A stretch of 64,000 bases of DNA from an uncultured delta proteobacterium (GTDB lineage Bacteria; Myxococcota_A; Polyangia; Haliangiales; Haliangiaceae): contig CAWKDB010000010.1 of assembly GCA_963848295.1 (NCBI GenBank), forward strand, positions 704,001 through 768,000, in the 5' to 3' direction. Made by a program: the position numbers and the translations under genes. Under the pieces are notes generated by a model that saw only the letters and a program-made list of their open reading frames with translations, searched no databases and was not told the origin of the DNA. This document shows positions 1-64,000 of this stretch, in pieces (within the stretch, counting starts at the first letter, position 1; every line of letters begins with the position of its first letter).

Positions 1-283
1 CGGGATCCGGGTAGACGTACCAGCGCACCGTGCCGGAGTAGTGGATGACCGAGTTCCACGTGACGCTCGGGGCGAGGATCCACTCGGTGTTGCCGGTCTC
101 GCACACGTGAAGGAGAATCGGCATCGCACCCCAGGTGTTGCCCTCGTTCGGCGAGGTCGACCACACCGGCAGCCCGAGGACCTTGGTCTTCGAACCCGCG
201 GCGCAGTCGGCGCGGGCTGGTCTGGCCGCGAGCAGCGCGCATCCGAGCGCGAGCGCCGCCGGGATGCTGGACTTGGCGGCCAC
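1..283 (-). CDS. Omp85/BamA-TamA-like outer membrane protein, N-terminal part only (runs off window start)
   Basis: Manual translation from GTG at 283: MAAKSSIPAALALGCALLAARPARA-DC...LPVWSTSPNEGNTWGAMPILL...WILAPSVTWNSVIHYSGTVRWYVYPD. Has a signal peptide and alternating beta-strand pattern; follows the squalene synthase stop in the same operon. Confidence 0.5.
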   Translation of the reverse strand, partial: MAAKSSIPAALALGCALLAARPARADCAAGSKTKVLGLPVWSTSPNEGNTWGAMPILLHVCETGNTEWILAPSVTWNSVIHYSGTVRWYVYPDP

Positions 284-297
284 GGTGCCCGCTGACG

Positions 298-1341
298 CTA
301 TCCGGTACCCGACTGTCGGCGTCCGCGGACGGCCAGCGGCCGATCGACCGTGATGCCGAGCGCGACCAGATCGTCTGCGCCGAGCGGCGCGGCGAGCGCG
401 TCGCAAAACCATGCGAACGACTCCGGCTTCGCGCGGCGAAGGTTCGGCGCGGGCAGCGGCAGCGGCGGCATGAGCTCGGCAAATTGCGCTGCCAGCGCAT
501 GGTTGTCTCCGGCGATCTGCGCGGTGCGCGCGAGCAGCTCGCCGGTCGCGGCACGCCGGCTTTGCTTCGGGCCGTCGAGGTTGGCGATCGTCGCCGCCCC
601 CATCATCAGGCACCATGCGCAGAACGTGCGATAGCCGAGGTCGTCGCGCGGCAGCGCTTGGAGATAGGCGAGCGCTCCGCGCGCGTCGCCCCGCAGGCTG
701 GCGAGCAGCTGGTCGCGGTCGGGCACGAAGAACCGACCCACCGCCTCGTCCTCGGCCTGATCCTTGAGGATGTTCACCTTCTGCAAGAACAACCCGAAGT
801 GATACGCGAGCCGGGGTGCCGGCGGAGCCTCTCGCCGCCCGAGCGCCCAGAGCTCGGTCAGCATCTCGCCCACCGTACCGGCGACGAAGCAGCAGTAGCG
901 CGCGACGTCCTCGACGTCGACCAACCGCAGCCGATCGGCGCGGCGGGTGTACGCCGCCATGCCGCTGGCCATGCGTTCGACCGTACCGAAGATCAGTAGG
1001 CGCGCCTCGGGGTCGAGCGCGTGGGCATCGTCGATCAAGGTCGCGGTGTGCGAGAGCAGCAAGCGCTCGTGATCGGTGAGCTGGTCGGGGAACCCCGCGA
1101 TGAACCCATCGACCTCGTCGTGGCGCGGCGGCCGGCGCAGGAACCCGCATAACCGTACGAACTGGCGCTGCTGGAGATCGCGGTCTTCGAACGGCGCGTC
1201 CTCGACGGTGTCGAGCACGCGCAGTAACAGGTACGCGAGCGCGACCCGGTCGCGAAACGGCGGGCTCAGCTGCGGAATGCACAGCGCGAAGCTGCGGCTC
1301 ACCGCATCGAGGAGCCGTTGATAGAGCGCGGGGGAGATCAT
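298..1341 (-). CDS. Squalene synthase (single-enzyme FDFT1-like squalene/phytoene synthase family)
   Basis: Motifs VSRSFA, YLLLRVLDTVED, YCCFVAGTVG, FGLFLQKVNILKD; ATG at 1341 overlaps the shc stop (ATGA). Confidence 0.88.
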   Translation of the reverse strand: MISPALYQRLLDAVSRSFALCIPQLSPPFRDRVALAYLLLRVLDTVEDAPFEDRDLQQRQFVRLCGFLRRPPRHDEVDGFIAGFPDQLTDHERLLLSHTATLIDDAHALDPEARLLIFGTVERMASGMAAYTRRADRLRLVDVEDVARYCCFVAGTVGEMLTELWALGRREAPPAPRLAYHFGLFLQKVNILKDQAEDEAVGRFFVPDRDQLLASLRGDARGALAYLQALPRDDLGYRTFCAWCLMMGAATIANLDGPKQSRRAATGELLARTAQIAGDNHALAAQFAELMPPLPLPAPNLRRAKPESFAWFCDALAAPLGADDLVALGITVDRPLAVRGRRQSGTG

Positions 1342-3281
1342 GCGCCACCTCCGATCGCCGCGCGATAGCGGCCGAGCGCGAGCAACGGAAAACAGTTGCG
1401 ATAGATGTGGTAGCGCAGCATGAAACCCGCGGACAGCTCGCGCCCCTGGCGGATCCGCGCGCCACGCTGCTCGCCGACGCCGTAGCCCGGGAACCCACAG
1501 CCGGTGAACTGCGACTCGTTCCACGCGCCGTCGTCACCCTGCGTGTTGCCGAGGAACGCGGCGGCACGACGCGCGACCGGCGTGTGCGCTCGACCGGCGG
1601 CGACCAACGCGAGCAGGGCCCACGCGGTTTGCGACGGGGTGCTCGGTCCGCGCCCGCGCAGATGAGGCACGACGTACGATTCGCAGCCTTCGCCGAAGCC
1701 GCCGTCGTAGTTCTGCCGCTCGACGAGCCAGCGCACCGCCCGCCGGGGGCGTAGGCCGTCCATCGGTTCGCCGACCGCGGCGAGCGCGGGCAGCACGGCG
1801 CCGACGCCGTAGATGTGGTTCACGCCCCAGCGGCCGAACCACGATCCCTCGGGCTCCTGTTGCGCGTAGAGATAGTCGAGCGCCCGGGACACCGCGGGGT
1901 GAGTGCGATCGTGGCCGAGCGCGCCGAGCATCTCGACCACGTGCGCCGTGACGTCCGGACTCGGCGGATCGATCATCTCGCCGAAGTCGGCGAACGGGAT
2001 CAGCGCGGGCAAGCGCGACGTGTTGTCCTTGTCGAACGCCGCCCAACCGCCGTTCGCGGATTGCATCGCCAAGATCCACCCGAGCGCTCGCTGGCGCGTC
2101 GCCTCGTCGAGCGCGCCGGCGCGATGCAGGCCGAGGATCACGACCGCGGTGTCGTCGATGTCGGGGTACAGATCGTTGTCGAACTCGAACGACCATCCGC
2201 TCGGCTCGATGTCCGCCACCGACATGCGCCAATCGCCCGCGACGCGAACCTCCTCGCCACGCACCCACCGTGCCGCGCGCTGGACCGTCGCATCGTCGGG
2301 TGCGATGCCCGACTCGAGCAGCGCCACGAGTGACAGCGCGGTGTCCCAGACCGGGGATAGGCACGCCTGCAATCGGAGCCGGCCGTCGCCGTGCCGCACC
2401 ATCCAGCGATCGTGCATCCCGGTCAGGCCCTTGCGGATCGGCGAGTCCGTCGGGCGGTAGCCGAGCGCGCTCAGCGCCATCAACGAGTACACGGTCGGCG
2501 GCTGGATCCCACCCCAGCTGCCATCCGCCTCCTGATGACCGAGGATCCAATCCTCGGCGGCGGTGCGGGCGCGAGCGCGCAACGGATGCCACGGCAACCA
2601 TGCGTACGCGCGCAGCGCGAGATCGACGGCGTGAAACACACGATCGATGGCATCGCGCGGGCGCCGCGGCGCCGGACCGGGGACGCGGAGCTCCGGGATC
2701 CGCGCCCACTCGGGCAGCGGTCGCACCGGTCGATCGTTCATCAGGATCAGCAAGGGCACGACCGTCGCGCGCGCCCACGACGAGAACCGATAGATGCTCG
2801 CCGCCGAGTGCGCGGGAACCAGCATGAGCTCGATCGGCATCGCCGGCAGATCGGTCCAGCTCCACTCGCCACACAACGCGAGCCAGATCTGCGTGAAGAT
2901 CCGCGCCGACGCGACCCCGCCGCGCGCGATGATGAACTCGCGAGCGGGCTCCAGGTGCGGTCCGGAATCGCCGGCGAGCTTGAGCGCGACGTAGCACTCC
3001 AGCGTGGTCGACAGATCGCCGGGCGCGCCCTCGTACATGCCCCAGGTCCCGTCCAGGCGTTGGTAGCTGCGGATGTCTCGCGCGACCCCGCGCCAGATCG
3101 AGTCGTCGCGCGTGCCGAGGAACTGGCTCATCAGGATGTACTCGGCGTCCATCGTCGCGTTCGATTCGAGCTCGGCCCACCAGTAGCCGTCGGCGAACTG
3201 CGCGCCGCGAAACCAGCCGCGCGAGCGTTCGACGACATCGGCGAGCTCGATCGGTGCGTGTTCGGTGCGTGAGGTGACCAT
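1338..3281 (-). CDS. shc: Squalene-hopene cyclase
   Basis: DIDDTA (DxDD) catalytic motif, QW repeats (QEADGSW, QEPEGSW, QNYDGGF), WFGRWGVNHIYG. Confidence 0.97.
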   Translation of the reverse strand: MVTSRTEHAPIELADVVERSRGWFRGAQFADGYWWAELESNATMDAEYILMSQFLGTRDDSIWRGVARDIRSYQRLDGTWGMYEGAPGDLSTTLECYVALKLAGDSGPHLEPAREFIIARGGVASARIFTQIWLALCGEWSWTDLPAMPIELMLVPAHSAASIYRFSSWARATVVPLLILMNDRPVRPLPEWARIPELRVPGPAPRRPRDAIDRVFHAVDLALRAYAWLPWHPLRARARTAAEDWILGHQEADGSWGGIQPPTVYSLMALSALGYRPTDSPIRKGLTGMHDRWMVRHGDGRLRLQACLSPVWDTALSLVALLESGIAPDDATVQRAARWVRGEEVRVAGDWRMSVADIEPSGWSFEFDNDLYPDIDDTAVVILGLHRAGALDEATRQRALGWILAMQSANGGWAAFDKDNTSRLPALIPFADFGEMIDPPSPDVTAHVVEMLGALGHDRTHPAVSRALDYLYAQQEPEGSWFGRWGVNHIYGVGAVLPALAAVGEPMDGLRPRRAVRWLVERQNYDGGFGEGCESYVVPHLRGRGPSTPSQTAWALLALVAAGRAHTPVARRAAAFLGNTQGDDGAWNESQFTGCGFPGYGVGEQRGARIRQGRELSAGFMLRYHIYRNCFPLLALGRYRAAIGGGA

Positions 3282-3282
3282 G

Positions 3283-4257
3283 TCAGTTCCTTTCCGCTCG
3301 TGGCAGCGAGCTCTGCGCGAACCACCGCACCGCCTTCTCGAGCGCGGTCCGGATCGGGGTCTGAGGGAGTCCGAGCTCTCGAACGGCGCGCGCGCTGCTC
3401 GCGAAGCGGACCTCGTGTGCCGTCCGTACGCCCTCGACCGGCACGCGGCTGCCGCCGAACAGCGTCGCGATATGCGCCAGCGCGAGCGCGAGCCCGTAGG
3501 GCAGCTTCAGCCGCGGCGCCTCGCGACCGGACAGCTCGGCGAGCAACTCGAGCAACTCGCGCATCGTGACGTTCGCGTTGCCGAGGATGTAACGCTCGCC
3601 GCGCGTGCCGCGCTCGAAGGCGAGCCAGTGGCCCTCGGCGACATCGTCGACGTCGACGACGTTCATCCCGGTCTCGACATACGCGGGGAGCCGGCCGCGC
3701 AAGAAGTCCGCGATCATCTGACCGGTCGGCGTCGGCTTGATATCGCCCCAGCCGACCGGGAACGTCGGATTGACGATCACCGCGTCGAGCCCGCGCCTGA
3801 CCTCGTCGATCACGAGCTGCTCGGCGCGCAGCTTGCTCTCCTTGTACGGGCCGGCCGCGGGTCCGGTCGCGTGCTGCTGCTCGTCGGGGACCGCGCCATC
3901 TCGCACGCCGCCGATCGTCGAGATGCTCGACGTGTGGATCACCCGAGCCCCCGCGGTGCGCGCGGCGGCGAGCACGTGGCGCGTCCCGCCGACGTTGATC
4001 GCATCGAGCTCACCCGCGTCGGCCGCGAACGAGTAGCACGCGCCGACGTGAAAGATCGCATCGCAGCCCTGCGCCGCGACGCGGACCGACCACAGGTCGC
4101 GAAGATCGCCACGCACCGGCTCCACCGCGGCGGGGATCGGCACGTTCGGGGCGGTGCCCGGGCGAAGCAACACGCGCACCTTGACGCCTCGGGTCAACAG
4201 CGTCCGGGTGACGGCGCCGCCGATGAACCCGCTCGCGCCGGTGACGAGTGCCCTCAC
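3283..4257 (-). CDS. hpnA: Hopanoid-associated NAD-dependent epimerase/dehydratase
   Basis: ALVTGASGFIG Rossmann motif, YKESK, VNPTFPVGWGDIKPTPTG; GTG at 4257 overlaps the upstream stop. Confidence 0.9.
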   Translation of the reverse strand: MRALVTGASGFIGGAVTRTLLTRGVKVRVLLRPGTAPNVPIPAAVEPVRGDLRDLWSVRVAAQGCDAIFHVGACYSFAADAGELDAINVGGTRHVLAAARTAGARVIHTSSISTIGGVRDGAVPDEQQHATGPAAGPYKESKLRAEQLVIDEVRRGLDAVIVNPTFPVGWGDIKPTPTGQMIADFLRGRLPAYVETGMNVVDVDDVAEGHWLAFERGTRGERYILGNANVTMRELLELLAELSGREAPRLKLPYGLALALAHIATLFGGSRVPVEGVRTAHEVRFASSARAVRELGLPQTPIRTALEKAVRWFAQSSLPRAERN

Positions 4258-5273
4258 CGCCCGCCCTCGACCGGCACGAGCTCGCCGCCGACGAGCGCCA
4301 ACGACCGGACCGCGATCTCGAGCGACCGCGCCGCCGCGCGAGCCGCCACCGCGAGGCGCCACAACTCGAGCACGGCACGCCGGCCGTGCAACGCGTGGCG
4401 CAGCACCGGGCGAAGGTAGCTGTGGTGCGCAGTTCGGGTGAACGCGGGCAGCGGCGTGTCGAGCGAATCGACGATGACCCGCAGCGCGAGCCACGGGATC
4501 CCCGCCGACCGCGCGGCATCCGCGACGCACCAGCTCTCGAGATCGATCGCGAGCCTGCCCGCGCGGAAGTGGGCGCGTTTGTCCGCGCTCGATGTCGCGA
4601 CGTCGGTCGCGGTCAGCACCTCGCCGACGTACAGCTTGACTCGGCTGGCGAGCTCGCGGCTCGCCGTACGCACGGTCGGGTCATCGGCGTCGATCCATTC
4701 GCCGAGCTCGTCGCAGACCGATGACGCCAAGACGACATCGCCCGGCCGCAACCGGGCATCGAGCGCGCCGGCGAACCCGCAGCTCAGGACGACGCCTGGG
4801 TGGTGCTCCGCGATCGCTCGCGCGGCGCCGCCGCCCATCCCGATCTCGCGCGCCAACGCCCGGACCGTTCCGAGCTGGCCGTCGACCGGGCCGCGCCACC
4901 GTGTCGAGCCGAGCCCGCGGGCGATCGCGGCGGTCTCGAACGGCAGCGCGGCGAGGATCAGCGCCGGTCGGTCGCTCCACGGTCCCCAGGCCGGCGTGTC
5001 GCTCGGCTCGAGCGTGCCGCGACGCCGTTCCCATCTCGCATGAGCTTCGGCGGCCGCGTCCGTTCCGGTGAGCTCGACCTCGCGGACCTCGTCGAGGGCG
5101 ATCCTGAGGCGACGCTCCGCCGCGGTGTCGAACAGCTCGACGTGGCTCGGACCGCGATCGTAGACGAAGCCGACGAGCTCGCTGCCGTCGCGGCAGCGTA
5201 CCGTCACGAACCCGCGATAGTCGAGCGCGCGGTCGACCTGCTCGGCGAGCTGCCCTCGTGATTGCGCGGTCAT
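4254..5273 (-). CDS. hpnG: Adenosylhopane nucleosidase/phosphorylase with an extra ~95-aa N-terminal domain
   Basis: C-terminal PNP/MTA-nucleosidase motifs (SCGFAGALD..LRPGDVV, IDLES, LRVIVD); ATG at 5273 overlaps the hpnH stop. Confidence 0.8.
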   Translation of the reverse strand: MTAQSRGQLAEQVDRALDYRGFVTVRCRDGSELVGFVYDRGPSHVELFDTAAERRLRIALDEVREVELTGTDAAAEAHARWERRRGTLEPSDTPAWGPWSDRPALILAALPFETAAIARGLGSTRWRGPVDGQLGTVRALAREIGMGGGAARAIAEHHPGVVLSCGFAGALDARLRPGDVVLASSVCDELGEWIDADDPTVRTASRELASRVKLYVGEVLTATDVATSSADKRAHFRAGRLAIDLESWCVADAARSAGIPWLALRVIVDSLDTPLPAFTRTAHHSYLRPVLRHALHGRRAVLELWRLAVAARAAARSLEIAVRSLALVGGELVPVEGGR

Positions 5274-6286
5274 CGCCGCCCCATCACCATCGACGCGACG
5301 GTCGAGCCGAGACCGCGAGCGGACCCGAACGTCTCGTTCACCGCGGTCGGTTCGAAGCCGCAATGCACCATGCAGTCGCGGCACCGCGGGTTTCCGCTGG
5401 CGTGGCCGTAGCTCGCCCAGTCGGTCTCGTCGATCAGCTCCTTGAACGTCCGCGCGTAGCCTTCTTGCAGCAGGTAGCAGGGCCGCTGCCAGCCGAAGAT
5501 GTTGTAGGTCGGGTTTCCCCACGGGGTGCAATCGAAGTCGCGCTTGCCCATGAGGAAGTCGAGGAACAGCGGCGACTGGTTGAACTGCCAGCGCCGATCC
5601 GGCGACCCCAGTACTTCGCTGAACAGGCGATGCGCGCGCTCGCGGCGCAGGAAGTGTGCCTGATCGGGCGCCTTGTCGTAGGAGTAGCCCGGCGACACCA
5701 TCATGCCCTCGACGCCGAGGTCCATCATCTCGTCGAAGAATCGGCGCACGCGCGCGGGATCCGCGCCGTCGAACAGCGTCGTGTTCGTGGTCACGCGAAA
5801 CCCGCGACCGACCGCGAGCCGGATCGCCGCGACCGCCGTGTCGTAGACGCCCTCGCGCGACACCGACAGGTCGTGCTCGCGTCGCGAGCCGTCCATGTGG
5901 ATGCTGAAGCTCAGGTGGGCGTCGGGCTCGAATTGATCGAGCTTGCTCGCGAGCAGCAACGCGTTCGTGCACAGGTAGACGAACCGCCGTTGCGTGGTCA
6001 GCCCGCGGACGATGTCGGCGATCTGCGGATGGAGCAGGGGCTCGCCGCCGGCGATGCTGACCATCGGCGCGCCGCACTCGTCCGCCGCTGCGAGGCAGTC
6101 GTCGACCGAGAGCTGCCTCTTGAGCAGCGCGCTCGGGTACTGGATCTTGCCGCAGCCGGTACACGATAGGTTGCAGCGAAACAGCGGCTCGAGCATGAGC
6201 ACGAGCGGATAGCGCTCGCGACCGGCGAGTCGCTGCTTCGCGACATAGCGTCCGACCGCCAACATCTGCGCGACTGGGATTCCCAT
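5270..6286 (-). CDS. hpnH: Adenosyl-hopene transferase (radical SAM)
   Basis: YPLVLMLEPLFRCNLSCTGCGKI (CxxxCxxC), CTPWGNPTYNIFGWQRPCYL, CRDCMVHCGFEPTAV. Confidence 0.96.
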   Translation of the reverse strand: MGIPVAQMLAVGRYVAKQRLAGRERYPLVLMLEPLFRCNLSCTGCGKIQYPSALLKRQLSVDDCLAAADECGAPMVSIAGGEPLLHPQIADIVRGLTTQRRFVYLCTNALLLASKLDQFEPDAHLSFSIHMDGSRREHDLSVSREGVYDTAVAAIRLAVGRGFRVTTNTTLFDGADPARVRRFFDEMMDLGVEGMMVSPGYSYDKAPDQAHFLRRERAHRLFSEVLGSPDRRWQFNQSPLFLDFLMGKRDFDCTPWGNPTYNIFGWQRPCYLLQEGYARTFKELIDETDWASYGHASGNPRCRDCMVHCGFEPTAVNETFGSARGLGSTVASMVMGRR

Positions 6287-6331
6287 ATTCGTCTCTAATT
6301 ACCGTCCCGACCTCGACCTGGCATCCGCCAT

Positions 6332-6348
6332 GATGAATATTTCTTCAT
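6332..6348. promoter_or_regulatory. Candidate TetR operator upstream of hpnH
   Basis: Imperfect palindrome GATGAATATTTCTTCAT; a near-copy lies at 8075-8091. Confidence 0.5.
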
Positions 6349-6432
6349 TTCGGCGAGCTTCGATTCATGCACGCTCCGGAGCGCGCCATCGCTGCACACC
6401 GAGCGATCGCGCACGCGCGCCAACGCCCGCTC

Positions 6433-7224
6433 CTACTCGGCGGTAGCGGTCTTCGCGAGTCCAGCGCGGGCCGCCACGATCCACTGCGCCGCGTCCGGGT
6501 TGCCGGTGCCATGTGCGGCGATCGCCAGTGCCAGCGCTCTGCCATAAGCCGTGCGGGCGCCGTCGCTCGCGCCGGTCGCGAGCAAGGCGTCGCCGAGCAC
6601 GAGCTGATTGTCCGTGGCGTCGGGCGCGACCGCGACCGCCGCGCGGGCTTCGTGCAAGCCCGCGTCGGGATCGCCGGGACCGAGCGGCCAGCTCGGCGCG
6701 CGCAGCAAGACCAACGCGAGCACGCGATGCGGCCCGCCGTCATCGAGCTCCGGCGAAGTGACGATCGCGCGGCGGAGCAACGCGATGATCTTGCCGATCG
6801 CGTCGTTGCCGGTCGACGGGCGCTCGCGCGCCTGCTGCCCTAGCGCGATCGCGAGTCGGTAGGCGCAGGCCGCGTCCGACGGTGCTCGCCGCACGCACAG
6901 CTGACCGACCTCGACCGCCTCGCCGACGAGTCGTTTCCGCACCTCACGAGGTTCGTGCTCGATCCTGAACGACATCGTCCGCAGCGCGCCGAGCAAGCCG
7001 GCGGTGGCGCGCGGGTCGGCGGCCGCGGCGTCGAGGTAAAGCCCCTGCGCGATCTCTGCCTGCCCTGGTTCGCGTCGCCGCGCCCAGGCGACGCCACCCT
7101 CGCGGATGAGGGTCTCCGCACTCCGACCCGCGGCGCGATGAGGTGCGAGCGCCGAGATCGGCCGCGGATCGTGCATGGCAGACGCGCACGCGGCGACCGC
7201 GAGCGTGACGACGGTACACCGCAT
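6433..7224 (-). CDS. TPR/TRAP-T-component-like lipoprotein (BstC-like)
   Basis: Lipobox-like LAVAAC; helical repeats; GGPHRVLALVLLRAPSWPLGPGD segment; ATG at 7224 overlaps the upstream stop (TGATG). Confidence 0.65.
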   Translation of the reverse strand: MRCTVVTLAVAACASAMHDPRPISALAPHRAAGRSAETLIREGGVAWARRREPGQAEIAQGLYLDAAAADPRATAGLLGALRTMSFRIEHEPREVRKRLVGEAVEVGQLCVRRAPSDAACAYRLAIALGQQARERPSTGNDAIGKIIALLRRAIVTSPELDDGGPHRVLALVLLRAPSWPLGPGDPDAGLHEARAAVAVAPDATDNQLVLGDALLATGASDGARTAYGRALALAIAAHGTGNPDAAQWIVAARAGLAKTATAE

Positions 7225-8072
7225 CACCGAGACGCGCTCGCGTAGAGCTGGTCGGCTGCGGTGAGCGCGGCGCCGTCGACCGGTCCGAAACGCGCGATCT
7301 GGATGGAGTCGAGCGCCGTCGCCGCCGCCTTGTCGGCTGCCATGCCGACGAGCGCGTGCTCGATCTTGCGCCATCTCGAATCCGAGATCCGCGCGTCGAC
7401 CGTGGCGACGACCGCGACGGGCATCGCCGGCGAGCGCGCGATCGCCTCGAGCTTCGCCGCGAACGGAAGCGTCGCGAGCGCGTCGCTCTGCGAGCCATCG
7501 AGCAGCACCGCGACCGGTTCGCCGTTGGCCGCGCGACGCAGCGCCGAGATCACCGCGCGCGTTTGCTCGAGCTTGACGTTCGCCGGCAACGCGCCGAGCG
7601 AAGCCTCGATCACGCCGCGGACGAATTTCGGGGCAAACGCCGCATTCGACGCGATCGTGAAACCGGCGAGCCCTTCGGCGGTCTTGACCCGACCCTTCTC
7701 GGCTACGAGGACCCAGCGATCGAGCACAGGGCGACCCTTCTCGACGACGCCGAGCCGCGCGTGGAGCCCGAGCTCGGTCCGGTGCTCGAGATAGAATGGT
7801 AGCGAGACCAGCCCGATGCCGGCGTCGGCGAGACGGGCGACGCCGCCCGCGTCCGACGGCTCGTAGACCGCGGTCAGCGGCACGCCCGACTTCGCCGTAG
7901 CCGCTGCCGCAAACTCGTCCATCGCGGCGCGCGCGTCGTCGGTCGAGCCCGGCGATCCGGGTGCGCACACGACGATGTTTGTTTCTGGAGCCGCCGAGGC
8001 GACCGATCCAGGACCCGCTGCCGCGACGCCGGCCGCGGCGACGATGCACCTCGAGATGAACGCAGCCTTCAT
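7224..8072 (-). CDS. PhnD/SsuA-like periplasmic substrate-binding protein (BstB-like)
   Basis: Signal peptide; VVCAPGSPGSTDDARAAMDEFA start; SBP-like size and alpha/beta pattern. Confidence 0.6.
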   Translation of the reverse strand: MKAAFISRCIVAAAGVAAAGPGSVASAAPETNIVVCAPGSPGSTDDARAAMDEFAAAATAKSGVPLTAVYEPSDAGGVARLADAGIGLVSLPFYLEHRTELGLHARLGVVEKGRPVLDRWVLVAEKGRVKTAEGLAGFTIASNAAFAPKFVRGVIEASLGALPANVKLEQTRAVISALRRAANGEPVAVLLDGSQSDALATLPFAAKLEAIARSPAMPVAVVATVDARISDSRWRKIEHALVGMAADKAAATALDSIQIARFGPVDGAALTAADQLYASASR

Positions 8073-8074
8073 GC

Positions 8075-8091
8075 GATGAATGTTTCCTCAC
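8075..8091. promoter_or_regulatory. Candidate TetR operator in the divergent promoter region
   Basis: GATGAATGTTTCCTCAC, 14/17 identical to the site at 6332-6348. Confidence 0.5.
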
Positions 8092-8238
8092 CCTCGCACA
8101 GCGTCAAGCGAGCGCTGGGGCGCGGTCGTCCGTGCGCGCTCGCCGCAACCGAGCGCGATCTCGCATCGCGCCTCACAAAGCGCGCGAGAGCGCGCGGGAG
8201 CGCCTTGACTGATCAACCCGCGGCGCTAGTTGCTGAGG

Positions 8239-9177
8239 ATGACCACCGTCGCCGCGTTCGAGCCACCGCATGGTCGTGCGCGCGAATGGCTGCTGCCGTC
8301 GCGCGACATGCACCGCGAGCTCGCTCTGCCTCTAGCCGGTGCAGCGTACGTCGTGCTCGTCGCGATTCTTGGTGGCCTCGGCCCGCAGCACGTATTCCTC
8401 GGATCGCTCGGGCTGCTCGATCTCTACAACGAGCGGTCGCGCCGGTTCTTGCGCACGTTCCTGCCGTTCATCGCGACCGGCATCGTCTTCGATTCGATGC
8501 GCTACTACTACTGGCCCGGCGTCGAGGGCCGAGTCCATGTCGCCGGCCCGTACGAGCTGGAGCGCGCGTGGTTCGGGATCGGCGGGCGCACCCTCAACGA
8601 GATCTTTCTCGAGCATCACTGGGCCGTCGCCGACCTCGTGGCCGGTTTCGCCTACCTCGTGTTCGTCGCCGAGTACGTCGCCCTCGCGATCCTGCTGTTC
8701 GCGCGCGGGCTCGATCGCTGCGCGAGCGTGTTCGCGAAGTGCTTCCTCGTCGTGAACGTGATGGGCTTCATCACGTACTTCGTCTATCCGGCGGCGCCTC
8801 CGTGGTACGTGACCGCGCACGGGCTCGGGCCGGCGAGCTCGATCGTCGCGACCTCGCCGGCCGCGGGCCAGCGCTTCGATCAGCTGCTCGGCACCCACGT
8901 GTTCGAGACGGTGTACGGGCACGGGATCGATGTATTCGGCGCGGTGCCCTCGCTCCATGTCGCGTATCCGTTCATCGCGGCGGTGCTCGCGTTCCGGTTC
9001 CGCGCGCTGCGCTGGGCGCGCTGGCCGGCCGCGGCGTTCGCCGTCGTGATGTGTTTCTCCGCGATCTACCTGCAGCACCACTACGTGCTCGATGTGCTGC
9101 TCGGCCTGAGCTACGGCGCGCTCGCGCTCGCCGCGGTCACGATGTGGGAGCGGCGCCACGGCGCGCCGGCGTGGTGA
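8239..9177 (+). CDS. Aur1/inositol-phosphorylceramide-synthase-like PAP2 phosphotransferase (start uncertain)
   Basis: Multi-TM protein; YPAAPPWY, FGAVPSLH and HHYVLD motifs typical of the Aur1/IPT1 group. Confidence 0.8.
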   Translation: MTTVAAFEPPHGRAREWLLPSRDMHRELALPLAGAAYVVLVAILGGLGPQHVFLGSLGLLDLYNERSRRFLRTFLPFIATGIVFDSMRYYYWPGVEGRVHVAGPYELERAWFGIGGRTLNEIFLEHHWAVADLVAGFAYLVFVAEYVALAILLFARGLDRCASVFAKCFLVVNVMGFITYFVYPAAPPWYVTAHGLGPASSIVATSPAAGQRFDQLLGTHVFETVYGHGIDVFGAVPSLHVAYPFIAAVLAFRFRALRWARWPAAAFAVVMCFSAIYLQHHYVLDVLLGLSYGALALAAVTMWERRHGAPAW

Positions 9178-9178
9178 C

Positions 9179-11428
9179 GTGGCCGCCGATCTTCTGTCGC
9201 GGTGGTTTGCTCGCCTCGCTCGCTGGCGCTTCGCGATCGTGGCGATCTACGGGCTCCTCGTGCCGGCGGCCGTGCTCGTCGCGACCCGTATCCCGACGCA
9301 CGGGGAGATCGAGCAGCTGATCGTGCCCGGTGATCCCGACCTCGCGGCGACGCGCGCGTTCGAGAAGATCTTCCCCGAGCCCCAGCTCGTGCTGCTCGTG
9401 CTCGAGCTCGACGATCCGTGGAGCTCGAAGGCGCTCGACCGGCTCGCTCGGGCCGAGCGCGCGATCTCGAGAGTGCCACACGTGACCGCGTTCACCGCGG
9501 TCGACGCGATCCGCCGTGCGCACCCTGGCGCGGACCCGGCGACGATCCGCAAGCTCGCGCTCGGGACCGAGTTGTTTCGTCGCCAGGGTCTCGTCGGCGA
9601 CCGGTTCCTCACGGTGATCGCAAACCTCGATGTCCACGGCGCGACCGCGCGCGACGCGGCGCTCGCCGCGATCGATCGCGAGCTCGACCGCGCGCAGGTC
9701 GGCACCGTGCACGAAGTGGGTGGGCCGGTCGTCACGTCGTGGCTCGAGCACCAGTCGTCGACCGCGACCGCACATTCGTTCGCGCTGTTCGGGGTCCTGC
9801 TCGTCGCGGTCACCTGGTTTCTATATCGCTCGTGGCGCGCGTTGTTGGCGATCGTGGTAGCGCTCGGCGCGTCGGTCGCGCTCGCGATCGCGGTTGGTGG
9901 CGTGCTCGGGTTCGCTTTCACGATCGTCTCCGCGCTCGTCCCGCTGACCGTGATGGTGACGACGATGGCCACGCTCACGTACCTTCACTCGCGGTTCATC
10001 GATCAACCATCGGGTCTCCCCCTCGCCGCACACCAGGTCGTCGCGCTGCGCAACAAGTTCCTGCCGGTCACGGCGTCGACGATCGCGACCGCCACCGGGT
10101 TCGCCGCGCTCGCGGTGTCGGACATCCGGCCGATCCGCGAGATGGGCTTGTGGACCGCCGCCGGCATCGTGATCGCGTGGCTCGTCGCGTTCACGCTGTT
10201 CCCGGCGCTCCAGCTCGTGCTCCAGACCCCGACCGGCCGGCGGGTCGCGGTCAGGAGCGCGCTGTACGAGCGGATCGCGCTCACTCTGCCGGCGCAGACG
10301 TTTCGCCACCGCCGCGCGCTCGTCGCGATCGCGTTCGCGGGATGCGCGGCGGGCGTGGTCGCGATCACCGGGATTCCCGGCGTGTGGCGCGGCGCGGCGG
10401 TGCGGATCGACGTGCTGTCGAACGTCGCCTCCGGCACGCGCCTGCACCGCGACCTCGTGTGGTTCCGCCAGCACGTGATGGATCTCAACATCGCGCGCGT
10501 GTGGATCCGGTTGCCGAGCGCGACCGCGACCGATCCCGAGGTCCTCCGCGCGATCGACGAGCTCGAGACTGCGCTCGAGACCATCCCGGGCGCGACCGGC
10601 GTGACCGGACCCACGACGCCGCTGCGCATGCGCCGCTACTTCGCCGGACACGGTGACGTCCTTCCCACCGAGCCGGTGGAGTTCGCCGACGCGGTCGCCG
10701 ACTTCGAGGAGCTGATCCTGACCGAGCCAGATCTGCGCACGTTCATCGATGTCGGCGGTCTTCGCGACCTCCAGCTCGCGGTGCTGTTTCGCGGCGGCGA
10801 CGCCGCCGGCTACACCGCGATGAGCGACCAGATCCGCGTCCGGTGGAACGCGATCGCCGCGCGTTCGCCGGCACTCGCCGGTGCGACGATGGAGGTCGTC
10901 GGAGAATCGCTGGTCCAGGTCAAGGTCGGTGAGAGCCTCGTGCCGACGCTCGCCGAGAGCCTCGCGCTGACCGTCGGGTGCATCCTCGTCGTGTTTCTCG
11001 TCGTGTTTCGCAGTGGCACCGAGCGTCTGCTCGCGATGATCCCATCGCTGTTCGCGCTGCTGGTCACGTTCTTCGCCATGCGCGTGCTCGGTGGCTCGCT
11101 GAACATCGCGACGATCCTCGTGACGACCACCGTGCTGGGTTCGACCGAGAACGATCAACTGCACTTCTTCCATCACATGCACGAGCTCGGCACCGGCGGG
11201 CTCGAGCAACGCCTCCGCCACACGCTGCGGGTGTCGGGCCGAGCGATCGCGTTCGCCACGCTGGTGAGCTCGGTCGGGTTCCTCGCGCTCGCCACATCCA
11301 GCTTTCCGCCGCTGCGCCAGTTCGGCCTGATGATGGCGTGCGCGTTCGCGCTCGCGATGATCGCCGACTTCACGATCCTCCCAGCAGCGCTGTGGCTGGT
11401 CGCGCGCGACCGGCCGCTGGAGGGTTGA
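9179..11428 (+). CDS. MMPL/RND family lipid transporter (HpnN/BstA-like)
   Basis: 749 aa, two repeats of TM + periplasmic domain + 5 TM; GFAALAVSDIRPIREMG and GFLALATSSFPPLRQFG. Confidence 0.88.
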   Translation: MAADLLSRWFARLARWRFAIVAIYGLLVPAAVLVATRIPTHGEIEQLIVPGDPDLAATRAFEKIFPEPQLVLLVLELDDPWSSKALDRLARAERAISRVPHVTAFTAVDAIRRAHPGADPATIRKLALGTELFRRQGLVGDRFLTVIANLDVHGATARDAALAAIDRELDRAQVGTVHEVGGPVVTSWLEHQSSTATAHSFALFGVLLVAVTWFLYRSWRALLAIVVALGASVALAIAVGGVLGFAFTIVSALVPLTVMVTTMATLTYLHSRFIDQPSGLPLAAHQVVALRNKFLPVTASTIATATGFAALAVSDIRPIREMGLWTAAGIVIAWLVAFTLFPALQLVLQTPTGRRVAVRSALYERIALTLPAQTFRHRRALVAIAFAGCAAGVVAITGIPGVWRGAAVRIDVLSNVASGTRLHRDLVWFRQHVMDLNIARVWIRLPSATATDPEVLRAIDELETALETIPGATGVTGPTTPLRMRRYFAGHGDVLPTEPVEFADAVADFEELILTEPDLRTFIDVGGLRDLQLAVLFRGGDAAGYTAMSDQIRVRWNAIAARSPALAGATMEVVGESLVQVKVGESLVPTLAESLALTVGCILVVFLVVFRSGTERLLAMIPSLFALLVTFFAMRVLGGSLNIATILVTTTVLGSTENDQLHFFHHMHELGTGGLEQRLRHTLRVSGRAIAFATLVSSVGFLALATSSFPPLRQFGLMMACAFALAMIADFTILPAALWLVARDRPLEG

Positions 11429-11452
11429 CGGTGTCGAGCTAATCGAAGAACT

Positions 11453-12070
11453 ATGGCCCGTATGGTCATTCCGAGGCGGTCGCGCATCCGTCGCAGGCTG
11501 CGCGAGAGCGTGAACGACGCGATCCTGGACTCGGCCGAGGAAGTGGCGAACGAAGCGGGCCTCGGCGGGATGAGGATCACCGAGGTCGCCGATCGTGCGG
11601 GTCTCGCGGTCGGCACGCTGTACAACTATTTCCCGGATGGCGACGCGATCCTATCGGCGCTGTTTCGCGCGCGGCGCCGGATGATCGCTCCGAAGATCGC
11701 CTCCGCGCTCGCCGCGACGAAGGGTCAGCCGTTCGAGCGGCGGCTCCGAGGCTTCGTGGACGGCTTGCTCCGGATCTTCGAGCAGCACGAACGGTTCGTG
11801 CGAATCGCCGCCCTCGCCGATCGCGACGGTGGCAAGTCCACGCCGCGCGACCGGTCGTTGCTGATTCACACCGTGGACGCACTCGAGCAGATCATGCGTG
11901 ACGGCGCGCGCCGCAAGTTGTTCGCGCAGGCTCGGGTTTCGGTCTACGCGCGGATGGTTCACGGCGCCGTGCGAGCGATGTTCTTGTGGCGGTTGGGGTC
12001 GAACGACGCCTCGATCGTGCGAGACGGCGAGCTGGTCGTCGACACGTTTCTCCGCGGGATCCTCCACTAG
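11453..12070 (+). CDS. TetR/AcrR family regulator
   Basis: ILDSAEEV...EVADRAGLAVGTLYNYF helix-turn-helix. Confidence 0.93.
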   Translation: MARMVIPRRSRIRRRLRESVNDAILDSAEEVANEAGLGGMRITEVADRAGLAVGTLYNYFPDGDAILSALFRARRRMIAPKIASALAATKGQPFERRLRGFVDGLLRIFEQHERFVRIAALADRDGGKSTPRDRSLLIHTVDALEQIMRDGARRKLFAQARVSVYARMVHGAVRAMFLWRLGSNDASIVRDGELVVDTFLRGILH

Positions 12071-12174
12071 CCTCGTGACCGCACGTGCTCTCGCGCGCGT
12101 CGCGCACTCCCGCTACGCGATCGCGCTGTCCTCCCGGCCTACGCGCTGGCACGTCGTTCGCTCGTGGGTCCGGC

Positions 12175-12450
12175 ATGACGATCGCCCAGCCGGCCACCCG
12201 CTCTCAAGTCGCAACCCTGCTCGACCCCGTCGACAATTCCGGGATCGAGCGCGTGCTCGAAGTCGGGGCGTCGCTCGACGAGCTCATCGAGGCGTTCGAC
12301 GCATTCGAAGCCGCTGGGCGTTGCCCGGCCGAGCCGTCGTCGGCGCACGTCGCCGAGATTTGCGAGATCCTCGTCGACCTCGCGCGCATCCGATCGCACC
12401 CGCCGGCGGCGGCGTCCGGACGACGCGCGCCCGGTCGTTCGCGGGCGTGA
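12175..12450 (+). CDS. Small hypothetical protein
   Basis: ATG-started ORF with typical GC3 bias filling the intergenic gap. Confidence 0.4.
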   Translation: MTIAQPATRSQVATLLDPVDNSGIERVLEVGASLDELIEAFDAFEAAGRCPAEPSSAHVAEICEILVDLARIRSHPPAAASGRRAPGRSRA

Positions 12451-12477
12451 GCTCGTCGCCGGATGGAGCGTGGCGAA

Positions 12478-15400
12478 TTACGGCGCCTGGACGACGAGCC
12501 CGTTCGGGGGATCATTCGCCGGCGTCAGCTCGTCCCAGGCCAGGACCGGCGAGCCGTGGCCGGTGGTCGCGGCGAGCGAGAAGCCGTCGAGCAACGGGCC
12601 GGTCGCGAGCGGTGTCGTCGTCCACGTCGCGCCCGAGAGCGTCGCGATGTCGACGTCCGACACCATGCCGTCCTGGTACGCGATCGTCGGCGAGCCGTTG
12701 TCGAGGTATAGCGCGGCCGCGCTGCCGACCGGGTGCGTGCGATCGCCCGGGCGCTCGCCGTCGTCGACCACGACCGGCGTGCCGGGCGTGCCGTTCCACG
12801 TCGTGTACATGAGCTGGTCGCCGATCGCGTCTTGGTACGCGATGTGGACGGTGCCGTCCTCGGCGACCGCGGCGCTCGCCCACATGCCGCGATCCTGGAG
12901 CGCGACGTTGCCGTCGAGGATCGTCGGCGTGAACTGGTTCGTGTTCGCCGCGCTCTCGACGCCGAGCACGAGCGCGCGCGCGTTGCGATCGTAGTACGCG
13001 GCGACGAGCCGGCCGTCGGACATCACGCCCATGCTGACAAACAGGCCGGTGCCGGTCGGGATGTCATCGAGCTCGGTCGTCGGCGTCGCGACCTCGGTGA
13101 CGCACGCGCCAGCGTTGCACACGTCGCCGCTGCCGCACGCCGGCGTGCAGTCGTTCGTCGCCGCGACACAGCTCTGCGGATCGCCCGCGGTCGCCGATTC
13201 GACGCAGCTCTCGCCCGCATCGCACAGGCCCGCGCACGTGCCGGGCGCGCTCGCGATCGTGATGCCGGTCGTCCAATCGCCGACGCTCTGCGGACTCGCC
13301 TTGTTCCCGCGCGCGAGCCGAAGCTCGGTCGTGCGATGACCGGCCCCATCGTCGACGCCGACCGCGAGGTACGCGATCGCCGGGTTGCCGCTCGCATCGA
13401 TCACCATGTTCGCGAACGCGCCGATCGCCTCGTTCGCGGCCGGCGTATCGATCACGTAGTTGCTCCACGAGCCGCCCGCCGACGACTCCGCCGCGTATTT
13501 GAGCGCGGTCGCGTCGCGGTCTTGGTACGCGACGCTCGCGATGTGATTCACGAGCGCGATCGAGGTCCACGCGCCGACGTCGGGGCCGGCATCGGCGATG
13601 CCGCCGCGATAGCTGCTCGGATCGTGGGTCGGCGTGACGTCGGCCGGGATGCCGTCGACCGCGACGTACGTCAGGTTCGACGTGTCGGTCGCATCGACCG
13701 CGACGAGATCGCCGAGCACCTGGTCGTAGGTCGCGACCATCACACGCTTGTCGTCGCCGGCGATGCTCGTGAACCGACCGATCGCGCCGCGCGCGATGTC
13801 GCCCGGCAAGCACGCGGTGTCCCCGCACGGCTTGTTGTTGCAACCGCAGCCATGCAGCGCGAACAACGCGACCGCCCACACCGCGACGCCCAAGCGCGGC
13901 AGCGCGCGGCGCACGGCGCGCACGATCCGACGGCGGCGCGACCGCGGCAGCGCGAGCAGGCCGAGCGCGACGAAGATCGGAGCGGACCCGCCGGGGCTCG
14001 CGTCGCCGCTGTTGCACACGCAGCCGGTCGTACCTGCCTGGCCGTGGAAGTCGTTGCGCTTGTTCTGTGGCGCGGCGTCGGCGCCGATCGTGATGTCGGT
14101 CTCCGCCGGGGTCAGGTCGATCGACCTGGGGTGACCGATCACACGCGCGCGCGCTTCGATGTGGTGCACGCCGGCGAGCCAGAACGTCTTCGGCGACAGC
14201 GTCGGCCGCGGGTTCGGGCTCCACGCGGACCACGTGCCGTGATCAAGCCGGATCGAGTACTCGAGGTTGCCGGCGTTGCCGCCGAGCTCGAGCTGAACCC
14301 GCGGCGGCGGCGTGCTCGCCCACAGGTGTGGCGTGTCGAGGACCGCCGCCGGCGGTTGCGTGACCGACGTGACCGCGAGCGTGGTCTCGACCATCGGCGG
14401 AGTAGGCGACGACGGGACGAGGTTCGCGTAGATCGCGAGGAACGACGCGTTGTCGACGTCGGTGATCGACGTGATATCGAGGTCGAGATCGCCGATCGCC
14501 GGCAACGCGATCGAGCCGAGGCCGCTCGACAGCTGCGGCAGCACGAGCCCGAGGATGCTAGGGAACAGCTGCGCGAGATCGTCCGGGCTCTCGGTCACCG
14601 CGTCGCTGTTCTTGACCGAGATGTTTGTAAACGCATCGGTCGGCGAGCCGATCACCGGCGTCAGCTTGCCCATCTCCGAGGTCTGCAAGCCGACCGGCAG
14701 GTGGACGTCGGCGACGACGGTGAACACCCGAATGTACTGCTCGTCGACCGCGGCGAAGAAGTCGAGCTCCATCCCGGTGAACTTGATATCGAGCGCGGGG
14801 TCCGCGACGACCGGGTTGCCGTTGCTGTCGGTCGTGAACGTGTTCGCGCCGAGCGTGATCACCGGCGGGCTCTGCGGGCGCAGCCCGACCGCCATCGGCG
14901 ACGCGGTCGCGACGAGCTTGGTCAGCGAGCGCGACACCAGGCCGATCGTGTCGGTCGTCAGCTCGCTGACCGTGTCGTGTCCGACCGTGAGGCAGAACAG
15001 GCCGCCGTTGTAGCCGGCGTACGCGAGCTGGTCGAGCTGCGACTTGTGGATGCCGATGCCTACGTCGTAGGTCTCGCCGGTGTCCGGGCGCGTGTTGCCC
15101 GAGAAGTACGCCGACTGCGGGATCGAGATCGGCGCCGGCTCGGTCGACGGCGGACCACATCGATCGCGCGGAGCGCCCGACGGTTCCATGCCACCGAGCA
15201 GGCCGAGCGCGATGCCACCGGTGTTAGTCGTAGCGTAGCCGCCGGCGACCTCGTAGAGATCCATCGAGCCGGTCGTACCGGGCGAGAACGAGCCGAACAA
15301 TGCGGTCCCGACCGCCCGACCGTCGATGCCGAGCTCCTCGAGGCAGTTCGCGCCTTCCATGCACACGTTGTTCGTGCAAGCGGTCGCGAACGAGCTGCCA

Positions 15401-16170
15401 CACTCTGCGGTCGTGCCGCCCGGGCACGCCTTGCACGTGGCGCTGTTGATCGCGCTCTCGATCGGCGACGTTAGCTGGCTCTCGAGCAGGCTGAGGAAGA
15501 AACTGAGGCCGAGATCCGCGATGTCGCAGGCGATGCTGCCGCCGAGCGAGACGTCGGCGCTCTCGAGGTTCGTGAGCGTGACCGTGCCTGCGGCGATGCG
15601 CGTGGTGGCGGCGGTCGCGTCCTGCGTGAAGTCGATCGGCAGCGCGACCGTGACATCGGGGACCGAGCCTTGCGTCGTATCGACGGTCACCGTGCAATCG
15701 CCGAACACCGGGACGTTGACCGGGATCGGGGTCATCGTCTTGAGTCGCGCGTTCACGGTGACGTCGAGCTCGGAAGCGCCCTGCTTCGGCGCGAGCACGA
15801 GCCGCGGCGAATCGCCGGTGTGCTGCGAGATGTCGATGTTGATCGGACCGCACGGGTTCTGCGCGACGCCACCGGGGCAGCAGATCGGCGTGGTGCCGCT
15901 GCAGCTCGCGGGGACGTTGAATGCGATCACGCCGTTCGTGCCACCCGCGAGGCTATCGACCAGCGCCGCGGGATCTGCGGTGATCGCGGCGAGGCCGGTC
16001 TGGGACACGCGAGCTTGCGCCGCGTTCGCAGTCCGCTTGCCGGGCGCGAAGCCACCGGGGATCGGCTGCAGCCCACAACCTCCGCAGCCGCTGCATCCGC
16101 CGCCCGAGCACGACGCGATCAACAACGCGGCCACGACCAAGACGAACCAATCGACACGCGGGAGCTTCAT
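12478..16170 (-). CDS. Large Cys-rich lipoprotein: BPI/LBP-like N-terminal half, internal MYXO-CTERM-like segment, beta-propeller-like C-terminal half
   Basis: Lipobox LIASC followed by GGGCSGCGGCG; ARVSQTGLAAI; internal GCVCN..IFVALGLLALPRSRRRR; repeated IAYQD motifs. Confidence 0.8.
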   Translation of the reverse strand: MKLPRVDWFVLVVAALLIASCSGGGCSGCGGCGLQPIPGGFAPGKRTANAAQARVSQTGLAAITADPAALVDSLAGGTNGVIAFNVPASCSGTTPICCPGGVAQNPCGPINIDISQHTGDSPRLVLAPKQGASELDVTVNARLKTMTPIPVNVPVFGDCTVTVDTTQGSVPDVTVALPIDFTQDATAATTRIAAGTVTLTNLESADVSLGGSIACDIADLGLSFFLSLLESQLTSPIESAINSATCKACPGGTTAECGSSFATACTNNVCMEGANCLEELGIDGRAVGTALFGSFSPGTTGSMDLYEVAGGYATTNTGGIALGLLGGMEPSGAPRDRCGPPSTEPAPISIPQSAYFSGNTRPDTGETYDVGIGIHKSQLDQLAYAGYNGGLFCLTVGHDTVSELTTDTIGLVSRSLTKLVATASPMAVGLRPQSPPVITLGANTFTTDSNGNPVVADPALDIKFTGMELDFFAAVDEQYIRVFTVVADVHLPVGLQTSEMGKLTPVIGSPTDAFTNISVKNSDAVTESPDDLAQLFPSILGLVLPQLSSGLGSIALPAIGDLDLDITSITDVDNASFLAIYANLVPSSPTPPMVETTLAVTSVTQPPAAVLDTPHLWASTPPPRVQLELGGNAGNLEYSIRLDHGTWSAWSPNPRPTLSPKTFWLAGVHHIEARARVIGHPRSIDLTPAETDITIGADAAPQNKRNDFHGQAGTTGCVCNSGDASPGGSAPIFVALGLLALPRSRRRRIVRAVRRALPRLGVAVWAVALFALHGCGCNNKPCGDTACLPGDIARGAIGRFTSIAGDDKRVMVATYDQVLGDLVAVDATDTSNLTYVAVDGIPADVTPTHDPSSYRGGIADAGPDVGAWTSIALVNHIASVAYQDRDATALKYAAESSAGGSWSNYVIDTPAANEAIGAFANMVIDASGNPAIAYLAVGVDDGAGHRTTELRLARGNKASPQSVGDWTTGITIASAPGTCAGLCDAGESCVESATAGDPQSCVAATNDCTPACGSGDVCNAGACVTEVATPTTELDDIPTGTGLFVSMGVMSDGRLVAAYYDRNARALVLGVESAANTNQFTPTILDGNVALQDRGMWASAAVAEDGTVHIAYQDAIGDQLMYTTWNGTPGTPVVVDDGERPGDRTHPVGSAAALYLDNGSPTIAYQDGMVSDVDIATLSGATWTTTPLATGPLLDGFSLAATTGHGSPVLAWDELTPANDPPNGLVVQAP

Positions 16171-16256
16171 CGCCTCGGAGACTGCTGGAGATCGTCCGCG
16201 CGATCAACGGTGAAGAGGTGACACCGCGGCGCCCCCCCGCGGCGATCGCCAGCTTC

Positions 16257-16362
16257 GCCGCAAGTTGACAATAGAGACACCGTCCCCAGGGTTTTACGTT
16301 TGGCGGCGCGTTGTTAGCGATCGCTATGTCGGCCGCAAGTGGACAAAAGAGACAGCGTCACC
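16257..16362. repeat. Imperfect 31-bp direct repeat pair with a 44-bp spacer
   Basis: GCCGCAAGTTGACAATAGAGACACCGTCCCC (16257-16287) vs GCCGCAAGTGGACAAAAGAGACAGCGTCACC (16332-16362), 27/31 identical. Confidence 0.75.
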
Positions 16363-18032
16363 TATTGGACGGCGCCCTGGACGAGGACGTAGCCGGTCTG
16401 TTCGCCGATGGTCAGGTTGGTGACGCTGACGCCACCGACGGTAGGTAGCGGAATCGCGCCGACGGAGCCGGAGCCGACGGCGATGACCCGCGACAGCGCG
16501 AAGGACAGGATCGCTTGGAACTGCTCGTTGGAGAGCTCGTTCGCACCGTCGACGCCGGTGTCATCGACATCGACGTAGACGGTCGGGGTGCCGACATCGA
16601 GCTTCATCGCGCCGGTCGCGTCGGCGGTGACCTTGAGGTCGACTTGCGCGTTGATCGCGACGCTGGTGACGACGTCGCCGTTGTTCTGGAACGAGCCGAG
16701 CAGGTCGCCGATCGTCAGCACGAGGCCATCGCCGGTGGCATCGACGTACGGCGGCACCGCGGTGGTGACGTCGACCGCGTTGTAGAGCGTGCCGAGGTTG
16801 CCGTACGATCCGTTGGTCAGGTCGATGTTCTGGTCGAGGCCGCCCGACGCCCACAGGCTGCCGAACAGCTGGTTCGCCGCGTTCTGCGCGACCGCGAGCT
16901 GGAACCCGTGTGACGTGTCCATCATCGGCGGCGTGCTCGCGATGCTGACGAAGCCGGGCGCCTTGTCGTCGCCTTCGGCGCGCAGCGTGGTGTCGAGGCC
17001 GACGATCGCGCCGGCGCTGGAGAAGTTGATCGTCGCCGGCTTGACCGTGATGTCGATCGTGCGCCCGAACACGGTGACCTGCTCGGTCTTGTTGAGGCCG
17101 GCGAGCGCGGTGTTGAGCGACGGCACGACGAACTTCTCGGCCGCCCACGCGACGATCGGGCCGAGCGAGGTGTTGAGGTCGAGCATGTCGGCGATGTCGC
17201 CGATCAGGCCGCCGAGCTCGATGTCGAGACCGGTGAAGCTGACGTTCGAGTTGTCGAGCGCGATCGCGAAGCCGCCGTTGCTGGTGTCGATGCCGATCGC
17301 GAGGTTGCCGGTGACCGACACGTGCGACGCCGAGATCGTGATGTCTCGGCTGCCGTTGATGCACGCCGCGGCGTAGTTGAGATGCATGGCGATGAACACG
17401 TTGTCGAGCTCGCCGTCGAGCGCGAGCCCGCCGGTCTGCGGCACCATGCCGACCGTCGCGCCGCCGATCGTGAAGCTCGTGATCGAGCCCTGGACGTACA
17501 GGCAGTCGGGGCCGTTCGGTGCGCCGTCGTTGATCACGGGGTTGCCGGCTTCGAGCGTGGTCGTGAGGTCACCGCTCGTCATGTAGTTGGCCGCGACCCG
17601 ACCGATCGCGGCGAACGTCTCGGCCGACAGCGCCGCGGTCAGGCCGTTCGTCACCGGGTTCGCGATCGCGGTCATCGGACCGGCGACCACCGCGCGCGTC
17701 GCGGTGCCTTGGTTGCCCGACGCGTCGCTCGCGATCGCGTGCAGCAAGTTCGTGCCCGGCGTGACGGGTACGGTTGCGGTGAACGAGCCATCGCCGGCGA
17801 CCGGGGCGGCGACGCCGTTGATCGTCAGCGAGGTGACGCCGACGTCGTCGGTCGCGGTGCCGGTGACCGTTACGGCCTGGACGTCGCCGGCGATCGTGCC
17901 GCGAGCGGGGGTGGTGATGGTGACACGAGGGGCGTTGGGATCGAGGGCGGGACCATTCGGGTTGTACGGATGGTCGGTGCACGCGGTGAGGAGTCCGACG
18001 ATGCCGAAGGCGATAATTTTGAAGTTGCGCAT
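16362..18032 (-). CDS. Lipoprotein with Ig-like domain and BPI/LBP (TULIP)-like region
   Basis: MRNFKIIAFGIVGLLTAC lipobox; Ig-like VTGTATDDVGVTSLTING; FQLAVAQNAANQLFGSLWASGGL. Confidence 0.78.
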   Translation of the reverse strand: MRNFKIIAFGIVGLLTACTDHPYNPNGPALDPNAPRVTITTPARGTIAGDVQAVTVTGTATDDVGVTSLTINGVAAPVAGDGSFTATVPVTPGTNLLHAIASDASGNQGTATRAVVAGPMTAIANPVTNGLTAALSAETFAAIGRVAANYMTSGDLTTTLEAGNPVINDGAPNGPDCLYVQGSITSFTIGGATVGMVPQTGGLALDGELDNVFIAMHLNYAAACINGSRDITISASHVSVTGNLAIGIDTSNGGFAIALDNSNVSFTGLDIELGGLIGDIADMLDLNTSLGPIVAWAAEKFVVPSLNTALAGLNKTEQVTVFGRTIDITVKPATINFSSAGAIVGLDTTLRAEGDDKAPGFVSIASTPPMMDTSHGFQLAVAQNAANQLFGSLWASGGLDQNIDLTNGSYGNLGTLYNAVDVTTAVPPYVDATGDGLVLTIGDLLGSFQNNGDVVTSVAINAQVDLKVTADATGAMKLDVGTPTVYVDVDDTGVDGANELSNEQFQAILSFALSRVIAVGSGSVGAIPLPTVGGVSVTNLTIGEQTGYVLVQGAVQ

Positions 18033-18679
18033 GTCGAATCTCCCGTTGATGCGGAGACGTTCAGCAAGAAGGAGGCCACGCCGTCGAACCACTTGTCCTG
18101 CGCGGGAGCGTTCGCGAGCACGACCCGACCGTCGCTGCGATCCTGCCAAGATACGCGCGTTGTTCGGGGATCTTTCGAGCCGATCGCGAGCGTGCCGCCG
18201 GTGGCTACTGGATATGTCACCAGGATGACGACGATCGGCCGGCCGCTCCCCGGCTCGACCCCGATCTTGGCCTGCGCCGAGTCCGGAATCAGGGGTTTAC
18301 CATCGATCGTGACCTCGACCGACGACATCGCGTAGGCGGTCAGGACCAGGCGCAGGGTCTCGAGCATGAGCGACGCCGGCTGGCTGGTCACCCGGGCGAG
18401 CACCGCTTCGTTCGCCGCGCCCGAGCCCGGCCGGTAGCCCACGAGCAGCGCTAGCTCGCACGGCTCGAGCTGGGCCACGACCGTGCGCAGTGGCGGGAAC
18501 GTGTGACCCCAGGCCGGCGTACCTGCCAGCGCGATGGCTAGGACAGTAGCCAGCGCGAGGGGCGATCGGACCCGCGCCGGATGGCCTGGGTTTCCGGATC
18601 GTGTACGAGGACGTGCACGTGGCACGTGGCACGTGCGCGTGCTCGTACACGATCCCTGCCGCGCCAACGCTGCGCTCAT
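17870..18679 (-). CDS. Hypothetical exported protein (both boundaries uncertain)
   Basis: Signal-like LALATVLAIALAGTPAWG-H; possible ATGA coupling at 18679; 3' end overlaps the next gene. Confidence 0.5.
   Translation of the reverse strand: MSAALARQGSCTSTRTCHVPRARPRTRSGNPGHPARVRSPLALATVLAIALAGTPAWGHTFPPLRTVVAQLEPCELALLVGYRPGSGAANEAVLARVTSQPASLMLETLRLVLTAYAMSSVEVTIDGKPLIPDSAQAKIGVEPGSGRPIVVILVTYPVATGGTLAIGSKDPRTTRVSWQDRSDGRVVLANAPAQDKWFDGVASFLLNVSASTGDSTCATSKLSPSASSDSSPRAPTIRTTRMVPPSIPTPLVSPSPPPLAARSPATSRP
18596..18655. repeat. CACGTG-rich palindromic element (REP-like)
   Basis: GGATCGTGTACGAG...CTCGTACACGATCC hairpin; related copies at 37727 and 39819. Confidence 0.75.
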
Positions 18680-21600
18680 CGGGAGACGTCCGGGATCGTC
18701 TTCGAATTGCTCCCTCACATCCGGCGGCCGCCGGGTCGCGGGGGACTTCGCCTGCGCGAGCGGCGGTCTCGGCGCGTGCCAGCCGTTCCCGTCGATGTCG
18801 ACCCAGATCGGGTTCGTCATCGCGAACGGCCTCGCGTAGTGCAGGTGTTGCGGGACCAGCGCCGACGTGATCGGCAGCGACGACAGGTTGATGCCGACCG
18901 ACAGCGCGCCGATGATCGCCGAGACATCGAGCGGCGGAAACTCGGTCGCGGAGTTGACCGGGAACATGTTCGAGTCGCCGTTGACCTCCGCGACGATCCA
19001 GCAATCGACCGAGCACTGCACCGGCACGTGAGCCTCGTAGGTCCCCTGCCCGGCCGGAATCGGCTGGTCGTAGACCACCGCGCCGCCGTTCGAGTAGACG
19101 GTGAGCTCGTTGACCGCGGCCCAGCTCGGCGCCTTGACCACGATGTCGACATCGATCGTCGGATCGCTGTCGACCACGGTGTCGCCGATCATCGCGCCCT
19201 TGATCGTCATCTCGACCAGCGGTGCGGTCGTCGCGACCGCGCGATGCGCCTTGATCGCGGCGATCACGTCGGCGCGCGTGAACGCACCGGGCGCGTCCTT
19301 GCCCTGTCCGACGTAGATCATCGTGCGCGCATAGCCCGGCTCGTCGCCGAGCGTCTGGTGGCTGTCGGACGCGCCGAGGCCGGTCGGCGACAGGCCGTGG
19401 TCGAGCATCGTGAACCAGGTCTCGACGACCCCGGGGAACGTCGGGTGGCCGTCGGCGCCGAGCACGACCTGGCCGGGCACCGGCTGCGGATCGGGGAACG
19501 GCCCCGCGGGCAGCGGGTTCGGCGCCTTGAACGTGTGGATATCTTCGAGCCGACGGCCGGTGACGAGCTCGAGCGCATCGAAGTCGGTGGCTGTACGCCG
19601 GCGCCTGGAACTCCATGCCGTACGGTGCGAACACGCCGAGGATGCCGCTCGGCGCGTACGGCAGCGCGGTGTCTTGGTCGATGAAGAACTGCGAGAAGTA
19701 GCCGAGCACGGGCTGGCGCGGATGCGCGACGTCGACGATCGCGCTGGCCGGATCGGTCGCGAGCCCGCGCAGGGTCGCGAACAGATCGCCCGGCGTCTGA
19801 TGGAACCACTGGAACTCTCCGCCGCGAGTCGAGCCCGGATCGACGGTGAGCGGAAAGCCGATGAAGTGGCCCATCTCGAACGTCGTCAGCTCCATGCCGG
19901 GAATGCCGAGCAGCCAGTTCGACAGGCCGGTCGCGCCGATCACCGGCGCGTAGTCGGTGATGAAGTTGTGATCGGTCGCGGTCGCGACATCGAGGCCCTC
20001 CGCGGCGCAGCTCGCGACCCGCAGCGGGATCGGCAAGCCGCTGTCGGTCGACGGTTGCGCGTGGATGTGAAAGTCGGCGGCGATCCAGCCGTCGCTCGAG
20101 AACGATCGCTGGAGCTGGACGAGCTCGGCGGCGTACGAGCCGGCGCCGATCGAGATCGTCTTGGTGTACAGCTCGTACTCCGGGCCGCGCGAGACGACGA
20201 GGTCGTACGTACCGGGCCGCACCGTCGCGTTGAGGTTGCCGTCGACCGTCCACCACGCGTTCTCGACGTAGCGGTCGGTGCCGTCGTACGCGGTCGGCCG
20301 CACGCGCTCGCCGAGCGTGAGCGAGTACAGGATGTCGCGGCCGTCGATGCCCTTGATCTGCGAGTTGTGGCCGATCAGCTGGATCTTGACCGGCGCGTGG
20401 CGGCCGAGCTCGTCGACGACCGAGACCGCGAGCGACGCCGGCGGCGCGATCGTGACGAACACGCCCGTCGCCTGCCCGGCGGTGATCGTGAACGGCTGCG
20501 CATCGGTCGTGACCCGATCGTCGGCGAGCACGCGATACGAGTAGCTGCCCGGCGCGAGGTGGCCGAAGAACGCGCCGCCGTCGTCGGTCGTCATCTGATC
20601 GAGCGGGTTCCCGTCGCTGTCGAGCACGATCACGTTAGCGTTCGCGACCGGCGCGGAGGTCTGCGAGTCGACGAGGTAGCCGCCGAACGTGCCGGTCGGC
20701 TGGTTGCGGATCTCGTAGATCGTGTCGAGCACCGACGCGACGTCGCCCTTGCCGATCACGAAGTACGACTCGTACGTGCGCTGCTCGCCCGCTTGCAGCT
20801 GCGCCGGCGGGTTGTACATGTACGCGCCGGTCACGCCGGCGTACGTGAACGGCAGCAGCATCGAGTACGGCGTGATCTTCTGGTTGCCGTAGCCGGTGTT
20901 GAACGTGTTGACGTAGTTGTCCGCGGTCGCCGGGATGGTCAGGCCGTACGACACGCCCGGGCCGCGGCTCGCGAGAAAATCCGCGACCATGCCGGGGAAC
21001 GCGGGGAACCCCGACGCCTGCTTGTAGCTGTCCTGGATCGCGAATCGCACGTTGAACCCGGCGATGCCGGGTACGAACAAGCTCTGCTCGCCTCCGAGCA
21101 GCGGGAACTGGCCGAGCGGCGCGGATAGCTGGAGCGACGAGATGCCCGGGATGTTCATCCCGAGCAAGCTGTCGAGCTGCGACGGCATCAAGTACGGGAA
21201 CGGGTGTGCGCCACTGTCCGGGTTCTTGATCGTCGTCTCGATCGTGACGTACTTCTTGCCCGGCTCGAGCCGGTAGACCTGGGTCATCTCGAGCGGCGGG
21301 TTCGTGCTCGGGAACACGAGCCCGGTGTTGAGCAGCGAGACCATCTCGAACAGATCGCCGCCGATACCGGTGACCGTGACCTCCGCGGGGCCGCCGTCGC
21401 TACCGTCGGCGGTGACCGAGACGTCGGTCGGATCGATCACGGTGAACACGAACCCGGGCAACAGCTCGGCGAGCTGGTCGTTGCCGTGGGTGTCGCCGGC
21501 CGGGCGCTGCAAGTCGGCGTCGATCAGCGTGCCGCCGAACGTCGTGTTGACCCGGCCGGCGGCGACCTCGGTGCCGTCTTTCAACCGGAACGACTTGTCC

Positions 21601-21782
21601 GCGATGATCAGGCGAATCTGATCGTTCTCGAGGATGAAGTCGCCGACCTCGCCGACCGCGTGCGGCCCGCCGATGACCTCCTCGAGCTTGCCGATCCGCT
21701 GGGCGCGCGACTGCGGCGCCTGCGTACCGCACGTCGCGAGCGCGATCACGATCGCGGCGCCGCATCCGGCTCGCAAGATCAA
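18676..21782 (-). CDS. CehA/McbA-like PHP-fold metallohydrolase with carboxypeptidase-regulatory-like domains (apparent frameshifts near 19590 and 18700)
   Basis: WIAADFHIHAQPSTDS, ATDHNFITD, AHPR and GASDSH motifs split across two ORFs; TTG start overlaps the porin stop. Confidence 0.8.
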
Positions 21783-23035
21783 AGCGAGACCTCCGCGGCG
21801 AGCTGCGCGCGATCGTTCGCGAGCTCGCGCCCCGGTTGCTCGTCGACGTGGGTCAGCTCGAGCTGCAATCGCATGCGCAATCGTGGCACGCCGAGCACCG
21901 CGCCGATCGTGTGCTCGATCACGCGGTCGGTCGTGATCAGGCTCGACGGATCGAGGATGCCGAACCGATAACCGACCGCGACCGGCAACGCGGCGGGAAT
22001 TCGAACCATCGCCTGGGCGTGCGCGCCGTACGCGTCTTGCGCGGGCCCGCCGGTCGTGTCGAACGTCGTGTGCTCGGCGACGAGCCCGCCGCCGAGCGAC
22101 ACCGGCCCCAGGCCGAGCTGCGCTCCGAACGCGCCCTGGTAGTCGGTCTCGTCCTGGCGAAACGGCAGCGCACCGATCGTGCGCGGGTTGTAGCGCCCCG
22201 ACGCGACGAGCCACGAGTCGTGCGGCAGGCGGAGCAGCGCGGTCGCCGACAGTGCGAGCGAGTTGTTGTCGTTGTTCGACGAGAACTCGTCCGCGCCATT
22301 CTGCGCCGCGACCTCGAACCCGAACCGCGCGCCCGAGGTCGGCACTTCGGGGTCGAGCCGGATCGCCGCGCCGATCGATCGGCCCGGCGGCAACCCCGGC
22401 GTCTGGTAGCCCTGGGTCGGCAGCACGCCGCGGCTCTCGATCGGCCGGTCGACGAACGCGCGCGACGTATCCGGAATCTGCGCCTCGGGATCGACGAGCG
22501 CCTGGAAGTAGCCGCCGCGGCCGGTGACGTCGCCCGCGATCCGGGCGTCGACGTACGCGTCGCGCAGGCCGACCGCGATGTTGCCCTGCGGCGAGTTGAT
22601 CTGCGTGCGCTGATCGACCGCGCCATCGAACGACACGACGAACGCCGCGATGTTCCCGAGCTTGCCGCGGGCGCCGACGCGCGCGTTCTGCAGCTCGAAG
22701 CCGTCGTCGCGGCCGATGTACTCGACGTTCGGATCGGCCTGGATCGCGATGTACTGCAGCCGGATGAAGCCGAACGGCTGCCACGAGAATCCGGTCGCCG
22801 GCGCGACCGGCTCGGGCGGCGGGCGGTTCGCCTCGCTGTTGGCCGGGACGCGTTCGGCCGGCGGAACGGCCGGGGCCGGCGCGGCGTCGCCCGGCTTCGA
22901 CTCGTCGCTCGGAGGCTGCGTCTCGCCTACCGGCGCGGGCGCGACGGGCCCCGCCGGTTGCGCGGCGACCATGCGCGGAACGAGCAGCGCGGCGCCGAGC
23001 ACGGCGCCCTTGAACAGATGGCGTTGTGCGATCAC
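21779..23035 (-). CDS. Outer membrane porin (OprO/OprP-like)
   Basis: Signal peptide, Pro-rich linker, GFELQNARVGARG, LRDAYVD, amphipathic beta strands. Confidence 0.75.
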   Translation of the reverse strand: MIAQRHLFKGAVLGAALLVPRMVAAQPAGPVAPAPVGETQPPSDESKPGDAAPAPAVPPAERVPANSEANRPPPEPVAPATGFSWQPFGFIRLQYIAIQADPNVEYIGRDDGFELQNARVGARGKLGNIAAFVVSFDGAVDQRTQINSPQGNIAVGLRDAYVDARIAGDVTGRGGYFQALVDPEAQIPDTSRAFVDRPIESRGVLPTQGYQTPGLPPGRSIGAAIRLDPEVPTSGARFGFEVAAQNGADEFSSNNDNNSLALSATALLRLPHDSWLVASGRYNPRTIGALPFRQDETDYQGAFGAQLGLGPVSLGGGLVAEHTTFDTTGGPAQDAYGAHAQAMVRIPAALPVAVGYRFGILDPSSLITTDRVIEHTIGAVLGVPRLRMRLQLELTHVDEQPGRELANDRAQLAAEVSL

Positions 23036-23192
23036 GTGGCGTCGAGCGTAAACGCAACGCCGCGTGCGGAGCGTGGCGCTGGCGTGAAATCGCCGCTCTT
23101 TAGAGGTTCATGATTCGCCTCGTGCTCAACGCAGCGGCGGTGTCGTTAGGCCGGAGCGAACCAATCGCGAGCGAGCGGCCGCAGCGGGGTCG

Positions 23193-23324
23193 GGTGTTCA
23201 ACGCGATGCTCTCGGCGGCGCGGCCGATCTCGTCGGCGAGCGACTTGCGGCGCGAGCGCAGCTTCGGCTCGATCGGGGCGAGCTGTTCGAGGACGGTGAG
23301 CGATTGAGCGAGGACATCGAGCAT
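23193..23324 (-). pseudogene. Truncated four-helix-bundle protein (paralog of 23957-24280)
   Basis: MLDVLAQSLTVLEQLAPIEPKLRSRRKSLADEIGRAAESIALN aligns with the first ~44 aa of the intact copy, then similarity stops. Confidence 0.75.
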
Positions 23325-23353
23325 GGCGTGGCCTTTCGTGGATGAGCGGACGC

Positions 23354-23542
23354 CCGACTCGCCGGGGCCGTCTCGCCCCGTCGCGCCGCACTCGCGCCGG
23401 CGCCGTGACGAGCGCGGGCACAGATCTCCGCACGCGTCGGTCGATCCAACTCTGCGGCGGCCGCTCGCAGGCGTCGGTGGTCCCCGGCGCTCGGCGCGGC
23501 GCTGGCGCGAAGCGGCGCAGGGCGACGGCCCCGGCGAATCGG
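23354..23542 (-). ncRNA. Candidate structured RNA/hairpin element, copy A1, upstream of the truncated four-helix-bundle gene
   Basis: 19-bp basal stem CCGAUUCGCCGGGGCCGUC/GACGGCCCCGGCGAGUCGG with a G-U pair on the minus strand; inner blocks shared with copy A2. Confidence 0.55.
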
Positions 23543-23562
23543 AAGCCGCGAGGGCGAAAGCT

Positions 23563-23706
23563 GGCGACGGCGGCGGCATCGGCAACGGCATCGGCAACGG
23601 CATCGGCGACGGCTACGGCGACGGCTACGGCTACGGCTACGGCTACGGCTACGGCTACGGCTACGGCGTCGGCGTCGGCGTCGGCGGCGGCTACGGCGAC
23701 GGCGGC
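23563..23706 (+). repeat. Hexamer array, 24 units of GGCNNC (mostly GGCTAC)
   Basis: Read directly from the sequence. Confidence 0.95.
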
Positions 23707-23738
23707 GGCTTTAGAACCCTCGATGCTCCTTCGCTCGC

Positions 23739-23935
23739 GCCGATGGGCGGAACGTCTCTCTCGCCCTGCGCCGCTTCGCGCTTGTCCCGCGCCGAGCGCC
23801 GAGTGCGCCGGCGCCTGCGATCGATCGCCGCGGAGTTGATCGGCCGGCGAGGGCGGTGGCCAGCGCCCGCGCTCGTCACGGGACCCGCGCGACTGCGGCG
23901 CGACGGGCGAGAGAGAGACGTTCCTACCCATCGGC
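23739..23935 (+). ncRNA. Candidate structured RNA/hairpin element, copy A2, upstream of the intact four-helix-bundle gene
   Basis: Basal stem GCCGAUGGG.GGAACGUCUCUCUCGCCC / GGGCGAGAGAGAGACGUUCC..CCCAUCGGC; inner blocks shared with copy A1. Confidence 0.55.
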
Positions 23936-23956
23936 CACTCACTTCGGAGGATCACC

Positions 23957-24280
23957 ATGTCGTTCTACGCCCTCGACTTCGCCCTCGCCGTCCTGCAGCA
24001 GCTCGCCCCTGTCGAGGCCAAGGTGCGCCGCACGCGCAAGTCACTCGCCGACGAGATCGCCCGCGCCGGCGAGAGCGTCGCGCTCAACCTCAGCGAAGGC
24101 CGCATGCGCGTCGGGCTCGATCGCCCCGACTTTTATCGCCGCGCCGCCGGCAGCGCGAGCGAGCTCACGACCGCCCTCCTGATCGCGCGCGCCCGCGGCG
24201 TCATCACCGCCGAGGACTTCGCGGCGGTCGACGAGCCGCTCGACCACGTCCGCGCGATCCTGTGGCGGCTCACGCACTGA
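23957..24280 (+). CDS. Four-helix-bundle protein (23S rRNA IVP / Avd-like fold)
   Basis: 107 aa; LADEIARAGESVALNLSEG...FYRRAAGSASE matches the family pattern (L.DQ..RA..SV..N.AEG...A.GS..E); GGAGG SD upstream. Confidence 0.88.
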   Translation: MSFYALDFALAVLQQLAPVEAKVRRTRKSLADEIARAGESVALNLSEGRMRVGLDRPDFYRRAAGSASELTTALLIARARGVITAEDFAAVDEPLDHVRAILWRLTH

Positions 24281-24393
24281 GCTTTCGCGCCGGCCAACTG
24301 ATTTCGGCACCCTTCGCGCAAAGCGCACGACGGTGCGAAGCGGCCGGCGACGCCAGGCGTAAGCGGGCTGTCGGCGCCAGAACGTCGCCTCGC

Positions 24394-24529
24394 GGCTACG
24401 GCAAACGGAGACGGACACGAATACGGATCCGGCAAACGGAGACGGCTACGGCAAACGGATACGGATACGGATACGGCGAACGGCTACGGCTACGGCTACG
24501 GCTACGGCTACGGATCCGTCCACGGCCCC
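24394..24529 (+). repeat. Degenerate hexamer/heptamer array (GGCTAC, GGATAC, GGAGAC, GGCAAAC), about 22 units
   Basis: Read directly; same orientation as the 23563-23706 array. Confidence 0.9.
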
Positions 24530-24549
24530 GGCCGCTGCTCAGAGACGCG

Positions 24550-26403
24550 TCAGCGGCGCCGGCGGCGGCGGACCACGAACCCGATCGCAAGGACGATCGG
24601 CCACAGCGAGGCTGGGTGCCCCACGCTGCACGAGTAGTAGCTCTTCTCGCCTCCCGGCCCACTATCCGAGCCGGTGTCCGAGCCGGCGCCGTCACCGGTC
24701 AGCGCCACGCTCGCGGTGCCACCATCGTAGTCGACCATGAACGTCGCGCTCTCGTTGCCGACCTCTTGCGCTTCGAACACGACGAGCCAAGTGGCTGCGC
24801 CGTTCGCGGGGATCTGCGCTTGATCCGGCGTCGCGACGATCGCGAACTCGCTCGCGTTCGGGCCGACGATCCGCGGATTGCTCGTCTGGATCGCGGTGGT
24901 CGAGCAGTTCGACAAGTTGATCTGCTGGCCGATCGTCGTGGTCTGGACCGGCGCGACCCCGAAGTAGACCGAGTCTGGGCTCGGCGTCACGCCCGCATCG
25001 AGCGCTTCGACCGCGAGTGCGATCGTGTCCGGCGCGCCACCCGGAATATCGGTCGTGACCGTCACCTGGGACTGCACCGCGCCCACCGCGGTCGGCGCCG
25101 CGATCACATCGAACGTCACCATGTTCGCGCCGTCGCCCGCGACCGAGGCCGGCAGCGTAGGCGGCATCACCGTGAACGGCGCGTCGGGCGTCGACAGCGC
25201 ACTGATCACGAACGAGCCGTCGGCGTCGCCGATCACGGTGAACGTCTGATCCTTGGTTTGGCCGGCGCACACCGGGCCGAAGTCGACCATCACGTCGGGG
25301 TTCACCGACATCGCGGTCGCGAGCGCCTGACCGGTGACTTGCACCGTGCGCGTCTGGCCGCCGTCATAGGTCGCGATCAGCGAGCCGGTGACCGACTCGG
25401 CCGTGCTCGCCGCGAACGAGACCTGCGCGTTGGCCGCGCCGCCACCGGCGGCGAGCACGGTGCCCGCAGCGGGGGCACTCATCAGCGTCATGTCGGTGCC
25501 AGTGAACGTCACGCTCTCGAGCGTCATCGACGCGGTGCCGGTGTTCGACAGATCGATCGTCTCCATCAGCGGCTCGCCGACGCGGGTCGTCGGGATCGTC
25601 GCGGGGCTCGGCGCGATCGACAGGTTCGAATCGATCCCGTTGCAGCTCAATGGCAGCGTCACGGTCGGGTGCGTCGGATCGTTGGACGTCACCACGAAGC
25701 TGCCGCTCATCCCCCCGGTCGCGGTCGGCGCGCACTCGAGCATGTACGGCTGCGACGAGCCCGGCGCGACGTTGTAGGCGCCGGTCGGGCCCGACGTGAT
25801 CGTGAAGCCGGCGGACGCGGTCACCGAGCTGACGCTCAACGTCGAGCCGCCGAGGTTGGCGACGCTGATCCCGACCGGCGTGCTCACCGTGTTGCGGCGG
25901 ACATCGCCGAACGCGATCGATCCCGGCGACACGCTGATCTCGATCGGCGGTGCCATCCCGGTGCCGGTCACCGAGAGTGTGGTCGACGATGTCGAGCCGG
26001 TGACGTAGATCGTGCACGCGATCGTCCCGACGACGTTCGGCGTGAAGGTCGCGGTGAACGAATACGTGTCGTATTCGTCCGGGATGCACGCGACCGGACA
26101 CACCGTCTGCGGGGGACCGGGACAGCCGACCTCGCAGGTCTCGTCGACCAACGCCGGCAAGCCCGGCGCGTTGACCGTGAACGCGCCACAGCTCGACGAG
26201 ATCGCAGTGATCAAGTCCGAGCTCGCCGCGCCACCGGATGGAGAGATCGTGATCGTCTGAGGCGGTGACGATTGCCCGATCAGCTCGGTTGGAAAGGTCG
26301 GGCTGGTGACCTTGATCAGGTACTCGGCAGTCTCCGACTCCGAGGGCACGCCCTGGCAGGCGCCGAGCACGAGCAACCCGAGACACAAGTTGGACCGCCG
26401 CAC
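24550..26403 (-). CDS. Surface protein with tandem PapD/ASH-like Ig domains (choice-of-anchor-D-like) and MYXO-CTERM-like tail
   Basis: Lipobox LVLGAC; repeated xFGxV...NxGxxxL domains; tail SYYSCSVG..LWPIVLAIGFVVRRRRRR. Confidence 0.85.
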   Translation of the reverse strand: MRRSNLCLGLLVLGACQGVPSESETAEYLIKVTSPTFPTELIGQSSPPQTITISPSGGAASSDLITAISSSCGAFTVNAPGLPALVDETCEVGCPGPPQTVCPVACIPDEYDTYSFTATFTPNVVGTIACTIYVTGSTSSTTLSVTGTGMAPPIEISVSPGSIAFGDVRRNTVSTPVGISVANLGGSTLSVSSVTASAGFTITSGPTGAYNVAPGSSQPYMLECAPTATGGMSGSFVVTSNDPTHPTVTLPLSCNGIDSNLSIAPSPATIPTTRVGEPLMETIDLSNTGTASMTLESVTFTGTDMTLMSAPAAGTVLAAGGGAANAQVSFAASTAESVTGSLIATYDGGQTRTVQVTGQALATAMSVNPDVMVDFGPVCAGQTKDQTFTVIGDADGSFVISALSTPDAPFTVMPPTLPASVAGDGANMVTFDVIAAPTAVGAVQSQVTVTTDIPGGAPDTIALAVEALDAGVTPSPDSVYFGVAPVQTTTIGQQINLSNCSTTAIQTSNPRIVGPNASEFAIVATPDQAQIPANGAATWLVVFEAQEVGNESATFMVDYDGGTASVALTGDGAGSDTGSDSGPGGEKSYYSCSVGHPASLWPIVLAIGFVVRRRRRR

Positions 26404-26520
26404 CGACCAAGGATCCCGCGCGTATCCTCGCGATGTCAACGGAAGAACCGCGGGTAGGTGGGGGTCGTACCCGTGCTTCAGGGTTTGACTCCGAGGGGTT
26501 CGTTCGTAAATGATCCATCA

Positions 26521-28169
<1,649 letters not shown>

Positions 28170-28170
<1 letters not shown>

Positions 28171-29192
28171 TGAAACGCATCGCCTGGGTCTTGGTTGCGC
28201 TCGTCGCGAGCGCAGGGCTCGCGACTGCCCAGCCGGCGCCATCGAGCGAGAAGGTCGACGCGAAGGCGCTGATGGCGTCGGGCCTCAAGCTGCTCACCGC
28301 GAAGGACTATCTCGGCGCGCTCGCGGTCTTCAAAGACGCGTACGCGCGGTTCCCGAGCGCGAGGATCCTGTTGAACATCGGCACGACGCTCCGCCTGCTC
28401 GACCGCAACGCCGATGCCGCGAACGCGTACCAGCGCTTCCTCGACGCGACCGACGCCGACCGCGTGAAGAAGCCAGAAGTCGTGCGGGTGCTCGCCACGC
28501 TCGACGCCACGCTCGGGACGCTCGAGATCACGTCGGATCCCGCCGACGCCGAGATCCAGATCGGCGACGACGAGTGGCGCCCGGTGTTCGACGTCAGGCG
28601 CTGGCGCGTCCCCCCGGGCACGGTCACGGTGCACGGCCGCCACGCTGGCTACGATCTCGGCGAGCGCTCGGTCACGATCGCCGCCGGCGCATCGGCGGCC
28701 GTGCCGATGGTACTCACGGCAACGGCGACGCCGGTCACGCCGACGACCACCGTGGTCTCGACCGGGTCGACCGGGATCCACGCCAGCGCTCGGCCGCTCG
28801 AGCCGCCGCCGATGAAGATCGGCGCGTTCGCGGCAGCGCACATCGACGTGCTCAACAAGGGCGGCGCCGCCGTGGTCGGCGCGCTCTACGACTTCACTCC
28901 GCGCATCGAGATCCAGGCCGCGGGCCTCATCGGCCCGAGCTCCGGCGCGTTCGTGGGCGGGCGGTTCGCGGTGTTGACCGGTGCGTTGAAGCCCCTCGTC
29001 AGCGCCGGGATGCCGGTCGTGTTCTCGAGCGGCCCGCGATTCTCGATCCGCGGAGCCGCCGGCGTCGAGTACGCGATCAATCGCCACCTCTCGATCATCG
29101 CGGAGGTGGGCGTCGAGCACGTGTTCAACCCCGAGGCGAACATCAAATCGACGCTGTTCGTGCCCGCGCTCGGCGCCGCTGGCCGGCTGTAA
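28170..29192 (+). CDS. TPR + PEGA domain exported protein
   Basis: Signal peptide; TPR helices; GTLEITSDPADAEIQI...VPPGTVTV PEGA pattern; beta-rich C-terminus; TGATG coupling to the kinase. Confidence 0.8.
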
Positions 29193-29203
29193 TCGGGACG
29201 GCC

Positions 29204-30349
29204 TCAGAGCCGGTAGTGGAGCTGGAGCAGCGACCAGCCACCCGTCGGCCCGCCCGACGGCTCGGTCGGGTTGTCGTTCGTGCGACCGAGCGCGAACAGC
29301 TCGACGCGATTGTTCAGGATCAGCTCGAGGTGCGACAGCATGAACCAATGCAAGTTGAGATCGACGCAGTCGCGCTCGAGGTTGCGGACGCGGATGTCCT
29401 CGTCGTAGTGGCCGAGCCCGACGTCGAGGAGGATCGACGAGGTGAACCAGTGCGACGCGAGTAGGTAACCGACGAGCGCGGTCGGCGCGCCTCCCGCGTC
29501 GATGACGTGGTCGGCGAGCTGCACCTCGGCCTGGACCAGGATGTCGGGGCTCGCGAAGTAGTACTTGCCGGTCAGGCCGCCGCGGTAGGTCTTCTCGTCC
29601 TTCGAGACGCCGATCAGGCCCTCGGCGCCGATCGCGGCGTGGCTGGTCGGTCGCCACTCGGCGTATACCGCCGCGCCGTTGTCGTGGTTGACCGGATCGA
29701 TGAGCGGATCGTGGACGAACCCGGTGAGGTGCGCCTCGTAGTCTTGTTTGATGTACTCGACCGCCGCGCCATAGGTCTCGCCGTAGAGCGGTGTGCCGCC
29801 GAATTGCCGGGTGTAGTCGACGTGCTCGGCGAGCCGCAGCCCGAACACCGGCATGAACCGGCCGGCGCGGATGAACAAGCCTTCGTTGCTGCCCGCGTCG
29901 GATTGCCACTGCAGGTAGTGCTCCCGCGACCACACGTACGTCGCCGCTTCGTTGCCGTACTCCGGCGGGCGGTAGCCGACCGTGACGTGCAGCTGGAACG
30001 CCTTGTAGGTCGCCGCCGCGTAGACGTCGACCTGCATCGGGAACGCCGCGAGGTAATCCTGCGGCGACTTGAAGTAGCCCCCGGTGGTGCGCACATCGCC
30101 GCCGAGCTCGAGCCAGCTCGGCAACGGGATCTTTCCGTACATGAACTCCGGCGGGTCGCCGAACTGCGACATCGCCTGCGACGCGGCCATGCCGTTCTCG
30201 TTGAGCAGGCCGCCGCCGGCGGGGTTGACGTGACAGCCGCTGCACGTGGCGTCGCGGCTCAGCTGAAATTGCGGATACGCGCGAGCGGGTCTCGCGGCGG
30301 TGGCCAGGCCCGCGACGATCGCGATGGCGACGAGCGCGTGCTTGGTCAC
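29204..30349 (-). CDS. Outer membrane beta-barrel with N-terminal CxxCH heme motif
   Basis: Signal peptide, YPQF...CSGCHVNPAGGGLLN, beta strands ending LLQLHYRL. Confidence 0.75.
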   Translation of the reverse strand: MTKHALVAIAIVAGLATAARPARAYPQFQLSRDATCSGCHVNPAGGGLLNENGMAASQAMSQFGDPPEFMYGKIPLPSWLELGGDVRTTGGYFKSPQDYLAAFPMQVDVYAAATYKAFQLHVTVGYRPPEYGNEAATYVWSREHYLQWQSDAGSNEGLFIRAGRFMPVFGLRLAEHVDYTRQFGGTPLYGETYGAAVEYIKQDYEAHLTGFVHDPLIDPVNHDNGAAVYAEWRPTSHAAIGAEGLIGVSKDEKTYRGGLTGKYYFASPDILVQAEVQLADHVIDAGGAPTALVGYLLASHWFTSSILLDVGLGHYDEDIRVRNLERDCVDLNLHWFMLSHLELILNNRVELFALGRTNDNPTEPSGGPTGGWSLLQLHYRL

Positions 30350-30861
30350 TCGCAGACTCCCGTCGCGCAGGTACCCGGGCACGTCATCTGGAGCTCGCCG
30401 AAGTTGCCATCGGCCGTGCATGCGACGAGGTTGTTGCCGTCACACACGTAGCCGGTGTCCGGGACGCACTGCGCACCGTCGGCGCCCGCGGCGATCCAGT
30501 CTTGGATCAAGTAGATGTCCTCGTTCGGCATCGGCGCGTCGTACGGCATGCGGATCAAGCCGCTCAGCCCCGTGCGACTCGGTAATCCGGTGGTGATCGA
30601 CTGGTAGAGCTGCGAGCCGGTCGGCGCCATCTGATCGCCCGGCAGCACGACCAGGTTGTCGACGATCGAGGCACGTGCTCCGGCCACCGTATCGAGCACG
30701 TAGCCCTGGGCCTGCGCGAACGTCGAGTGGCACTCGGCCTTGCCGCACGTCGGTGCGAGGATCGCCTCGGTGATGTACGCCAGCGTCTGCGGTCGATCGT
30801 CGGCATCTCGAGTACAACCCGCGCTTGCGATCGCGAGCGCGAGCCACGCTAGACTTCGCAT
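30346..30861 (-). CDS. Lipoprotein with atypical CX4CH cytochrome-c-like domain and Cys-rich tail
   Basis: Lipobox ASAGC; ILAPTCGKAECHS; RMP...IQDWIAAGA. Confidence 0.7.
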   Translation of the reverse strand: MRSLAWLALAIASAGCTRDADDRPQTLAYITEAILAPTCGKAECHSTFAQAQGYVLDTVAGARASIVDNLVVLPGDQMAPTGSQLYQSITTGLPSRTGLSGLIRMPYDAPMPNEDIYLIQDWIAAGADGAQCVPDTGYVCDGNNLVACTADGNFGELQMTCPGTCATGVCE

Positions 30862-30919
30862 AGGCAGCGACCATACAGCACAGCCGCGCGGCGACGCGAC
30901 TGCACGGCGGTACGCTGTG

Positions 30920-31471
30920 TTACTTGGTCGAGCGGGCGCGTGCGCGACGCAGGGTCGATCCCGCCCCACTCGAGCTCAATCGCGCGAACCGCGCGGGCGC
31001 AGTGGGCCGGCGGACGCGGCGCGACAGGGCCGGCGGCGGCGGCGCGGCGCGATACGCGACGGCATCGCGGTTCTCACCGCGCAACACCAGGCGAACGCCG
31101 GCAAACGAACCGATCGAGCACACCTTGTTGTCGATCATGCCCGCGGCGAGCGCGATCCGACGCACGACGTCTTCGGTGACGTCGGTGCCGCGCTTGGACC
31201 GCTTCGGCCACGCGACCCAGAACCCGCCTTCGGGATGCAGCCGCGCCGCGATGTCGGCGAACCGGCGCTCGAGATCCGCGATGCGATCGACGAACAGCAC
31301 CACCACATCGACCGGCGGCAATCGCAGATCGTGCGCGATCCGGACGTCATCCTCGGCCGCGGACACGGCGAACCGGCGCGCGAACGCGACCGGCGCGTTC
31401 AGCAGGCAGACCTTGTTGCCTGCTTTGATCCCCAGCTTCTTGGGGAGTGGTGTTCCCGATGTGCCAGCCAT
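30920..31471 (-). CDS. DUF3052-like protein
   Basis: SGTPLPKKLGIK, FWVAWPK..TDVTEDVVR..GMIDNKVCSI. Confidence 0.8.
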   Translation of the reverse strand: MAGTSGTPLPKKLGIKAGNKVCLLNAPVAFARRFAVSAAEDDVRIAHDLRLPPVDVVVLFVDRIADLERRFADIAARLHPEGGFWVAWPKRSKRGTDVTEDVVRRIALAAGMIDNKVCSIGSFAGVRLVLRGENRDAVAYRAAPPPPALSRRVRRPTAPARFARLSSSGAGSTLRRARARSTK

Positions 31472-31707
31472 GTCCGATCGGGATAATGCAGCCGCCGCGT
31501 ACGAGGTCAAACAGGAAGCCCCGAACATCTCGTAAGTCTCGGTGGCGGTTAGGATCTTCTCCGATCTCTCCGCTCCCGCGCTTTGGTGATGATCGGTACG
31601 CTTTCGCGAGCGAATAGCGGGCATTCCGGCCGGTTGCAAAAAGTGGTGGTCGTGACCGGCCGTTTCCTTGACTTTGCAGTCCGAGTTCGTCACCAAGCGA
31701 TCACCAC

Positions 31708-32739
31708 GTGCCCAACGGTCTCCTGCTCGTCAACCTCGGCACGCCCGACGCGCCGACCACCGCCGCGGTCCGGCGCTACCTCGCGGAGTTTCTGTCCGAC
31801 CCGCGCGTGATCGACATCAACCCGGTGTTGCGCGCGCTGCTGCTCCACCTCGTCATCCTGCGCGTCCGCCCCGCGAAGAGCGCCCGCGCCTACCAGGCCG
31901 TGTGGGATGTCGAGCGCGGCTCGCCGTTGCTCTATCACTCGCGCGATCTGGCGGCCGCCGTCGCCGCCCGGCTCGGCGGGAGCTGGAAGGTCGAGCTCGC
32001 GATGCGCTACGGCTCGCCTTCGATCGGCGATGCCCTCGGCAAGCTCGGCGACGTCGATCGCATCGTCGCGCTCCCGCTGTTTCCGCAGTACGCCGACTCG
32101 TCGTACGAGACCGCGATGGTGCGGATCCGCGAGCTGGCTAGCAAAGCCGCGCTCGCCGCGCCGATTGATCCGGTCGCGCCGTTTTACGCCGATCCGAGTT
32201 TTCTCGACGCGTTCGCCAAGGTCGCCGCCCCTGCCCTCGCCGCCGCCCAGCCCGACCACGTGCTGATGTCGTTCCACGGCCTGCCCGAGCGCCATATCTT
32301 GCGCTGCGATCCGAGCGGCGCGCACTGCTTGAAGGCGGCCGACTGCTGCGACCTGGCCCAGCTCGCGAACCAACCGCCCACGTGCTACCGCGCGCAGTGC
32401 TTCTCGACCGCCCGCGCGCTCGCCGACCGGCTCGCGATCACCGAGTACACCGTGTGCTTCCAGTCGCGCTTGGGGCGCACGCCGTGGATCAAGCCGCACA
32501 CCGACGTGCTGCTCGATGCGCTCGCCGCTCGAGGCGTGAAGCGGCTCGCGGTGATGTGTCCCGCGTTCGTCGCGGATTGCCTCGAGACGCTCGAAGAGAT
32601 CGGCATCCGGGCCCGCGACCAGTTCCGCGCGGCCGGCGGCGACGAGCTCGTGCTCGTGCCGTCGCTCAACGCCTCGCCCGCGTGGGTCGACGCGGTGTGC
32701 GGCCTCGCTACGCGTCAGCTGGTATCGTCCGGCGCATGA
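31708..32739 (+). CDS. hemH: Ferrochelatase
   Basis: LLVNLGTPD, FLSDPRVID, LMSFHGLP, FQSRLG..W..P, FVADCLETLEEI. Confidence 0.97.
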   Translation: MPNGLLLVNLGTPDAPTTAAVRRYLAEFLSDPRVIDINPVLRALLLHLVILRVRPAKSARAYQAVWDVERGSPLLYHSRDLAAAVAARLGGSWKVELAMRYGSPSIGDALGKLGDVDRIVALPLFPQYADSSYETAMVRIRELASKAALAAPIDPVAPFYADPSFLDAFAKVAAPALAAAQPDHVLMSFHGLPERHILRCDPSGAHCLKAADCCDLAQLANQPPTCYRAQCFSTARALADRLAITEYTVCFQSRLGRTPWIKPHTDVLLDALAARGVKRLAVMCPAFVADCLETLEEIGIRARDQFRAAGGDELVLVPSLNASPAWVDAVCGLATRQLVSSGA

Positions 32740-33871
32740 CCGCGCTGCGCGACGTCTACGGAGATTTGCTCATCGTGAGGCCCCCTGTGCCCGCGACGTG
32801 CAACAAGGCGGGCGCGAACTATAAGAGCGAGGTCGCGCACCTCGAGTACTCGCCGCGCCGCGCCTACGACGAGTGGTTGTCGATCCTCGACGCGATCACC
32901 GCCTGCGGCGGCGACGCGATCTATCAGTTCGAACCGGCCGATGATCGGTACCTCGGGCACGCGGCGCTCGAGGTCGACGGCGATGGCGCGATTCGCCCAG
33001 CCGGCTCGCGCGAGGTGCTGGGCAACATGGCCGACGTCATGACCGGTCGGGTGTTCGCCGCGAACGGCCCGTGGGTCACGTGCGATGGCAAGACGCTCGC
33101 CGCGGTGATGCCGAACATGCTGGACCACCGCCGCCCGGAGGCCGCGTACTACCGCGCGCTGCTCGGCGAGCTCGCGAGCGCGGGCGGGCTCGCGCTCGAG
33201 GTCGCCGACAACCCGCACCGCTGGGAAGGCATGGCCGACGTCGCGGCGGTCGGCGATCGCGTCGTGCTGACCTACGCGGTGCCCGGCCACTACGACCGGG
33301 GCATCGAGCCGAAGAGCTCCCGGTCGTCGTACGACGGCGTCGCGTTCGCGGCCGATCGCGCCGGCGTCGCGGCGGACGCGCGGATCTACGCCGAGCTCGT
33401 CTATCCACACTTTCACGGCGACACCGTGCACTTCGGTGCGCGGCCGACCAACGGCCCGCCGGTGCTCGTTCATTACGCCGCGGGACTCTACGACGGTTAC
33501 GCGGAGCGAGTCGCCGCCGCGCTGCCGGATCGTCCCGATCGGACGCGACGATGCGGTCGAGCAATACGCCGGGAATTCGCGCCAGGTCCGAGCGGGCGTG
33601 CTCGTGCCCGACGGCGTATCGGCCGCGTTCGTCGGCGACGCTCGAACGGCTCGGGCTCGCGATCCATCGCGTGCCGTTGTTCGAGCTGTTCGGCAAGGCG
33701 GGTGGCGGCCCGGCGTGCGCGACGCTGTATCTGCCGCGGAGCCTCGACGTCCCGGCCAACCTCCCGGTCCGCTACTCCGCGAGCCGCGATCAGGTGCGAG
33801 CCCGTCGCGAGCGGATCCCCGCTGCGTTACGAGTCGATCGCGCGTTCTTCGCGGGCAAGCACCGCGGCTGA
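32736..33871 (+). CDS. Amidinotransferase/arginine-deiminase (pentein) superfamily-like protein; two apparent frameshifts near 33525 and 33635
   Basis: VFAANG, WEGMAD, HFHGDT, YAGNS, ELFGKAGGGPACATL spread over three frames; ATGA coupling to hemH. Confidence 0.6.
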
Positions 33872-34041
33872 GCCGGATCGTCGTCGGGAGTCGAGGCAAA
33901 CGCCGCGGCACGGTGCGACAGACCGGACGTCGCGGTGTAACGGGACGATCGCGGTACGCGATAAGTTGCCGCAAGAACTAGAAATCAGGTCAGCTAGCGG
34001 ATAAAAGCGAGCGAGCAACCCTCGCTACGACCGGAGATTCT

Positions 34042-35478
34042 ATGAATCGCGATCGCGCTTGTCTTAGCAGAACCACCCTTGTCGCCGCGCTCGTTGCAGG
34101 CGGCATCGCCGCGACGGCCACCGGGGCCCACGCCAACGTCGAGATCGGCGGAACCGCGGGTATTCACATCTTCAGCTCGGTCAACGAGCTGGGTGTGCCC
34201 GACGAGCCGGGCGCTCCGTCGGAGCGCGACTCGGCGTTGTTCGGCCTGCGCATCGGCTACATGTTCAACGACTCGCTGGGGATCGAAGGCGAGATCGGCC
34301 TCATCCCGACCGAGTCGACCTCGCTGGTGTTCGACGTGTGGGATCTCGCGTATCGCGCGCACCTCATCTACCAGTTCCGGGCCGCGGACCCGAGCAACCG
34401 GCTCATCCCATTTGTCCTCGGCGGCGGCGGTGCGATGTCGATCGTGTCGAGCGCGAACACCAACGTGCTCGCGAAAGACACCGATGCGGAGCTCTACGCC
34501 GGCATCGGCATCAAGTATCGCGTCGACAACGGCTGGGGTCTGCGCGTCGACGCGCGCCTGCTGTTCCCGCCGAGCTCGAAGAACGACTTCGTGACGACCG
34601 ACGGCGAGTTCCTGCTGTCGATCTATCGCGAATGGGGTCGCAAGGAAGCGGCCAAGCCGGTCGCGAAGGGTCCGTTGGATTCGGACGGCGACGGGATTCC
34701 GGACGACAAAGACAAGTGCCCGAAGGAGCCCGAGGACAAAGACGGCTTCCAGGACGAAGACGGTTGCCCGGACCCGGACAACGACGGCGACGGCATCCCG
34801 GACGCGAAGGACAAGTGCCCGAACGAGCCCGAGGACAAAGACGGCTTCCAGGACGAAGACGGCTGCCCCGATCCCGATAACGACGGTGACGGCATCCCCG
34901 ACGCCGCGGACAAGTGCCCGAACGAGCCCGAGGACAAGGACGGCTTCCAAGACGAAGACGGCTGCCCGGACCCGGACAACGATGGCGACGGCATCCCGGA
35001 TACCCAGGACAAGTGCCCGAACGAGCCGGAGACCAAGAACGGCTATCAGGACGAGGACGGCTGCCCGGACGAGATTCCGCAGAAGCTGAAGCAGTTCACC
35101 GGCGTCATCCAGGGCATCAACTTCGCGTTGGGCTCGGACCAGATCCTCGCGTCGTCGAATCGGCTGCTCAACAAGGCCGTCGATGTGCTCAAGGAGTTCA
35201 AGGACCTCAAGCTCGAGATCCAGGGCCACACCGACGACCAGCCGATCGGCAAGGGCGGCAAGTTCGCTGACAACGCGGCGCTGTCGCAAGCGCGCGCCGA
35301 GTCGGTCAAGAAGTACTTCGTCGCCAAAGGCATCGACGAGAACCGACTGATCGCGAAGGGCATGGGCGACACCGTCCCGCTCGAGGATCCGAAGGGCCTG
35401 ACCGGCGCCAAGCTCAACGCAGCGCGGACCAAGAACCGGCGCGTCGAGTTCCGGCTGATCGGCGGCACGACGAAGTAA
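34042..35478 (+). CDS. OmpA family protein: beta-barrel, thrombospondin type-3 repeats, OmpA peptidoglycan-binding domain
   Basis: DxDGDGIPDxxDKCPxEPED repeats; IQGHTD, LSQARAESV, NRRVEF. Confidence 0.95.
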   Translation: MNRDRACLSRTTLVAALVAGGIAATATGAHANVEIGGTAGIHIFSSVNELGVPDEPGAPSERDSALFGLRIGYMFNDSLGIEGEIGLIPTESTSLVFDVWDLAYRAHLIYQFRAADPSNRLIPFVLGGGGAMSIVSSANTNVLAKDTDAELYAGIGIKYRVDNGWGLRVDARLLFPPSSKNDFVTTDGEFLLSIYREWGRKEAAKPVAKGPLDSDGDGIPDDKDKCPKEPEDKDGFQDEDGCPDPDNDGDGIPDAKDKCPNEPEDKDGFQDEDGCPDPDNDGDGIPDAADKCPNEPEDKDGFQDEDGCPDPDNDGDGIPDTQDKCPNEPETKNGYQDEDGCPDEIPQKLKQFTGVIQGINFALGSDQILASSNRLLNKAVDVLKEFKDLKLEIQGHTDDQPIGKGGKFADNAALSQARAESVKKYFVAKGIDENRLIAKGMGDTVPLEDPKGLTGAKLNAARTKNRRVEFRLIGGTTK

Positions 35479-35497
35479 TTCGCCTCGCTGTGACGGC

Positions 35498-35528
35498 AAA
35501 GGCCCTCTTCCGGAGGGCCTTTTGTTTT
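35498..35528 (+). terminator. Rho-independent terminator
   Basis: AAAGGCCCTC-TTCCG-GAGGGCCTTT followed by TGTTTT. Confidence 0.85.
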
Positions 35529-35532
35529 CGGG

Positions 35533-35569
35533 ATCAGAGATCGAGATCTCTGATTTCTGATTTCTGATT
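35533..35569. repeat. Palindrome plus three TCTGATT heptamers
   Basis: ATCAGAGATC-GA-GATCTCTGAT overlapping (TCTGATT)x3. Confidence 0.75.
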
Positions 35570-35587
35570 TCCGCGCTATCAGAAGCG

Positions 35588-35845
35588 GTGCTCGCTCCCG
35601 ACCTTCTAGCCGTCTTGGTCTGCCCGACATCCAAGGCGCCGCTCATCTACTTTCCACGCGGCGCCCACGACCAGAGCGAGGCCGATGGCTTCTTGGTCTG
35701 CGCGACGTCCCGGCTGCGCTATCGCATCGATGACGGCGTCCCCGTCCTGATCGCGGAAGAGGCTGAATTACTAGGCGTGGACGAGTGTAGCCGGCTCATC
35801 CGGCGCGCTCACGAGCTCGGCTTGACTGTGCCGCCGGGCCCGTGA
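35588..35845 (+). CDS. Trm112/YcaR family protein
   Basis: LLAVLVCP.SK.PL...LVC....RYRIDDGVPVLI. Confidence 0.88.
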   Translation: MLAPDLLAVLVCPTSKAPLIYFPRGAHDQSEADGFLVCATSRLRYRIDDGVPVLIAEEAELLGVDECSRLIRRAHELGLTVPPGP

Positions 35846-35935
35846 ACGGGGCCTCTCGCTCTAAGGACTCGGCCGTCCTCGGTTCGCCGGACGGCCGATC
35901 GATCTGGTGAGCTCGGGGCGAACGGTCGTAAACCA

Positions 35936-35964
35936 TTGACGCCAGCCGCCATCGGCGGTAGATC
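35936..35964 (+). promoter_or_regulatory. Possible sigma70 promoter for prs
   Basis: TTGACG-17 nt-TAGATC; the -10 match is weak. Confidence 0.3.
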
Positions 35965-35990
35965 GCCGGTTCCTTACGGGAACTTCCGCC

Positions 35991-36938
35991 GTGCTGAAGT
36001 CGCTGTCTATCTTCACGGGCAACGCGAATCGCGCACTGGCAGACGAGATCTGCAAGTTCGTGGAGATTCCGCTCGGCCGCGCGGACGTCACGCACTTCTC
36101 GGATGGCGAGATCTATGTCGAGGTCGCGGAGAATGTCCGCGGCGTCAACTGCTTCGTCGTCCAGCCGACCTGCTCGCCGCCGAATCAGGCGCTGATGGAG
36201 CTGCTGATCATGACCGACGCGTTGAAGCGCGCGTCGGCCGGCTCGATCGTCGCGATCGTGCCGTATTTCGGTTACGCGCGGCAGGATCGCAAAGCGAAGC
36301 CGCGGACCCCGATCACCGCGAAGCTGGTCGCAAATCTGATCACCGCCGCCGGCGCCGATCGCGCGCTCGCGATGGATCTCCACGCCGGCCAGATCCAAGG
36401 CTTCTTCGACATCCCGTTCGACCACTTGTTCGCGATGCCGGTGCTGATCGAAGAGCTACGCACGCTCGGCTTCGGCGGCGACGGCTGCGTGATCGTCTCG
36501 CCCGATGCCGGCGGCGTCGAGCGCGCCCGCGCGTTCTCGAAGCGGCTCGGGGCGAGCCTCGCGATCATCGACAAGCGGCGTCCCGCGCCGAACGTGTCCG
36601 AGGTGATGAACATCGTCGGCGACGTCCGGGGCAAGAAGGCGGTCATCGTCGACGACATCATCGACACCGCCGGCACGCTGACCCACGCCGCGGTCGCGAT
36701 CATGAACGCCGGCGCGCAGAGCGTCTCGGCGTGCTCGAGCCACCCAGTGTTCTCGGGCAATGCGGTGCAGCGCATCACCGATTCTCCGCTCCAGCACGTG
36801 ATCGTGACGAACACGATCCCGTTGACTGAAGCGGGTCAGCAGTGTTCGAAGGTCCGGGTCAAGAGCGTCGGGCGGTTGCTCGGCGAAGCGATCAAGCGAA
36901 TCCATCACGGGGATTCGATCAGCAGCCTGTTCGTCTAG
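35991..36938 (+). CDS. prs: Ribose-phosphate pyrophosphokinase
   Basis: [48 protein letters not shown]. Confidence 0.98.
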
Positions 36939-36947
36939 GAGAACGTC

Positions 36948-37718
36948 ATGGAAGTCGGAAAGCTCACGGTCACGATTCGCGATAAGGGCGGTAAGAGCGT
37001 TGCGCGCAACCTACGCGCGGCAGGCAAGATCCCCGGGGTTTGCTACGGCGCGTCGCCGGCCGGCAAGGTCGAGCCGATGCCGATCACGCTCGAGCTCAAG
37101 GCGCTGCGCGCCGCGCTCGATCCGATTCGCAAGCAGAACACCGTCATCGACTTGACGATCGAGGGCAACGGCAAGACGCAACAGCTGCACGCGCTGGTCA
37201 AGGAGTACCAGACCGACCTGATCCGGCGCGACATCACGCACGTCGACCTGCTCGCGATCGATCCGGACAAGATCGTCAACGCGAGCGTGCCGTTCGAGTT
37301 CACCGGCAAGCCGAAGGGCGCGATCGACGGCGGCCAGATCCGCATCGTGATGCGCTCGCTCGAGGTTCGCGCGAAGCCGAATGACATCCCGGTCAAGCTC
37401 GTGATCGACGTCTCGCCGCTCGAGATCGGCGACGTGATCCACGTGTCCGCGGTCGCGTTGCCGAACGGCGTCATCAGCACCACCGGCCGCGATCTCGCGG
37501 TCGTGACCTGTGCGAAGCCGGAAGAAGAGAAGATCGAAGTCGCTGCGGCTCCGGTCGATGGCGCGGCTCCGGCGGCGGGTGCTCCGGCGGCAGGCGCGGC
37601 GGGCGCTCCCGCGGCGGGTGCGGCGGCTCCAGCGGCGGGCGCGAAAGACGCCAAGGCTCCGGCGGCGGGCGCGAAAGACGCCAAGGCCCCGGCGGCCGCG
37701 GCTCCGAAGAAGAAGTAA
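36948..37718 (+). CDS. rplY: 50S ribosomal protein L25/Ctc
   Basis: GKSVARNLRAAGKIPGVCYG, HVDL, Ala/Pro-rich tail; prs-ctc-pth synteny. Confidence 0.95.
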   Translation: MEVGKLTVTIRDKGGKSVARNLRAAGKIPGVCYGASPAGKVEPMPITLELKALRAALDPIRKQNTVIDLTIEGNGKTQQLHALVKEYQTDLIRRDITHVDLLAIDPDKIVNASVPFEFTGKPKGAIDGGQIRIVMRSLEVRAKPNDIPVKLVIDVSPLEIGDVIHVSAVALPNGVISTTGRDLAVVTCAKPEEEKIEVAAAPVDGAAPAAGAPAAGAAGAPAAGAAAPAAGAKDAKAPAAGAKDAKAPAAAAPKKK

Positions 37719-37726
37719 AGGTGTCC

Positions 37727-37765
37727 GATCGTGCACGTGCACGTGGCACGTCCACGTGCACGCGT
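37727..37765. repeat. CACGTG-rich palindromic element
   Basis: GATCGTGCACGTGCACGTGGCACGTCCACGTGCACGCGT between rplY and pth. Confidence 0.7.
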
Positions 37766-37782
37766 AGCGAGCGAGACTGCTC

Positions 37783-38382
37783 GTGACGTGGCTCGTCGTC
37801 GGCCTCGGGAATCCGGGCGCCAAGTACGAGCGCAATCGTCACAACATCGGCTTCCACGTCGTCGACGAGCTCGCCCGCAAGGGCGGGTTCCCGGCGTGGA
37901 AGTCCGGCAAGCTCGGCGGCGACACGACGTCCGGCTCGCTCGCCGGTACGCGCGCCGTGCTGGTCAAGCCCATGGAGTTCATGAACCTCTCGGGGTTCGC
38001 GACCCAGCGCGCCGCGCAGTTCCACTCGATCGAGCTCGCGCACATCGTCGTGGTTCACGACGAGCTCGATCTCGACTTCGGCATCGTCCGACTCAAGCAG
38101 GGCGGCGGCCACGGCGGCCACAACGGGCTGCGCTCGATCATCGAGCAGCTCGGCTCACCCGAGTTCCTGCGCGTGCGCATGGGCATCGGCCGGGACCCGC
38201 ACAAGCCGCCCGGCAGCAAAGACGCGGCCAGCTGGGTGCTGTCTGACTTTCCCGCAAGCCAAGCCAAGGCGTTGTCCGCCGTGATCTCGGCGGGTTGCGA
38301 CGGGGTCGAGGCCATCTTGGCCGACGGCATGACCAAGGCGATGAATCGCCAGAACGCTAGGCCCAATCTGGCGACGCCGTGA
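37783..38382 (+). CDS. pth: Peptidyl-tRNA hydrolase
   Basis: LVVGLGNPG..Y..NRHNIGF, FMNLSG, HDELD, GGHNGLRSI. Confidence 0.98.
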   Translation: MTWLVVGLGNPGAKYERNRHNIGFHVVDELARKGGFPAWKSGKLGGDTTSGSLAGTRAVLVKPMEFMNLSGFATQRAAQFHSIELAHIVVVHDELDLDFGIVRLKQGGGHGGHNGLRSIIEQLGSPEFLRVRMGIGRDPHKPPGSKDAASWVLSDFPASQAKALSAVISAGCDGVEAILADGMTKAMNRQNARPNLATP

Positions 38383-38393
38383 TATACGAAGCG

Positions 38394-38437
38394 CCCCTCG
38401 CTCGCCCCTGCCAAGGACGGGCTTAACACCCACGAGG
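38394..38437 (+). promoter_or_regulatory. Candidate S6:S18 autoregulatory leader
   Basis: CCTCG can pair with the SD-containing CGAGG and encloses a GCCC/GGGC stem, an architecture like known rpsF leaders. Confidence 0.4.
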
Positions 38438-38443
38438 AACACC

Positions 38444-38992
38444 ATGGCTCGACTGCAGTCACTCCGAGATACGCCGAACACTTCCCGCGAATACGAGACG
38501 ATCTACATCCTGCGCCCGAACACGCCGAACGAAGGCGTCGCCGAGGTCAACACCCGCATCAAGGGCGTGATCGAAGGCATGGGCGGCAAGATCATCAAGG
38601 TCGACAACTGGGGCAAGCGCCGCCTCGCGTACGAAGTCGCGAAGGAGCGCAAAGGCATCTACCTGTACTGGCAGTACCTCGCGCAGCCGGGCGTGGTCGA
38701 AGAGACCGAGCGCAACCTCAAGATGCTCGACAACGTCATCCGGTTCTTGACGATCAAGGTCGACGAGAACGTCGATGTCGCGGCGCGGCCGATCGAGATC
38801 GACGAGACGTCGTTCGACAAGGCAGCGCAGACCGCAGCCGATGAAGAGGACCTGTTCCTGTCCCGCGGCGGCGACGAGTCGTCGAGCGATGACGACGATG
38901 ACGATGACGACGACTACAGCAACTTCCACCACGAGGAGCCGGCGGCAGAGAAGTCTGCGACCGACCTCCCGGTGACCACGGAGAAGGAGTAA
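38444..38992 (+). CDS. rpsF: 30S ribosomal protein S6 (long acidic tail)
   Basis: REYETIYILRP, WGKRRLAYEV. Confidence 0.97.
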   Translation: MARLQSLRDTPNTSREYETIYILRPNTPNEGVAEVNTRIKGVIEGMGGKIIKVDNWGKRRLAYEVAKERKGIYLYWQYLAQPGVVEETERNLKMLDNVIRFLTIKVDENVDVAARPIEIDETSFDKAAQTAADEEDLFLSRGGDESSSDDDDDDDDDYSNFHHEEPAAEKSATDLPVTTEKE

Positions 38993-38995
38993 GCG

Positions 38996-39286
38996 ATGTC
39001 GACCCGCATGGATGCAGGCGATGATGGTCTCGATCGCGATGGCGACGACCGGCGCGGCGGCAAAGGCGCGCGCGGCGCGACTCGGCGCAAGCTGCTGTCG
39101 GACGAGGTCTTCCAGAAGATCGACTACAAGAACCCGCAGATCTTGCGCTCGTTCGTGACCGATCGCGGCAAGATGATTCCGCGCCGGATCAGCGGCGCCT
39201 CGGCGCGCCAGCAGCGCACGATCTCGACGGCCCTGCGCCGCGCGCGCATGCTCGCGTTGCTGCCGTTCTCGGTGACCGGAGACTAG
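38996..39286 (+). CDS. rpsR: 30S ribosomal protein S18 (Cys-free form)
   Basis: IDYKN..L..FVTDRGKMIPRRISG...RARMLALLPF. Confidence 0.96.
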   Translation: MSTRMDAGDDGLDRDGDDRRGGKGARGATRRKLLSDEVFQKIDYKNPQILRSFVTDRGKMIPRRISGASARQQRTISTALRRARMLALLPFSVTGD

Positions 39287-39288
39287 TC

Positions 39289-39744
39289 ATGGCGATGCAG
39301 ATCATTCTCACGCAAGACGTCGATAACCTCGGCAAGGCCGGCGAGCTCGTCTCGGTCCGCCCCGGTTACGGTCGCAACTACCTCGTGCCCCGCGGCTTCG
39401 CGGTCTCGGCGACGGTGCGCAACAAGAACCGCCTCGACCACGAGAAGGCGCTGATCGAGCGCAAGGTCGCCAAGGAGCGCGCGAGCGCCACCGAGATCGC
39501 GACTCGGATCAACGGCATGACGCTGCAGTTCGAGCGCGTGGTCGGCGAAGACGAGAAGCTGTTCGGCTCGGTGACCAGCCGCGACATCGCGGATCAGCTG
39601 AAGCGCGCGAATGTCGACATCGACCATCGCCTGATCCAGCTCGATCATCCGGTGAAGGCGCTCGGCAAGTACGAGGTCGGCGTCCGGCTCGCCGCGGGCG
39701 TCATCGCGAACCTCAAGTACTGGGTCGTAGGTAAAGACAAGTAG
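39289..39744 (+). CDS. rplI: 50S ribosomal protein L9
   Basis: IILTQDVDNLGKAGELVSVRPGYGRNYLVP, KLFGSVT. Confidence 0.98.
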   Translation: MAMQIILTQDVDNLGKAGELVSVRPGYGRNYLVPRGFAVSATVRNKNRLDHEKALIERKVAKERASATEIATRINGMTLQFERVVGEDEKLFGSVTSRDIADQLKRANVDIDHRLIQLDHPVKALGKYEVGVRLAAGVIANLKYWVVGKDK

Positions 39745-39818
39745 GCCCTCCGGCCGGGCCGCCTCCCGGGCCCCATCTCGCCGACTCGCAATGGTCCCGG
39801 CGCACGACGCGCACTCTT

Positions 39819-39862
39819 GATCGTGCACGTCGACGTGTCACGTGCACGTTCACGTCCACGAT
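39819..39862. repeat. CACGTG-rich palindromic element
   Basis: GATCGTGCACGTCGACGTGTCACGTGCACGTTCACGTCCACGAT. Confidence 0.7.
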
Positions 39863-39885
39863 TGCTCGAGCCGCGCTCGCGCGAA

Positions 39886-40093
39886 CGCTGAGCGCGGCTG
39901 CCTTGCGAGGGCGCCACGGACCCGCTCGTGCGACGGCGCTGGCCGTGGAGGTTCCGGCGTCTTCGCGGGCCGACGCCGCTGCGCGGCGATCGCGCTGGCG
40001 CGCGAGTAGGTGTTTGACAAAGATCTTCGCGTCTCATCGCGCGCCTGCACTCGCTCTCCGTGGCATCCCTCGCGGCGACGCCGCGCTCAGCGA
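39886..40093 (+). repeat. ~205-bp self-folding element, copy B1 (left arm of inverted pair)
   Basis: Reverse-complement match to 40896-41100; its own ends pair (CGCTGAGCGCGGC...GCCGCGCTCAGCG). Confidence 0.85.
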
Positions 40094-40133
40094 CGAGATC
40101 GCGAACCGTGCGCGTGCTCGTGCTCTGTCAGAC

Positions 40134-40829
40134 CTACGGGCTTGCCGGTGATGTGCTTGCTGCAAGGCAGCGCGCGATCGCCGCGTCGTGCGCGAACACG
40201 GTGTCATGAAACCCCGCGTCGGTATCGCGGACCTGGGAGTCGAGCTCGTTGACCGTTGCGCAATCGCCGTTGCGTGCGGCCTCGGCGGCGATCTTCGTGA
40301 GACTCGCCGCCCGTTCTTGCGCGCGCAGACGACCCAGCTCGCGTTGCTCGATCTGCTGTTTCTGTTCGCGAAGCTGGCGTATCGCCTCGGCGGCTATTCG
40401 TTCAGCGCGCTTCGCGTTGCGGCACTGGTGGACGTTGTACGCACCGCAGATCGCCGACGCGATGTAGACCGCGTCGCTCACGAGAAACGCCACCGAGACC
40501 TCGTAGGCGAAATCAAACGTCCCGGTTTCCGATCGTGCCTTCGCGCCAGCGTCCAGTAGCTCTCCGGAATAGAGCGACGCGACGCCAGCACCGACCGCGT
40601 CGATCGCAACCAACGCATAGTCGTCCCTACAGCTGATCGAGCCCCCGTCGACCGCAGAACGACTCGGCGGTCCGCGGACGCCGATGAACGAACACGCGCA
40701 GAGGCACAGCGACACGAACGCGAGGCTGCTATTCGCCACTGAGCCGGACCGCCTCGATGTCGCGAGCCAACGTTTCACGTCCTGTTCGCGCCTCCCCAGC
40801 TTGTTAGCGTAGCGCGCCAGTCGCTGCAC
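40134..40829 (-). CDS. Hypothetical membrane lipoprotein (start uncertain, possibly near 40745)
   Basis: LCLCACSFIG lipobox-like segment, hydrophobic helices, C-terminal AAR.GDC..V...D..FHD.VF..DAAIARCL; weaker GC3 bias than its neighbours. Confidence 0.65.
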   Translation of the reverse strand: MQRLARYANKLGRREQDVKRWLATSRRSGSVANSSLAFVSLCLCACSFIGVRGPPSRSAVDGGSISCRDDYALVAIDAVGAGVASLYSGELLDAGAKARSETGTFDFAYEVSVAFLVSDAVYIASAICGAYNVHQCRNAKRAERIAAEAIRQLREQKQQIEQRELGRLRAQERAASLTKIAAEAARNGDCATVNELDSQVRDTDAGFHDTVFAHDAAIARCLAASTSPASP

Positions 40830-40895
40830 CGACGTGACCCACGCGACATCGCCGTACCACTCGCCGTACCACTCGCCTTACCGCTCGCGGTCACA

Positions 40896-41144
40896 TCGCT
40901 GAGCGCGGCGTTGCCGCGAGGGACAGCCCCGGAGAGCGAGGGCAGGCGCGCGACGAGACGCTAGGCCACGCGGTCAACACTCCAACTCGCGCGCCAGCGC
41001 GATCGCCGCGCAGCGGCGACGCCCCGCGAAGGCGCCGGAACCTCCACCGTCAGCGCCGTCGCCCGAGCGGGTCCGGGGCGCCCTCGCAAGGCAGCCGCGC
41101 GAAGCCATCGCAATCGCGATCTCCCTCGCAAGGCAGCCGCGCGA
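40896..41144 (-). repeat. ~205-bp self-folding element, copy B2, plus a 22-bp duplication of its outer end (41123-41144)
   Basis: Inverted copy of B1, 7 mismatches over the first 116 nt by manual alignment. Confidence 0.85.
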
Positions 41145-41242
41145 GGCCCTCGCGATCTCGCACGACGAAAAATGCGAGCTGGGCGCTGGGCCAATTGCGC
41201 GCTTGGGAGCTGGGGCCCGGCAAGGCGGTGTACGGTCGGGCG

Positions 41243-41701
41243 ATGGCGGTGAGTCCCGAGAAGCAGCTCGCTAGCTTCATCGCGAAGTTCACGCCGGCGG
41301 TCGCGCGCGATGCCAAGGCGGCGATCACCAGGCTCGGCAAGCTCATGCCGAACGCGACGCGGCTGGTCTACGACAACTACAACGCGCTTGTCATCGCGTT
41401 CGCCGCCGGGCCGAAGATGACCGACGTCGTCTGCTCGATCGCGCTGTACCCGCAGTGGGTCACGCTGTTCTTCATGCGTGGCGCGACGTTGCCCGATCCG
41501 AAGCGCCTGCTCGAGGGCGACGGCAAGCACGTGCGCGCGATCCGGCTCGTCGACGGCGCGGCGATGATCGATCGCCCGGCGGTCCGCGACTTGCTGCGCG
41601 AGGCGATCGGGCGTGTCGAGTGGCCACGCGGCGCCAGAGCGAAACTAGAGATTCGCGCCGTCGTCGCGAAGCAGCGCCCGCGCCGGCCGGCTCGACGATG
41701 A
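41243..41701 (+). CDS. DUF1801-like protein
   Basis: LVYDNYNALVIAF, VTLFF..GA.LPDP.RLLEG.GK.VR.I. Confidence 0.8.
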   Translation: MAVSPEKQLASFIAKFTPAVARDAKAAITRLGKLMPNATRLVYDNYNALVIAFAAGPKMTDVVCSIALYPQWVTLFFMRGATLPDPKRLLEGDGKHVRAIRLVDGAAMIDRPAVRDLLREAIGRVEWPRGARAKLEIRAVVAKQRPRRPARR

Positions 41702-41749
41702 CGACGCGCTCCGGAGGCGATGCTCAGACCCTTCGTGTAAGGTGCCTCG

Positions 41750-43132
<1,383 letters not shown>

Positions 43133-43465
43133 CTACGGGGTGTCATCTTCGAGCCCGACGAGCTTGTTCGCCTCGAACAGGTGCGGGGCCCAGATGTTCG
43201 CGGCGATCCGCAGCGAGGACACCACGACCGACGCCCCGAGATCGATCACCAGCGCATCGCCGATCCCTTCGTCCGGTCTGCCTTCGCACCACGGCGTCGA
43301 CCGCTTGTCCGGAAGCAACGGGCCTTCGGGTCATAGCGGTTGGTCTTGCTCGCGAGCGTCGAGGTCGCGCTCGCGGTGACGGTGACGACATCGGGCAGCG
43401 CCGGAGTTCGGCGGCGGCGACCGAGGCAACGATCAAGACCGAGCCGGCTAACGCGACGCGATGCA
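43133..43465 (-). pseudogene. Fragmented discoidin/NADase-glycan-binding-like exported protein (pseudogene or indel errors)
   Basis: Signal peptide, TVTASATSTLA..RYDP and TPWCEG..DEGIGD..IDLG lie in three different frames. Confidence 0.45.
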
Positions 43466-43484
43466 TGCTCCGCTGATTGTAGGC

Positions 43485-44258
43485 TCACAGCGCCGCTACC
43501 TCGGCGGGCGTGAGCGCGCGGGCGTAGATCTTCACGTCGTCGATCGCGCCGGGGAAGCCGGTGTTGGCGTTGCAACCGATCGCGACCGTGATCACCGAGT
43601 CGTCGGGGCGCGGGGTCATCGAGTCCGAGACCGAGGAGGTGTTGTAGGCCACCTCACTGCCGTCGGCGTAGAGCCGGATCCCGGTCGCGAGCTGCGAGCC
43701 GTCCCAGGTCGCGACGATGTGCGTCCAGGTGCCGACCTGGAGCACGCCGCCGGTCGCAGCGTGGAACACCTGGTCGGTGCCGGCGAACGCCTGGAAGTCG
43801 AAGTCTCCGTCGACCTGGTGGCTGGTATCCACGACCCAGCCGGCGACGCCCGAGCCGTGGTCGAACGTGCAGTGCGGGGCGCCGTCCGCGGTCGGTAGCG
43901 ACATCGGTTTTAGCCACTCGCTGACCGACACGGCCGGCAGGTTCGCGAGGTTTGTTGGGGTGCCGAGGCCGACGGTGGACAGCGCGTCCGAGAACTCGAG
44001 CGCGCCACCGAGCTCGCCGGCGACCCACGTCGGCAAGATGTCGCCGTCGAGCACGCCGCTGTCGTTGCCGATCGCGTCGGCCACCATCGTTCCGCTGCCC
44101 TCGTCGAGCTTCCACCACGCGAGCGGCTGCAGGGCGAGCGCGACGTCGCCGCCGGACGCGACGTCGCCGCCACCGCCCACATCGGCGGGACCGCCGACCG
44201 CGAAGTCGATCCGCCCGCACCCCCCGGCGGCGATGACCGCGATCGCGAGCGCGCGCAC
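43485..44258 (-). CDS. LamG/concanavalin-like lipoprotein
   Basis: AGGCGRIDF start, AWWKLDEGSG, WTHIVATWDG, F.GAIDDVKIY.RALT. Confidence 0.88.
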   Translation of the reverse strand: MRALAIAVIAAGGCGRIDFAVGGPADVGGGGDVASGGDVALALQPLAWWKLDEGSGTMVADAIGNDSGVLDGDILPTWVAGELGGALEFSDALSTVGLGTPTNLANLPAVSVSEWLKPMSLPTADGAPHCTFDHGSGVAGWVVDTSHQVDGDFDFQAFAGTDQVFHAATGGVLQVGTWTHIVATWDGSQLATGIRLYADGSEVAYNTSSVSDSMTPRPDDSVITVAIGCNANTGFPGAIDDVKIYARALTPAEVAAL

Positions 44259-44297
44259 GCGATCAACGTACCACGCGGTCCGGGTTACAATCGGGCC

Positions 44298-45926
44298 GTG
44301 CCGAACCCGCAGACAGGAGGCGTACTCGACGCATTCCGCGTCGAGGGCACGATCGGCTCGGGGTCGATGGGCGACGTGTTTCGCGGCGTCGACATCGGGC
44401 TCAATCGCAAGGTCGCGATCAAGATCCTGTCGGAGAAGCACCGCGACAGCCGCGAGCTGCGCCAGCGGTTCGTGCGCGAGGGCCGCGCGGTCGCGGCGAT
44501 CAGCCATCCGAACGTCGTCCAGGTGTTCGCGACCGGGAGCTATGACGACCGGCCGTACATCGCGATGGAGCTGCTCGACGGCACCGATCTCGGATCGGTC
44601 GTCGACAAGACCGGCGCGCTGAGCTCGCTCGAAGCCGCGCACGTGCTGTTCGACGCGGCTCAAGGCCTCGCCGCCGCGGCGAAGGCGGGCCTGATCCATC
44701 GCGACGTCAAGCCGTCGAACCTCGTGCGGCTGACCGACCTGCGGGTCAAGGTCACCGACTTTGGGCTCGCCAAGCCCGTCGATCCAGGCGCCGAGCCGGC
44801 GCTGACCGCGATGGGCGTCGTCGTCGGCACGCCCGATTACATCGCGCCCGAGCAGGCGCGCGGCGAAACGATCGACGAGCGCGTCGACATCTACGCACTC
44901 GGCGGCACGATGTACTTCTTGCTCACCGGGATCCCGCCGTTCCGCACCGGCCGGCCTGCCGACGACAAGTACCTCAAGGTGGTGGCGCGTCACCTGCGCA
45001 ATCCCGCGCCCGAGGCGTGCATCACGGTGTCTTCCGTCGATCGCGAGCTCTCCGACCTCGCGAAGCAGATGATGGCGAAGAAGCCGGCGGACCGTCCGAA
45101 TTACGCCGAGTTGATCTCGCGCGCCGGCCAGATCATCGCGCGACTCGATCCGGAAGCGGTGCCGCAGATCGTCGCGGTCACGCGCGACCGGTCGCGGCCG
45201 AACACCGCGCCCGGACTATCGGGACGCGCGCCGACCGGGCCGGGGGCGCTGCTCGGATCGCCACAGATCGCGCCCTTGTCTCGCCCACCGACCGCGCCGT
45301 CGGTGTTGCCGCCGGTCGGCTCGCCGTTCGGTCAGTCGCTCGCGGCGAGCGATGCCGAGCCGACTCACGACGAGATGCCGGTGAGCCGCGGCGTGCCTGC
45401 ATGGCTCGTGCTGTTCACGATCGCGTGTATCGCGTTCTTCGCGATCGGGCTCGTGATCTATCTCCGCCGCGACGAGCCCGCCGCGGCGGCCGCACCCGTC
45501 GGCGACACGGCGAAGAGCGCGCAGATGATCGTCGTCACGCACCCCGACGGCCGCAAGTGGTTCCAGATCGACGCCAAGCCGGTCACGCTCGCCGACTTCC
45601 GCCGCGTGTTCAAAGACCACGAGCAGAGCGGCGCCGCCGACGCGCCGGTGACCGGCGTGTCGTACGACCAGGCGCGATCGTACGCGGCGAGCCGCGGCGG
45701 CCGGCTGGTCCGCGATGACGAGTACGAGCGCGCGAGCACGCTGCCCGGGCTCGTCGTGCCCGACGGTCTGTACGACTGGATCGAATCCGAGCCCTCGCGG
45801 CTGGCTGGCTCGGATCCGCCGAGCGACCCGCCGAGCCGGCGGATCGCGCGCCGGCACGGCCTCGTCGACCATCCGCACGACAGCGGGCGCGCCGACGTCA
45901 CGTTTCGGGTCGCGAAGGATATATAG
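44298..45926 (+). CDS. Membrane Ser/Thr kinase with degenerate FGE-sulfatase-like C-terminal domain
   Basis: [60 protein letters not shown]. Confidence 0.92.
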
Positions 45927-45936
45927 TCCGTCGGCC

Positions 45937-46860
<924 letters not shown>

Positions 46861-46913
46861 AGCCGCCGCGGCGATTGCTGCCACTCCCGGTTTGTGACTA
46901 CTGTTCGTCGGCT

Positions 46914-48238
<1,325 letters not shown>

Positions 48239-48242
<4 letters not shown>

Positions 48243-49105
48243 GCGGGCTGTTCGACGAGCTGCAAACCGCGGTCGCGGCCGTGCGCGCGCGGGTGGCCGG
48301 CCCGAGCTCGCGCGGCGTCGCCGATGCGCCGAAGGTCGGGTTGATCCTCGGCTCGGGCTTGGGCAGCTATGCGGACGGCATGCACGACGCATCGTCGATC
48401 GACTACGCGGACATCCCCGGGTTCGCCGCCTCGCACGTGCCCGGTCATCGCGGCCGACTCGTCGTCGGCGAGCGCGCCGGCGTGCAGTGCGTCGCGATGC
48501 AGGGCCGCATTCACATGTACGAAGGCCACAGCGCGGCGCAGGTCGCGTTTCCGGCGCGCGTGCTCGTCGCGCTCGGCGCGAAGGTGCTGATCGTGACGAA
48601 CGCGGCCGGCGGGCTCAACCCGCGGTGGACGCCCGGCACGCTGATGTTGATCCGGGATCACATCGACATGTTGCGCGATCACGCGCTGCGCGGTCCGAAC
48701 GACGACCGCATCGGCCCGCGGTTCCCGGACATGACGCGCGCGTACGCGCCGGAGCTGCGAGCGATCGTGAAGGAGACCGCCGCGGCCGCGCAGATTCCGC
48801 TCGAAGAGGGCGTCTACGTCGCGATGCCCGGCCCGACCTACGAGACGCCGGCCGAGGTCAAGATGCTGCAGACGCTCGGCGCCGACGCGACCGGGATGTC
48901 GACCGTGCCCGAGGTCGTCGTCGCGCGCCACATGGGTGCTCGCGTGATCGGCATCTCGTGCATCACGAATCAAGCGGCAGGAATCAGCGGCCAGGCGCTG
49001 TCGCACGACGAGGTCACGCAAACCGCGGCGCGAGTGCGCTCGACCTTTGTCGCGCTGATCGATCGGATCCTCGCCGCGCTCGTCGCTCGTGGAGAGCTGG
49101 CGTGA
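48239..49105 (+). CDS. punA: Purine-nucleoside phosphorylase (trimeric type)
   Basis: ILGSGLG, QGRIHMYEG, TNAAGG, GPTYETPAE, GMSTVPE. Confidence 0.95.
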
Positions 49106-49500
49106 CGTGGTCATCGCTCGAGGCGCGCGCGCTCGCGGTGCGCGATCACGCCTATGCGCCGTATTCGAAGTTCAAGGTCGGCGCGGCGGTGCGGATGAGC
49201 GGCGGCGAGTACGCCGCGGCGAACGTCGAGAACGCGTCGTATCCGCTCGGCGTGTGCGCGGAGCGCAATGCGATCGCCGCAGCGGTCGCGGCCGGTGCGC
49301 GCGAGCTCGAAGCCGTCGCCGTGTGCACCGAGTCGTCACCACCGAGCTCCCCGTGCGGCGGTTGTCGCCAGGTGCTGTTCGAGCTCGCGCCGGATCCCGC
49401 GAAGGTCGTGGTCACCGCGTTCAACCCAGCCGGCGAACGCCGGAGCTGGACGCTCGCCGAGCTGCTGCCCGATGGCTTCCGGGGCAGCGAGCTTCCCTAG
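49102..49500 (+). CDS. cdd: Cytidine deaminase
   Basis: AYAPYSKFKVGAA, NVENASY, CAERNA, PCGGCRQ; GTGA overlap. Confidence 0.95.
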   Translation: MTWSSLEARALAVRDHAYAPYSKFKVGAAVRMSGGEYAAANVENASYPLGVCAERNAIAAAVAAGARELEAVAVCTESSPPSSPCGGCRQVLFELAPDPAKVVVTAFNPAGERRSWTLAELLPDGFRGSELP

Positions 49501-50820
49501 ATGAGCGAGGTCATCTTCCGCGACGGCACGATCGTCACGATCGATCCCGAGCACCGCGTGCTGGCCGGCGACGTCGCGATGGTCGACGGCGCGATCGCGC
49601 AGGTCGGAGGCAGCTACACGCCGACCACCCGCGATTACTCGATCGTCGACTGCGCTGGCTGCGTCGTGATGCCGGGCTTGGTGCAGGCGCACGTCCACAC
49701 CGTGCAGACGCTCGCGCGCGGCCGCGCCGACGATCTCGAGCTGCTCGGCTGGTTGCGCGAGGTGATCTGGCCGTACGAAGCGGCGCTCGACGAGGACTCG
49801 GCCGGCGCGGCCGGTGAGCTGGCGTGCGCCGAGCTGCTGCTCGGGGGCACGACCGCGATCCTCGACATGGCGACGGTGCGTCACACCGACGCGATCTTCC
49901 GCGCTGCGGAGACCTCGGGCATTCGCGCGACGATCGGCAAGGCCATGATGGACGCGCCCGATCCGTACATCCCCGCGGGCTTGCGCGAGGCCACGCGATG
50001 GTCGCTCGACGAGTCGGCGCGGTTGATCGATGCGTGGCACGGCGGCGCCGACGGTCGCCTGCGCTACGCGTATGCGCCGCGGTTCGCGCTGTCGTGTACC
50101 GACGAGCTGCTCCGCGAGGTCGGCGTCCAGGCGAAGGCGCGCGGCGTCGGCGTCCACACGCACGCGAGCGAGAACACCGGCGAGATCGCACTGATTCGCG
50201 AGCGGTTCGGCAAGTCGAACATCGAGGTCCTCGATGGTTTCGGCCTGCTCGGCCCACATGCGTGCATCGCGCATTGCATTCACCTGTCCGACGCCGAACG
50301 CGCGCTGCTCGCCGCGCGCGGCGCCCACGTGTGCACCTGCCCGTCGTCGAATCTCAAGTTGGCCTCGGGCGTGTGCCCGGTCCCCGAGCTCATCGCCGCC
50401 GGCGTGTCGGTCGCGATCGGGGCTGACGGTGCGCCGTGCAACAACAACCTCGACGGCTTTCACGAGCTGCGTCTCACCGCGCTGCTCCACAAGCCGCGAG
50501 TCGGCCCGCGCACGCTGCCCGCGGCAGAGGTCGTCAGGCTCGGCACGATGGGCGGCGCGACCGCGCTCGGCCTCGCGGATCAGATCGGCTCGCTCGAGGT
50601 CGGCAAGCGCGGCGACGTGATCGCGGTCGACGTCGAGTCACTCCACACCGTGCCGACGGTCTCGCCGTGGTCCCAGCTCGCGTTCGCGGTCAAGGCTTGC
50701 GATGTCCGCCACGTCGCCGTCGATGGCTGCATCGTCGTGCGCGATCGCGAGTTGCACACGCTCGATGTCGACCGCGTGCGTGCGCGCGCGAAGGCCGCCG
50801 CGACCAAGCTGTTCACTTAG
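49501..50820 (+). CDS. Amidohydrolase, 5'-deoxyadenosine/MTA-SAH deaminase-like
   Basis: PGLVQAHVH, HTHASE, AHCIH, CPSSNLKLASG, GADGAPCNN. Confidence 0.88.
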   Translation: MSEVIFRDGTIVTIDPEHRVLAGDVAMVDGAIAQVGGSYTPTTRDYSIVDCAGCVVMPGLVQAHVHTVQTLARGRADDLELLGWLREVIWPYEAALDEDSAGAAGELACAELLLGGTTAILDMATVRHTDAIFRAAETSGIRATIGKAMMDAPDPYIPAGLREATRWSLDESARLIDAWHGGADGRLRYAYAPRFALSCTDELLREVGVQAKARGVGVHTHASENTGEIALIRERFGKSNIEVLDGFGLLGPHACIAHCIHLSDAERALLAARGAHVCTCPSSNLKLASGVCPVPELIAAGVSVAIGADGAPCNNNLDGFHELRLTALLHKPRVGPRTLPAAEVVRLGTMGGATALGLADQIGSLEVGKRGDVIAVDVESLHTVPTVSPWSQLAFAVKACDVRHVAVDGCIVVRDRELHTLDVDRVRARAKAAATKLFT

Positions 50821-53269
50821 TGTGGCTGCGCTTCTTCGCGTCTTCGACCATCGGGTCGCGATCCGTCCCGCTCTGCGTCGCTAGAAACGCCTTGTACGAG
50901 GCCGAGGCGTGCGCGGTGCCGAGGCCCTCCTGGGCGCGCCCGAGGTAGTACGGAATGGTCGATAGAAACCGCAGCGACGTGACGTCGTCGAAGAACACCG
51001 AGGAGCCCTCGCCCTGGCGAGCGAGGCAGATCTCGAGCTCGCGGCTCGCGTCGGCGAACTTGCCGGCGTCGAGATACGCGCGCGCCAGCAGGTAGTGGCC
51101 GAACCAAGCATCGACGAGCGCGATCGAGTCGCGAAATGTCGTGATCGCCTCGCCGGGTTTCTTGTGAGCGAGAGCGATCTCGCCATACAGCCACTTCGTC
51201 ATCACGCGCGGCCCGATCGCGGCGTCGGTGTCGAGGCGCTGCGCGGTCTCGAGCGCGTTCTTCTCGTCGCCGGCGGCGAGCTCGGTCAACGCAGCGAAGA
51301 ACAGCCACGACGATTCCTTCGTGACCTTCGTCGCCGATGCGATCGCGCCCTTCGCGTCCCCGCGCCGCAACCGGGCCTCGGCGAGCAACACGTGGGCGAG
51401 CTCGCTCGCATCCGGGCTCGAGGCCGCCGTGATCACGCCATCGAGCAGTTTCTCCGCATCGACGAGCCGCGACTCCGACAGCGCCAGGTCGGCCTTCGCG
51501 ATCGCGCCGAATCCGGGCGCTTGTTGCGCGTACTTGTCGAAGTAGCCGAGCGCCTTCTCGCGATCGCCGGAGAGCAAGTTCGCGAGCCCGTAGTAGAGCT
51601 GGACCTGCGCGAGCGGATGCGGAATCTCGTGCGTGATCTTGTCGAGCTCCGCGAGCGACGCCTCGAAGTTCCCGGCATCGAGCTCGATCGCCGCGAGGTT
51701 GAGCCGGGTCACGAGATCGCGCGAGTGATCGCGCGCCGCGCGACGGGCGGCCTCGAGTGCTTTCGGCACGTCGCGCATCGACAGGTAGACGTCGCTCAGG
51801 CTGACCTCAGCGCCCTGGTCGTTCGGCCACGTCTCGAGCAGCTGGGCGAACGCGGCGACCGAGCGATCGTATTCGCCGGTCGAAAATTCGTAGTAGTTGC
51901 CGAGGAACGTCAGCCGATCGCGCTCGCCGAGCTGGTCGAGCCCGCGCAACGCATCGCGATTCTGCTCGCCACCGTCGACGAGGCGATCCAGTCCGATATA
52001 CGCGAACCCCAGCAGCACGTGGCCATACGCGAACGCCGGATCGAGCGCGATGACGTGCTGGAGGTGCGGCACCGCGTCGGCGAGGTTGCCGGCGAGGATC
52101 ATGCTGCGGCCGATCGCCATCTCGTGGACCGCCTCGATGTTGTTCGACAGCCCGGTATGCCCGGCCTCGCTGTTGTCGGCCGGCAGGTGTTCGCCGAGCG
52201 CCGTGCGCAGGCTGTTCGCGAACAACGCGACCATCGGGATCGCGTGGTCCACCGCAGCGACATCGAGGGTCTGGTCGAGCACGACCGCGTCGTCGGTCGC
52301 GTTCGTCGCGGTCAGCTTGACCGTGAAGCCCGCGTTCTTCGACGTCACCGAGCCGCGTACGATCACGACGCGGTGGTGATCGCGAGCCGCGAGCCTCTTG
52401 CCGACGAGCTCGCCCGGGAGTGCGCCCGCAGCCGGCGGATCGGGTGTGAGCTCGGCCGCGAGCGCGTGGAGTTGGAAGCCGCTGACCGGATCGATGACCG
52501 ACGATCGACGCAACACCAGCTCGATCGCCTGATCGAGTGTCCCGTCGAACAGTGGATCGGCGCTGCGGTTTTCGATCGCGGTGACGAGCACCACGACGCT
52601 TCCGCCCGAGGGTACGTTGCTGGCGCTGCCGCTGCCGGCGTGAAGCGCGCCCGCGCCCGACCCGGTCTGCGCGACCGCCGCCGAGCCTGGCCCGGTGATC
52701 GCGCGAGAGGCGTGCAAGTGCCACAGCACGGTCACGCCGTAAGCGAGCCCCGCGGACACCACGGTTACCGCGACGGCGGTCACGAGCGAGCGCCGTCCCG
52801 GGCCCTTTCGCACCGCCGCGATCGCGCCGTCGATCTCGGCCCGGAGCTCGACCAGCGACGCGAACCGAGCCACCGGGTTGATCGCGAGGCAGCGCGCCGC
52901 GAGCCGATCGATGCGCATCGGCAAGCTCGGGACCAGCTCGTGGAGCGGCGCAGGCGCGGTGCGCAAGCGCATCTCCATCACCGCATCGGTGGTCGCGCCG
53001 ATGAACGGCGGTTCGCCTGCGAGCAGATGATAGAGGATCGCGCCGAGCGCGTAGACATCAGATCGTTCGTCGACCGCCCGCCCGCGAACCTGCTCGGGCG
53101 ACACGTAGAGCGGGGAGCCGAGCGCAGCGTCGGTGTTGCGGTCGCGCCGGATCGCGCCCTCACACAAATCGCGCACGACTGCGAGCGCCTTCGCGAGCGG
53201 CATCTTGCCCTCACGACGGACCAGCTCGGCGAGATCGTTGGCGTCGGAGCTCGGTCGGTCGGCAGCCAC
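50813..53269 (-). CDS. Kinase C-lobe remnant + TM + FlgO/TolB-N-like domain + TPR repeats
   Basis: GSPLYVSPEQ..SDVYALG..GEPPF present but no Gly-loop, VAIK, HRD or DFG; TPR-rich C-terminus. Confidence 0.8.
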   Translation of the reverse strand: MAADRPSSDANDLAELVRREGKMPLAKALAVVRDLCEGAIRRDRNTDAALGSPLYVSPEQVRGRAVDERSDVYALGAILYHLLAGEPPFIGATTDAVMEMRLRTAPAPLHELVPSLPMRIDRLAARCLAINPVARFASLVELRAEIDGAIAAVRKGPGRRSLVTAVAVTVVSAGLAYGVTVLWHLHASRAITGPGSAAVAQTGSGAGALHAGSGSASNVPSGGSVVVLVTAIENRSADPLFDGTLDQAIELVLRRSSVIDPVSGFQLHALAAELTPDPPAAGALPGELVGKRLAARDHHRVVIVRGSVTSKNAGFTVKLTATNATDDAVVLDQTLDVAAVDHAIPMVALFANSLRTALGEHLPADNSEAGHTGLSNNIEAVHEMAIGRSMILAGNLADAVPHLQHVIALDPAFAYGHVLLGFAYIGLDRLVDGGEQNRDALRGLDQLGERDRLTFLGNYYEFSTGEYDRSVAAFAQLLETWPNDQGAEVSLSDVYLSMRDVPKALEAARRAARDHSRDLVTRLNLAAIELDAGNFEASLAELDKITHEIPHPLAQVQLYYGLANLLSGDREKALGYFDKYAQQAPGFGAIAKADLALSESRLVDAEKLLDGVITAASSPDASELAHVLLAEARLRRGDAKGAIASATKVTKESSWLFFAALTELAAGDEKNALETAQRLDTDAAIGPRVMTKWLYGEIALAHKKPGEAITTFRDSIALVDAWFGHYLLARAYLDAGKFADASRELEICLARQGEGSSVFFDDVTSLRFLSTIPYYLGRAQEGLGTAHASASYKAFLATQSGTDRDPMVEDAKKRSHTK

Positions 53270-53348
53270 GCTCGGTCATCGTACCAGCCGGCGCCGGTGA
53301 TTCGCGGTCCCGGTCGACCGAAACGCGCTATCCTCTGACCGGACACCG

Positions 53349-54248
53349 ATGCTGCTCACGCGCGAAGAAATGACGTTTGATTTCGCGGGCGCAACGCTCG
53401 ATCCGGTCCGCGACCGCGACCTGCTCGAGTGGATGTTCAATCAGTTTCTGTACGGCGAGATCACGGGCATCCAGGTTGGCCACTGGCTGTACGACGCTCC
53501 CGACCTCGATGCCGCGAAGTTCCTCGCTCGCCAGGCACTCGAGGAGATGCAGCACGTCGACAACTTCCTGCGGATCATGACGATGCTCGGCTGCCACCCC
53601 AAGCCCGCGCACCCGGCCGTGCGGTTCCTCGCGACCGGCATGATGGGTGGCTCGTGGGCCGAGCACGTCGCGCTCGAGATGGCGCAGGGTGAAGGCTTCG
53701 TGCTCCAGGCATTCTACGCGGTGATCGACACGCTCGATCACAAGCCGAGCGTCGACATCCTGCGCCGCGCGGTGAAACAAGAAGAGCGCCACGTCGAGTT
53801 CGGTGAACAGCAGACGCGCAAAGCGATCGAAGGCAAGCCATGGCTGCGCCGCCGGTTGCTCGGCCTGTCGTTGGTGTCGATGTGGGGCGTGCGCCGGCTC
53901 GCGAAGTTCATGGCGAAGCGCCTCCCCGACAAGACCGGCGTGCTCAGCAACTTGCCGGCGTTTCTCGAGCACGCGAACGTGTGCGCGGAGCTCCGGCTGC
54001 GCCGGATCGGCGTGATCGATCGCCCCCTCGCCGAGCTCGCGGGTGGCAAACGCGCGTTGCTCGTCGCAGAAGCGTACGGGGGCAAGCTGCTCGGCGGGCT
54101 CGGCTCGTTGTTGTTGGTGCCGCTCCGCATCCTGCCGTTCTGGCCGAAGCGCAAACGCTTGACCGACACCTACCTGCGCGATGCGCATGTCGCCGGTTAT
54201 CAGCTTCCGGCCGGAGAGCCGGCGCAGGCCGAGACCACGACGACATGA
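53349..54248 (+). CDS. Ferritin-like di-iron carboxylate protein
   Basis: Paired E...EExxH motifs (GE..., EEMQH; E..., EERH). Confidence 0.8.
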   Translation: MLLTREEMTFDFAGATLDPVRDRDLLEWMFNQFLYGEITGIQVGHWLYDAPDLDAAKFLARQALEEMQHVDNFLRIMTMLGCHPKPAHPAVRFLATGMMGGSWAEHVALEMAQGEGFVLQAFYAVIDTLDHKPSVDILRRAVKQEERHVEFGEQQTRKAIEGKPWLRRRLLGLSLVSMWGVRRLAKFMAKRLPDKTGVLSNLPAFLEHANVCAELRLRRIGVIDRPLAELAGGKRALLVAEAYGGKLLGGLGSLLLVPLRILPFWPKRKRLTDTYLRDAHVAGYQLPAGEPAQAETTTT

Positions 54249-54249
54249 C

Positions 54250-55368
54250 CTACGGCGCGACCTCGGGCGCGGTCGATTGGCCCTGCCCCGGCGACGTCGA
54301 GACCTGGTCGCAGCGCACCCGTAACGGCGTGTCCGAGATCAGCGCGGCACCGAAGATCTTCTTCGCGAGGTCGTAGTCGTCGATCGGCGCGGACACGTGG
54401 CCCTGGACGAGCTGCCAGCGGCAGTTGTCGCCGGGACACGACGCCTTGCCATCGATCGGCCGGTCCTCGAACACGAAGGTGCCACGCAACCGCACGCGCG
54501 CGGGTGGCTCGCCCGGTCGAGTCGCCTGATCGGTGACGAACGTGCCGATCCAGTACGCGATCGTCGACTTGCCGGGCGCCCGCCCGACCGTGCCGATCCG
54601 GCGGCCCTCGTCGATCAGCCGGCTCTCGACGACGTGCGCCGCCGCGATCTCCACCGGACCGTGCCATTCGTCTTCCAGCTTGGGCCCGATCAAGAACGCG
54701 TCGGCGGGAATGGAGTCGGCCGCCGACACCTGATGCGTCAGCACCGGATCGACGACGCGCGACAAGTTATCGGCGAGGTCGGTCCAGTGGTTGACGATCG
54801 CGGACGGCACGGTCTTGCTGAGTGGCTGGCCCTCCGGAGATGGCGGCGGGGCGAACGACATGTGCTCGAACACGACGACCCAGCGATCGCCGTCGTGCGC
54901 GTAGAGCGCGGTGATCCGCAGCGGGATCACCGCGCTGCGGCCACACGTCGAGATCCGCCACGACAGCTCGTCGGACATCCACGCCGCCGGTACCTCCCCA
55001 CGCTTGCCTGCGAGATGGATCTCGAGGTGCTTGCTGCGGATCTCGGTCTGATCGCGATCGATGTCGAGTGGCCAGCGACCGGGCGGCCGCGTCGCGCCCT
55101 TGCGATCGTAGAGCACGTCGTCCGGTCCGACACCGATCCGCGCCCCCCCGACATCGCCGCCGATCATCGAGGTCTGGAAGTCGGGCGCCTCGTCGCGCTC
55201 GTAGCTCGACAAGATATCGTCCTTGAGCTCGGCGAGCATGCGGTCGCGGCGCTCGTCCTCGGTGTCGGCGCCGCTCGGGCTGATGTCGTGCAACACGGGC
55301 GGCGGCTTGGTCGTGCCGCACGCGGTGATGAACGCGAGTGCGAGCGCTGTCGCGTGCGTTTGGCTCAT
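54250..55368 (-). CDS. Hypothetical lipoprotein with two SnoaL/NTF2-like segments
   Basis: Lipobox FITAC; LRITALY...WVVVFEHMS and LRGTFVF...WQLVQGHVS. Confidence 0.7.
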   Translation of the reverse strand: MSQTHATALALAFITACGTTKPPPVLHDISPSGADTEDERRDRMLAELKDDILSSYERDEAPDFQTSMIGGDVGGARIGVGPDDVLYDRKGATRPPGRWPLDIDRDQTEIRSKHLEIHLAGKRGEVPAAWMSDELSWRISTCGRSAVIPLRITALYAHDGDRWVVVFEHMSFAPPPSPEGQPLSKTVPSAIVNHWTDLADNLSRVVDPVLTHQVSAADSIPADAFLIGPKLEDEWHGPVEIAAAHVVESRLIDEGRRIGTVGRAPGKSTIAYWIGTFVTDQATRPGEPPARVRLRGTFVFEDRPIDGKASCPGDNCRWQLVQGHVSAPIDDYDLAKKIFGAALISDTPLRVRCDQVSTSPGQGQSTAPEVAP

Positions 55369-55940
55369 CGCGCGGCCTCGAGCTCGGCTGGCGTATCGAT
55401 GTCGCGCACGCAACCGGGGTCGTCGACCGCGACATCGACCACATCGGCACCCGCGAGCACGACCCGCGCCGACGACTGCGCGCAACCCGCCAGCTCGCGC
55501 CACAGCGAGCGAGCGACGAGCGGCGGATGGCCACCGCGTCCGTGGTACGTGGGTCGCGCCGCCGAGTGCGACCCGATCGCGGCGGTGAGCGCACGCAGCG
55601 TCGCCGCGGTCACCGCCGGGTGATCGACCGGCCACAGCCAGGCGGCCTCGCCGGCGCGCAACGCGGCGAAGCCGAGCGCGATCGAGCTCGCCATCCCGCG
55701 TGCAGGCTCGGGGTTGACGATGACCTCGGCGCCGAGCTCGCGAGCGTGCCGCGCGACCTCATCGCCGAACGGAGGGCCGACGACGACGATCGCACCACCG
55801 CCGAGCTCGCGCACCGTGCCGAGGATCCGAGCCAAGAACGTCGCGTCATCGCGGACGAGCAACGCCTTCGCGACGCCGCCGAGCCGCGTGCCGGCCCCGG
55901 CCGCCAGCACGACCGCGGTCGGCCCAGACTCAGTCGCCAT
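55365..55940 (-). CDS. MocA-like molybdenum cofactor nucleotidyltransferase
   Basis: VVLAAGAGTRLGG..KALL, GMASSI, PVDHP, GHPP, DIDTP. Confidence 0.88.
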   Translation of the reverse strand: MATESGPTAVVLAAGAGTRLGGVAKALLVRDDATFLARILGTVRELGGGAIVVVGPPFGDEVARHARELGAEVIVNPEPARGMASSIALGFAALRAGEAAWLWPVDHPAVTAATLRALTAAIGSHSAARPTYHGRGGHPPLVARSLWRELAGCAQSSARVVLAGADVVDVAVDDPGCVRDIDTPAELEAAR

Positions 55941-56964
55941 CGCGCACCGGATAGGTCCAATCGCCCGACGACGCTCGGCCACGACGCCGCATCGCGATCA
56001 GCTCCGCCGCGATCGCGATCGCGATCTCCTCGGGCGTCTCCGCGCCGATGTCCAGGCCGACCGGTGCGTGCAGCCGCTTCCATCGCGCCGCGCCGACCTC
56101 GCCGTCGATCAACCCGCGCGCCTCGAGCCGTTTGCGAAACCGGCCGACCTTGCCGCGGCTGCCGATCATCCCGAGATAAGCGACATCGTCGCGGCCGACG
56201 AGCTGCTCGAGCAGGCGTTGATCGATCGCGTGATCGCGCGTCACGATCAGCACGTAGTCGTCGACCGTGAAGCTGCCGATCGCGCGCTCGACCTCGGCCG
56301 GATCGAACGACTCGATCACGCGCGCGGCCCAGCTCGGCGTCGGCAGGAGCGCGCCGGTCTCGCCGTCGTCGCACGCGATCACGTCGAAGTCGAGCTCGGC
56401 CAGCAGCGGACCGAGCGCGCGGCCGACGTGGCCGAGGCCGAACACGATCGCTCGCTCCGGCACGCCGATGACCTCGATCAGGTCGACGCCTTTGACGACC
56501 GGTTGGTGCAAGCGCGGATCGCCGGCGGCGGTGTCGCGCACGCTCAGTGGCCCACCGTCGAGCGGCGTGATCAGCGCGCGCGGCAGCTCGCTCGCCACCA
56601 ACGTCTCGAGCGCCGCCCGCGACGGCTCGGCCGGCGTGATCGCGACCTCCATCGCGCCGCCGCAACACATCGCGAGATCGCGCACGAGGTGCTGGCGCAC
56701 GACCCGGGCGGGCGCTCCATCGGCGACCTCGCGTGCCGCCGCGACGACGAGCGCCTCGATCCGGCCGCCGCCGATCGTGCCGAATTGCTCGCCGGCCGAG
56801 GTCACCGCCATCCGCGCGCCGAGATGGCGCGGCGTCGAGCCCTGCACGCCCGTCACCGCCGCGATCGCGACGCCCTGCCCGTTCGCGAGCGCGCGCAACG
56901 CGGCGCCGAAGACGTCGGTCCGAGCCATCTCGGACAGACTATAGCGGAGCGGCTTCGCCGTCAT
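55930..56964 (-). CDS. xdhC: XdhC/CoxI xanthine dehydrogenase accessory protein
   Basis: GSTPR..GARM, GTIGGG.IE, MCCGG, FGLGHVG, YLGMIGSR.K, PVGLDIGAETPEEIA. Confidence 0.9.
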   Translation of the reverse strand: MTAKPLRYSLSEMARTDVFGAALRALANGQGVAIAAVTGVQGSTPRHLGARMAVTSAGEQFGTIGGGRIEALVVAAAREVADGAPARVVRQHLVRDLAMCCGGAMEVAITPAEPSRAALETLVASELPRALITPLDGGPLSVRDTAAGDPRLHQPVVKGVDLIEVIGVPERAIVFGLGHVGRALGPLLAELDFDVIACDDGETGALLPTPSWAARVIESFDPAEVERAIGSFTVDDYVLIVTRDHAIDQRLLEQLVGRDDVAYLGMIGSRGKVGRFRKRLEARGLIDGEVGAARWKRLHAPVGLDIGAETPEEIAIAIAAELIAMRRRGRASSGDWTYPVRDGD

Positions 56965-57022
56965 TTATCCCCACCACCAACCCCGGCCTGTCGGTTCGCT
57001 TCCGCACTCCGCGCTTCGCGGC

Positions 57023-57799
57023 CTACCCGCGAATCGCCAGCACGTGGTCGACGACCTCGCGCAACCCGGCGCCCTCGGCCCGTTCCGTCAGGTACGCGGG
57101 CTTGAACGCGAGCTCATCCCACCACGCCTTGATATTCGCGACGCCGACGCTGGTCGGGAACCCTCCGAACATCGGCGCGTCGTTGAGCGCGTCGCCGACA
57201 TAGACGTAGGGTGCGAGGTCGTTCGCGTCGCCGTCGAGCACCTGGCGTACGACCGTCATGCACGCCGACAGCTTGTCGAAGTGCGGCGGCCCGAAGTTGA
57301 CGTGCACGCTCGACCGCACCGCGGTGAACCCGTGCTTGCGCAACAGCTTCACGCACATCTCGGCGTCCTCTGTCGACAGCGACGCCTCCTCGTTGTAGTC
57401 GATCGCGAGATCGACCTCGCGGTACTTCGAGTCGCTCGACAGATGCGCACCCGGCACCTTCGACATCACGTCGAGTACCGCATCGTTCATCCGCCGCCGC
57501 CACTCGGGCAAGCTCGCGGCCGGCACGCCGTAGAGCTTGCGCAGCCGCTTGCCCTCGCGCACGAACGTCACGCCGCCGTTCTCGCTGACGACCGCGAGCA
57601 CCGGCGTCATCTTCATCAACGCGAAGCCGAAGCCCGCGGGCCTTCCGGTGACCATGATCACCGGCACGCCGGCCTCGCCCAGACGCTCGAGCGCGGCATA
57701 GGTCTGAGCCTCGATGTGCTCGCCGGTCGTCATCGTGCCGTCGATATCGGAGAACAGCGCGCGCACCGGCCCGCGCATTTCGGAGAGAGGCCGCGACAT
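57023..57799 (-). CDS. HAD-IIB family hydrolase
   Basis: FSDIDGT, VTGR, SENG, YVGDALND. Confidence 0.9.
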   Translation of the reverse strand: MSRPLSEMRGPVRALFSDIDGTMTTGEHIEAQTYAALERLGEAGVPVIMVTGRPAGFGFALMKMTPVLAVVSENGGVTFVREGKRLRKLYGVPAASLPEWRRRMNDAVLDVMSKVPGAHLSSDSKYREVDLAIDYNEEASLSTEDAEMCVKLLRKHGFTAVRSSVHVNFGPPHFDKLSACMTVVRQVLDGDANDLAPYVYVGDALNDAPMFGGFPTSVGVANIKAWWDELAFKPAYLTERAEGAGLREVVDHVLAIRG

Positions 57800-57829
57800 C
57801 GGCGCGGGTCATAGCATAGTCTTCGCGCC

Positions 57830-58198
57830 ATGGTCGCAGCCCTCTCCGCCGACACGATGTCGCATCACAAGATCCTCATCATCACGACGCTGACGCCGCC
57901 ACCCGGCTTCGAGGTCGAGGCGATCCTTGGCCCTTGTTGGGGCATCACGGTGCGCTCGCGCTCGGTCGTCGGTCAGGCGTGCGCCGGCTGTCAGACGTTC
58001 GCGGGCGGCGAGATCACGGCGCTGACCAAGCTCGCGACCGACTCGCGCAACGAGGCGATGGATCGCCTCGAGCAGCACGCCATGGCGATCGGCGGCAACG
58101 CGGTGTTCGGCCTCCAATTCGACTCGGGCGAGCTCATGCAGAACACGAACGAGATCGTCGCGTACGGCACCGCGGTCAAGCTACGCAAGCTGAGCTAG
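57830..58198 (+). CDS. YbjQ/UPF0145 family protein
   Basis: GITVRSRS...GGE...SRNEAM.RL..HA...GGNAV...EIVAYGTAV. Confidence 0.9.
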   Translation: MVAALSADTMSHHKILIITTLTPPPGFEVEAILGPCWGITVRSRSVVGQACAGCQTFAGGEITALTKLATDSRNEAMDRLEQHAMAIGGNAVFGLQFDSGELMQNTNEIVAYGTAVKLRKLS

Positions 58199-58200
58199 CA

Positions 58201-58914
58201 ATGGTCTCGATTCCGGTCCCGATCCGGCCGCGCAAGCTAACGCACGATACGGCGCGCAAGCTTGATAGGCTGTCGGTGCGCGCGCATCGCTTTCATCGCT
58301 TCGCGCATCATCCGTTGTGCGATCGCTATGCCGGCGAGGTCGTCCGCTTCGGTCGAGTCCGACTGTGCCGCGGTTGCACGTTCGCGCTCGCGGGCGGCGT
58401 CATCGGTGGCGGCGCCGGACTCGCGCTCGGTGGATCGATCGCGATCGGGGTCGCGGCGATCGCGACTGCGACGCTCGTGCTTGTCGCCACGCTCTATCGC
58501 CGCGCTCGGGTTGCCAAGCTCGTGACTCGGTTCGTCCCCGCCGCGTTGTTCACACTCGCGATCACGTGCGGCGTGCTCGAGACGTCGCTCGCCGGTGCGA
58601 TGGTCGCGGCTTTCGCGGCGGCGGCCGTCGTTGGCTTGCGCATGCTCTACGGCCGGCGCGGGGCCGACCGATCCCCATGCACGTCATGTCCCGAACGCGA
58701 GCTATCGCCGTGCTCGGGGTTCGCGCCGATCGTGTTGCGCGAGCGCGCGTTTCAACGCGTGGCCGCGCGCTACTTAAGCGATCAAGCGCAGAGCCGTGTC
58801 ATCGACCGCGGCCGCAGCCGGGGTGCGAATCGAGCGATCGCGCTGGCGCGACAGCCAGTCCTCGAGATCGCTCTGGTTGAGCCGAACGATGCCGCCCACC
58901 TTGAACACAGGTAG
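58201..58914 (+). CDS. Hypothetical membrane protein with His/Cys motifs (3' end uncertain)
   Basis: FHRFAHHPLC..LCRGC, about 4 TM, CTSCPE...CSG. Confidence 0.65.
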   Translation: MVSIPVPIRPRKLTHDTARKLDRLSVRAHRFHRFAHHPLCDRYAGEVVRFGRVRLCRGCTFALAGGVIGGGAGLALGGSIAIGVAAIATATLVLVATLYRRARVAKLVTRFVPAALFTLAITCGVLETSLAGAMVAAFAAAAVVGLRMLYGRRGADRSPCTSCPERELSPCSGFAPIVLRERAFQRVAARYLSDQAQSRVIDRGRSRGANRAIALARQPVLEIALVEPNDAAHLEHR

Positions 58915-59010
58915 TGGATCATTCGCGCGCCGTGCCATGTACCGGCACCAACGCTCCGACCGCCCCAGCGCAGTGGCGATTCCCTTCCAGGTCTCGACAA
59001 AATTCGACAT
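58774..59010 (-). CDS. Small Xis/BldC-like helix-turn-helix protein
   Basis: GGAGG SD; WKGIATALGRSERW...LPVFKVGGIVRL...DLEDWL. Confidence 0.8.
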   Translation of the reverse strand: MSNFVETWKGIATALGRSERWCRYMARRANDPLPVFKVGGIVRLNQSDLEDWLSRQRDRSIRTPAAAAVDDTALRLIA

Positions 59011-59236
59011 CGGTCCTCCGTGACGCGGACATTGTGCAGCCCACGTGCCGGCCGGAGATCGCGCGCGCAAATCTAGTAACTTCAGGGTGTTAGTCGAAGT
59101 CACAGGGTGTCCAACAGCGACCAAGGATTAACACCCACCGACGCAAAAACTGACACAGTTGTCGCTAAATTTCCGCAGTGCCAAGCGTGCGCGCGGACCT
59201 GGCAGAACCGCAACCGCGCCAGTATCCTGAGCAAAC

Positions 59237-61117
59237 ATGCTCGGACATGAGCGGCGAACAGCCGCGGTCCTCTCGGCGGCCATGGTGGTGGCCCTGGCTA
59301 GCGTCGCGCACGCGGCACCGGAGATCTACCCGCTTGAAAAAGTGCACCGTGGGCAGACCGGCTACGGGATGACGACGATGGCCGGGACCGTGCCCGAGCG
59401 GTTCACGTTCGAGGTCGTCTCGGTCATGCACAACTTCCTGCCGAAGCAGGACATCATCCTGGTCAAGTCGGACGATCCGAAAGTCCAGCTCACCGGCTTC
59501 TGGCAGGGGATGTCGGGCAGCCCGCTGTTCATCGAAGACAAGCTGGCCTGCGCGTTCAGCTACGGGTTCCGGTTCAACAAGGTCGCGCTCGGCGGCTGCA
59601 CGCCGCTCCAGTACATGAAGCAGCGACGGTCTCGACTCGTTCCGCCGCGGCGTCGTGCAAGCGCAGAAGGGCGGCGGACCACGCGTGATCATGCCGGCGG
59701 CTTCGACGATGGCCGATTGGCAGCACTTGACCGGCACGGTCGATCCGCAAGCCGCGCTCGACGCGCTCGGACCGGCGCGCCGCAACTGGTTGCTATCGGC
59801 GCCGCTGCCGGCGGCGGTGCCCAAGCCCGGGCCGGTCGACGGCGAGACGATGACCGCATCGGTGCCGCTCGCGATCGCCGGGTTCTCGGCGCCCGCGTTC
59901 GCGCAGCTCGCGAAGGTGTTCGGTGATTCCGACGTCACGCCGATGCGCGCGGGCGGTGCCGGCGGGAGCACGACCGAAGCGGCGCCGGCGAAGCTCGTCA
60001 TGGGCGGCACGATCGCGGTGGAGCTGATCCGCGGCGATATGTCGGCCGCGGCGTTCGGCACGGTGTCCTACATCGACGGTGACAAGATCCTCGCGTTCGG
60101 GCATCCGATGTTCCAGACCGGCGAGACCTACGCACCGGTCGCGACCGCGATCACCCACACCGTGATCCCGTCGTCGCAGAGCGCGTTCTTGCTGGCTTCC
60201 GCCGGGGTCGAGGTCGGCTCGCTGATCCAGGATCGTCAAGCCGCGATCATGGCCGACACCAGCCTGCGCACGCACGACGATCCCGGTCGACATCAGATCG
60301 ACGAGCGCGAGCGGCAAGCACAGCGAGGCAGGCTCGTTCCACGTCGAGCTGCTCGACAACAAGTTCCTGACGCCGGCGATCGCGGGCGCGGCGGTGATGA
60401 ACGCGATCAACTACTACCTGCCCGATCGCGACGACGTCACCGCGCGGATCGAGTCGACCGTACGAATCAAGGGCGGCGAGCCGTTGACGTTCGTCGATTA
60501 CCTCTACGCGAACGACGGCGCAGCTTCGGTCATGGGCGCCGTGCGCGGCTTGCGCGTGCTCGTGCCGCTGCTTGCTCAACCCGTTCGGCCAGGTCGATAT
60601 CGAGCGCGTCGATCTCGAAGATCGACCTCAAGTTCGAAGCGAACTACGGCGAGCTCAAGGAGGTCAACGTGCCGACCGGCGAGCTCATCCCGGGCCAGCG
60701 CAACACGCTGCACGTCCACCTGCAGGGCTTCGACGGCAAGGACATCGACGAGGATCTGCCGGTCGACGTGCCCGAGAGCGTCGCGGGCGGAATCGTGCAG
60801 CTCGAGGTCGTGCGCCGGCGACGCCGCGAAGCTCGACGCCGCACCGCCGGTCGATCTGCCTTCGCTGATCGGCGCGTTCCGCAAGCTGTTGCCGGGCAAC
60901 GTGTGGTCGGCGACGATCTATCCCGCCGACGAAGGCGTCGCGCTCGACGGCAAGGTCGTCCGCGATTTGCCCCCGAGCGCGCTCGACAAGCTGCATCCGC
61001 AGAGCCGGAACTCAGCGCGCGCAGCCGTATCAAGTCCGCTCGCGCGCACGCTGTCGCCCGAGCAGGCGCGTGATCAACGGGTCGTCGACGATGTTCGTGC
61101 GAGTTCGAGCCAAGTAA
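59237..61117 (+). CDS. SpoIVB peptidase S55 domain protein, several apparent frameshifts
   Basis: GQTGYGMT, QGMSGSPLFI, GTVSYIDGD.ILAFGHP, G.LIQDRQAAI across successive frames. Confidence 0.8.
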
Positions 61118-61126
61118 GGAGCTACC

Positions 61127-63255
61127 GTGAAAGTTCTGTCGTCCTCGCTCGCTGCGGCGCTCGTCGCACTCGTCGCCTTGCCCGCCGATGCCGTCGTCAC
61201 CGCGACCTGGTCGGTCGAGACCTATCAGCAATTCGACGCCGGCGATGCGACGAACGCGTTCATCACCTCGACCGGCGAGCTCCGGCCCGGCTGGGAGACC
61301 AAGCGCACCGGCCTCGAGGGCGATGCGGTCTGGTCCGCGCTGCGACTCGCGGATGGTTCGCTCTTGCTCGGCAGCGATGTCGGCGGCGCGATCTATCGGG
61401 TGACCGATACGGGCCCGAAGAAGCTGGTCTCGCTCGACGGCGCGATCGCGGTCGTGTCGCTCGCGCAGACCAGCGATGGCGCGGTGTGGGCCGGCGCGAT
61501 GCCGGGCAACAAGCTATGGAAGGTCGATGTCGGCGCGGGCAGGGCCAGCGCGGGCCCGCAGCTCAAGGACACGGAGACCATCTGGTCGCTCGCCGCGCAC
61601 GGCGACACCGTCTACGCCGGCACCGGCCCGAACGGCAGGCTGTTCGCGATCAAGGGCGGCAGCGCGAAGACAGGTCGTCAGAGACCGACGACAAGCGGAT
61701 CACCGCGCTCGCGATCACCGACCGACGGCGCGGTGTGGATGGGGACGTCCGAGCGCGCGCTCGTGTTCCGCTACGATCCGAGAGACGGCAAGAGCCGCGC
61801 GATGGCCGACTTCGCCGGCAACGAAGTGACGGCGATCGCGCCGTATCGCGATGGCGTCGTCGTCGCGGCGAACGACCTCGCCGAGACACCGCTCCCGACC
61901 GGCAAGACGGCGACCCAGCTCGAGAGCGCGGAGAAGCCGACCGCCGCCAAAGGCCAGGCGATGAAGGCGCCCGATGCCGGCTCGAAGCCCGGCGCCGACA
62001 AGGATCCGCCGGCGGTCGCCGACCTCGGTCGCAAGGGCGCGAAGAAAGGCAAGGGCGCGTTGTTCCGCGTCGGCAACGACGGCCGCCTCGAGCAGCTGCA
62101 CGCCCTGACCGCGACGTACTTCACGTCGGTCGCGGTGTCGCCCGACGGCGCGATCTACGCCGGCGCCGCCGACAAGGGCCGGATCTACATGGTCGACAGC
62201 GACGGCGCGGTCGCGACCGCGTTCGACGTCGACGAGCGCGCCGTGTCGCAGCTGTGGTTCGATCGGAACTTGTTGTCGTTCACGACCGACGATGCCGCGG
62301 CGCTGTATCGCACGGTCGGCCGTGCATCGGCCGCGCGCTACGTCAGCGACGTGCTCGATGCGCAAGGCGGTCTCGCACTTCGGCAAGCTGACGTGGTCGA
62401 CCTCGGGCAAGGTCAAGCTCGAGACCCGCAGTGGCAACACCGCGAAGCCAGGCATCGGCTGGAGCGAATGGGTGGTGCCCCAGCAGATCGGGAAGCTCGG
62501 CGGCGGCAACGAGGGCGGCAAGATCGCGAGCCCGCCCGGGCGCTACTTGCAGTTCCGCGTCGCGCTCGACGACGATGCCGCGCGCGTTCGCCGCGTCTCG
62601 GCGTACTACGTGCCGCAAAACAGCCGCCACGCTGGTTCAGGACGTCACGGTCGAGCTCGCGACGAAAGAGACGATGCCGACGCTCAAGGATTCGGCCAGC
62701 AAGCCGCGCAGCCCGGTGTTGCGCGTGAAGTGGAAGATCGACAACCCGGACGGCGACGAGACGAGCTACACGCTCGAAGCGCGCCGCGACGGCGAGGCGA
62801 ACTGGCGGCCGATCGCGACCGGCAAGACGCCGCTGACCACGACACAGTGGGACTGGAACACCGAGACCTATCCTGACGGCTGGTATCGCGTGCGCGTGAC
62901 GTCGTCCGACGCCGACGCGAACTCGCCCGACCGCGCGCTGACCTCGACGGCGAGCTCGACGACGTTCGCGATCGATAACACGCGGCCCACGATCGACGGC
63001 TTGAAGATCAGCTACCCGAAGGCCACGGCGCGCGCCACCGATGCGATCTCGACGATCGCCGAGATGGCGTACTCGGTCGACGATGGACCGTGGCAGCTCG
63101 GTACGACGGCCGATGGGTTGTTCGATGATCAGAACGAAGATCTGCGTATCGACATCCCGACCGGTCTGCCACGAGGCACGCACACGCTCGCGGTGCGCGT
63201 CGCCGATTCGGCCGGCAACGTCGGCTCGACCTCGTCGACGTTCATCGTCAGGTAG
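61127..63255 (+). CDS. Beta-propeller plus Ig/FN3-like exported protein, apparent frameshifts
   Basis: AAGGAG SD, signal peptide, repeated WSL/YAGT blades, ETRSGNT..P..GWSEW, WNT...PDGWYR; typical partner of S55 proteins. Confidence 0.75.
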
Positions 63256-63273
63256 CTAGCCCCGAGGCGCCGG

Positions 63274-64000
63274 TCACGGGCCCCCGAGCATGCCGCCGAG
63301 CATGCCGGCGATCGTCAACAGCTGTTGCGGCGTGGCGATCACGTCGAGCTCGACGTCCGCATCGTGAGCGTCGATATCGACCTGCTCGAGCATCGACTTG
63401 GCCGCGCCGAGCTGCGGCTTCATCGTGGTCACGAGGTTCGTCGCTTCGGTCGCCGACACCAGCGCGAGCACGACCCGGAGCGTCAGCTTGTCGCCAACCT
63501 CCGCGTTCGCGATGATGTAGCGCGGTGTCGAACCGAGCAAGCCAGCGGCGGTCTTCGTCATGGTCTCGCCGTTGCCGTCGATCGCGAGCCACATCGTAGC
63601 CCCTACTTCGACGTGCGCGAAGATCGCGCCGAACGAGACCGAGCCGCGCAGCGGCGTGCCGCTCTCGAGCACGGCGTGAAAGCTCGCTGGCGTCGACTTC
63701 GCGCCCGTGACGATCACCGCGGTGTGCTCGTCGGCGAACCCGAGTATGCTCGTGACCCCGCCGCTCGTCGCGATCGCGAGGTCGCCGACGATGTGCGTCG
63801 TGCCGAGGTGGTATGCGGTGAAGCATGCGACGACGCGCGACCGATCCGGGCCGCGCATCACCGTGACCGTCGTCTGGTCGGTGGGAGCACCGTGGACCGC
63901 ACTCGCGATGCTGGCGATCGAGCCGAGGATCTCGTTCATGCACGGGACCTTGGTCATGCCGCTGATCCCTGGCTCGATCGTCGTCCACAGGGCGGTGCGG
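63274..64000 (-). CDS. Hypothetical protein, C-terminal part (frame open to window end)
   Basis: Open frame with typical codon bias. Confidence 0.6.
   Translation of the reverse strand, partial: RTALWTTIEPGISGMTKVPCMNEILGSIASIASAVHGAPTDQTTVTVMRGPDRSRVVACFTAYHLGTTHIVGDLAIATSGGVTSILGFADEHTAVIVTGAKSTPASFHAVLESGTPLRGSVSFGAIFAHVEVGATMWLAIDGNGETMTKTAAGLLGSTPRYIIANAEVGDKLTLRVVLALVSATEATNLVTTMKPQLGAAKSMLEQVDIDAHDADVELDVIATPQQLLTIAGMLGGMLGGP

Follow-up and report, generated by a model that had tools for sequence, protein, structure and literature searches.

The window, that is the whole stretch of 64,000 nucleotides that was analysed, carries between two host genes a divergent pair of small genes, A and B, each headed by a long hairpin leader and accompanied by arrays of short repeats, together referred to here as the cassette (Table 1). 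G000 denotes the genome of the window and all other G-numbers the genomes compared with it. The first-pass annotation described two divergent paralogs, one intact and one truncated, and so they are: gene A encodes a whole protein of 107 aa, and of gene B 43 codons are left, past which (the homology ends at 23195) the sequence is unrelated; the other nine B copies are intact. The GATT(C/T)CGGCACCC motif of the A trailer is present 3' of B genes too. Neither a sigma-70-like promoter nor an intrinsic terminator was found in 23000-24700. Contigs from three DNA sequencing runs cover pieces of the element and its flanks.

Table 1. Features of the cassette locus, in window coordinates
Feature	Position	Strand	Remarks
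Left flanking host gene, 418 aa	21779..23035	-	Kept in 77/91 genus genomes; outside the element
Whole insert: divergent cassette pair and arrays	23091..24553		11 bp instead in the sister genome G112
Sequence of unknown origin in place of the gene B 3' half, its trailer and the left array	23091..23194		
Gene B remnant, 74-codon frame	23100..23324	-	Homology to intact 106-aa B proteins: first 43 codons, 23195-23324
Leader hairpin B, 189 nt	23354..23542	-	Conserved core 23488-23502 pairs with 23400-23414
Central hexamer array	23563..23710	+	Mostly CGGCNN units, gene-A strand
Predicted anti-Shine-Dalgarno segment	23722..23729	+	Partner 23946-23953; long-range pairing 0.93
Leader hairpin A, 197 nt	23739..23935	+	Core 23784-23798 pairs with 23870-23884
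Gene A, 107-aa four-helix-bundle protein	23957..24280	+	PF05635/TIGR02436, Avd/XCC0516 fold
3' trailer, in part common to A copies	24281..24392	+	
Right hexamer/heptamer array	24397..24515	+	Orientation as in the central array
Right flanking host gene, 629 aa	24550..26439	-	3' end abuts the insert

The cassette proteins are conserved members of PF05635

Protein A scores 45.3 bits against PF05635 (cut-off 33.8) and 45.4 against TIGR02436 (cut-off 24), the intact B proteins 50.4 and 47.5 against the same two cut-offs. The predicted model of protein A (pLDDT 96) has four helices and TM-scores of 0.83-0.88 to 2GSC, 2RLD and 4DWL (XCC0516, BT0352 and Avd, respectively), the value for Avd being 0.83 at 11% identity. 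The Avd/IVP-like four-helix bundle that had been proposed was thus recovered both by family scores over cut-off and, according to the model, by the fold of Avd. Three sources describe the IVP/TIGR02436 family as functionally uncharacterised apart from Avd of DGRs (10.1101/2024.02.27.582315; PMC10053308; PMC4990558), and Avd itself is described as highly positive (PMC6182149). The pI is 8.2 for protein A, which is barely basic, and 10.0 for B. The cassette proteins are under purifying selection, dN/dS being 0.16 over 10 A genes and 0.12 over nine B genes, and the closest named records that carry the protein are mostly Kofleriaceae/Haliangiales assemblies. Two PF05635 genes of other subfamilies in G000 (C8:9516-9824 and C10:3043690-3043905) each lie between short inverted hexamer runs.

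The leaders share a covarying core and are tied to the family genes

Hairpin A folds at -143.2 kcal/mol (z -9.0) and hairpin B at -144.5 (z -8.4), and in either case none of 200 shuffled sequences was equally stable. As first described, a long hairpin precedes each gene, ending 21 nt (A) and 29 nt (B) from the ATGs at 23957 and 23324; all five inner blocks named at the time were found in both hairpins, and the basal stems, though unlike in sequence, are both paired and both carry a 2-nt bulge after GGGC. Among the leaders at large, too, basal stems pair using family-specific sequences.

The fetched loci gave 94 gene matches, 47 of them with both core motifs ~80 nt apart and full flanks, and the leader alignment comprises 22 sequences from 12 genomes. 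Since leaders were chosen by both core motifs, it follows from the choice itself that these motifs are invariant among the aligned sequences. The core, which in leader hairpin A has a covarying 5-bp stem and a conserved 4x4 loop, offers a test in that the stem beside the motifs was not selected for, and it shows 11, 12, 4 and 2 double changes at four positions. Over the core 97.4% of the cells pair, with 37 double changes as compared to 10.1 in shuffles, a test whose outcome kin inflate, related genomes being non-independent samples; slid controls reached 7 at most. Neither the ~80-nt central domain nor the basal stems, which were misaligned, yielded a consensus structure, and a 4-pair 5' hairpin in this part of the alignment was dropped. 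The spacing of the core motifs is held near 80 nt, the loop reads GCGC/TCAC in 23 of 41 rows, and mismatches and one-sided bulges are kept where the proteins are 35-42% identical. A shorter leader class has a weak leader-model score and a similar core.

A covariance model of the leader, for which 150 of about 33,000 candidates in G000 were scored, gave 23 strong matches in this genome, all 23 of them at family genes (five are training sequences), and a weak match at C10:859046 (E 0.15). In a class-wide draw under strict filters, with 20 candidates scored per genome, matches were obtained in five of six other genus genomes and in none of 114 genomes outside the genus. When leaders were sought ahead of genes in four genomes outside the training set, 15 of 18 matches were followed by a family gene; two of the remaining three stand at a contig edge just after a Shine-Dalgarno (SD) sequence and ATG, and one is solo and truncated. 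The conserved structure is therefore, as had been supposed, tied to the gene: its core covaries and its matches lie almost always at family genes. Comparison with Rfam, which had been proposed as a check, revealed no known RNA among the leaders, i.e., no match at gathering score, the best in the window having an E value of 3.4 and six other loci giving none.

Two loci of G049, from another family of the class (L025 and L067), have hairpin leaders of different sequence with a similar core and SD pairing, L067 being a weak match to the model. At L019 (G021:C539) a close family gene, 64% identical, lies between inverted arrays and is devoid of any leader.

Strand preference and pairing of the ribosome-binding site

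A G-U pair thought to favour the coding strand is indeed present in the B stem, but over the leaders there is no significant G-U bias. Outside the conserved loop 37 leaders contain 43 G-U and 34 A-C mismatches (p 0.36; per leader 17 vs 7, p 0.06), a count from which four of 41 rows were left out (one false match and three opposite-strand rereads) and in which one row comes from the unpublished G010; in 22 extended arms the numbers are 65 and 76. The opposite strand gave the better fold in 18 of 22 leaders, and the bottom strand as DNA has a strong predicted fold (z -8.0). On the coding strand the conserved loop has the form C-A/CxU, which becomes U-G/A-G on the opposite one; mismatches in the leaders are pyrimidine rather than purine (79 vs 7), and of the bulged bases 207 nt are in the 3' arm as against 50 in the other.

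In hairpin A the predicted pairing runs on past 23935, onto the SD site. By folding prediction, and with two leaders that have no SD dropped, the SD pairs with a segment far upstream in 15 of the 26 long leaders (15 of 17 in the close clade, none of nine distant ones) and in all 12 short ones; in control genes such pairing was found in 11 of 70 and 13 of 70 at the two distance cut-offs. The B copy of the window has a weak SD lock (0.12). The autoregulatory leader that the first-pass annotation gave as its alternative gains from these predictions, in which the ribosome-binding site is paired in many copies. At L285-L294 of G095 the partner genes have short leaders, in which the start codon as well as the SD is drawn into the hairpin pairing.

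The copied unit is a divergent gene pair

G000 contains 10 divergent A+B pairs, one variant pair, one single copy and one fragment, hence 11 paired loci, usually in the order array, gene B, leader B, array, leader A, gene A, array. Relative to the proteins of the window the A copies are 91-100% and the B copies 67-70% identical. All 12 full-gene loci lie between protein-coding ORFs, save for one side of the single copy where no ORF was called, and six of the 11 paired loci stand between convergent genes, as compared with 18% of adjacent ORF pairs according to a crude caller (p 0.006). The genes neighbouring cassettes are unrelated among loci; gene labels such as valS and romR are putative readings of the sequence. 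Repeated at 11 paired loci, gained and lost, the cassette behaves as the non-autonomous module that had been suggested. A discrete ~190-nt RNA as the mobile unit is not supported, since what is copied extends over both divergent genes and the array between them.

Of 91 genus genomes 65 have family matches, and the number per genome ranges over 0-24, tallies that take in short-leader types and the unpublished G010 and G075. Among the least fragmented assemblies the numbers are 22 (G000), 24 (G095), 13 (G108) and 0 (G011), the last consisting of three contigs, 93% complete, with no family match at E 1e-20. All 10 loci fetched from G095 (of 24 matches) are divergent pairs of a long and a short type; copies that are 99-100% identical have the central array in common, while the outer ones agree at first and differ further on; one array continues into a further leader. 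At L039, L093, L228, L233 and L241 the cassette pairs are convergent, their 3' ends adjoining or overlapping, and such pairs are repeated as units in G026, G025, G089 and G090 too.

Repeat arrays

At the 10 pairs all 30 arrays read CGG on the A strand, mostly as CGGCNN units. Positions 1-3 are the anchor by which the phase was set; position 4, which lies outside the anchor, is C in 92%, and in G000 positions 5-6 vary and are depleted of C. A DGR-like A-to-N origin of the units fitted G000 but was rejected, as G095 varies at other positions. Rejected as well were a coding function of cassette arrays, for which no consistent frame was seen, and their origin as duplicated targets, the left and right arrays of a locus being no more alike than arrays of different loci (p 0.48); the similarity of middle and right arrays, one of the three comparisons tested, gave p 0.014.

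Of the G000 arrays of at least 100 bp, 20 of 35 lie within 1 kb of a cassette gene. The other 15 (e.g., C10:224647, C10:3810855 and C11:383261) are of the same CGG-phased hexamer kind, and so is an array at 27767-28029 of the window. Many cassette-free arrays apparently lie inside coding sequence as Pro-X or Gly-X linkers, and several have counterparts in G112. The outer arrays at L285-L294 exceed 700 bp, and one consists of (GAC)n.

Gain, decay and recombination

Empty sites, which the first-pass annotation had advised to seek in relatives, do exist. At the window site the sister genome G112 has 11 bp and no array in place of 1,463 bp, between flanks that are 91% and 88.5% identical (L114:1393-1405). 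The cassette is absent from G112 at loci c and f as well, f keeping a coding array; loci d, e and h have a different neighbour there, broken remnants are found at b, at i and at the fragment locus, and among the 1,410 contigs of G112 no intact family gene was found. This comparison is without loci a and j and the single copy, and the site of the variant pair is unassembled across there. As G112 has remnants elsewhere, its empty sites may be deletions, and the window site may reflect either a gain in G000 or a loss in G112; 28 more distant genomes have other neighbours at this site, and at locus f an orthologue was found in G112 only.

Locus i is more informative. Of 87 genomes matched, the best 30 supplied 28 outgroup loci, and in none of these is there a family gene in the 1.5 kb downstream; in eight of them (one from the unpublished G010) both flank genes are likewise arranged, 13-89 bp apart, with no array between them, while G112 retains a remnant of 175 bp. 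From the outgroups devoid of the unit and the remnant in G112 we conclude that this copy was gained before G000 and G112 split and then collapsed to 175 bp. Cassette-free sites are mostly without an array (the window site and locus c in G112 and the eight outgroup intervals at locus i), which argues against long arrays as landing pads that were present beforehand. None of the loci compared showed the junction of a fresh insertion.

The four-gamete test fails in 525 of 1035 informative site pairs of A and 600 of 990 of B, failure is rarer for neighbouring sites (permutation p <0.001), and the distances of A show no correlation with those of B (Mantel r 0.02). The cassette copies are therefore recombinant mosaics that exchange short tracts with one another.

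No partner enzyme emerged

The mobilising enzyme that was to be encoded elsewhere, an RT or HUH enzyme co-occurring with the cassette, did not turn up. RVT_1 matches are found in 79 of 91 genus genomes; those in G000 are of group II intron type, one being intact, and no retron-type RT was found in this assembly, which is 85% complete. The RTs checked in G095 (one of its two), G108 (both of two) and G011 (one of two) are retron-like, all below curated cut-offs, and the high-copy genomes checked have no RT class in common. Eight of 12 assemblies that have no RT match carry family genes, these assemblies being incomplete. Among 99 ORFs neighbouring cassettes (107 picked heuristically, less eight that were family genes or overlaps) there are no RT, one Y1_Tnp and one HTH_Tnp, and none of the nine Y1_Tnp matches of G000 is at a leader match. 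Most genus genomes contain RT matches of one class at E 1e-20 to 1e-24. A long GC-rich element upstream of Y1_Tnp (RAYT-like) genes of G000 (L050-L055 and C10:261800) is common to three of the six read.

Comparison with known systems

REPINs with their RAYT transposases and MITEs are non-autonomous, intergenic, often located at gene 3' ends and arranged as inverted doublets. The cassette shares these features, and yet it has conserved protein genes, almost no gene-free hairpins and no visible terminal repeats: inspection by eye of the 10 A+B loci, also in comparison with the G112 sites, showed neither terminal inverted repeats nor a target-site duplication, CTAGCG being present on both sides at one locus. 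The gene downstream of the hairpin is no RT, unlike in a retron, and the leader model gives at most 19 bits on four retron-like loci vs 110-136 on cassettes. Repetition of hairpin-like sequences in a myxobacterium has a precedent in the reported msDNA-like dispersed repeats of Nannocystis exedens (cited in PMC6868368), whereas each hairpin of the cassette heads a gene.

The ORF-bearing IVS of 23S rRNA encode S23p/IVP (PMC4990558), and IVP ORFs are also reported in rRNA insertions of CPR (10.1101/2024.02.27.582315). The cassette resembles them in its PF05635 protein, in looking selfish, patchy and prone to decay, and in a long stem tied to the ORF; unlike them it lies between protein genes outside rRNA, in many dispersed copies as divergent pairs with hexamer arrays, and its stem closes upstream of the start codon instead of surrounding the ORF. 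With Avd and the Sp RNA of DGRs (10.1101/2023.10.23.563531; PMC6182149) it shares the fold and an adjacent structured sequence with bulged bases. It differs in the ~190-nt hairpin 5' of the gene, in variation that is recombinational, and in that no DGR RT was found and a TR/VR pair seems to be lacking, to judge from array variation that has no adenine pattern across the two genomes G000 and G095. By the tests applied the cassette is no IVS, DGR, MITE, REPIN or retron; by analogy, it may work like an IVP-bearing selfish element freed from rRNA.

Discussion

The cassette is real, conserved and apparently undescribed in the literature searched, in which no published account of the leader or the cassette was found; supplements, a possible home of motif catalogues, lie outside that search. 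We favour, with a probability of roughly 40%, a selfish two-gene cassette that is copied as DNA via its arrays and whose protein binds its own leader. The main reason for copying as DNA is a unit that extends over two divergent genes, is devoid of visible terminal repeats, ends inside arrays and recombines constantly. With no RT class common to the high-copy genomes checked, and with divergent pairs copied in their entirety, spread at the DNA level is preferred over an RNA intermediate. The unit would spread by recombination or template switching within the flanking CGG-phased arrays. As empty sites are mostly array-free, short seeds would need to expand into arrays while the cassette is copied or later. 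Avd is reported to insert flipped-out bases of a stem-loop between protomers (10.1101/2023.10.23.563531). The leader of the cassette keeps fixed bulges, and by analogy the Avd-fold protein may bind these bulges and the loop, perhaps as a ring-shaped oligomer that grips flipped-out bases. Binding would likely control the translation of the protein itself, as the predicted SD pairing suggests, and the protein would either assist copying, e.g., by holding or annealing single strands, or just limit its own expression. The weak points of this explanation are the array-poor empty sites, the SD lock lacking in nine of nine distant long leaders, the unfixed strand and a protein A that is barely basic as compared to Avd.

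A mobile element that dispenses with enzymes altogether, in which a ring of the Avd fold, itself non-catalytic, would attach to its own hairpin and favour strand annealing or template switching in the CGG-phased arrays, so copying the cassette, shuffling the copies and growing host arrays, seems doubtful to us. If spread needs no encoded enzyme, genes would have a means of multiplying that is not yet listed, repeat arrays of myxobacterial genomes would have a possible origin in it, and the widespread orphan TIGR02436 family would, if the enzyme-free reading is true, have a general function. This orphan family now comes with a candidate ligand that shows covariation, with naturally occurring loss variants and with gains that have been dated, and with a defined candidate ligand the binding partners of stand-alone Avd-like proteins become a simple binding and reporter question.

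A passenger of retro-mobility, whose protein would coat the leader RNA and, like Avd, recruit an RT encoded elsewhere to copy the cassette, with the arrays as slippage tails, is in our view improbable. Avd is reported to act together with bRT (10.1101/2023.10.23.563531), the fold is shared, RVT_1 matches are frequent in the genus, the outer arrays vary in a tail-like manner between 99% identical copies, and a separate four-helix family of G000 has pieces of group II intron joined on. Against this, divergent pairs are copied whole, the RTs of G000 are only group II-type while those checked in G095 and G108 are retron-like, G011 has a retron-like RT and yet no family match, family genes are present in assemblies that have no RT match, no RT is among the neighbours, and the array positions that vary are not the same in G000 and G095, in contrast to adenine-specific mutagenesis. 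Still less probable are single-stranded DNA signals, with the hairpins recognised in trans by a host HUH (RAYT-like) or other transposase and the inverted pair being REPIN- or MITE-like. The strong fold of the bottom strand as DNA, the missing strand bias, the bulges concentrated in one arm, the Y1_Tnp matches of G000, CTAGCG on both sides of one locus and a sister four-helix family with terminal inverted repeats would suit such signals; they are at odds with A+B loci that show no terminal repeats or consistent target duplications, with leader matches that lie at family genes and never at Y1_Tnp genes, with the single Y1_Tnp and HTH_Tnp among the neighbours, and with the SD pairing, which points to mRNA.

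Purifying selection, the SD lock and the presence of the family in 65 of 91 genus genomes could equally be expected of an autoregulated nucleic-acid-binding protein that serves the host, its leader being just a translational switch and its copies multiplying passively. A copy number of 0-24, the lack of matches in the nearly complete G011, a sister genome with broken copies only and unrelated neighbours make such a host function about as hard to credit as recognition by a transposase. Very unlikely, finally, is that the perfection of the hairpins is a mutational by-product of template switching between inverted arms, with no selection on a folded molecule. Such switching is reported to be able to make inverted repeats perfect in this manner (PMC7202029), and mirror expansions of short motifs in the basal stems as well as the near-equal numbers of G-U and A-C are compatible with it; but it should erase mismatches and one-sided bulges, and precisely these persist at 35-42% protein identity, with the spacing held near 80 nt.

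Other four-helix elements of G000

A second four-helix-bundle family of G000, which has no long leader and is flanked by inverted hexamer runs, was found at C2:271083-271394, C2:797188, C10:3467581, C10:2647165, C10:4056361, C10:3175866, C2:436753 and C10:261253. Its ends, of which 14 were found, are ~15-bp terminal inverted repeats, mostly followed directly outside by CTAG; targets of 10-12 bp seem to be duplicated, and the family is presumably IS4-like. In three cases group II intron ends are inserted exactly at the terminal repeat of this family, there is an internally deleted mini-intron, and intron pieces are fused inside the four-helix ORFs, the sites concerned being C2:797061, C10:3467987, C10:2116767, C10:2647165, C10:4056361 and C2:436753. 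A gene-free version of the family, 75 bp long, lies at C10:4408270-4408344.
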